64,000 bases of DNA from the human T2T-CHM13v2.0 reference genome, Homo sapiens. Below are positions 1 through 64,000 of this stretch, in pieces (position 1 is the stretch's first letter; every line of letters begins with the position of its first letter). Made by a program: the position numbers and the translations under genes. Under the pieces are notes generated by a model. It saw only the letters and a program-made list of their open reading frames with translations. It searched no databases and was not told the DNA's origin. Location: NCBI RefSeq assembly GCF_009914755.1, contig NC_060941.1; one strand, 5' to 3'.

Positions 1-1773
1 CTTGAATCTTGACTCAGCTCAGGGCTCAGCATCCTCTTCTCATTAGGTGGGGTTGTGGACCATTCTCCATGGACTGTTGGGAGAATCAGTGGGGGTACTG
101 CCCAGGAGGCTCCCAGCCTTGCACCTGGCCTCTAATGATAACCCCCATTAGACTAAATTTCTTCATTCCTGGCTGAAACAACCTGGCGGGACCCCACCCA
201 TAGAAGCATTAGAAGGGGATTGGCAAACACCCTGAAAAAGATTCCCCCACAAAAGGATCAGGCAACTTAAATCGCATACAGATAACTTTAAAAGTGTTCA
301 GGAACTCTTGGGAAACTTTGTTCTGAAGCTGAATTTCAGGCACCTCAAGATAACATTCTTTTTTGGGGCAAGGCCTTCCCAGTAACTCTGATGTGGGATC
401 GGTGGGTGACAGCACTTGAATTCATGATCGGGCTGGGGCTGGATGCCATTGCCCTCTTTTCTTGGGAGTCTGAAAGTGAACTTTGCCTGAAAGGCTGCTG
501 CCTGGGGGTAAATACTTCTTCTTCCTCAGTCTCCAAAGCGGCTTCCTGTCAACTAACTATTCCACAGCCTCCTTCTTCCTCTCTGCCTGGAATGCTGCTG
601 GAGCTCTGGGAAGCCAGGCAGCGCCCTGCTCAGCAGGTGGCCATGTCCTGTGAGTCAAGGGGGCTGGGGTCCCTCTGGTCACCTGCTCCTCTTCACCCAG
701 TTCCCCATCAGTGGGACATCTGCACGGCTCACTGTACAGGGGCCAGACTCAAGAGCAGATGAAAGAGAGAAGGCGGTCAATGTTTTCGCAACGGAGTAGG
801 ACAAACAGTACCCGGAGTCGTGCAACTTTCTCCCTGAAGCCAGGCTGCTGCGTCAGGCCACGTGCTGTCTTCCCCTGTTCTCAGGGCCCCCAGGCCCCCC
901 TGCTTGTCTTCCCTTTCCTTTCCTGGCCGAGCCGCCCAGCTCAGCTGATGGGATGAGGCAGCGTCTCCTGGAGTCATCTTTTCACCCCGTGCGTGTGGAC
1001 TGAGAATGCTCCACTTGGCTTGTGCCCTGCAGGGGTGAGGAGAAACGGAACTGGGGCGGGGGCAGAGCAAAGCAGCCCTGCCTTCTCCCGAAGAAGAAGG
1101 GCACGAGTCAGACACCCCTGCTGTCTCTGAGTCCACAGCCTGGTCCAGGAGGCCTGGCTCTCCCAGCAGCCGCCTTCCCTTCTCCATGCCAGATCTGTTT
1201 CCTACCCAGGACAGAACCAACACCTTGTTTTTCCCCTAACTGACTGCTCCTCTGTCTGGAAAATCTTTTCTCGTTTTATTTGAAGAGCAGAACTGTTCCT
1301 TCCTCCCCCTTGGTGATGAGGAAACATTCTGTTGAATTTGGCATCCAGGCTCCTAGGAGACCTTGGTTGTTTGTAATTTGATGCTATCAGGTTGTTGCAT
1401 AACCTTTCCCGCTGGGAAGCAGTCTCTGCATCCTGGGCCTTCTGTCCAGTTTGGGGTCGGGGGTGGGGCGGGGAAAAGTCAGAGGTGCTGTGAGGTGACA
1501 GAGCAAGGGATAAGGGACTCTGGCTGTTGGCCCTGGCTGGGGACAGGGCCTGCTGATAGGGACCTAGAGGAAGTCAAACTGCGTCTCTTTCTGGGCCTTT
1601 GGCCACCAGGCTTGGTGGAATGTCCTCATCCCATACTCAGGGCCACCCCAGGCCAGCCGGAGTCCTGGGTCTGAATAGAGGCCAGGCCGCCCTGTGTTTC
1701 TAGAAAACGAGTACACTGTAGGCATCCTTGGCAAGGGGACATACTACACTTAGAAACAAAGCCTGCTTCTTTA

Positions 1774-1946
1774 TTTTATTTTTGTAGAGACAGGGTCTCA
1801 CTCTGTTGCCCTGGCTGCAGTGCAGTGGTCTGATCATGGCTCACTGCAGCCTTGACCTCCGGGGCTCAAGCAATCCTCCTGCTTCAGCCTCCCTAGTAGC
1901 TTAGTAGCTGGGACTGCAGGTGTGTGCCACCATGCCTGGAACACTA

Positions 1947-1982
<36 letters not shown>

Positions 1983-2107
1983 GAGATGGAGCAGAGGGGT
2001 CTTGCTTGTTGCCCAGGCTGGTTTCGAACTCCTGGCTTCAAGTGATCTTCCTTGCATCGGCCTCCCAGAGTGCTGGTGTTACAAGTGCGAGCCACTGCAC
2101 TGGGCTG
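1774..2107 (-). mobile_element. AluJ with TSD AAAGCCTGCTTCTTTA and an expanded central T tract
   Basis: Alu consensus; TSD at 1758-1773 and 2108-2123. Confidence 0.85.
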
Positions 2108-2481
2108 AAAGCCTGCTTCTTTAGAAGGTTATTAGAATGTGCACTCCTCAGAACAGGCACTCTACCCAGTCACAAATGCTAATGCCTTTGTGGGCCAGGC
2201 AGGTGATATAAAGGAACACATGTTTGTTTTTGTCAGTTATGGGCAGTGTTAGGAATTCAATATGCTGGAGAGAGGACCCTGTCGAATGACATTCAGCATT
2301 AGTTAAATGAAAAACACTAGGCATGCCCAACCAAACTGTCGGAGGTTGTGATCTCTGCTATTTTCTCCCTACAGGTAATTTGGTTGGCACTTCTCTGGCA
2401 GGCATTATGCAAAAGTACCTTGCTTGAAGCTTTATGTACACTGTCTTATATAACTGTTCCCACAGCCCTGTGAGATACGTA

Positions 2482-3332
2482 CAACTGACCTTTGAGCGAC
2501 ACGGATTTGAACTGCGTGGGTCCACGTAATACATGAATTTTCTTCTGCCACTGCCACCCCTGAGACAGCAAGACCAACCTCTCCTCTTCCTCCTCCTCTT
2601 CTTCCTTAGCCTACTCAACGTGAAGACAACGAGGATGAAGCCCTTTATGATGATCCACTTCCACTTAATGAATAGAAAACATGTTTTGTCTTTCTTCCAA
2701 TTTTCTTTTTCCTTCCTTCCTTCCTTCTACCTTCCTTCCTCCTTCCTTCCTTCCTTTCTCTCTTTCTTTCTTTCTTTACTCTTTTTTTTTTGGACAGTCT
2801 TGCTGTGTTGCCCAGGCTAGAGGGCAGTGATCTAATCAGAGCTCACTGCTGCCTCAACCTCCTGGGCTCAAGCGATCATCCCACCTCAGCCTCCCAAGTA
2901 ACTTGGACTACCAGCTAGGACTCCCAAGTAGCTGGGACTACCACACTTAGCTAATTATTTATTTATTTATTTATTTAGTAGAGACACGGGTCTCACTATG
3001 TTGCCCAGTCTGGTCTCGGACTCCTGGGCACAAGCCATCCTCCTGTCTTGGCCTCCCAAAGTGGTGGGATTACAGGTTTGAGCTACTGTGCCTGGCCAGG
3101 ATTTTCTTACTAACATTTTCTTTTCTCTAGCTCATTTTATTGTAAGTCTACAGTATATAATACATGTAACATACTAAATGTGTCTTAATTAAATGTTTAT
3201 GTTATTGGTACGGCTTCCTGGTCAACATAAGGCTATTAGTAGTTAAGTTTTGGGAGAGTCAGAGGTTATGCCCAGATTTTCAACTGCTTGGGAGTCAGTG
3301 CCCTAACTCTTGTGTTATTCAAGGGTCAACTG
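2482..3332. mobile_element. Tigger2a/MER28-like DNA transposon interrupted by an AluJ (~2705-3098)
   Basis: TIRs CAACTGACCTTTGA / TCAAGGGTCAACTG, each flanked by TA. Confidence 0.8.
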
Positions 3333-4480
3333 TACAATCGTTTCCCTGCTTCCTGGCTGAGATGATTGAGACTGAGGGAGGTTATGAATTCTGCCCAAGA
3401 CCACTTGGTTGGCAGGGGTGGCACTGGAGACCTGCCTGCCCCCAAAGGCATCATCCTAATTATTCCTTGAATACTTCTTCAACTCTAGTTTTCAAACCAC
3501 TGACATCAGAATTACCTAGAATCAGAGCCCCACCCCAGACTTATTAAATTAGAATTCCTGGGAATAGGACCCAGAAATCCATGTCTTAGATGAGATCTCA
3601 TCTGGTGATTCTCTTGTATGGAGAAATTTGCGAATTTCCTTGTTTGCTGCATTGCCTTTCTGACTCAGTGAAACATGGCCCTTGGGTCCCAGCCAAGAAA
3701 GACCACTGTTCCTCCGCGTGGGCAGTGGTGAGTCTTCCCCGGCCTGCCCCTGTCTTCATGCATCATAAAATGCCACTTCACTTCCGTAACCAGAGAAGCA
3801 CAAATAAGCAAATTCATGAATCATGGTTTTGTTGATATTTTGGTTGCTGTGGCTAAATATTTATTGCTTTAAGAGGTTCTGCTTTAATTAGAGTCACAAG
3901 TAACCACAAGTGCGTAGAAATGCATTCTCATGGCCATAAGACACGCATTTCTCGACAGAAAGCCGAAGGCAACTAACAGTTTTAATGTGCCAGTGCCTGA
4001 TCAAAGTATGGAGGCTTATCTAAATGAATAGTGTTTGAAATTGAAAAGTGATTAGAAGTTTCATTTATGGATTGTCTATTGTTCTTACTATGACTTATAA
4101 GGTCATATTTATGATGCTATGGCATAGAGGTATAAAGTCGTGGGCAACAGAAAGCCTGCAGTGACGATGACTATTAGCTACATTTAACTTTGAAACGTGC
4201 TGTGTTCTCTTCCCGATCTTGCCCCTTGCCCTCCTTCCCTGGGAATGAGTGCTCTCCCCACTAAATCCCCAGGAGGGTTTTAGAAGATATTGATGTCAGA
4301 GCTTCACTGCAGGTCGATTAAATCACAGTCTCTGGGAAAGAGACTTTGGCATGCGTATTTTTTAAAAGCTCTCCAGTGATTCTAATACATATTCAAAATG
4401 GAACCACCTCCCTAGGTTTAGTGAGTGAGGGTGCTGGCTGTGTAGTCAGACCGGCGTTCACATCTTGGCTCTATCATTTT

Positions 4481-4773
<293 letters not shown>

Positions 4774-4775
4774 GG

Positions 4776-4990
4776 CTCTATCATTTTCTAGCTATGTGAC
4801 TTGGGGGCAAATTACTTAGCCTCTCTGAGCTTTGGTTTCCCCATCTGAAAGATGGGGACAATAGTGGCTAACTTGAGAGGTTGTCATAAGGATTCAATGA
4901 GATAATGCCAGGAAGCATGTATCATGCTGAGGAGCACTTAACTTGGTACTTAGTAAGGGCTCAATAAATACGAGATGTTATTGTTGTTGT
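4776..4990 (+). mobile_element. MIR
   Basis: MIR core TGTGACTTGGGGGCAAATTACTTAGCCTCTCTGAGCT...GTTTCCCCATCTG, ending CTCAATAAAT. Confidence 0.75.
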
Positions 4991-5741
4991 TATTACTATT
5001 ATGTTTAACTTAGAATAACTATCCATTAGTGGGAGCAGGTATTACTGAAGAATATTGGGGGATCAGGAGTAGCTATCCTAGAATTTAGCCTTTGCTGGTG
5101 CAGATAAAACACAACACGCCTGTTTGATATAAGCATATGCATCTCATAATTAGAGTACACAATCCTAGGGGCCGATAGAATGCCAGTCAGATCTTTGTAA
5201 GTTTTGTCCACTCCTAGCAGTACCAGTGAGAAGCTGAGATTTATAGCAAGACAGTATCTGCGCTGTTGGTGACACATAAATATTTTACAATTGCCTGTTC
5301 ACACTCTAGACCCTTTTAAGATAAATCCCTTTAGAATACAAGGTCTGTGGACCTGTGATCATTTGGGTGGCTGGCATATATAATTGTGTCTTCCTGTTAG
5401 AGCCAGAACCCAGGATGTAGCCTGCACTAACCAACTAGTCTGTACAACAAAAAGAGGGGATTGCTCCTTAAGTGGCCACACTGAGAGGCTTCTCTCAGCC
5501 AATCTTTTTCTTTCTCCTAATTCCTGAATCTTTTGCAAGGAGATTGTCTGCTTTGTTGACTACACCTGTTTTATAACTAGCTGGATTCCTCCAAACCCCT
5601 CCAGCTTTCAGTCCTTTGCTGAAATAAGACAAGCACATTGAAACGTTTTTCTCTGAAGAGCGTATTAGGAAAGTCAGTCACCTACAAGAGAGCAACACAA
5701 AAGGTTGTGGCAAACGAGAAGAATCCCTAATTCTTGAAGGG

Positions 5742-5825
5742 ATCCCTAATTGGTGAAGACCAATTAGCAAATTTATTAATTAGACCAATCCCTAATTGGT
5801 GAAGACCAATTAGCAAATTTATTAA
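5742..5825. repeat. 38-bp direct duplication (period 46); each copy contains a 9-bp hairpin
   Basis: ATCCCTAATTGGTGAAGACCAATTAGCAAATTTATTAA x2. Confidence 0.9.
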
Positions 5826-7525
5826 CTAAAGGTCAGTTTACCCTTCTGGAAACATCCTGGAGGCAGAGACCAAATCCTGTGTTCAACCCTGGTGCCATTG
5901 CCCACCCCAGTGCCTTCTGGTTGACCGATAGAGCTAATGGCTTGTTTCCTGGAACCACAGCCGTGATCTTTCCTTAGCATCTGGCCTCAAAGGTTAAGCA
6001 AGACTATTTGAATAGTGTACACCATGGACATGCAGATAAACAGGCTCCCCGTTTTCACCCACCCATACCCCAAGCTTCCACAAAGATGCCCCCACGGGGG
6101 TGGAAGTATCTACAAAGCCCTGGCACATGCCTTTGAGCGGATGCTTCCTCCCTGCCCTTTGGCCCTAAGCTGACGCATAAGTCATACATTCCAAAGCCAC
6201 GTGGAAATGCGTTTTATGCTTGCTGGAGTTCTGGATTCTTTGTTCCAAGTGCGTGAATAAATTGGAGGGAGCTATATGTATTTATGGGAGACGTGGCCCT
6301 CGATAGGAAGGATGTATTAGAGAAATGCTGGGCTAGATCAAAGAGCGTCTCATTCAGCCTGCAGAGACTCCAGTTAGATTTTTCAACCCCACACCCTTAA
6401 ACATAAACAGTCCATAGGACATAAGTTATTTTGTGTTTTGTTTCTTACTTCAAAACTTGAGGGACTCCAAAGCTGATTATGAAAGAGTCCTAAGAATGCT
6501 GAGCATTTCCCGTGTGGTGTGCTGGGCCAGGGACATCAAAGGTTCCGTTTGCAACAGTGCTAGTACAGGGCGACAGAAGCCTTCATCTTCTTCCTCCCCA
6601 CGCTTCTCCCCACATAATTGCTTTCATTATTCACACCAGCCAAACAAAGGGAAATTGCATGACCACAGTGTGTGTGAGCCACACACAGCACTTGCCTTGG
6701 AAAGGCTGTGCACACGCTAACTTTGTGGGATCCTTGGCCCTTGGCTCAACCAGGATGAGGGTGGGGTGTGTGTGGGGGTGGTGGGATGGCCGTGGTTAAT
6801 GCAACCCAACATGTATTCAGGATGTTTCCATCAAGCATGACCTCATGTCTTCCAGCCCGCTAGCTATCATTATACTGGTGGTCACTTTTGACTTAATGGT
6901 TACAAAAATAATTCCTTTAATAACCAAGGTGGAAATTCATAGATTGCACGTAGTTGTTTCTTACCTCCCCCAGGAGGCAAGAGGTTGGAACTATTACTGA
7001 CACTGTCTCCATAACATCAGAACAACTCATGAATTCAAGGAAAAACAAAGCAAAGCAAAACAAAATAAAGCCATAAAATCCATGCCAGATCGGTTCTTGG
7101 ATGTTGAGCAGATCAAATAGCTGCAGAAGTTTCCTTCTTTCTCTCTTCTTTAATAGTTGTATTTCTTCATCCTAAACAGACAGTCACATTATGATCACCA
7201 GGAAGAGAAATTCACTTACTCAACAAAGATTTGCTAAGCCCCACTATGTCTTAGGTGCATGAGACTGATGAAGTCTCATGGTGTTGAGACACAAAACAAG
7301 CAAATCAATAAATGAAAAAATAATTTACAGTGGGGAAGGTCTCATGAAGAAAATAAAATGAGGTGATTCAGTAGAGTGAGGCAACTTTTTACATCTGAAG
7401 TCCAGTAAAATAAAAAGCATATTTTGAAAGATACTAGCTAGTTGAGGGAAATAGCTGGTTACCAAAAAAGTCATTCCTTTGTTGGGGTTATTGGAAACTC
7501 AGAGAGGGGTTCTCCCAGAGACTAG

Positions 7526-7812
<287 letters not shown>

Positions 7813-7910
7813 AGGCCTCAGGAAGGTCATTCACCACTTGCCTTTGCCGGGTGTTCCCAGACACTTCCAAGACTCTGACTGTAGAAGTGATGAAAGTAAT
7901 AGTGAAGTGG

Positions 7911-8125
7911 GGCCACGTGTGGAGGCTCGCTTCTGTAATCCTAGCACTTTGGGAGGCTGAGGCAGGAGGATTGCTGAGGTCAGGAGTTTGAGACTATCCT
8001 GGTCAACATAGCAAGACCCTATCTCTAAAAAGAAGGGAAGGGAAGAGAAGGGAGGGGAGGGGAGGGAAGGGAAGGAGAGGGGAGGCGAGGGGAGGGGAGG
8101 GGAGAGGAGGGGAGGGGAGGGAGAA
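7911..8125 (+). repeat. Alu monomer (FLAM) followed by a GGGGA/GGGAA polypurine tract (8030-8125)
   Basis: Left-monomer consensus; the tail has become a pure G/A repeat. Confidence 0.8.
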
Positions 8126-9516
8126 ACAGTGAAGTGGGACTCGAGCCATCTTCTGGGAATAACACCTGAGTGAAGAAGGGATTGGTTGGTTTCACATACA
8201 TCAGCATTGGGTCCTGGCTGTGTCTGCTGGAGAGAGTGCAGAAAAGGCGGCAGCAGCAGCATCTCCCTCTCAGCCTGTGCCAAGCTGACCGAGGCAATAG
8301 ATCCTTTGAGACCTAATTGTTCCATCCTTGGGGTTAAGGCAGGTGTCTTAGGGGTGGCTGTGAGAAGCCGGCTAGTCTCTAGCAATCCGATGGCCCCAAG
8401 AAAGGAGTCCAGATGTCCACTTTCCCTGGAGGAGGGTGGAGAAGAAAGGTGGCCCCTCCAGGCCATTAGGGAAATAATGAATCCTTAGGTGAAGACATTC
8501 CTCCTGCCTCTGGCCATGATGCTTCTTAATGAGCTGAGTGTCTGCATAGCTCACTGCAGACCCATCACATCAGGTAAATGTGATGTCTCACCATTATTCT
8601 TATTGCCGCCTTAAGGCAGATCCAGGAGGCCATCTCCATGGCAAAGAACTTGGCTGTGCAGCGTCTATGTGAAAACAACATCTTCCCAGCTATGGAACCA
8701 TGACTTATCCTGGGGACTTTTCACTAATTCAGACAGGACCTTCCTCTCTGTGTTCTGCCCTGTGTTCACTAACAAGGGGAACCCTCCGTAGAACCCTGTG
8801 CTCATTCATGTGCTCAGAAAACTGCTGGTTAAAGACCGATTTCCTAATTCCAAAGGTTCTTTGCCATTAGCCTAATGAGTTCTGGCGTAAAGAACACAGC
8901 TGAGTAGAGGCAGGCAAGCTTCATTGGCACCCTCTGACTTCCCTAGATCCAATGGGGAGGAGGGGAGAGACTCAAAGTCCAGGGGAAAAGGGTAAACAGC
9001 TTTCAGGGCCAAAGTATGGGGTGGGTGGGCATCACCCCTGGCAGCCTGTGGGGCCCCCAGAAATTCCGGGTCAGCCCTGTACAGTCAGGAGGGGGCAGCG
9101 TGCTGTCAGCGGGTACCAGCAGGTGTGACAACAACAGCAGAGCCTGGAATCTGTGATGTCAGGCTGCCTGGGAAAAGGGCCAGGCAGGCTGCTTTTATAG
9201 GGCTGACTTGGTGTAGTCAAAGTGCTTATCAAGAGGGGCCAAGTGTTCACGGGCCAGGCTGCACATGGACAAGTAACTCAGCCGTCTCTCAAGTTGCTTC
9301 ACAGAAAGCCAACCAGTGGCTTCTCATCAGAGAATGGTGTTTGCACCTACAGTCAACCATAATAAAACTGCCTCATCTCATTCATAATGTAGGGCCTTAG
9401 AGGAGACAACTGACTGAGAGGATGGTTTGGTGACCCAAGGCAGTGTCTGCCTGAGGGCCCCAGAATTGTACCAGGATAATACCAACACACCGTATCGGTA
9501 CCTCCTAGGAGATACA

Positions 9517-9596
9517 TTAGGTTGGTGCGAAAGTTGTTGCGGTTTTTGCCATTACTTTTAGTAGCAAAAACTGCAATGACTTTCGCACCAACCTAA
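9517..9596. mobile_element. MADE1 (Hsmar1-derived MITE), 80-bp palindrome
   Basis: TTAGGTTGGTGC...GCACCAACCTAA inverted arms with a short spacer. Confidence 0.92.
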
Positions 9597-9607
9597 TATA
9601 TAGTGTA

Positions 9608-9608
<1 letters not shown>

Positions 9609-9645
<37 letters not shown>

Positions 9646-9952
9646 CTTTTATTTTATTTATTTTGTTAAGAGACAGGGCATCACTCTGTTGCCCAGACTG
9701 TAGTGCAGTGCCAAGATCATAGCTCACTGCAGCCTTGAACTCCTGGGTTTGTGTAATCCTCCCATCTCAGCCTCCCAAGTAGCTGGGACTACAGGCATGC
9801 ACCACTATGCCTGGCTAATTTTTTAATTTTTTGTAGGCATGGGGACTCTTAATGTTGCCCAGGCTGGTGTTGAACTCCTGGTCCCAAGCACTCTTCCCTC
9901 CTGGGCCTCCCAAAGCACTGGGATTACAGGCATGAGCCATCACACACAGCCA
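9609..9952 (-). repeat. (CA)n microsatellite (9609-9642) and adjacent AluJ
   Basis: Direct reading. Confidence 0.85.
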
Positions 9953-10764
9953 AGGCTAGTTTTTGGTGTTAAATTAGGCTGGATTTCAGTCAGCCAGTTT
10001 TACCTCTATAGATTTACCTTCTTGCTGTTTCCCATATGAATCCATGTTAAGCAAATTTGGGCGGAGTTTCCTACTGCCTGGACAGGCTGTGTGTGTGTGT
10101 TTCTCTTTCCCTTGACACCTCAGGGTCAGCTTGACAGAGAATGGTACTATGATCCAAATTCAAGACATTGATGCTAATGCTTCATGTTGTTGGGAGCCCA
10201 GCCCGGCACCCTCCGCCCAGACTGCATATCACCTACTCTTGTTTCATTGCTTGAGGAATATAGATCTTCCAGATCAGAGATAACTCCCTTAAGCCACTAA
10301 GAGCTAAAGCCAGAGTCCCTTAAACCTATATCCTTGAGGCCCTGAGGAATTATGAGCATCAGAGAGTGGTCAAGTTGATATAAATATGAATACAGAAAAG
10401 TGAAAGAGAATGTGTGGGAGAGGGGGCGGGGGATCCATTCACATGGATCCCATTGGTTTTAGAGATAACCAGTGTTAATATCGGTGTGTACCTGGGTGAT
10501 GTCATAAGATGAAAGAAGGGTCTTGCACGTGACCTGCCTCCACAGACACAAGTACAGGATGGGGAAAATGCATTTATTCCACAGATATTTATTGCCATGT
10601 CCAACTATGGGTCAATCATTACTCCAGGGACTGGGGAGATGGCAGTCATGAGCAGACCAAACAGAAAGCTCTTTGTTTAGGGGCTACCTTACCTTCAGGA
10701 GGCCAGGGCTTTGGCAGCACATGGGAAAAGGTTTCAGTAGTTTTAACTTAAAACTGTGCTGCAG

Positions 10765-10990
10765 GCTTTCCCAACCGTGGCGTGGTCGGCATTTTGGGCT
10801 GGATCACTCTTCGTTTTGGAGGACTGTCCTGTGCGCTTTATAGGATGTTTAGCAGCAGCTCTGGCTTCTACCCATTAGATGCCAATCGTGTCCCCACCCC
10901 ACCCCCTAAGTTGTACAATTAAAACGTTTCCAGACAGTGCCAAATGTCCCCGGGGAGAATGAACTCACTCTGGCTGAGAACTACGGCTTT
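10765..10990. mobile_element. MER20-like hAT element
   Basis: GGATGTTTAGCAGCA...CTACCCATTAGATGCCA...CCAGACAGTGCCAAATGTCCCC...TGAGAAC resembles the MER20 consensus. Confidence 0.65.
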
Positions 10991-11167
10991 AGCGGAAGCT
11001 CTCTTAGCCATATACAAGAAGGGGAAGGGCCTGCTCTGCCTCTGAGCTGGGAGACCCCTACCTCTGCTCCGAATGAGGATCGATCCTTCAGAGATGAACT
11101 GGGGCAATTATGAGGTGACCAGAATGGCAAAAAGGACTTGAAACAATCTTATTTGAAAAACAGCTAA

Positions 11168-11475
11168 GGCCGGACGCAGTGGCTCACGCCTGTAATCCCA
11201 GCACTTTGGGAGGCCGAGGCGGGCGGATCATGAGGTCAGGAGTTCGAGACCAGCCTGACCAACATGGTGAAACCCCGTCTCTACTAAAAATACAAAAATT
11301 AGCCGGGCGTGGTGGCGCGTGCCTGTAATCCCAGCTATTCAGGAGCCTGAGGCAGGAGAATTGCTTGAACCCAAGAGGCGGAGGTTGCTGTGAGCCGAGA
11401 TCGCACCACTGCATTCCAGCCTGGGCGACAGTGAGACTCTGTCTCAAAAAAAAAAAAAAAAAGAAAAGAAAAACA
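11168..11475 (+). mobile_element. AluS with TSD GAAAAACAGCTAA
   Basis: Alu consensus, poly-A tail, TSD. Confidence 0.9.
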
Positions 11476-12273
11476 GCTAAAGCTGCTGTGTAGCCAGAAG
11501 AGGTAACTCCCTGGGCTACCTCGTGGCTCTGAAAGACAGTCAGGTGTGTGGAAGAGGGATTCAGCTGGTTCTGGCCTGTCCCAAGGCACCGGTCTTGGAA
11601 GTAAAAGCTACGAGGAGGCTGTGCTCACATCAGTGTCTTGTGGTTTAGCTGTCACCTACAGGCAGGGCCTAACCACATGTCGCCTTTCCAAGTCCTCTCC
11701 TCCTCCCTGGATCTGGCAGTGGGTAGTGGTGGTTGGTGGAGGTGGTCTCACCCCCACCCCCACTCTTGGCAGCTCTCTTTACTCTGTAAGAAGCGCTTGG
11801 TTTGCTGGGGGGCATCCCCTGATGCTCTGGGACCCCTGCAACCCCGGTTCTCCCTGAAATCAATGTGGCTGGGGCTATGCTGGCTTCTAAGAGGGACTCG
11901 TGTGTGGATGAGGGTGCCAGGGAAGCTGCCCATCAAATGTGAGCATAGGCTTGCCCCTCATGTCTCCACGGCTGAGACCAGGAAGGCGTGGGCACCTCAC
12001 TTTTCTCGGGGATAATGACAGGGAAGAACAATGCAGGAAAAAAGTTAAAACTAAATGCAGAAAGAAATTTACAACTCAGTGCTAAGAAAGTACTGCTCCC
12101 ACGGCCTAGGGATGATCCCTACTGTTCCCTGTCCCTTCCTCTTCTTCAGAGGAAGTTCTCTTCTTGCCTTCATTCGGGAGAGATGAACACAAAGCCTCTG
12201 TCTCTGTCCAGGTCCAAGCGCCTCCAATCCATCCCCAAGCAAACCTCTCCTGCCTCTCGCTTCCTGTCCTTAG

Positions 12274-15359
<3,086 letters not shown>

Positions 15360-15679
15360 TAAAGCCGGTGGAATGTTCCACATATCATGGCATTTTGAAC
15401 AAAAACTAGATCTTTTATAACACAGAGACCCGCCTAATGGAAAAGGCAGTGAATATTCTCTTGTGGACACCTGTCCCACACTGTTTCCTCTAAGCCAATG
15501 GCTGTCACCAAGCTGGTGACAGGTAGAACGCCTCAGTTCTTAGGTGGGCTCACAGGGATTACCCTTGTGAATCATTAAGACACAAACATCCAGTGAGGAC
15601 TTTCTGAGTGCCAGGTCTTCTTCTCTGTGCCTTACATGTGTGTTTCATGCACACAACCACCTGTGAGCTGGCACCAATA

Positions 15680-17274
15680 CAGCAGTCCTCCTTTATCCAC
15701 GGTTTCACTTTCTGCAGTTTTAGTTACCTGTGATCAACCATGGTCTATAAATATTAAATGAAAAATTACAGAAATGAATCTAAGTTTTAAATTGTGCACA
15801 TTCTGAGGAGTGTGGTGAAGTCTGGCACCATCCCACCCACCCTGTAACGCCCTGGACGAGTCCGCCCTTTGTCCGGTGGATCCACGCTGTATACGCTACC
15901 TGCCTGGTAGTCACTTAGTAGCCATCTCAGTTATCAGATTGATTGTCGAGATATAGCAGTGCTTGTGTTCCAGTCACACTTATTTTTACTTACTAATGGC
16001 CCCAACGTGCAAGAGCAGTGATGTGGGTAATTCGAATATGCCAAAGAGAAGCCGAAATGTGCTTCCTTTAAGTGAAAGGTGAAGTTCTTGACTTAATAAG
16101 GAAAGAAGGCTGAGTGCAGTGGCTCCTGCCTGTAATCTCAGCACTTTGGGAGGCCGAGGCAGGTGGATCACTTGAGGTCAGGAGTTTGAGACCAACCTGG
16201 CCAACACGGCGAAACCCCATCTCTACTAAAAATACAAAAATTAGCTGGGTGTGTTGGCATGCACCTGTAGACCCAACTACTTAGGAGGCTGATGCAGGAG
16301 AATCGCTTGAACCCTGGAGGCAGAGGCTGCAGTGAGCCAAGGTTGCAACACTGCACCTCCAGCCTGGGCAACAGAACAAGACTCCATCTCAAAAAAAAAA
16401 AAAAGGGAAAGAAAAAGAAATTATATGCTGAGGTTGTTAAGATCTATGGTGAGAATGAATCTTCTATTTTTTTGTTTTTTCTTTTTGTTTTTTTTGGTAG
16501 AGATGGGATTTTGCCCTATTGCCCAGGCTGGTCTCAAACCGGCCATTGTTCACATGGCCATTGTTCAGCCTTTATTCACATTTTGGTGGATTTTGTTCAT
16601 GTCAGAACAAAATCAACTGATCCACCCACCTTGACCTCCCAAAGTGCTGAGATTACAGGCATAAGCCACCAAGAATGAATTTCCTATCCATGAAATTGTA
16701 AAGAAGGAAAAAGAAATTTGTGCTAATTTTGCTGTTGCACCTCAAACTGCAAAAGTTATGGCCACAGTTCATGGTAAGTACTTAGTTAAGATGGAAAAGT
16801 CATTACATTTGTGAGTGGAAGACATGAACAGAAACGTGTTCTGATCGGGCGCAGTGGCTCATGTCTGCAATCCCAACACTTTGGGAGGCTGAGGCAGGAG
16901 AATCACCTGAAGCCAGGAGTTTGAAACCAGCCTAGGCAACATCGCAAGACCTTGTCTCTACAAAAAAATAAATAAATAAATAAATAAAAATCAATAAAAC
17001 AACAAAGAAATCTTGTAGGTGTGGTGGTACATGCTTGTAGTCCCAGCTACTCTTGGAGTCAGACGAGTATTACTTCAGCCCAGGAGTTCAAGGTTACAGT
17101 GAGTTATGATCACACACTGCACTCCAGCCTGGATGACAGAGCAAGACTCTGTCTCTAAAAAAATTAAGAATAAACATGTTTGATTTATGGCAATCAGGTT
17201 TGGTACAATCCAAGGTTCCAGGCATTCACTGAGGCCCTTAGAATGTGTCTCTCTCTGATAAGGGGGGACTACTA
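15680..17274. mobile_element. MER44/Tigger7-like DNA transposon interrupted by three Alu elements
   Basis: TIRs CAGCAGTCCTCCTTTATC / GATAAGGGGGGACTACTA with TA flanks. Alus at ~16108-16420 (+), 16470-16670 (-) and 16846-17165 (+). Confidence 0.75.
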
Positions 17275-17595
17275 TATTATTAAAATATCATACCCATCTT
17301 AGAGAATTGAAAACTGAGGCATTGAGAAGCTAGATATGTGGCAGAGCTGGGATTTGAGCTCAGGCAACAGCTGGCTGCAGAGCCTGGGTGCTGAACCGCT
17401 GCACCATTCTGCCTCTTGTAGGAGCAGAAATCCAGGTGGAACTGAAAGGAAAAACAAGCAGGTAGAGAAGTTAAGCCAGCCCATAGGAGAGGCTGTGGGT
17501 GCTTGCTCTGGGCTGGTTCAGGTGGGGGTTGACACGGCAGGGTCAGGGAGCGAGTCAGAAGAGCTGGGGACAACTCAGTCTTGTTATTTCCGCAG

Positions 17596-17716
17596 CGTGC
17601 TGGACATTTTTCCAACTGTGGTAGCCCTGGCCCAGGCCAGCTTACCTCAAGGACGGCGCTTTGATGGTGTGGACGTCTCCGAGGTGCTCTTTGGCCGGTC
17701 ACAGCCTGGGCACAGG
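17596..17716 (+). CDS. ARSG: ARSG internal coding exon (121 nt; [40 protein letters not shown])
   Basis: cgcAG acceptor, GTAAGT donor at 17717. Sulfatase DIFPT...DG motif. Phases match neighbouring exons. Confidence 0.96.
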
Positions 17717-17809
17717 GTAAGTGGAGGAGGTACTTGCCCACATGTAGGCTCTTTAGGAGGCTGGTCTGCTGCCTCTCACCTCTGTGCAGACAGAACCATC
17801 ATCAGAAGA

Positions 17810-18858
<1,049 letters not shown>

Positions 18859-20147
18859 AGCAGACCTTGGCAATGGCTCTGGGCTTCCACTTCCCAGCAT
18901 CACCTCCTCAATGTCCCCTGTTTGCACTCTGAAGCACTCATTGGCAGTGACAGCCAGGAAATGTCAGGCCTCATGGCCTTTCCTTGTCTTTTCCCTGTGT
19001 TTTCCTTTCACCAAAAGGAAGAGGAAGCAGGAGGAGGCAAGGAGGCGGAAGGAGCACAGAGTCCCCTCTGCAACGCCCTACAAATGCATGGCTTCTTGGT
19101 GAGGGACCCACACATCAAAGGGTCTATTTGTGTCTTTGCTAAGGGTCACATGGAAGTGACTCAAATGTACAGAAGTGTCCTGTGGCTGGTAGTTACCAAA
19201 GCTGCCCTTCCCACCCAGCCTCCCCCAGCAAACCAGAACATGGGTCTTCTATGGGCCATCGGTTCTTCTGTGCACATTAATGCAGTTTTTAGGGGTTGTT
19301 GGATGAAGCCTGAGAGGTGTTCTGAAGTCCTGCTTCTCCCCAGAATATCTGCCCCCTAGAGCTGCAGACCCTTCCAGGCCTAGCCCTTCTCCCTAAGCAG
19401 GAGCAGCCAGGCAGGAAGATGGTTTCCGCCTTGAGGTTGGAAGTTAGCAGTATGTGACCCTGGAGGGTTGTCACAGACGTCATTGGAGAGGTGCTCCGGA
19501 GTGTTTATTACCATGGCTGCTAGGAATAATTGGGGTCATCAGGAAGTGCTTCAAGGACTGTGCTCTCCTTGACGTTGTCGGTACTGCCTGTGGGAGCCAG
19601 CTCCTTCATGTACTAACTTCCTTTCTCAGACGGGAGAGCTCTGCTCTTGCTCTAACTGGAGTTTTGCGCAGGCTCGTAGAGACCCCATCCTAACTAGTGC
19701 CCAGCAGGGTTAGGCCCAGGAACCAGATTGGAAAACCAGATACAAGTCACAGCATCGTCACGGGGAGGTATGATGGCGTGGTTAATGCAGCTGGAGTCAG
19801 GACTGATTTGCTCCCTAACCACACCCCATGGCCCAGAAAGAAACAGCCATGCTTACTGCTTGTGGGAAGCAGCTGATGGTATCTTCAAGGTTAAGAGCAC
19901 ACGGGGCTGGCACCTGTGGGTCACACTCAGTCTCCCAGAGCATGCCTGCAGTGTCAGTGAAGACACTTGAGATAAGATTCTGAAGTTTGAGGACAACATG
20001 GGTAGTTGCTGGACCTGAATTTGGGTTTGGTCTTCTCTAGTCAGTCCTCTCTATCAAAGCAAAGTCATAGACCTAAGGAAATAAGAGTAAATTGTCTCAA
20101 ATTTGGAATAGCTATGGGGGAGGCTTGAAGGTAAGAATATGAGGAAT

Positions 20148-21010
<863 letters not shown>

Positions 21011-23542
21011 TTTAAAATAAGCACAATTTGTGTTCACCCTCAGATACATCCTGGGCTTACAAGGATTCCAATATGAGTTGGTTTAGAAACACTTTCAGTT
21101 CTAGAAGCTCAAAGTAACTCCTGGATATTCAACTGGGAACAATATGCCAATGCTTCTCAGCAATCCAGTCCTTCCCTATTGCAAACCAAGTAACCAAGAG
21201 TTAAGGAGAGGAGCAAGAGAGTTGAGAGGTGTCATGTGCACAATGAGCTCCAGTTCCACACTGGATGGTCTTCTCACAACCCACTCCAGCAACCTCTAGG
21301 GACGTTGTCTCTGTGATGTTCGAAACCACATCAGCTGACACCATGCTGCATATTCTTGCATCAGCTCAACCTCCTGCTTCTGATCTTGATGGGTCTGTGT
21401 CTAGGCAGTGAGGGGCACCAGGAGAGAGATGAGGGCTGGGAAGGGGAGGGCTGCACAGCCTAGAACCAAAGGTCCCACTTTGTGCTTTCCTGGCTCCCAG
21501 ATGGAAGCTGAAGGTGGTAACATCATCACTGGTCAGGTCGTGTCTTAGCCCCAGGTTGTCATGATCAGGTCCAGAAATTGTCAACGAAGGAACGTTTCCC
21601 CTAACAGCTCTGCATCTGCCCAGCCTCACACAGTCTGGGGCTGCTGTGGGTCATCAAATGCTTGACACGCCCCTGGAGGCCATACATCGAGGAAACAAGC
21701 TGAGTTTTAATGTCCAGAAAGAACGCTGATCACTTCTCTTAGGGAGGCCCCTAGTGGCGAGAGATGTCATCTGGCGTGGCTGGCAAACTGACCACCCCCA
21801 TCCACCCCCTTTGGAGGCTGTAGCTGTGCATCCCCACCTGAATGGAGAAGAAGCCCACCTTCAGGGGATGCTATATCAGCACCCTGTGGGACTTAAGGTA
21901 AAGGAATGCTCTCGTGCTTAAAAAACAAAACAAGATAAAATAGAGCAAGAAAGGCCACCAGGAAGGCAAAACAAGTTTGCAGAAGATAAAGTCATCTTTG
22001 AAATTTGAACCAGGCATCTGGAGAGCTGTGATTCATGTGTACTTTTGACAGCTTCCTTCCTATATTGATATAAACAAGAAAGCCATAATGGGTCTTCTCA
22101 AACAAACAAAAAAAATGCATAGACAAGTTCTCCAAAGTCCATCTATGTTTCTGAGAATGAGCCATCCCACAGTTTTGCTTCCTCGTGGATTTTGGAAGTT
22201 GCCTCTGGTAACGCCACATAAATAGTGGGAATATAGCAGCCCACCCTCATGGAATTTCTGTGACTGAGACGCAAGTACTGTGACTGATCTGAAGCAGCAA
22301 CTTCACTCCCATCTTCTGCATGTCCGCGTGCATCGTATATCAGTTGACAATAGATTTTCCAAGTCTCCCACTTCCTGCTGTCTCAAGAAGGAAACAAAAC
22401 AGTCTCCTGTGGTGAAGAGGCTTGGCTTTCTGCAGGGATGGAAGAAGTGAGGGTTTTCAGTTACGACTTCTTTTCCTGTTTGGAAGGAACCTGCTATCAT
22501 CATGCGCGCCCTGGGTTTGTGCAGGGATTGTCACGAGAACCTGGAAGCCGCAGGTGTGGGGAGGAGCCCCACCTTGGCGGCATCCTCTCAGAGCTGTGAA
22601 ACTCCGGGGGACAGCTGTTTACTGCTCCAACAGATGTTTCTCATTTTTTTCTTAAGTCTCGTGTGGAAACTTTGAATCATGTAAGTGCCTTTCCAGCCCT
22701 ATATACGGTTGTGATTCATACCAAGGCAGTCTCATGCTTTTAGCCCAGACCCACCAACCTACCAAGGACACTGGCCTTTTGTTTTCTTTCACATCCTTCC
22801 CTCGAGAACCCTGATTTAGGTGTTTCCATTCTGTACGGTAATTCTTTTATTTGTGACCTGATGAGGAAAGATTTCCTCAGTCCAAATATAGTCGGATTGA
22901 GTCATAGCTGTGGGCGTCTGTGACCAGAGTCTGGGCTGTGCCCGATTCTGCGGAAATCAAGGATGCCTTCTTTTGTACCATCCTTGCTCAAGGGAGAGTT
23001 GGAACATTGACTTGATGCTGAAGAAGCCTTTCTTCAAAGACAGCTGAGGGTCACCTGCATCAGAACCCTTGGAAATACTTGTAAAACAAGTAAGTCCCCA
23101 GGGCCCATCCTGACCCTGAGGGGTTGGAACTCAGGCAGGGTGGCCTTGTGGGCCTGTGACCGGTGCCCCCCACACACAGAGCCCTGCACTTGGAGGGACC
23201 CTGTGCTTGGTTTAAAGCTCTGCCGTGGTCATCTTGAAATTTTAAGTTTGTGAACAAGGTATCCCTGATTTGCATTTTGTTGTGGACTTTGCAAATTACA
23301 TAGCAGGTTTCAGGCCTAGAAATCTGACCTACCTAGTGAGACCTTTTGCCTACTCTTCCAGAGTTGTAACCCACTCCCATCAATTAACCAGCAAAATAAC
23401 AACTTCACAGGCTCCCTGGAGTTGACTGGTGTGGACTCCAGGCTTGTATCTGTCAGTGTGTGTTTGGGCACAGGGATAGGGAGACCAGACCCTGAAAAAG
23501 ACAGTAATATGTTCCAGGGAGCATCTAGCATCATCTAGCATG

Positions 23543-23978
<436 letters not shown>

Positions 23979-24716
23979 TGAGGGGCCACTTAGCCCTGCC
24001 TCCCACAGTCACAGCTGCACGGGGACCCCATGGACTCTCACCCAGGCCTCTGGGAATGAGTGTGAGTCCCTCCTTTGTGGGGGGTTCTCAGCACCTCTTG
24101 ACAAGCGTCTCCTCCAAACCCAGGGTCCCTGCACAGGCTCTCTGGATCCCTCATATGCAAATAAGATCTTTGTGCTGTTCACCTGAATTTCTAGTGAGCT
24201 GGGAGCTCTCAGCACGTTTATTCAGCTCCTTTTCACATAGAGAGCATTTCCTATTGTCGTGCTTTAAATGCCAGTTTGGATGAACATTAAATGGAAGCCT
24301 AGAGATATTTTAAAGTATAATTTACTTGACAATAGACCGTTTCAGAAAATAGATTTTAGAGGACTAGTTAGCAAACCGACAGAAGTCTCTCTGCTTCTTG
24401 GTTCACTGTGACTATCTGTCTCTTAGATGTATACTTTAGAAATGTCATACTGTATCAGGATGGTCCTCAGGGTCTTCCAATGGCTTCTTGCTGCCAATTG
24501 AATTCAGACTCTCAATCCCGAGTCCTACTGTCTTTCCACCCTTAGTTTTCCAAGAACAAGTCTCCTCTTCCTTGGTCTCCATATTAAAATCCTTTTAAGC
24601 CTTTATGGCCCAAGTCAAATGCCACTTTCATAAAACTCTCTTATCTTCCCAGCTGGGTAGGAATTCTGGAGAACTCTGTTATCTCTCACTTTCTGCCATG
24701 CATGCCCGTCATTTAG

Positions 24717-25365
<649 letters not shown>

Positions 25366-26223
25366 AAGCTTTCTAAATTTGGAACTCTTTCAGCACTTTA
25401 ATCTTTGTTGTCTTGAAGTGCTTAGCACACTTAGTAGGAACGCTACAATTTTTAAGTAAATGAAAAACAAAAAATAAAAAAAGGAGAACCTGTGACCTAA
25501 TGCAGATTCCAACTTGATTCAGTTATTTAATGTTGGAGCTTTTCAAATTATATGATAAAAAAATTATTTTCCCTGAGTGTAAATAAGTGATCCTGAAGAA
25601 AATGTGGCATAAAAACAAAACATGACTTGAGGGGTATTAAAAATGTCACAAAAATCTTTGATTCTCTAAAACCTAAAACTCAGTCAGATATTTGTTGTTT
25701 TCGGTTGAAAAGTTTCTAGATTAGAGTCCTTATATTACATTATCTAAGAGGTATGGGACCTCCAGGCTGAGTTAATTTCACAAGTAAAAGTCCTGCCAGA
25801 AAGCCCTTGGCACCACAATGTTGGAATCAGACATGTTACTATGAAGTAATAGGGCTATTTAAATGATCACAATCAGATAGGAACTATAACACCCAGGGGA
25901 GGTCTGCTCTTCTAAGGAGTCACCAAACTCCCAAGAGAGTCTGGGTAGGGAGCACTGAACTTTTAATCCATCAGTGAAAACTGGGAATAGGATGAAACAG
26001 GGGCATGTTCTGATTCCCTCTTCCTCTTGCTTCTAATATTTGCATTCCAGTTACTTACAACTGCTTTTGGATAAGCTAGATGAATTGACATCTACTACAT
26101 TAGATTAGAGAAAGATGTGTTCGTCTATGATGAGGATATGATGTTATGGTCACGCACTGGGAGTGGTCTTGAAAAGACAACCAGTCTGTTTTGGTATGTG
26201 GCCTAGAATTAAGGTGTACCTTA

Positions 26224-26872
26224 TTGTTTTTCTTTTTTTTTATTATTATACTTTAAGTTCTAGGGTACATGTGCACAACGTGCAGGTTTGTTACCTATGT
26301 ATACATGTGCCATGTTGGTGTGCTGCACCCATTAACTCGTCATTTACATTGGTTATATCTCCTAATGCTTTCCCTCCCCCCTCACCCCACCCCACGACAG
26401 GCCCCGGTGTGTGATGTTCCCCTTCCTGTGTCCATGTGTTCTCATTGTTCAATTCCCACCTATGAGTGAGAACATGTGGTGTTTGTTTTTTTGTTCTTGT
26501 GATAGTTTGCTGAGAATGATGGTTTCCAGGTTCATCCATGTCCCTACCAAGGACGTGAACTCATCCTTTTTTATGGCTGCATAGTATTCCATGGTGTATA
26601 TGTGCCACATTTTCTTAATCCAGTCTATCATTGATGGACATTTGGGTTGGGTCCAAGTCTTTGCTATTGTGAATAGTGCCGCAATAAACATACGTGTGCA
26701 TGTGTCTTTATAGCAGCATGATTTATAATCCTTTGGGTGTATACCCAGTAATGGGATGGCTGGGTCAAATGGTATTTCTAGTTCGAGATCCTTGAGGAAT
26801 CGCCACACTGTCTTCCTCAATGGTTGAACTAGTTTACAGTCCCACCAACAGTGTAAAAGTGTTCCTATTTGT
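26224..26872 (-). mobile_element. 5'-truncated L1PA (approx. PA4-PA7) 3' end
   Basis: Poly-T plus TTATACTTTAAGTTCTAGGG 3' terminus; ORF2 C-terminal fragment 26449-26820. Confidence 0.88.
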
Positions 26873-26984
26873 CCAGTTAAGGCAACCTGTACACAAAGTG
26901 AAAGGCCCAGATCTATAATGTATAATTTGGTGAGGTTTTATAAATGTAGATACCGTGTATGTACCCTTTTAATGGTGTGAATTC

Positions 26985-28409
26985 CATTGATTCTTTTTCT
27001 TTTTCCATTGATTGATTTTCAAGTGTTAAGCCAACTTTACATTCCTCAATAAATCCCATTTAGTAATGATGTATCATACTTTTTATATCTTGCTGATTTT
27101 GATTTGCTAAGATTTTGTCTATAATTTTCCTTTCTTGTCTATGTCAAGGTTTGGTATCAGGATTTTGCTGGCCTTATAAAATGAGTTGAGAAATATTCCC
27201 TTCTCTATTTTCTGAAAGGGTTTGTGGAAGATCAGTATTATTTCTTTCATGTTTGATTGAATTCATCTGTGAAATGATTTGCCAAATTCATTGTTGTGAA
27301 GATTTTGTCATATTTTTAAAAAGAGTGTTAGTATTTTAGGTCTTATATTTAGATCTCTGATCCATTTCCAGTTAATTTTTGTATGTGGCATAAGTAAGGG
27401 TCCAACTTCATTGTTTTACATGTTGACATCCAGTTTTCCCAGCACCATTTATTGAAAACACTGTCCTTTCCCCATTGAATGGTCTTGGCACCCTTGTTAA
27501 AAATCATTTGATCATACATGTGAGGGATAATTTCCACTGTCTATTCTATTTCATTAGTTATATGTCTATGTTTATGCCAGTACCACACTGTTTTAATTAC
27601 TGTAGACTTGTTGCAGTTTTGAAATCAGGAGTGTGAGTCCTACAGCTTTGGGCTTTTTTTTTTTTTTTTTTTTTAGACTGTTTTGACTATTTCTGGGTCC
27701 TCTGAGATTCCATGTGAATTTTAGGATGGCTTTTTCTATTTCTGCAAAAAACATCATCAGGATTTTGATAAGGATTGTACTGAACCTGTAGACCACTTGG
27801 GGTAGTATTGACATTTTAACAATATTAAGTCTTCCAATCCATGAACATGGGATGTAACCATTTGTTTATGTCTTCTTTAATGTCTTTCAGCTATATTTTA
27901 TGGTTTTCATTATGCAAGTCTTTCACTTTTTTGTGTTAATTCCTATTTTACTCTTTTTGATGCCATTGTAAATGAAGTTGTTTTCACAATTTCGTTTTCA
28001 GATTGTTCACTGTTAGTGTATAGAAATATAACTGGCTTTGTGTTCTGAATTTCAATCCTGCCATTTTGCTGAATTCCTTTATTAGTTCTGTTTTTATGTG
28101 GAATATTTAGGTTTTCTACATATAAGATTATATCATATCTGAAGGAGGTCATTTTACTTCCTCCATTCCAATTTGGATGCTTTTTATTTCTTTTTCTTGC
28201 CGAATTGCTCTGGCTGGAATGTCCAGTACTATGTGGAACAGAAATGGCAAAAATGGCATTGAAACTTTTATTAATATATTATGTCCTTCTCTTTGTCTCT
28301 TATAACCCTTTTTAAAATTTAAAGTCTATTTTGTATGATATTAGTACAACCACTCTTGCTATCTTTTGGTTACTATTTGCATGGAAAATCTTTTCCTACC
28401 ATTTCACTT
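26985..28409 (-). mobile_element. Ancient L1M ORF2 fragments
   Basis: Degenerate ORF2-like peptides (27349-27537, 27593-27814, 27943-28152). Confidence 0.75.
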
Positions 28410-30520
28410 TATTTATTTTTTATTTTTCCATGGGTTATTGGGATACACGTGGTGTTTGGTTACATGAGTAAGTTCTTTAGCGGTGATTTGTGAAATTTTG
28501 GTGCACCCATCACCCAAGCAGTATACACTGCACCCTATTTGTAGTCTTTCATCCCTTGCCCCCTCCCACTTTACCCCCAAGTCCCCAAAGTCCACTGTGT
28601 CATTCTTATGCTTTTATGTCCTCCTCATAACTTAGCTTCCACATATCAGTGAGAACATACGATGTTTGGTTTTTCATTTCTGAGTTACTTCACTTAGAAT
28701 AATAGCCTCCAGTCTCACCCAGGTTGCTGCAAATGCTGTTGATTCATTCCTTTTTATGGCTGAGCAGTATTCCATTATATATATATCACAGTTTCTTTAT
28801 CCACTCATTGATTGATGGACATTTGGGCTGGTTCCACATTTTTGCAATTGCAAATTGTGCTGCTATAAATATGTGTGTGCAAGTATCTTTTTCGTACAAT
28901 GACTTCTTGTCCTCTGGGTAGATACCCAGTAGTGGGATTGCTGGATCAAATGGTAGTTCAGCTTTTAGTTCTTTAAGGAATCTGTTTTCCATAGCGGCTA
29001 TACTAGTTTACATTCCCATCAGCAGTGTAGAAGTGTTCCCTGTTCACCGTATCCATGCCAACATCTACTGTTTTTTGATTTTTTGATTATGGCTATTCTT
29101 GCAGGAATGAGGTGGTATCATATTGTGGTTTTGATTTGCATTTCTCTGATCATTAGTGACATTAAGCATTTTTTCATGTTTGTTGGCCATTTGTATACTT
29201 TTGAGGCTTGTCTATTCATGTGCTTAGCTCACTTTTTGATGGTATTGTTTCTTTCTTGCTGATTTGTTTGAGTTCCTTGTAGGTTCTGGATATTAGTCCT
29301 TTGTCAGATGTATAGATTGTGAAGATTTTCTCCCACTGTGTGGGCTGTTTACTCTGCTGACTGTTCCTTTTGCTGTGCAAAAGATCTTTAGTTTAATTAT
29401 GTCCTAGCTATTTATATTTGTTCTTATTGCATTTGCTTTTGGGTTCTTGTTCATGAAATCCTTGCCTAAGCCAATGTCTAGAAGGGCTTTTCCAATGTTA
29501 TCTTCTAGAATTTTTATAGTTTCAGGTCTTAGATTTAAGTTCTTAATCCATGTTGAGTTGATTTTTGTATAAGGTGAGAGATGAGGATCCAGTTTCATTC
29601 TCCTACATGTGGCTAGCCAATTATCCCAGCACCGTTTGTTGAAAAGGGTGTCCTTTCCCCACTTTATGTTTGTGTTGGCTTTGTCGAAGATCAGCTGGCT
29701 GTAATTATTTGGGTTTATTTCTGGGTTCTCTATTCTGTTCCATTGGTCTATGTGCCTATTTTTATACCAGTACTATGCTGTTTTGGTGATTATGGCTTTA
29801 TAGTATAGTTTGAAATCAGGTAGTGTGATGCCTCCAGATTTGTTCTTTTTGCTTAGTCTTGCTTTGGCTATGCAAGCTCTTTTTTGTTTTTGTATGAATT
29901 TTTCTAATTCTGTGAAGAATGATGGTGGTATTTTGATGGGGATTGTGTTGGATTTGTAGATTGTTTTTAGCAGTATGGTCATTTTCACAATATTGATTCT
30001 ACCCATCCATGAGCATGAGATGTGTTTCCATTTGTTTGTGTCATCTATGATTTCTTTCAGCAGTGTTTTGTAGTTTTCCTTGCAGAGGTCTTTCACCTCC
30101 TTGGTTAGGTATATTCCTAAGTTTTTTTTTTTTTCAGCTATTGTAAAAGGGGTTGACTTCTTGATTTGACTCTCCGCTTGGTTGCTGTTGGTGTATAGAA
30201 GAGCTACTGATTTGTGTACATTAATCTTGTTTCTAGAAACTTAGCTGAATTCTGTTATCAGTTCTAGGAGCTTTCTGGAGGAGTCTTTAGGGTTTTCGAG
30301 GTAAACAATCATATTGTCAGCAAACAGTGAGAGTTTGACTTCCTCTTTACTGATTTGAATGCCCTTTTACTGATTTGAATGCCCTTTACTTCTTTCTCTT
30401 GTCTTGCTCTGGCTAGGACTTCCAGTAGTATGTTGAAGAGGAGTGGTGACAGTGGGCATCCTTTTCTTGTTTCAGTTCTCAGAGGGAGTGATATCAGCTT
30501 TTCCCCATTCAGTATTATGT
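28410..30520 (-). mobile_element. Older L1 (L1PB1-like), 3' part; host of the L1PA3 insertion
   Basis: L1PB-type 3'UTR at 28420-28620 and degenerate ORF2 fragments (29773-30096, 29404-29598, 28786-28992). Confidence 0.85.
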
Positions 30521-30864
30521 TGGCTGTGGGTTTCTTTTTTTTTTTTTTATTGGTGCAAATTACTGTTTATTAAGCATTATTTATTCCTTATGCAAAACAA
30601 ATGTGCACTAGCCTTTGGCATTAACTAAACACTCTCTACATATTTCTTTTTTTATTATTATTATACTTTAAGTTTTAGGGTACATGCGCACAATGTGCAG
30701 GTTAGTTACATATGTATACATGTGCCATGCTGGTGTGCTGCACCCATTAACTCGTCATCTAGCATTAGGCATATCTCCCAATGCTATCCCTCCCCCCTCC
30801 CCCCACCCCACAACAGTCCCCAGAGTGTGATGTTCCCCTTCCTGTGTCCATGTGTTCTCATTGT

Positions 30865-34684
<3,820 letters not shown>

Positions 34685-34747
34685 TATGATGTTAGCTGGT
34701 TATTTTGCTCGTTAGTTGATGCAGTTTCTTCCTAGTCTCGATGGCCT

Positions 34748-35764
34748 TTACATTTTGGCATGATTTTGCAGTGGCTGGTACCGGTTGTTCCTTTCCATGT
34801 TTAGTGCTTCCTTCAGGAGCTCTTTTAGGGCAGGCCTGGTGGTGACAAAATCTCTCAGCATTTGCTTGTCTGTAAAGTATTTTATTTCTCCTTCACTTAT
34901 GAAGCTTAGTTTGGCTGGATATGAAATTCTGGGTTGAAAATTCTTTTCTTTGAGAATGTTGAATATTGGCCCCCACTCTCTTCTGGCTTGTAGAGTTTCT
35001 GCCGAAAGATCCACTGTTAGTCTGATGGGCTTCCCTTTGAGGGTAACCTGACCTTTCTCTCTGGCTGCCCTTAATATTTTTTCCTTCATTTCAACTTTGG
35101 TGAATCTGACAATTATGTGTCTTGGAGTTGCTCTTCTTGAGGAATATCTTTGTGGCGTTCTCTGTATTTCCTGAATCTGAATGTTGGCCTGCCTTGCTAG
35201 ATTGGGGAAGTTCTCCTGGATAATATCCTGCAGAGTGTTTTCCAACTTGGTTCCATTCTCCCCGTCACTTTCAGGTACACCAATCAGACGTAGATTTGGT
35301 TTTTTCACATAGTCCCATATTTCTTGGAGGCTTTGCTCATTTCTTTTTATTCTTTTTTCTCTAAACTTCCCTTCTCGCTTCATTTCATTCATTTCATCTT
35401 CCATCGCTGATACCCTTTCTTCCAGTTGATCGCACCGGCTCCTGAGGCTTCTGCATTCTTCACGTAGTTCTCAAGCCTTGGTTTTCAGCTCCATCAGCTC
35501 CTTTAAGCACTTCTCTGTATTGGTTATTCTAGTTATACATTCTTCTAAATTTTTTTCAAAGTTTTCAACTTCTTTGCCTTTGGTTTGAATGTCCTCCCAT
35601 AGCTCAGAGTAATTTGATCGTCTGAAGCCTTCTTCTCTCAGCTCGTCAAAGTCATTCTCTGTCCAGCTTTGTTCCGTTGCTGGTGAGGAACTGCGTTCCT
35701 TTGGAGGAGGAGAGGCGCTCTGCTTTTTAGAGTTTCCAGTTTTTCTGCTCTGTTTTTTCCCCAT
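34748..35764 (-). pseudogene. L1 ORF1p, 338-codon frame broken by a CGA>TGA stop at 35471-35473
   Basis: MGKKQSRKTGNSK... through ...PLQNHAKM* in one frame, with a single internal stop after KTKA. Confidence 0.93.
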
Positions 35765-36665
35765 CTTTGTGGTTTTATCTACGTTTGGTCTTTGATGATG
35801 GTGATGTACAGATGGGTTTTTGGTGTGGATGTCCTTTCTGTTTGTTAGTTTTCCTTGTAACAGACAGGACCCTCAGCTGCAGGTCTGTTGGAGTACTGGG
35901 CCCTGTGAGGTGTCAGTCTGCCCCTGCTGGGGGGTGCCTCCCAGTTAGGCTGCTCGGGGGTCAGGGACCCACTTGAGGAGGCAGTCTGCCCGTTCTCAGA
36001 TCTCCAGCTGCGTGCTGGGAGAACCACTGCTCTCTTCAAAGCTGTCAGACAGGGACATTTAAGTCTGCAGAGGTTACTGCTGTCTTTTTGTTTGTCTGTG
36101 CCCTGCCCCCAGAGGTGGAGCCTACAGAGGCAGGCAGGCCTCCTTGAGCTGTGGTGGGCTCCACCCAGTTCGAGCTTCCCGGCTGCTTTGGTTACCTAAT
36201 CAAGCCTGGGCAATGGCAGGCGCCCCTCCCCCAGCCTCGCTGCCGCCTTGCAGTTTGATCTCAGACTGCTGTGCTAGCAATCAGCGAGACTCCGTGGGCG
36301 TAGGACCCTCCGAGCCAGGTAAGGGATGTAATCTCCTGGTGCGCCGTTTTTTAAGCCTGTCGGAAAAGCGCAGTATTCGGGTGGGAGTGACCCGATTTTC
36401 CAGGTGCCGTCTGTCACCCCTTTCTTTGACTAGGAAAGGGAACTCCCTGACCCCTTGAGCTTCCCGAGTGAGGCAATGCCTCGTCCTGCTTCGGCTCGCG
36501 CACGGTGCGCGCACCCACTGACCTGCGCCCACTGTCTGGCACTCCCTAGTGAGATGAACCCGGTACCTCAGATGGAAATGCAGAAATCACCCGTCTTCTG
36601 CGTCGCTCAACGCTGGGAGCTGTAGACCGGAGCTGTTCCTATTCGGCTATCTTGGCTCCTCCCCC
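35765..36665. promoter_or_regulatory. L1 5'UTR: CpG-rich sense promoter (-) and antisense promoter (+)
   Basis: Complete ~900-nt 5'UTR with dense retained CpGs over 36170-36650. Confidence 0.85.
36213..36458 (+). CDS. LINE-1 ORF0 (antisense, 81 aa; MAGAPPPASLPPCSLISDCCASNQRDSVGVGPSEPG...)
   Basis: GCAATGG Kozak context at 36213 and the recognisable ORF0 N-terminus. Splice donors fall at nt 106 (36318|GT) and nt 191 (36403|GT), the known ORF0 SD1/SD2 positions. Confidence 0.75.
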   Translation: MAGAPPPASLPPCSLISDCCASNQRDSVGVGPSEPGKGCNLLVRRFLSLSEKRSIRVGVTRFSRCRLSPLSLTRKGNSLTP

Positions 36666-36681
36666 TGGCTGTGGGTTTCTT

Positions 36682-39630
36682 ATAGATGGCTTTTATTACA
36701 TTGAGGTATGTCCCTTGTATGCCGATTTTGCTGAGTTTTAATCATAAAGCGATGCTGGATTTTGTCAAATGCTTTTACTGCATCTATTGAGATGACCATG
36801 TGATTTTTGTTTTTAATTCTGTTTATGTGGTGTATCACATTTATTGACATATCACATTTATTGGTATATGTTAAACTATCCTTGCATCCCTGGTATGAAA
36901 CCCCCTTGATTATGGTGAATTATCTTTTTGATATGTTGTTGGATTCAGTTAGCTAGTATTTTGTTAAGGATTTTAGCATCTATGTTCATGAGGGATATCA
37001 GTCTGTAGTTTTCTTTTTTGGTTATGTCCTTTCCTGGTTGTAGTATTAGGGTGATTCTGGCTTCATAGAATGAATTAGGGAGGGTTCCCTCTTTGTCATG
37101 TGGAATAGTGTCAAAAGGGTTGGTACCAATTCTTCTTTGAATGTCTGGTGGAATTCTGCTGTGGATCCATCTGGTCCTAGACTTTTGTTGTTGTTGTTGT
37201 TGGTAATTTAAAAATTACCATTTTAATCTCGCTGCTTGTTATTGGTTTGTTCAGGGTATCTAATTCTTCCTGATTTAAGCTAGGAGGGTTGTATTTTTCC
37301 AGGAATTTATCCATCTCTTCTAGGTTTTTTAGTTTAAATGCAAAGGTGTTCATAGTAGCCTTGAATGATCTTTTGTATTTTTGTGATGTCTGTTGTAATA
37401 TCTCCTGTTTTGTTTCTTATTGAGTTTATTTGGATTTTCTCTCTTCTTTTCTTGGTTAATCTTGCTAACAGCATATCAATTTTATTCATATTTTCAAAGA
37501 ACCAGCTTTGTGTTTCATTTATCTTTTTTATTTTTTTGTTTCAATTTCATTTAGTTCTGCTCTGATCTTGGTTATTTCCTTTTGTCTGCTGGGTTTTGTT
37601 TGTTCTTGTTTCTCTAGTTCCTTGAGGTATGACCTTAGAATGTCAGTTTGTGCTCTTTCAGTCTTTTTGATGTAGGCATTTAAGGCTATGAACTTTCCCC
37701 TTAGCCCCTCCTTTGCTGTATCCCAGAGGTTTTGATAGGTTGTGTCACTATTATTCAGTTTGAAGAACTTTTAAATTTCCATCTTGATTTCATTTTTGAC
37801 TCAATGATCATTTAGGAGCAGGTTATATAATTTCCATGTATTTGCATGGTTCTGAAGGTTCCTTTGGAATGGATTTCCAGTTTTATTCCACTGTGGTCTG
37901 AGAGAGTGCTTGATATAATTTCAATTTTCTTAAATTTATTGAGGCTCATTTTGTGGCCTATTGTATGGTCTGTCTTGGAGAAAGTTCCATGCACTACTGA
38001 ATAGAATGTGTATTCTGCAGTTGTTGGTTGGAATGTTCTGTATATATCTGTTAAGTCCATTTGTTACAAGGTATAGTTTAAATCCATTGTTTCTTTGTTG
38101 ACTTTCTTTCTTGATGACCTGTCTAGTGCTGTCAGTGGAGTATTGAAGTCCCCCACTATTATTGTGTTGCCGTCTATCTCATTTCTTACGTTATTAGTAA
38201 TTATTTTATAAATTTGGGAGCTCCAGTGTTAGGAGCATATATGTTTAGGATTGTGATGTTTTCCTGTTGGACACGGCCTTTTACCATTGTATAATGTCTC
38301 TGTCTTTTTTAACTGCCGTTGCTTTAAAGTTGGTTTTGTCTGATATAAGATAGCTACCCCTGCTTACTTTTGGTGTTCATTTGCATGAAATATCTTTTTC
38401 TACCCCTTTACTTTAAATGTATGCGAGTCCTTATATGTTAGATGAGTCTCCCGAAGGCAGCAGATGGTTGGTTGGTGATCTTATCCATTCTGCTGTTTTG
38501 TATTTTTTTAAGTGGAGCATTTAGACCATTTACATTCAGTGTTAATATTGAGATGTGAAGTACCATTCCATTCCTCATGCTATTTGTTGCCCATGTGCCT
38601 TGGTTTTTTTGTTTTTGCTTTTCAAATTGTATTTTTGTTTTATAGGTCCTGTGAGCTTTATGCTTTAAAGAGGTTCCATTTTGATGTGTTTCCAGGATTT
38701 GATTCAAGATTTAGAGCTCCTTTTAGCAGTTCTTGTAGTGGTGACTTGGTAGTGGTGAATTTTCTCAGCATTTGTTTGTATCCTTCTTTCATATATGACG
38801 CTTATTTTTGCTGGATACAGAATTCTTGGCTGATAATTGTTTTGATGGAGGAGGCTGAAGATATGGCCCCAGTCCTTTCTAGCTTGTAGGGTATCTGCTG
38901 TTAATCCTGATAGGTTTTCCTTTATAGGATACCTGGTATTTTTGTCTCATGTTTTTCTTTATAGGTTACCTGGTGATGTTTTTGCAATGAATTTCCCAGG
39001 TGTTCTTTGAGCTTCTTGTATTTGGATGTCTAGGTTTCTAGCAAGGCCAGGGAAGTTTTCCTTGATTATTCCCCCAAATATGTTTTCCAAACTTTTAGAT
39101 TTCTCTTCTTCCTCAGGAACACCAATTATTCTTAGATTTGGTCGTTTAACATAATCCCAGCCTTCTTGGAGGCTTTGTTCATATTTTCTTATTCTTTTTC
39201 CTTTGTCTTTGTTGGATTGGGTTAAGTCAAAGACCTTGTCTTCGAGCTCTGAATTTCTTTCTTCTACTTGTTCAATTCTATTGCTGAGACTTTCCAGAGC
39301 ATTTTGCATTACTAGAAGTATGTCCAATGTTTCCTGATGTTTTAACTGTTTTTTCTTTATTCTATCTATTTCCTTGAATATTTCTCCCTTCACTTCTTGT
39401 ATTGATTTTTGGATTTCCTTGCATTGGGCTTCACCTTTCTCTGGTGCCTCCCTAATTAGCTTAATAACTAACCTCCTGAATTCTTTTTCAGGTTAATCAG
39501 GGATTTTTTTCTTGGTTTGGATCCATTGCTGGTGAGCTAGTGTGATTTTTTGGGGAGTGTCAAAGAGCCTTGTTTTGTCATATTAATTACCAGAGTTGGT
39601 TTTCTGGTTCCTTCTCATTTGGGTAGGTTA
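36682..39630 (-). mobile_element. Older L1 (L1PB1-like), 5' part: ORF2 N-terminal half and ORF1 remnant
   Basis: ORF2 sequence resumes directly after the TSD. EN fragment 37812-38060; ORF1 fragment 38959-39393 (KRPNLRIIGVPE). Confidence 0.85.
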
Positions 39631-40254
39631 TTATTAAGTCTTAGTAGTTTTGGTGAGCCTGGGCCCTTGGACTGTGAACTTCACAAGTGCTTCTTAGTCT
39701 ATCCCTTCCCTCCCCTTAGGTGGAACAGCTAGAGTGGCTAGAGCTGGGTATCCCCCTACCCTTAGGTCAGTTAGGCTGTGAGAAAAACCTAAGTAATTTA
39801 AGCTCTGGTAAATTAGTTTCTCCTGAGGGCAGGCCTTGTTAAGAAAACTAGAATGTTTTGGTATATTTAAAAATTACTTTTCTCCTACCCCTTTTGGAAG
39901 GATGAAGAGATTTTTCTCCAATATTTACTGTAAGAACTTGGTTGAGCTCCTGGAGGTAAAACTCACAAAAGTGTGTTGTGTTTTGGGTGCCGCGGTGGGG
40001 GGTGGCGCTTGATAACTGGGCCCCACTGGAGTTTTTCATCTCTCAGACTTGTCCACACTGAGCCTCCAGCAATTTGTCAATTACAGTTCAGGGCTTCCCT
40101 ACTCCTGGCACTGGTTCTTGCAGAGGTTTCTGCTTGTGGGTTTCTGCTCTGTTAAGTTGTGATTGTTTCTATTTGCTTGTCTGTCTCTCTAATTTTGGGG
40201 GCAGTAGTTTGCCCTGTGACTTCACTTCTCCAAAAGACCTAATAAGAGTTGCTG

Positions 40255-40256
<2 letters not shown>

Positions 40257-40285
<29 letters not shown>

Positions 40286-42490
40286 ATGGAGTCTCACATT
40301 GTTGCCTGGGCTGGAGTGCAGTGGCACGATCTCGGCTCCCGGGTTCACGTGGTTCTCCTGCCTCAGCCTCCCAGGTAGCCGGGATTACAGGTGCCCACCA
40401 CCATGCCCAGATAATTTTTTATATTTTTAGTAGAGACGGGGTTTTACCATGTTGGCCAGACTGGTCTCAAACTCCTGACCTCATGATCCGCCTGCCTCAA
40501 CCTCCCAAACTGCTGGGATTACAGGCGTGAGCCACCACACCCGGCTGAGTTGTTGATTTTTTAGTTTGTTCAGCTTTTTACTTGTTAGAATGAAGTGATG
40601 ACTGCCGACCTCCTTATGTGCCAGACTAGAAACTGGGAGTCTCCTATTTAGTCGTCCTTAAAAATTGTAAGCTGGACATTGTTGGTGATGCATTGTAGCA
40701 ATTCTGATTTCTGTTACCTGAGAGTGTTGATTTTTGTTTTCACTGGCAGCTAATCAGTAGTCAGTTCCCTTGAACTTATAAAGCCTTAGTTTTACACTTT
40801 GTTAGGACGAGTCTTTCAGATTTTTCCCTTGATCTTAGGCAGATCCCTCAGTCCTGGGACACAGTCTCTACTCCTAGCATGAACTGTTTGTCAAAGCTCA
40901 TGTCACTGCCCTGTACTGGCAATGAAGAATAATCAAATTCTATTCCAAACTGTAGGCAAAGACAACTATTAATCTCTACTGATCAACTTGACTCTCAGCC
41001 ACAGGTGGAAAACCAGTAATAAAAAAGGGTTGTCTAAAGGCTTTGAGATCTACCCATTCTCCTAAATATTTCAAATTTTATTTCTGGCCAGATTGGACCA
41101 GAAGGCTGAATCCTTAGGTGGTATGGCTTTGCCCCTATAGACTTCCTTGTATTGAGTTGCATGTTGGCATCTGCCCTCATCATATAGTAAAGGATGTGAT
41201 AAGAAGTCGTCAGTGGAACCATCCTAATCTCAGTTTTATTTTTCATAAGAATGCCAGTGAGCATTCCATCCTACAGGGTCCCCTGTAGGAGAAGGAGCCA
41301 CTGGAAGAATTTCTCTCAGATTTTAGTGCCAGAAAAAGCTCTGCTTCTCCTGAGCAACTGATAAGTTTCTATCTCATTAATGTTTGGCTGCTGCTAAGCT
41401 CAGAAGCAAAGTCAGTGTTTAGGAACTCTTGTAATTTTGAGGGCTATCTTTTGCTTTAATTCCCTTTGTTTATTTAATTATGTCATATTTATTTCCATCA
41501 GACCCTTAACTGCTTTTTCTATAGCAAAGCCAAAAAAAAAAAAAAAAAAAGTCATCGGAATCATAAAGAGCCAAGGAAGCTGCTATCATTCCAAACATTT
41601 TTGTCCTTCCTCTTCTGGATGGCTTTCACAGCCAGATTCGAATCCACGTAAGACTGTCATCTTCAACCCAAAGTGAAATGACTCACCTGCCTTTCTACTT
41701 GATTCACCAATTGGTAGTCAAGAAATCGATTTTCAAAAAAATCAAATTTACTCCTAAAGGGCAGAGGTTAAAGATACTTTAAAAAATTATATCCTGGCTG
41801 GTGTGGTGGCTCACGCCTGTAATCCCAGCACTTTGGGAGGCCGAAGTGGGCAGATCATGAGGTTAGGAGTTCGAGACCAGCCTGGCCAACAGACCAGCCT
41901 GGCCAATATGGTGAAACGCCATCTCTACTAAAAATACAAAAATTAGCCGAGCGTGGTGGCAGGTGCCTGTGATCCCAGCTACTCAGGAGGCTGAGGCAGG
42001 AGAATTGCTTGAACCTGGGAGGCAGAGGTTGCAGTGAGCTGAAGATTGTGCCATTGCACTCCAGCCTGGGTGACAGAGCGAGACTCCAACTTGAAAAAAT
42101 AATTATATCCTGATTTTGTGTCAATAAAGATACTTGAATGAATGTTCTACTGGCCCTGAAGGCGAGTTCAAGGAGAACTTCCAAATCATTTTAGTGTGGC
42201 TGCAGTGGTTCCTGCTGATAATCCCAGCATTTTGGGAGGCTGGGACAGGAGGATTGCTTGAGGCCAGGAGTTTGAGACCAGCTTGAGGAACATAGCGGGA
42301 CCCTGTCTCTGGAAAAAAAAAAAAAAAAGTTGGGCGTGGTGGTGCATGCCTGTAGCCCCATCTACTTGGGAGGCTGAAGTGGGAGGATCACTTGAGCCCA
42401 AAAAGGCTGAAGCTGCAGTGAGCTAGGATCACGCTACTGCATTCCAGCCTGGGCAACGAAGCCAGACCCTGCCTCAAAAAACAAAAACAG
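40257..42490. mobile_element. Alu copies at ~40257-40546 (-), 41796-42097 (+) and 42200-42490 (+)
   Basis: Alu consensus. Confidence 0.82.
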
Positions 42491-42626
42491 AAATGAAAAA
42501 AGCAAAACATTTTGGACCACAGGATCATCACTGGAAGGAGCAAATAGATTCTCAAGGTAATATTTCTTTGACAGAGAGAGCCATCATTGGAACATTTGGT
42601 TATCTGGTATGTTTGAATTAATGTAG

Positions 42627-42980
<354 letters not shown>

Positions 42981-43297
42981 CAGACCAATTTTTATTCCAC
43001 GAGGAGGAGTACCTGGAAATTAGGCAAGTTTGCTTCCAAATTTCATTTTTACCCTCTTTACAAACACACGCTTTAGTTTAGTCTTGGAGTTTAGTTTTGG
43101 AGTTAGCCTTGCATATCCCTTCTGTATCCTGTCCCTCCTCCACGCCGACCCGAGAGCAGCTGAGCTGCGCTGGCTCTGGGCAGGGAGTGTGCCTTAATGG
43201 GAAGCACACGGGCTTTGGAGTCAGGCACAGGTGCCAGCTCCAGCTTTTGAACTTGGGCAATTGTTTAACCTAACCTGCAAGTTGATTTTGAGGGTTA

Positions 43298-43358
43298 AAT
43301 AAAGGCATACATGAAAATGCCTGGCAAATTACCTGACACAGAGCAGACATTCAATACA
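43298..43358 (+). terminator. ARSG: Candidate ARSG polyadenylation signals (AATAAA 43298-43303; AATACA 43353-43358)
   Basis: Hexamers 320-380 nt after the stop codon, followed by a T/GT-rich tract. Confidence 0.6.
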
Positions 43359-43811
43359 TTTTAGTTTCCTTGTTTCTCTGGTTCCCAGTTTCTCTGGTCA
43401 TTTTGGTGTAAATCCATTCTAATTAGTATTTAGGGCAGAGCTTCTCTCTCTTTTCTCTTTTTTTCCTTCCACAAACCAGTGTACTCACTGGTCTCCATCT
43501 TTAATATGCAAACAAATCACCTGGGATCTTGTGAGAATCCGGATTCCGTCTCAGTAGGGCTCGAGTAGATCCTGAAATCCTACATTTCTATCAAACAATG
43601 CCTTGAGGAGCACAGATTTAGACCAAAGTTAGGTCGTTTTCCAGATCTCAGAGCAGACGAGTCCATGGATAAGTCTGTGGCCCAATCCCCTTCCTCTCCT
43701 TTTAAGGGTGAAATGACTGCATTTAAAAGAAGTTAAAGAGTTCCTCCTGTCCCCTATAACCACAAGGAAACAAAAAAATATATAAAAACCTCAAAAATGC
43801 ATTGCCATGAT

Positions 43812-43860
43812 TTTATTATTAGTGTCCAAAATGGGACTCCCAAGTAATAAATGATTTATT
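43812..43860 (-). terminator. WIPI1: Candidate WIPI1 polyadenylation signals (AATAAA on - strand at 43812-43817 and 43855-43860)
   Basis: TTTATT on + strand 430-480 nt past the stop, with T-rich sequence downstream on the - strand. Confidence 0.7.
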
Positions 43861-44289
43861 CCAGCCACAGCCAAAAAAGACTTTGCCTGGCTAAAAGAGT
43901 CTCTCTCTAAGTATGTAATATACAAGAAATACAATTCAAAGAGATGTTCCTATAAGTACATTTTTTACACGGCATATATTTAAAAAGGAGGCCCCTTTTA
44001 ATATAAAATTCCGGTTATATACCAATATGGTTAATTAGCATTTACACTATAGTTTGAACGTATTTTAAATAGCATGATGTGTATACAATGTCTCCCGCGC
44101 CCATTGGCAACCAGGGTCGTGGGAAGCTTGGTGAGGAGTTAACCAGGTCCTGTGGTTTAAGCAGTGGAGCACCCGGGATTCCTGCCCCCCTTTCTGCTCA
44201 CACAATTGCACTCCATTCTTCCGCCTTCCTTGTTTTCTCCAAAACCACCTGATAGGGGGGATGTCCTGATTTCTGAGGTGTGCTTCTCA

Positions 44290-44337
44290 TCATGACTGCT
44301 TCGTTTTGCCCTTCTGATTTCCACGGCACAAGATTAT
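44290..44337 (-). CDS. WIPI1: WIPI1 terminal coding exon (IILCRGNQKGKTKQS*)
   Basis: TAG acceptor at 44338-44339 (-), phase 0, TGA at 44290-44292. Confidence 0.88.
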   Translation of the reverse strand: MILCRGNQKGKTKQS

Positions 44338-44648
44338 CTACCAAAATCAAAACAGAATGGCCTTACTCTTCTCAGGAAGAGGCTGGTAGGCAGGTGCATT
44401 ATCAACAGGTCTGTGCCCATGCAGAGTGAGCAGGGAGAGGCTGGGCACTGTGGAATTTTTCTGTCTGAACTCGCTCATGGCCACAGAATGGTCACCCAGC
44501 TTATTTAGGTGTAGACAAGTATGACACAGTTCTAGAAAATACTGACTATAAAAATGTCTCTGTGTGTGTGTGTATGTATTTATATGTATATGTATATATT
44601 TTTAAAAGGCTCATCTTACTTGTAAACATGGACTGCTCAATCACTATT

Positions 44649-45286
<638 letters not shown>

Positions 45287-46966
45287 TACCCTTGGGCCTG
45301 ATTTCCTGACTCTTGCTCACAAGATTGGGACTAGTCTCACAAAATACAGAGACTTGTACAGGTTGGCTTGTTCCTGAAACAAAAGCTTCTCATCCTCCCG
45401 AATGTAGCAGCTTTCTAAGGCACCAGAAATGATCAAGTCTCTTTTCTTTCACTGCTCTCAGAGCAAAAGTAAATCCCAAGGAGGCAAGCGTGATCCTACG
45501 CAGGGAAGTGTCAGTATGTGTTCTGAAAAGATCACTAGTGATGACCCGCGTTCTTAAGGCAGCGGCTCACAGAGCTCCTGTAGCAGACTACTCAGGCAAG
45601 CCTATGTTTGTTCGTCACTACAAGAGAGGCGATTTTAACCAAGCTGAGACTCCAAGAGCCTTTTGTGGTCCTAGAAGATTTTAAGGAATGTGAGTAAAGA
45701 TGTGAATTCTGCACAGAGATTTGCAATAGGCATGACAATTCAGAATAAGGAGACAGAGAGGAAGTTCCCTAGCATCCCTCGCTGAACATTTCTGCCAATT
45801 CAGGCATGACTGAGATGGGCCATATTGATAGAGCATCCCAGGAGCATGCATGCCTCTGGTCCTTACATGGTGAGATGGAGAAGCCTGCCTGCTACTGAGA
45901 CAGTGCCTTAGTGGGAGCACTGCCCCTCATCACCATCTACCTGCAGGCTGGAGGGCAGACTGAGAGGTTGGTGGCTGCCACGACACAGCCCTGCACACAG
46001 GGGCTGCCTGACACTCACAAGGGTCTAACACCTGTTCTAGGGACCTTGTTCAGTGACCACTCTCACTGGCAGGAAGTATTTCTTGCGTATAAATAAGAAT
46101 TCCTGATGCAATTTCAACCAACTTTCACTCATTTGGTCCTTAGGAGGGAGAAGAAACAACTGGCTCATGCCCAGCTTCCTGGCACTGAATGGGCACACAG
46201 GCCTCAGGACAAACTTTCTTACTGGTTCTTCAATTAAGCACCTCCCCTTTTCCTTTTTACCCCAAATAAATGATCTGCACAAGGTACCTATTATTTTATA
46301 CAGGTTCTTTGGCAAGGAACTACCTCCTAGATACTAATATCCACATTACCCCAATTCTGTAACTATAAGAGGTTGCAAGGCTTACTGCGATTACAATTAA
46401 GAATCTAATAATATTTTATAGTAGTTACAGACTTTTACCAAAATTAGTGAAACGGAACCTAGTGAGTGTCTGGATGTGGTAAACCCTGACAGAGTAGAAT
46501 GGTCACATTTGTCCCCACGGTGTCTGACCTAGAGTGCTCTGGATCCTGGAAGCCTCGACTTCAGGTAAATAACCACCGCCTCTTGAGGGTGCAGAAGAAC
46601 GCCCTTTAAGGCCAGTTGGGGCCATGAGAACCCAAAGGTAAAACAACTGGTTTATAGTTAGGCAGCATGCCAACAGAGGTTTTGAAGTTTATAATTAGTA
46701 TTTTTAAGAACAACTGCTCTCCGCCACTGAGATATAAACTTCACTTGCCAGCCACGTCTCTGACAACCTGCCTATTGAAAGCCAGAAATGTAAAAGCTCA
46801 CGCTGCGACCGACCCGCAGAGCCGATGTGGGAAATCACAAAACAACAGCCCCAGCCCTGCATGCAGGGCCCCACCGCAGCTTTGTTTTCTAAGCCAAATG
46901 TGCTCACTAGAGGGTTCCACGGATCTGCGGGAGAAAGAAGCCAGACCTGCACTCCATCCTTTTACA

Positions 46967-47064
46967 ATTGGAAGCTCAATGGACACAAAACAATGATCAG
47001 GAGAAGTTTCCATAACAAAGCCTAATGGACATTGTTTCAGTGCCCAAGTGGCAGCTCCTCTCTG
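46967..47064 (-). ncRNA. MIR635: MIR635 precursor (mature ACUUGGGCACUGAAACAAUGUCC at 47027-47049) in the last WIPI1 intron
   Basis: Matches the recalled hsa-mir-635 sequence. Imperfect hairpin; same strand as the host gene. Confidence 0.8.
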
Positions 47065-47108
47065 GCTCTAGGAGCTGATGCTCCAAGTCTTGGCCCAAAC
47101 ACTACTTC

Positions 47109-48032
<924 letters not shown>

Positions 48033-48587
48033 CACTTGTTTCTTAATGAGTGTCTGCAACTGCTGGGGAGGTGCGGGTCTGCCGGCCAGAGCTGCAGGTA
48101 AGTGAGGGTCAAGCTGGTTCACAGAGTGCAGCAACTCAGCTCAGAGTCCTGAACACACAGCCCAGCCCTCTGAAACCATCCCCTCCAGCACAAGGAAGGC
48201 AGCATTCTGCAAACGCATCCATGGGAGCCTCAGGAAAATAAGTTTTAGACAAGTCACGTGTTCCTACCTTCCAGGCAGCAAAGTCAGTGCTACAGAAGCA
48301 AAGTAAGGGATCGCAGGCCTCTGGCTGGAGGGAGGCCACCAAGACTCCCTGGATTAGTATTCGGTGACTCTAATGCCATCAGGGTTTAGCTCGACACCTA
48401 AAGCCTACTCTGTAGGATTCGAAGCACACAGTACAACAAATATCCTATGGCTTTCCAAATACTAGAGCAGAGAATTAGTTGTTATAGATTAGAAAACAGG
48501 GAAAGGGACTCTGCCTCTCGTATGAGGCGGAGGTTTCCTTCTAAGCACACAGACTGAGCCGCCCAGTTACGGGTTCCTAATGCTCAC

Positions 48588-48688
48588 AGGAGGAAACTCA
48601 TTCTCATCATCAAGACACACTGGTCCCGTCGCAAACTCATGTTCAGGAATAACTTCTCCTCGCAGCGCCCCGCCGTCCTCAGAATAAC
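48588..48688 (-). CDS. WIPI1: WIPI1 penultimate coding exon (101 nt; YSEDGGALRGEVIPEHEFATGPVCLDDENEFPP)
   Basis: ttcCAG acceptor, GTGAGC donor. Acidic EFPP motif typical of WIPI1/2. Confidence 0.92.
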
Positions 48689-49046
48689 CTGGAAACCAAG
48701 AAAGAGACATGAAACAAGCACTGGGGATCTGCTTTTATGCCATGACCTGGCGGGTGGGGAGCGGGGGCTCAAATAAAGGGCAAAGGAAGCAAAGGGGCTG
48801 TCTGTCTTCCCCCTGGAGGTACTGTGCCTAGGACAAGTCATAATCCTCACCATCTGCCATCTTTAAGCCTGACCTGCCTTTCCACTTCAGATGCCTGAGG
48901 CATCCTACCTCTTTGAATTTTTCTTTGTTGAGGTAGGGTCTCAGTATGTTGCCCAGGCTGGTCTCGAACTCCTGAGCCTAAGGGATCCTTCTGCCTCAAT
49001 TTAACTTCCTGAGTGGCTAGGACTACAGGCTCTTTGGAAATTTTAG

Positions 49047-49229
<183 letters not shown>

Positions 49230-49493
49230 TAGAGATGGGGTTTCACCATGTTGGCTAGGCTGGTCTCAAACCCCTGGCCTCCAGTGATCCGCTGGCCTCA
49301 GCCTCCCAAAGTGCTGGGATTACAGGCGTGAGCCAATGTGCCTGGCCTCATTGGAATTTTTGAAGAGGCAAAGGGTTAACACCACTTGTTAGGAAAAAGA
49401 CCGTATCGTGTGATGCCTTGCCAGGTTGAGGGTCCCAGGTTTAAAGGCTATTACCATGGCCTCACCTGTGAGAAAATAAAAAATTCAAGGAGA

Positions 49494-49580
49494 GCACTCC
49501 ACCCCCAGGTAACAGTGAAGGGGGAAGGGGAGGGAGGGCACTCCACCCCCAGGTAACAGTGAAGGGGGAAGGGGAGGGAG
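49494..49580. repeat. 44-bp tandem duplication, G-rich on + strand
   Basis: GCACTCCACCCCCAGGTAACAGTGAAGGGGGAAGGGGAGGGAG x2. Confidence 0.88.
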
Positions 49581-49647
49581 CGTGCAGGGAGAAGGGGAGG
49601 GAGGTCACTGTTGGAGATGCTCCCCTGTTGGCCCCGTGTCCACCCAC

Positions 49648-49766
49648 CTGGCACCGTGGAGGCTGAAGATGCACTTGGTCTGGCTACGGTCGCTGCATAA
49701 GACTGAGGTAAGGAAGGTCTGAGGTCATTTTCTTTATTCTCTTCTGTTGTTCCTGAGCCAAGCAAG
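49648..49766 (-). CDS. WIPI1: WIPI1 coding exon (119 nt; LLGSGTTEENKENDLRPSLPQSYAATVARPSASSASTVP)
   Basis: TAG acceptor, GTGGGT donor. Phase 2 in, phase 1 out. Confidence 0.9.
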
Positions 49767-49821
49767 CTACTTGTGACAATCAAGAGGAGGTGAAAGAAAA
49801 AAGAAATCATCATATATCTAG

Positions 49822-50179
<358 letters not shown>

Positions 50180-51341
50180 TGACCTGCAACTGCCAGGGGC
50201 AGTCACACACCGTCAAAATGGCCTCTTTCTCTTACATTGGCTAGACAAAGATTAGTCCTCTGCTCTTCCCAGTACACACAGGTGAGGACATGCTAGCAAG
50301 GAGAGCAGCCATCGGTGGGGGGCGGTGGCAGCTCTGGTGCCCTGGCCACAGCAGGAGAGCTCAGTCTGTGCCTGTTCACAGAAGGCATGAGTGCTTTTCT
50401 TTTGTTTTCTTTTCTTTTTTGAGACAGGGTCTCACTCTGTTGCCCAGGCTGCAGTGCAGTGGTGTGACCACAGCTTACTGCAGTCTTGACCTTCCTGGGC
50501 TCAGGTGATCCCCCCACCTCTGCCTCCCAAGTAGCTGGGACTACAAGGCATGTGCCACCATGCCTGGCTAATTTTTATATTTTTTCTTTTTGTAAGGATG
50601 GGGTTTCACCATGTTTCTCAGGCTGGTCTCAAACTCCTGAGCTCAAGCCATCCGCCCTCCTTGGCCTCCCAAAGTATTGGGATTACAGGCGTGAGTCAAC
50701 ATGACTGGTAGACCACTTTTCAATTCCATGCAGGGAATAGGTTTTTTTTTTTTTTTATTTTGAGACAGGGTCTCACTCTGTTGTCCAGGCTGGAGTGCAA
50801 TGGTGTGATCATGGCTCACTGCCTCAACCTCTCCAGGCTCAGGTGATTCTCCCACCTCAGCCTCCTGAGTAGCTGGGACTACAGGTGTGTGCCACCACAA
50901 CCGGCTAATTTTTGTATTTGTTTTTGGTATAGATGGGGTTTCACCATGTTGCCCAGGCTGGTCTTGAACACCTGGACTCAAGCCATCCACCCGCTTCGGC
51001 CTCCCAAAGTGCCGGGATTACAGGTGTGAGCCGCCACACCTGGTGGCAGGGAATATTTTTGAACACCCACTGTGAGCTCAGGGCTGTGTTAGGAGCATAG
51101 GCTGAGGGGGAGACCATCTTGTGTGTTATTAATCCTGGCACTTTTCCAGATGATTACCACATGCTGAGGGCACCTGACACAGAGCCCGGTGCAGAGCACT
51201 TGCCCACTAGAGGTTTGCCACTGAGACTGCCAGTGAAGAACAAATCAATGCAAGGGCACTGAAGCTTGTCGTTCTTGGCGAAGGGACAACTCTATACGAC
51301 CAGCTCTCGAAAGGCTGTCTTTTGAAAAGCAGTCTCTTCAC

Positions 51342-51449
51342 CTGTGGGTTTTGATTAAGACACACTCTCCTCCATCCTGAGGATCCAAATTGTACATATA
51401 AAGGTGTCCACTGGATGACGCAACTAGCAGCCGTGGCAACTTCTGGATC
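51342..51449 (-). CDS. WIPI1: WIPI1 coding exon (108 nt; [35 protein letters not shown])
   Basis: TAG acceptor, GTGAAG donor, consistent phases. GGEC motif of the Atg18 family. Confidence 0.93.
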
Positions 51450-52035
51450 CTAAGGGCCAAGGAAAACATAAACCGTGATGACAACGAAGATGGGCGATGG
51501 ATTCGCTTCCAATGACAAAGCCCCCCTCACCCTAGCTGTCACCAGATTCTGCCTTTGACAAACCCTTAGCCCACTGATCTGGTCTGGGCTTCTGGCTATT
51601 CCTTTGCATTCTGGCCTTGGGATCTACTTTCAGGATTATTTCTTGTCTTTGAACGTGACAGTGTGGATGAGGCAAGTGAGTGTAGATGCTGCGACCCTGC
51701 GAGAAGCAATAGCTAGTGAACACATTAGCTCCCTACATGGGACGCAGTCTCCCTCTGACATGTGTCTCTGCCCTTAACCAAGACAGAAAGGGGGTAAATG
51801 GAGGATTGGCTTACTGTCTTTGCTGGTTAGTTTTGTGAAATTTTAAAAATGTTCAACTTTTGAATAAACTCCTTTAAACTTCTTAAAACATCTGTCAGCC
51901 CCATAGGAGTCCGAACCTAGAAAACAGATCTGGAGGCTTTTTACATAATTACATAAAAATAAGAATTGTTTTTAAGACAGTGTCATTATAACCAGAAGGC
52001 TAAAATTCCCATGCCAACTTCTGGCTGCCCCCTGA

Positions 52036-52673
<638 letters not shown>

Positions 52674-54225
52674 CTAGGGAGTAATGCACAGGCAACGATG
52701 GGACTGGGCTGCAGGCCCCACACGCACCCAGGAATCTCCACACCCAAGCGTCATTAGCCACACTCCCCGCAGCAGGGAGAGACTGTGCCTTAGCATAATG
52801 TTCTGCCCACTGAGAACAATCCAGGACGTATTATTCTGGCAATAACTAAAGAGCATCAAGGGCTTGTTTGTTCTTCAGAAGAGCCATTGTAAAGCTGTTA
52901 AAAGGTTCCCAATGCTACTGCTTTCCCCTATTAAAGAAGGCTTATCTGATGACTAGTCTGATTCCTAGATTTCCAGAAGAGAGTTAGGGTAGAGAGTGAG
53001 ATGGACTTGATATCCAGGTACCATTAAATAAGCTTGGGACTGTGCCGGGCTCATGGAAGAACAGACAGATCTCAACGTGAAGGCCTCCTGAGCCAGACTG
53101 AGTGGGTAGCAAACCTCCGGGCAAGACACTTTGGGTGGTGTTTGATTGTAGATAACCCTGGAGTCACCCAGGTACCCAGCATGTGTAATGATGGAGATCA
53201 TGCAAAGGGACCTGGGATGTCGCCTACAGTCATGGAACTTCATCCCAAGGCCTCTGCCAGACAAAGGGGGTGACTGTTCTGTTGGTGAGAGACAACCCCC
53301 AGCTCTGCCCCACACAGAGGGTGGCACATTGAGAACCAAGGTTGCCATATGAGTTCCCAGGAGCAGGCAACTGCTGAGAGGCTGCTTGTCTGCAGGATTA
53401 GGTCCTGGTGGGAAGCTCGCCCTGCAGCTCAGAGCTCTGGGAGGTATTCTTTACTATGCTACCAATGGGCTAGGGGGTCTTTGGACAAACCTCTCTGGGC
53501 CTTCATGTTCTCATCTGAAAGTGACTATGCTAGGTGCACTGCTAGGGTTCTGTGATCCGAAGCATCCTGAGACATCCTTGTACTGTCTGTCCCACAGCCC
53601 TGTGCTCCGGGCTGGGGTTTACAAAGAGGTGTACGATCCAGACCCTGCATTCCAGATTGAGAGAGCACGGGTGTATACAAAGAAAAACCACGTGAGCAGT
53701 TAATATGCGGTGCTGCACAGATGGTCCAGGCAGGAGCTAGTCCAGGACCACAGAGGAAGGGAGAGGCGGATGAGGTTCCTTAACGTTTCCGTGTCCAGAT
53801 TTCCTCATTTGGGAAACAGGAATCATCATCACAACCTCCCTGACAGGGTTGCTGGGAGAACTAAGGATGCTGGGGACTGAGCATGGAGCCTGGCACGTGG
53901 CGCATACTGTTTTATGGGATGGTGTCTCTGTGGCTGGAGGAAATGAGGAGGTTCTGGGGGTGGTGGCTGCTGGGCTCTGCAGCAGGTCTGACTCAGGGGG
54001 ACGGGAGGAGCTGGGACTTCATTCCCAAGGTCAAAGGGGAATAAAGGTGTCTGAGGAGGAGGTGTCACGTTCAAAGGGACATTTTCAGAAGATTAATCAG
54101 CAAGATGATATAGGATGGACTGGTATTGGTTGAAAGAGACTGGAAAGTCAGACCAAATGTAAGAGTAACGGCTGGACCAGCACGAGGTGCTAAAGACACG
54201 TTCAAGGGCCCTGGCCAGCGAAGCA

Positions 54226-54471
54226 GGGCTGAAGAGGCACGTGTGAGCCGTAACCGCCGGGGACATATGAACACCCGTGGGCAGGCTGAGGGGAGGCCCA
54301 AGAGAGCCATAACTGCTGGGGACATATGAACACCCCGTGGACAGGCTGAGGGGAGGCCCATGTGAACCATAACTGCTGGGGACACATGAACACCCTGTGG
54401 ACAGGCTGAGGGGGGAGGCACATGTGAGCCGTAACCGCCAGGGACATATGAACACCTGTGGACAGGTTGAG
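54226..54471. repeat. Minisatellite, ~59-60 bp unit x ~4
   Basis: Repeated GGGGACATATGAACACCC..GTGGACAGGCTGAGGGGAGG core. Confidence 0.9.
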
Positions 54472-54651
54472 CGGAGAACCCAGAACAGCTTGGAGGTTCT
54501 GCTCCTGGTCACCTGTGCTCACAGACAGAAACGGGAGAGCCTGGAGTGGAAAATGAATCTCTGATAATAATCCCCAGTGGAGGCGGGGCTGCAGCAGCAA
54601 TTGCGATCACTCACTCGTGGAACCTTGGGGTTGAACGGCATCTTAACAGCT

Positions 54652-54670
54652 CAGCCGCCCTCTAGTGCTC
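54652..54670 (-). promoter_or_regulatory. Candidate CTCF motif (GAGCACTAGAGGGCGGCTG)
   Basis: Close visual match to the CCASYAGRKGGCRS core; motif only, no binding evidence. Confidence 0.35.
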
Positions 54671-54712
54671 AAACCCATGACAACAGATGATGAATTAAGG
54701 CTCCAAAAAAGA

Positions 54713-55698
54713 TCAGGGCTTAAGAAGCTGTCTGAAAAGTGAAAGAAAATCCTAAAAAGTGGATATAATCTCCAGGGAAAGAGTAAAAAGAACCTCAGGA
54801 CAAACAATGAGCTTTGGGTTACACCTGTGCAGATTGGGGGTTGGAAAGTTCTGGAAAGATGAAGGAGCGAGAAGGGAGCCGCCCCCAGTGTTTCATACAC
54901 CACTGGGGGTGGGGGGAGACAAGGATTCTAGAGATGAGGGGACGTCAGTCCCATGGCTGTGATATGTGACATGGCTCAGGTGATCTCAGGCAGCGTGGGC
55001 TTGCTTTAATCACACATGCCTTTAAAAATAGCTTTCTCCAACTGGTGGCAGAAAAAGATGGCAGAAGGGCAAGTCAGAGAAATCTTGGCACCTCTCTTTC
55101 AGCCTTGTGTCATGCTGAGAAGAAGACCCAGTCCTGCCATTCTGGGCTGCAGAACTGTGAAATCATAAATGTGGCTGTTTGCCTATAGTCCCAGCACTTT
55201 GGGAGGTTGAGGCGGGTGGATCATGAGGTCCGCATGTGTCAGCATTGATAAGGTGCCCGGCCTCTGTCATGTATGTGTTAGCATGTATCAGCGTGATAAG
55301 GTGCCCGGCCTCTGTTACGTATGTGTTAGCATGTATCAGCGTGATATGGTGCCCAGCCTCTACACCTTCCTCTTCTGAAACTCCATCCAAGGGTACCAGC
55401 AACCAACTCCCCAGATACAGTAGGCTTTCTGTCCTGATCCTGCCTCTCTCTGCAGGTTGGGGTAACGTTTTCAAAGCGCTCTTTCTCTAGAATCCTTGCC
55501 CCCCACCGTGGGGTATGAAACACTGGGGGCTGCTCCTTTCTCACTCCTCCATCTTTCCAGAATTTTCCAACCCCCATTCTGCACAGGTGTAACTCAAAGC
55601 TCATTGTCTGCCCTGAAGTTCTTTTTACTCTTTCCCTAGAGATTTTATCCATTTTTTAGGCTTTTCTTTCACTTTTCAGACAGCTTCTTAAGCCCTGA
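54713..55698. repeat. Inverted repeat of non-Alu sequence (arms 54713-54934 and 55484-55698)
   Basis: Reverse-complement alignment about 90% identical. ORFs 54759-54962 (+) and 55326-55652 (-) give near-identical N-terminal peptides. Confidence 0.92.
55232..55361. repeat. 48-bp tandem repeat x ~2.7
   Basis: GCATGTATCAGCGTGATAAGGTGCCCGGCCTCTGT repeated. Confidence 0.85.
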
Positions 55699-56161
55699 GA
55701 AATTGCAGGTGCTTCCCAAGCGCTCAGTGGTGCTGCTGGCAACAATGATAAATAAATATATTGTTATATTTACAGCTATATCAGCTAACACTTCTTAGTG
55801 CTTCCTATGTGCCAGGCACGATGCTGAACACTTTAGATCTGCAGACTCATTTAATACTACTGTTATGTTCATTTTGCAGATGAGGAAACTGAAGGACACA
55901 GATCTAAATTATCTTCCCGGGATCTCTGGGCTCCTAAGAGGCAGAGCCAGGACGTGAACTCACGTGGGTGGCTCCCAGTTTTTTGCTTTTGTGCATCATG
56001 CCTCCAAAGTTTTGCTAACACACACTCCATCACTTAGGTGAAGTCCCAAGTGAAGCCAAGATTGGGTGTTCAGAAAGAAAAGAGATCATTCATGCCAGTA
56101 GAAGAGCCTAGGCCTGACTCCTTTCGTTTAATGAGCATTTGGTGCCCCGCGGAGTACTTGC

Positions 56162-56269
56162 CTGTTGGTGACCTGTTCCAGCTTGAAGATGTGTACCGTC
56201 TCGGTGTTACTGGAGGCGCAGAGGAATTGTGAATCCATACTGAACACTAGAGAGCTGATTGTCACATAC
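56162..56269 (-). CDS. WIPI1: WIPI1 coding exon (108 nt; [35 protein letters not shown]) ending at a GC donor
   Basis: TAG acceptor; SSxTxTVHIFKL PROPPIN motif; donor CAG|GCAAGT. Phase 2 matches the next exon. Not in the ORF track. Confidence 0.92.
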
Positions 56270-56426
56270 CTACAAGCACAGCAACACATGGGTCAGTGAG
56301 CAAGAGAAATGGGAGTTATGGCCTTATAACTCAGAGATCAGCTTTATAAGAAAATCAGATGTATCCTGAAGAGCCTAGGTAGACCCAGATCCCTTAAACA
56401 CTGTGGTGCTCATATTTAGAAATTAA

Positions 56427-56761
<335 letters not shown>

Positions 56762-57231
56762 TGAGAAGAAACAAGGTATAGCCCTGCCTCTGTCAGCAGA
56801 AGGGAGGAACTGTGCCTTCCTGGCATCTTGGAATCTTCCAGTTGCTCTGTGCACTGATCTGGCTGCAAACCTACATCCGATAAGATCCCAAACAGTCACA
56901 CTTTACATCGTCCTTTATTTCCATGGAAGGAAATCAGAAATTATTTTTGGATTGTGACTCCCTGGCTCTCTCATTTCTCCTGTGCCGGCCGCCCACACAC
57001 ACATCAAAAAGGGACTCTCACGGCTGAACTGTGTTAAAACAGCATCTCAGCTTTCAGTTTTGCTGAGCCCTAAGTAAAGCCTGGGAGTCAATTACCTGGG
57101 AGAGTAGTTACACTTCCTCCAGGTGAGTGGAGGGCACAGAGCCACTCTCTGTCCTCTCCCTAGACAGCTGCCAGCGGTCCCTGCGGGACTTCTGCGGGGA
57201 CTTTAAAATGGGTTTGACATTGAACACAGAC

Positions 57232-57302
57232 CTTTTCATCCCTCTCCGGAACTCATAGAGCTTTTGCCCATCAGGGACAGAGAACACCCGGATGACTGTG
57301 CC
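57232..57302 (-). CDS. WIPI1: WIPI1 coding exon containing the FRRG phosphoinositide-binding motif (71 nt; [23 protein letters not shown])
   Basis: CAG acceptor, GT donor. FRRG is the Atg18/WIPI signature. Confidence 0.96.
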
Positions 57303-57668
57303 CTGGAAAAGAAAGCAGGTGGACATTTCATAACCATTAGTGGCTTTACACAGAGATGTCCCTTTAGAGAGGAGTTTGTTTTATTGGTTTTGAACATCTG
57401 TCTCTGAGGAGGAAGAACACCACGTTGAGCATAGAGGCATGTTTATTTATGTGCCATATCAACAATTCTTGGAAAATGTTATAAACACCCTCTGTCTACC
57501 TTTTCCCTTCCACCTGTGCCCAAGGCTCTGCGTGTATGTGTGTGTGCATGTGTGTGTTCACCCAACTGCTCTGGTTTCTTAGAATTTCAATTTGAGGCCG
57601 GGTGTGGTGGCTCACGCCTGTAATCCTAGCACTTTGGGAGGCCAAGGCGGGTGGATTGCCTGAGCTCA

Positions 57669-57941
<273 letters not shown>

Positions 57942-58296
57942 TCAATTTCTCTAAATAGCAAAGTAAAGCATTTGGTTTGCACTGTACTGTGTTTATAAGG
58001 TGTAGCATTTGTCCGTCTCTACGGCTGATGTACACGTACATTTCTTCATAAGACCACGAGTTTTCATGCAAAGTGTCTTGTATCTTGCATATTGCAGGCC
58101 CCTGGCCTATTGAATTAACAAATGCATGAATATACCACACATGCAGAGGCCAGAAATTCTCCCTCTGAAACAAATTCTGAGTGGGCCCAGAGACCAGTCA
58201 GTCTTCATGTCACCAGGTTTGTTCAATCCCATCCCTGCGCACGGCAGGAGCCATCCAGCGAAACCCAGACAGAGGTGTTGGTGGGAGTGGACTCAC

Positions 58297-58389
58297 TTTT
58301 TCAGACGCACTTGCTAGTTTGGAGCCTGAGGCATTGAAGGTGATGGCAGCTAGTGTTCCCTCATGGGCAGCAATAGTGCAGACTGTTTT
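58297..58389 (-). CDS. WIPI1: WIPI1 coding exon (93 nt; KTVCTIAAHEGTLAAITFNASGSKLASASEK)
   Basis: CAG acceptor, GTGAGT donor. PROPPIN motif AH...ASASEKGT. Confidence 0.95.
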
Positions 58390-59058
58390 CTGTTGGTGAA
58401 AAGGAAAAATGGATACAGATGCTGCGGAGGAGGGAAGATGGATTTCACCTCCCTCCCCTTCCTCTTTTCTCCTTTCTCCCTCCTTTGTCCAGCTCCCTGT
58501 CTCTTCCTCTGTCCCCCAGGCCATCTGCATGTAAGCTGTGTGTCATTTTCTGGTGAATCAAGATTTGGCTTCAAGGGCCACTCCATTTCCATCCCTTTTC
58601 CTGCCCTTGGGAAGGTGGCCACGAACGGAGCACCTGATGCAGTGTGATGCCGTCGCAGGCGCGCCCTGCACGCATCTTTAGGCAACTTCCCACAGCAATC
58701 TTGTCCCGCTCAGGGATGCCTCAGAGACCAGAGGGCAGGGAATATGAAACACCTGCACACTGTCTCAGGCTGTGGCATGGGACAGGGTGACACATTCAGG
58801 CAGACAACTGGCCCCCTGCTGGCAAGTGGTTTTCATTATGCTGCAGATGTCTAACTTGGCCTGGCCAGCTGGCTTATGGTGAGGTTGACTCACAGCAAGC
58901 CCGAGGGGAAATAGTATCACCTTCTCTTGAACAACTCCCCAGTATTGCTTACTCCCACCGCCTCCAGCCCCCGACGGCAGGGCGTCCTTATCTATCTCCT
59001 TCCATGACCACACAGCCAAGGCAGGTGGGTTGGCTCAGCCAGGTCACCGTCAACTTAC

Positions 59059-59156
59059 CAGGGAGTTTCCATCATAAAGCACAATCTCCCCTGAAGTCAG
59101 GCTTCCAGGATAGGCCAGGTAAGAATTGGAATGGTTGATAGAGAGAGCACATAGAC
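59059..59156 (-). CDS. WIPI1: WIPI1 coding exon (98 nt; LCALSINHSNSYLAYPGSLTSGEIVLYDGNSL)
   Basis: AG/GTAAGT boundaries on the - strand; WD40 beta-propeller sequence. Confidence 0.94.
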
Positions 59157-59381
59157 CTGGCAAAGAAGAAACAGAACATGAGAAGCCTGGGGCCAAGGGA
59201 GAGATTGCACGGCTGGAGAGGGCATCTGAAAACAGTACAGCTACAGTGCCACCTACTGGCAAGGGGAGGAATGGCTTTGCAGACAACTGCTTTCCGCTGA
59301 TGATTCTTCTGATTAAGGCTTCCAATAAAGCAACTTCACAGGGGAAGACCTCCTGATTTAACACTGGCTGCGTCCTTGCTA

Positions 59382-59763
<382 letters not shown>

Positions 59764-60623
59764 CTACTTTTCTTCCAATTCCATTATCCTCTAGGGTTAC
59801 AAGAGATTTCCTCAAAACTGAAATAAATCTTCCTATTGTGAAAAGTCAGTACATATTGGTCTTTCTGCAGATGATTATATACTGTTGGCCAGTAACTTCA
59901 AGTTGGAGAAGAGGAGCTGCCAAGAACCTATTTAGAAACTGAGAAATTTCAGGCCAGGCAAGGTGGCCCACACCTGTGATCCCAGCACTTTGGGAGGCCG
60001 AGGCAGGTGGGTCACCTGAGGTCAGGAGTTTGAGATCGGGCTGGCCAACATAGTGAAACCCTGTCTCTATTAAAAATACAAAAATTAGTCAGGTGTGGTT
60101 GCATGTGCCTGTAGTCCCAGCTACTCGGGAGGCTGAGGCAGGAGAATTGCTTAAACCTGGAGGTGGAGGCTGCAGTGAGTGAAGATAGTGCCACTGCACT
60201 CCAGCCTGGGTGAGAGTGAGGTTCTGTCTTAAGAAAAAAAAAAAAAGAAACCGAGCAATTTCTGAGCCAAATGCCCTGCCTTGATAAGGGAAATGGGTAC
60301 CTCCCGAGGAGGAAGTTTATTTGAGGTCTGCGTCTGCAGTCAAGATGGTGTGCCTAGACATTGAGACAAACTAAATAAAGAGGACATTTTGGATTTAAGA
60401 TGCTTCAATAATATTCCGGAAGAGTAAACAGCCCATCAAACCACTGAACCAACATAAGCTGTTTTTATTTATAAGGGGATTCAAGAAGGGAGCATTTAAG
60501 TAAAGGATTTTCAAAACAATGGTTTAGATGAATAGAGGTGCACATGATAGCAGTGAATTCCAGCAATTCCATAGAAACCAAAGTGTTACCAGAAACTTTG
60601 AGATCACGCAAGAGAGACATCTC

Positions 60624-60626
<3 letters not shown>

Positions 60627-60662
<36 letters not shown>
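60627..60662 (+). repeat. Poly-A tract (~36 nt), probable retroposon tail remnant
   Basis: Direct reading. Confidence 0.8.
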
Positions 60663-60664
<2 letters not shown>

Positions 60665-61273
60665 GACTGGCGTCTATTACAAGTTAGTATATTAAGTGGG
60701 TTTCTTCTAAAAGTATAAGAAAAAACTTTAGGTCAGGCTGAAACATACCTCAACTAATCTGCTGAGGAAGGAGAGCAAAGGAAAAAGAAAGTAAACATTT
60801 AGAGTTGGAACCTAGGTCTCATTTCCTGCTCTGGCTTTGCTGAGTCCACAGCAGGGCTGTCCTCTTATCACTTGCCATGCATAGCTACGGGAGGAAGTGG
60901 CTGAGCCCCGGAACCTTTAACTGCACGTTCTGGCAGCCCTGCAGCCCTGCCACCCCTTTGGCGATACAAGGTCATTCCTGGCCCCAGCCTTAGAAGAGGC
61001 CACTCGTCCATTTCCAGTTTTGCTCTGGAAACCCCAATTCCTCACCCCTTCTGAATTCTTTGCTATCCAAATGAAATTTCAAGAACAGCTAGGCAGGCAG
61101 AAGGGATTCTAGTCTTGTGAAACTGGGGAGGGAAGGCAGTCAGGAGATCTGGTTGTCTTGTGTGCTGGGTTCCCAAAGAGGCGGCTGGCAGAAAAGATGT
61201 GAAGACTGTGGAAATCTTACAAGGACTAGCGTACCAAACTAAAGAGTTAAGACCTTACAAATGCAGTGTGTAA

Positions 61274-62340
<1,067 letters not shown>

Positions 62341-64000
62341 GATTTTCAAATTTTATTTTAAGGCATGTTTCAGGAATATTTATCTGGTTAGAGATAGGCT
62401 GAGGACATGAGTTCAAGACTGAGGTCTGCTATGTACTGTGAAACTCTGGCCGAGTTATTTGCTGCTCTTTCAGGCCTGTTTCCTGTCTGTGAAATGAAGG
62501 CTACCGTGATATAGAGGTCTTTCCAGATTTAACACTTCAAGATGCCAAGCCTTCGTTTCTTACTTCTTCCCTCTGAAAATACTGGGCGTGTCTTTGTGGC
62601 AGAGAGAGCTAAGCAGTCTTGTAGCAGAAGCCTTGGACGCATACCTCCAGCTGTGCTTCAGAGTCTTATGTTAAAACATAAATATTCCCAGAAGGGAAGA
62701 AACGTTTAAACTTTCTAAGCTAATATTGAACTTTCTGCAATACCTATTATAGAACTGGTTGACACTAGATGCTAACAAGAAAGGGACAAAGGATAAGAGT
62801 GAGGGCAGGCATACTCTGACACATACCACTTATTTGACAGTTTTGCCTCCAGGCTCGCACCTCTACCAATCCATCTGAATTTAGACAAGGAATCCTGCCT
62901 TCCTACCCTTACAGACTTAATGAAGGTCCCCAGAAAAGCCTACTGTGACTTCCCTATGGCCCAAGTGTCAGAAAAATCCAACGAGCCACACGAATGTATC
63001 TTCGTATCTTGGGAACCACCCAAGGCAAGCAAGAAGAGTTTTCCTTAGCTTGGCTATTGCCATTCTGCCAGTCTCCTCTTTCTGTTACAGGTGTTACACA
63101 AAGCCTTTTTAAGGAAGGATATGGGCTTTAAAAATATTATTGTATAATATAAAAGTGATGGTGTAGAACATTTGCAAAGCCTAGAAAATATAAGGAGAAA
63201 AAAAATCACCCACAATTCTAAAACCCAGAGGCTTTTCACTGTTCTGAACATCTGAGCATATTTTCTTCCAGTCTTTTTTCTACCTAGGAATGAGGTTCTG
63301 ATGGGGCTTTTGGATGTGTTATAGCTTGACACATATTTTCATAAGTCACTGGCAGCTATAATTCCACTGTAATTGTTTGGCTGTAATTCTTCTACAGCTG
63401 GAAAAGAAGTGCCTGCTCTCAACTCAAGAACCAATGGCATCATCAGTGGAATTCAAAGGAAGTCCCATGATTCTAAATGATTCTCATCTTGGTATTTAAA
63501 GTATTGCATGTCAAACTTTAGGTAAGTTAACAGTGATTTATAAAATGCAGTTCCCTCTGAGTTGATTAATGTCTCAGGTTACGCTTTCCGATTTTCAAAA
63601 ATAGAAAGACATCTTCTTTGTACAGCAAATGCCCTATGCTCCTACAAAAGGGAAGCATTTATACCACTTTTATTAGCATTTTCAAACAAGAAAGAGGTCT
63701 TGCTGGGGAAGAAACCATGAACTGTTCAATGATCTGCATTGCTGTGTGGTATGGAACGCTCCCTCAATATCCCATAAAAGGTGGTCAGCTCTGTGACCAC
63801 CTCCTCCATACTGGGAGGTCTGCAGTTGGCAGGACTTTCATGGAGATTTCCACCCTTGACTGCTCAGAGCAGACTGCTGTGCTAGCAGGAAATTAACTTC
63901 GAGCCCCTGTCTGGCCAAGCTCTTTAAAGGAAACAGCCTGCAATCTCTGACACAACAGGAACGGGCATGACACAAACAGACAGAAAGAAGGAAATTTACA

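What the first reader, a model, noticed from the sequence alone, without database searches (positions are those of the whole stretch)
30537..30660. 3' transduction: ~94 bp of non-L1 DNA with its own poly(A) signals, inside the TSDs
Seen (- strand): L1 3' end and short A-tail (~30660-30643), then non-L1 sequence 30642-30549 (TATGTAGAGAGTGTTTAGTTAATGCC...TTTGCACCAAT) with two AATAAA (30580-30585, 30566-30571). A second poly-A follows 17 nt later (30548-30535), then the TSD (30521-30536). Known: this is the standard signature of read-through of a source L1's weak poly(A) signal. The tag identifies the parent element. The source's TSD is predicted to begin near AAGAAATATGTAGAG.
Basis: partly seen in the sequence, partly recalled or inferred. 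Interest (0 to 1): 0.72.

Follow-up and report, generated by a model that had tools for sequence, protein, structure and literature searches.

The report
L1 carrying DNA from vanished parent
An old human jumping gene (LINE-1) on chromosome 17 carries 100 bases whose only other copy found lies on chromosome 18, where no LINE-1 sits now, so it was likely copied from a parent element that once sat there and was likely lost; this is an ordinary, well-known process.

Summary
A full-length L1PA3 (minus strand, 30649-36665), then 100 bases of non-L1 DNA, then 14 A, sit between two perfect 16-base target-site duplications. The extra DNA has one other copy in the genome, contig 18:6360958-6361057, with 2 mismatches in 100. 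No L1 abuts that copy. It starts exactly at an L1-endonuclease-like site (TTTT|AAGAAA), has no A-tail or duplication of its own, and is followed by T-rich DNA. The nearest same-strand full-length L1, 31 kb upstream, is 6.1% divergent and of an older type, so it is not the parent. No sibling was found. Best reading (0.85): a standard 3' transduction whose source L1 is absent from this assembly, most likely because it never became fixed. Such 'parentless' transductions are already described (17 of 18 in one dog study). The element is already annotated as L1PA3 and as an alternative promoter of PRKAR1A and ARSG. Whether any ape or person still carries the parent could not be tested. New instance of a known kind; low interest.

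The parts
36666..36681 (-). 5' copy of the 16-base target-site duplication
   Evidence: exact match, 2 copies in window, 0.01 expected
30649..36665 (-). Full-length L1PA3, short-5'UTR type (lacks the ~129-base segment); ORF1 34748-35764 has one premature stop at codon 98; ORF2 30865-34684 has two frame changes and two in-frame stops
   Evidence: labelled L1PA3 in supplement rows of PMC4908685 and PMC10879037
30649..30656 (-). L1's own AATAAA (30651-30656) and remnant of the A-tail, inferred to be inherited from the source element
30549..30648 (-). Transduced 100 bases; second copy at contig 18:6360958-6361057 (+), mismatches at window 30635 and 30575
30580..30585 (-). AATAAA, upstream copy (31 bases before the tail), also present on contig 18
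30566..30571 (-). AATAAA 17 bases before the tail; the likely signal used
   Evidence: use of this signal is inferred from spacing
30535..30548 (-). Terminal poly(A), 14 A; the last two overlap the duplication, the first three may be templated
30521..30536 (-). 3' copy of the target-site duplication
28639..30520 (-). Old host L1 ORF2 region, downstream part (about 74% identical to the young element)
36682..38396 (-). Old host L1 ORF2 region, upstream part (about 72% identical), collinear with the downstream part

Best explanation
The chromosome 17 L1PA3 carries, inside its target-site duplication, 100 bases that match one L1-free site on chromosome 18, and it was likely copied from a parent L1 that likely once sat at that site and was likely lost from this lineage. 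Steps: (1, inferred) an active L1PA3 inserted at contig 18:6360957/8 on the + strand, at an endonuclease-like site in an intron of an MBT-domain gene on the other strand; (2, inferred from established L1 biology) polymerase II read through its weak poly(A) signal and short A-tail and was cleaved 17 bases after a flanking AATAAA, ahead of T-rich DNA; (3, hallmarks shown, process inferred) the RNA was reverse-transcribed in full into an old L1 in ARSG by target-primed reverse transcription, leaving a 16-base duplication and an A-tail; (4, inferred) the parent allele stayed polymorphic and was lost, while the daughter persisted and decayed.
For: Single second copy, 2 mismatches in 100, E 5.3e-41; the 3' 24-mer has exactly 2 matches in the genome at up to 2 mismatches, control 0. 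The shared stretch starts at TTTT|AAGAAA; of 14,909 A-run starts in 226 kb around it, 294 (2.0%) follow TTTT and 539 (3.6%) are TT|AAAA, AAGA or AAAG. It ends 17 bases after AATAAA, with 42% T downstream against 26% background. The contig 18 copy has no A-tail and no flanking duplication. One duplication encloses both L1 and tag. The tag's strand is opposite to the MBT exons on either side (6373243 and 6331934, minus strand), which disfavours capture of the host gene's RNA. Parentless transductions are described as the majority in dogs: 17 of 18 and 24 of 27.
Against: The parent is not seen; its existence is inferred from a junction motif with a 2-4% chance background, using a motif set recalled from the literature. 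No ape or other human genome was available. No sibling supports the source. An unseen intermediate element carrying the same tag would leave the same structure. The same junction also reads as a pyrimidine tract plus AG, like a splice acceptor. The published parentless cases I read are young, still-segregating dog insertions, not fixed primate ones.
Confidence: 0.85

Rival explanations
1. Same transduction, but the parent was fixed in an ape ancestor and later removed cleanly from the human lineage by recombination between its two duplications.
For: A clean excision leaves one copy of the target site, which is what contig 18 shows.
Against: Nothing in one genome separates this from never-fixed; precise excision is rare (recalled, no call). 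In a table of 12 human cell lines no L1 is listed on chr18 between 5.69 and 7.97 Mb of GRCh38, which fits both readings.
Confidence: 0.05
2. Spliced read-through or trans-splicing: L1 RNA from elsewhere was joined to the chromosome 18 sequence at a splice acceptor, so no L1 ever sat at the site.
For: Ten of ten pyrimidines followed by AAG precede the tag; 70 of 14,909 A-run starts (0.5%) have such a tract. Splicing-made L1 chimeras are described, though at the 5' end of L1.
Against: It needs a donor at the very end of an L1 A-tail. The only same-strand full-length L1 within 199 kb upstream is 6.1% divergent, keeps the ~129-base segment and has no GT after its tail; none of 5 A-run-G|GT motifs upstream lies at a + strand L1 3' end. 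The daughter keeps the AAG, as a target-site duplication predicts.
Confidence: 0.04
3. Template switch or RNA ligation: reverse transcription began on an unrelated polyadenylated chromosome 18 RNA and moved to the A-tail of an L1 RNA.
For: Such chimeras exist; A-rich microhomology is present at the junction.
Against: Described chimeras place the non-L1 part 5' of L1. The tag is antisense to the host MBT gene, matches no RNA family above E 0.16, and starts at an endonuclease-like site.
Confidence: 0.04
4. Reverse direction: chromosome 18 holds a 5'-truncated copy made from the chromosome 17 element, or the tag is part of a common repeat.
For: None beyond the symmetry of a two-copy match.
Against: No A-tail and no flanking duplication on contig 18 (longest shared word 5 bases), whereas chromosome 17 has both. 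The tag is two-copy; the old-repeat-like hits begin at query position 336 or later, outside the tag (202-307).
Confidence: 0.02

Closest known systems
L1 3' transduction (described in passages of PMC9311842, bioRxiv 10.1101/2021.07.12.451456 and PMC10883270)
   Same: L1 3' end, short A-tail, unique DNA with its own AATAAA, second A-tail, all inside one duplication; 100 bases lies between the median (63) and mean (206) in PMC9311842 Table 3; about 15% of L1 insertions carry one according to PMC10883270.
   Different: The source L1 is missing at the donor site, so a parent-daughter sequence comparison is impossible in this assembly.
'Parentless' 3' transductions (PMC7980453, PMC13141329; dogs)
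   Same: Transduced DNA aligns to a site with no adjacent L1; explained there by a dimorphic parent.
   Different: Those are young dimorphic insertions whose parents may still segregate. This daughter is an old, decayed L1PA3 present in GRCh37, GRCh38 and this assembly, so the parent was likely lost long ago.
L1PA3, short-5'UTR type
   Same: 6.02 kb; lacks the ~129-base segment that the older L1 on contig 18 has; deletion described in PMC5860796 and PMC10883270; listed as chr17:68408123-68414142:-:L1PA3.
   Different: Private or recurrent changes: a G-to-A change in the 5' YY1 motif region relative to 4 of 4 compared elements, a 7-base deletion near position 699, broken ORFs.

Membership tests
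L1 3' transduction, parentless kind | Non-L1 DNA between the L1 3' end and the terminal A-tail, inside one target-site duplication | tested here: met
L1 3' transduction, parentless kind | High-identity copy of that DNA elsewhere in the genome | tested here: met
   98% over 100 bases at contig 18:6360958
L1 3' transduction, parentless kind | Poly(A) signal 10-30 bases before the new tail, templated at the donor site | tested here: met
   AATAAA 17 bases before the tail in both copies
L1 3' transduction, parentless kind | No L1 adjacent to the donor copy | tested here: met
   nearest L1 match is a 530-base, 79% fragment on the opposite strand 3.2 kb upstream
L1 3' transduction, parentless kind | Parent exists as a dimorphic or lost allele | not testable with these tools
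   no other primate or human genome is held; weak negative in a 12-cell-line table
L1 3' transduction with surviving parent | Same-strand, same-subfamily L1 directly upstream of the donor copy | tested here: not met
Transduction family with siblings | Two or more daughters share the tag | tested here: not met
   11 best short-motif hits fetched, none extends (one was read on the wrong strand)
Target-primed reverse transcription product | Target-site duplication, A-tail and endonuclease-like cut site | tested here: met
   16-base duplication, 14 A, site AT|AAGA, an imperfect motif
L1PA3 | Best match to the L1PA3 consensus | not testable with these tools
   no repeat library held; label taken from two published tables; 3' UTR columns fall between the younger relatives and the older contig 18 element
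L1PA3 short-5'UTR type | Lacks the 129-base 5'UTR segment | tested here: met
   gaps of 98 and 30 bases at positions 765-770 against the older element

The most novel reading that the evidence does not exclude
The tag gives the exact address of an extinct source element of the L1PA3 branch that had just shed its ZNF93-binding segment, and that parent still survives at the orthologous chromosome 18 site in one or more apes (sorted by incomplete lineage sorting or excised cleanly in humans). Parent and daughter could then be compared directly, including the origin of the promoter variants in a daughter that now serves as an alternative promoter of PRKAR1A.
Probability: 0.15. Interest if true: 0.45.

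Novelty: new member of a known kind. Interest (0 to 1): 0.25.

Why it matters
As one case it is ordinary. It does show cleanly that a fixed-looking old L1 can record the base-exact position of a parent that is gone from the genome. Catalogues that require a surviving parent would miss such cases; collected genome-wide, they would measure what share of ancient source L1s never became fixed. The locus gives one exact, cheap test in ape assemblies.

Tried and rejected
Upstream full-length L1 at contig 18:6323805-6329947 as parent: rejected (366 mismatches in 6,000 aligned bases, 6.1%; keeps the ~129-base segment; older 3' UTR columns). Other L1 matches in 226 kb around the site (22 pieces): none abuts the tag; two younger pieces are on the minus strand. 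Siblings: search with the tag (2 of 2 candidates), with 1,101 bases of the donor region (6 matches: self, chr17, 4 old-repeat-like hits outside the tag), and three short patterns. One search gave 240 matches against 210 for its control, so it is at chance level; I fetched the 11 non-self hits with 0 or 1 mismatch, and identity beyond the motif was 6-17 of 41. L044 was read on the wrong strand there; it appears to be a duplicate of L036. The 227 two-mismatch hits were not examined. Whole-element search scored only 30 of 20,075 candidates; I compared 3, all 2.6-3.2% divergent, so the closest relatives may have been missed. Rfam scan of the donor locus: 1 weak match, E 0.16, outside the tag. Literature: searches listed no paper on this transduction. 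Szak 2003, Pickeral 2000 and the journal version of Hoyt 2022 were not held. Supplements of the Hoyt preprint, PMC9311842 and PMC13192797 could not be seen and may list this event. Supplements of PMC13174262 had no ARSG, PRKAR1A or L3MBTL4 row; its coordinate rows were not all read.

Full report
Observation. On the minus strand the window holds a 6.02 kb L1 starting at 36665, its AATAAA at 30651-30656, a short A run, non-L1 DNA, 14 A at 30535-30548, and a 16-base duplication at 30521-30536 and 36666-36681. The duplication has 2 matches in the window against 0.01 expected. The flanks are an older L1, 72-74% identical to the insert and collinear across it, and the tag has no match to it (best other window hit 15 bases, E 1.0).

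The element. ORF1 has one premature stop; ORF2 has two frame changes and two in-frame stops. A 452-residue ORF2 piece matches solved human ORF2p at E 4.6e-294. It lacks about 128 bases near position 770 that an older L1 has; passages of PMC5860796 and PMC10883270 describe this 129-base loss of the ZNF93 site around L1PA3. Supplement rows label it L1PA3 in GRCh37 and GRCh38, detected in 9 of 12 cell lines. Three fetched relatives differ by 2.6-3.2%; they came from 30 scored of 20,075 candidates. An age of roughly 10-13 million years for L1PA3 is recalled, not from a call.

The donor site. A genome search with the tag gave 2 matches from 2 candidates: self and contig 18:6360958-6361057. The copies differ at 2 of 100 bases (95% interval 0.2-7%), in line with the element's own divergence. 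A 24-base pattern from the tag's 3' end has exactly these 2 matches at up to 2 mismatches; a middle pattern has these 2 plus 2 three-mismatch hits, control 1. Upstream is unique DNA ending in TTTT, with no L1. Among 14,909 A-run starts in the surrounding 226 kb, 2.0% follow TTTT and 3.6% fit a three-motif endonuclease set; without conditioning, a seven-motif set occurs once per 211 bases. These motif sets are recalled. The match ends 17 bases after an AATAAA, and the next bases on contig 18 are 42% T against 26% background, as expected of a working poly(A) site. Contig 18 has no A-tail or flanking duplication, which sets the direction as chromosome 18 to chromosome 17. MBT-domain exons lie on the minus strand on both sides; the gene name L3MBTL4 is recalled.

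Search for a parent and siblings. In 226 kb around the site there are 22 L1 matches. The only full-length same-strand element ends 31 kb upstream; it differs by 6.1%, keeps the 129-base segment and has no splice donor after its tail. No sibling was found by the tag search, by 1,101 bases of donor region, or among the 11 best short-motif hits (one read on the wrong strand; 227 two-mismatch hits not examined, overall count at chance level). A published table for 12 human cell lines lists no L1, reference or not, between chr18 5.69 and 7.97 Mb in GRCh38. That the donor site falls in this interval is inferred, and the table also misses the older L1 nearby, so this is weak evidence that the parent is not common in people.

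Mechanism. Shown: the anatomy, the single donor copy, the empty site with its motif, the templated poly(A) signals. Inferred: that a source L1PA3 sat at the site, that read-through ended at the flanking AATAAA, and that the parent was lost without fixing (0.85 together). Rivals are precise excision after fixation (0.05), splicing to the acceptor-like junction (0.04; 10 of 10 pyrimidines then AAG), template switch (0.04) and reverse direction (0.02). An unseen intermediate with the same tag cannot be excluded and does not change the origin of the tag.

Comparison with what is known. 3' transduction by read-through of a weak signal is standard; the Hoyt preprint reports 183 highest-confidence L1 cases in CHM13 (passages). 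PMC7980453 and PMC13141329 (passages) name transductions with no L1 at the donor site 'parentless' and find them to be the majority in dogs (17 of 18; 24 of 27). This locus meets every feature of that kind that could be tested and fails the test for a surviving parent. Eight searches (listings only) showed no paper on this event, but Szak 2003, Pickeral 2000 and the journal version of Hoyt 2022 were not held (nothing seen), and the supplements most likely to list it could not be read (bioRxiv files closed). Also seen: PMC9311842 passages, PMC4908685 passages and supplement rows, PMC10879037 supplement rows, PMC13174262 passages and a supplement search, PMC13192797 passages.

Verdict. A real, clean 3' transduction whose donor site is found and empty. 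New member of a known kind, interest 0.25. The open question worth one look is whether any ape still carries the parent (probability 0.15, interest 0.45 if so).

Noticed in passing
window 36146-36318 (+): The RefSeq alternative PRKAR1A exon lies at L1 positions 348-520, in the antisense promoter, and ends at a GT donor. L1-PRKAR1A and L1-ARSG ESTs from this L1PA3 are already published (PMC4908685).
   Followed up: yes
window 36641-36665 (-): G-to-A change in the 5' YY1 motif region relative to 4 of 4 compared L1s. Published methylation of this copy ranges from 0.01 to 0.95 across 9 cell lines.
   Followed up: partly
window 34397-34430 and 31467-31521; L031, L032, L033: L031 and L033 show no indel against this element at its first ORF2 frame change and also stop at codon 97; L032 shows none at the second. 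Their 3' UTRs differ, so recurrent slippage plus search bias toward rare shared words is likely.
   Followed up: partly
window 30346-30390: About 20-base tandem duplication inside the old host L1.
   Followed up: no
G000:C18:6194216-6196012 (L024/L025): A young (97% identical) 5'-truncated L1 on the minus strand with a 160-base inverted piece, the pattern expected of twin priming.
   Followed up: no
G000:C18:6323805-6329947 (L012): This full-length older L1 is not listed in the 12-cell-line table of PMC10879037, so that table is incomplete and weak evidence for absence at the donor site.
   Followed up: partly
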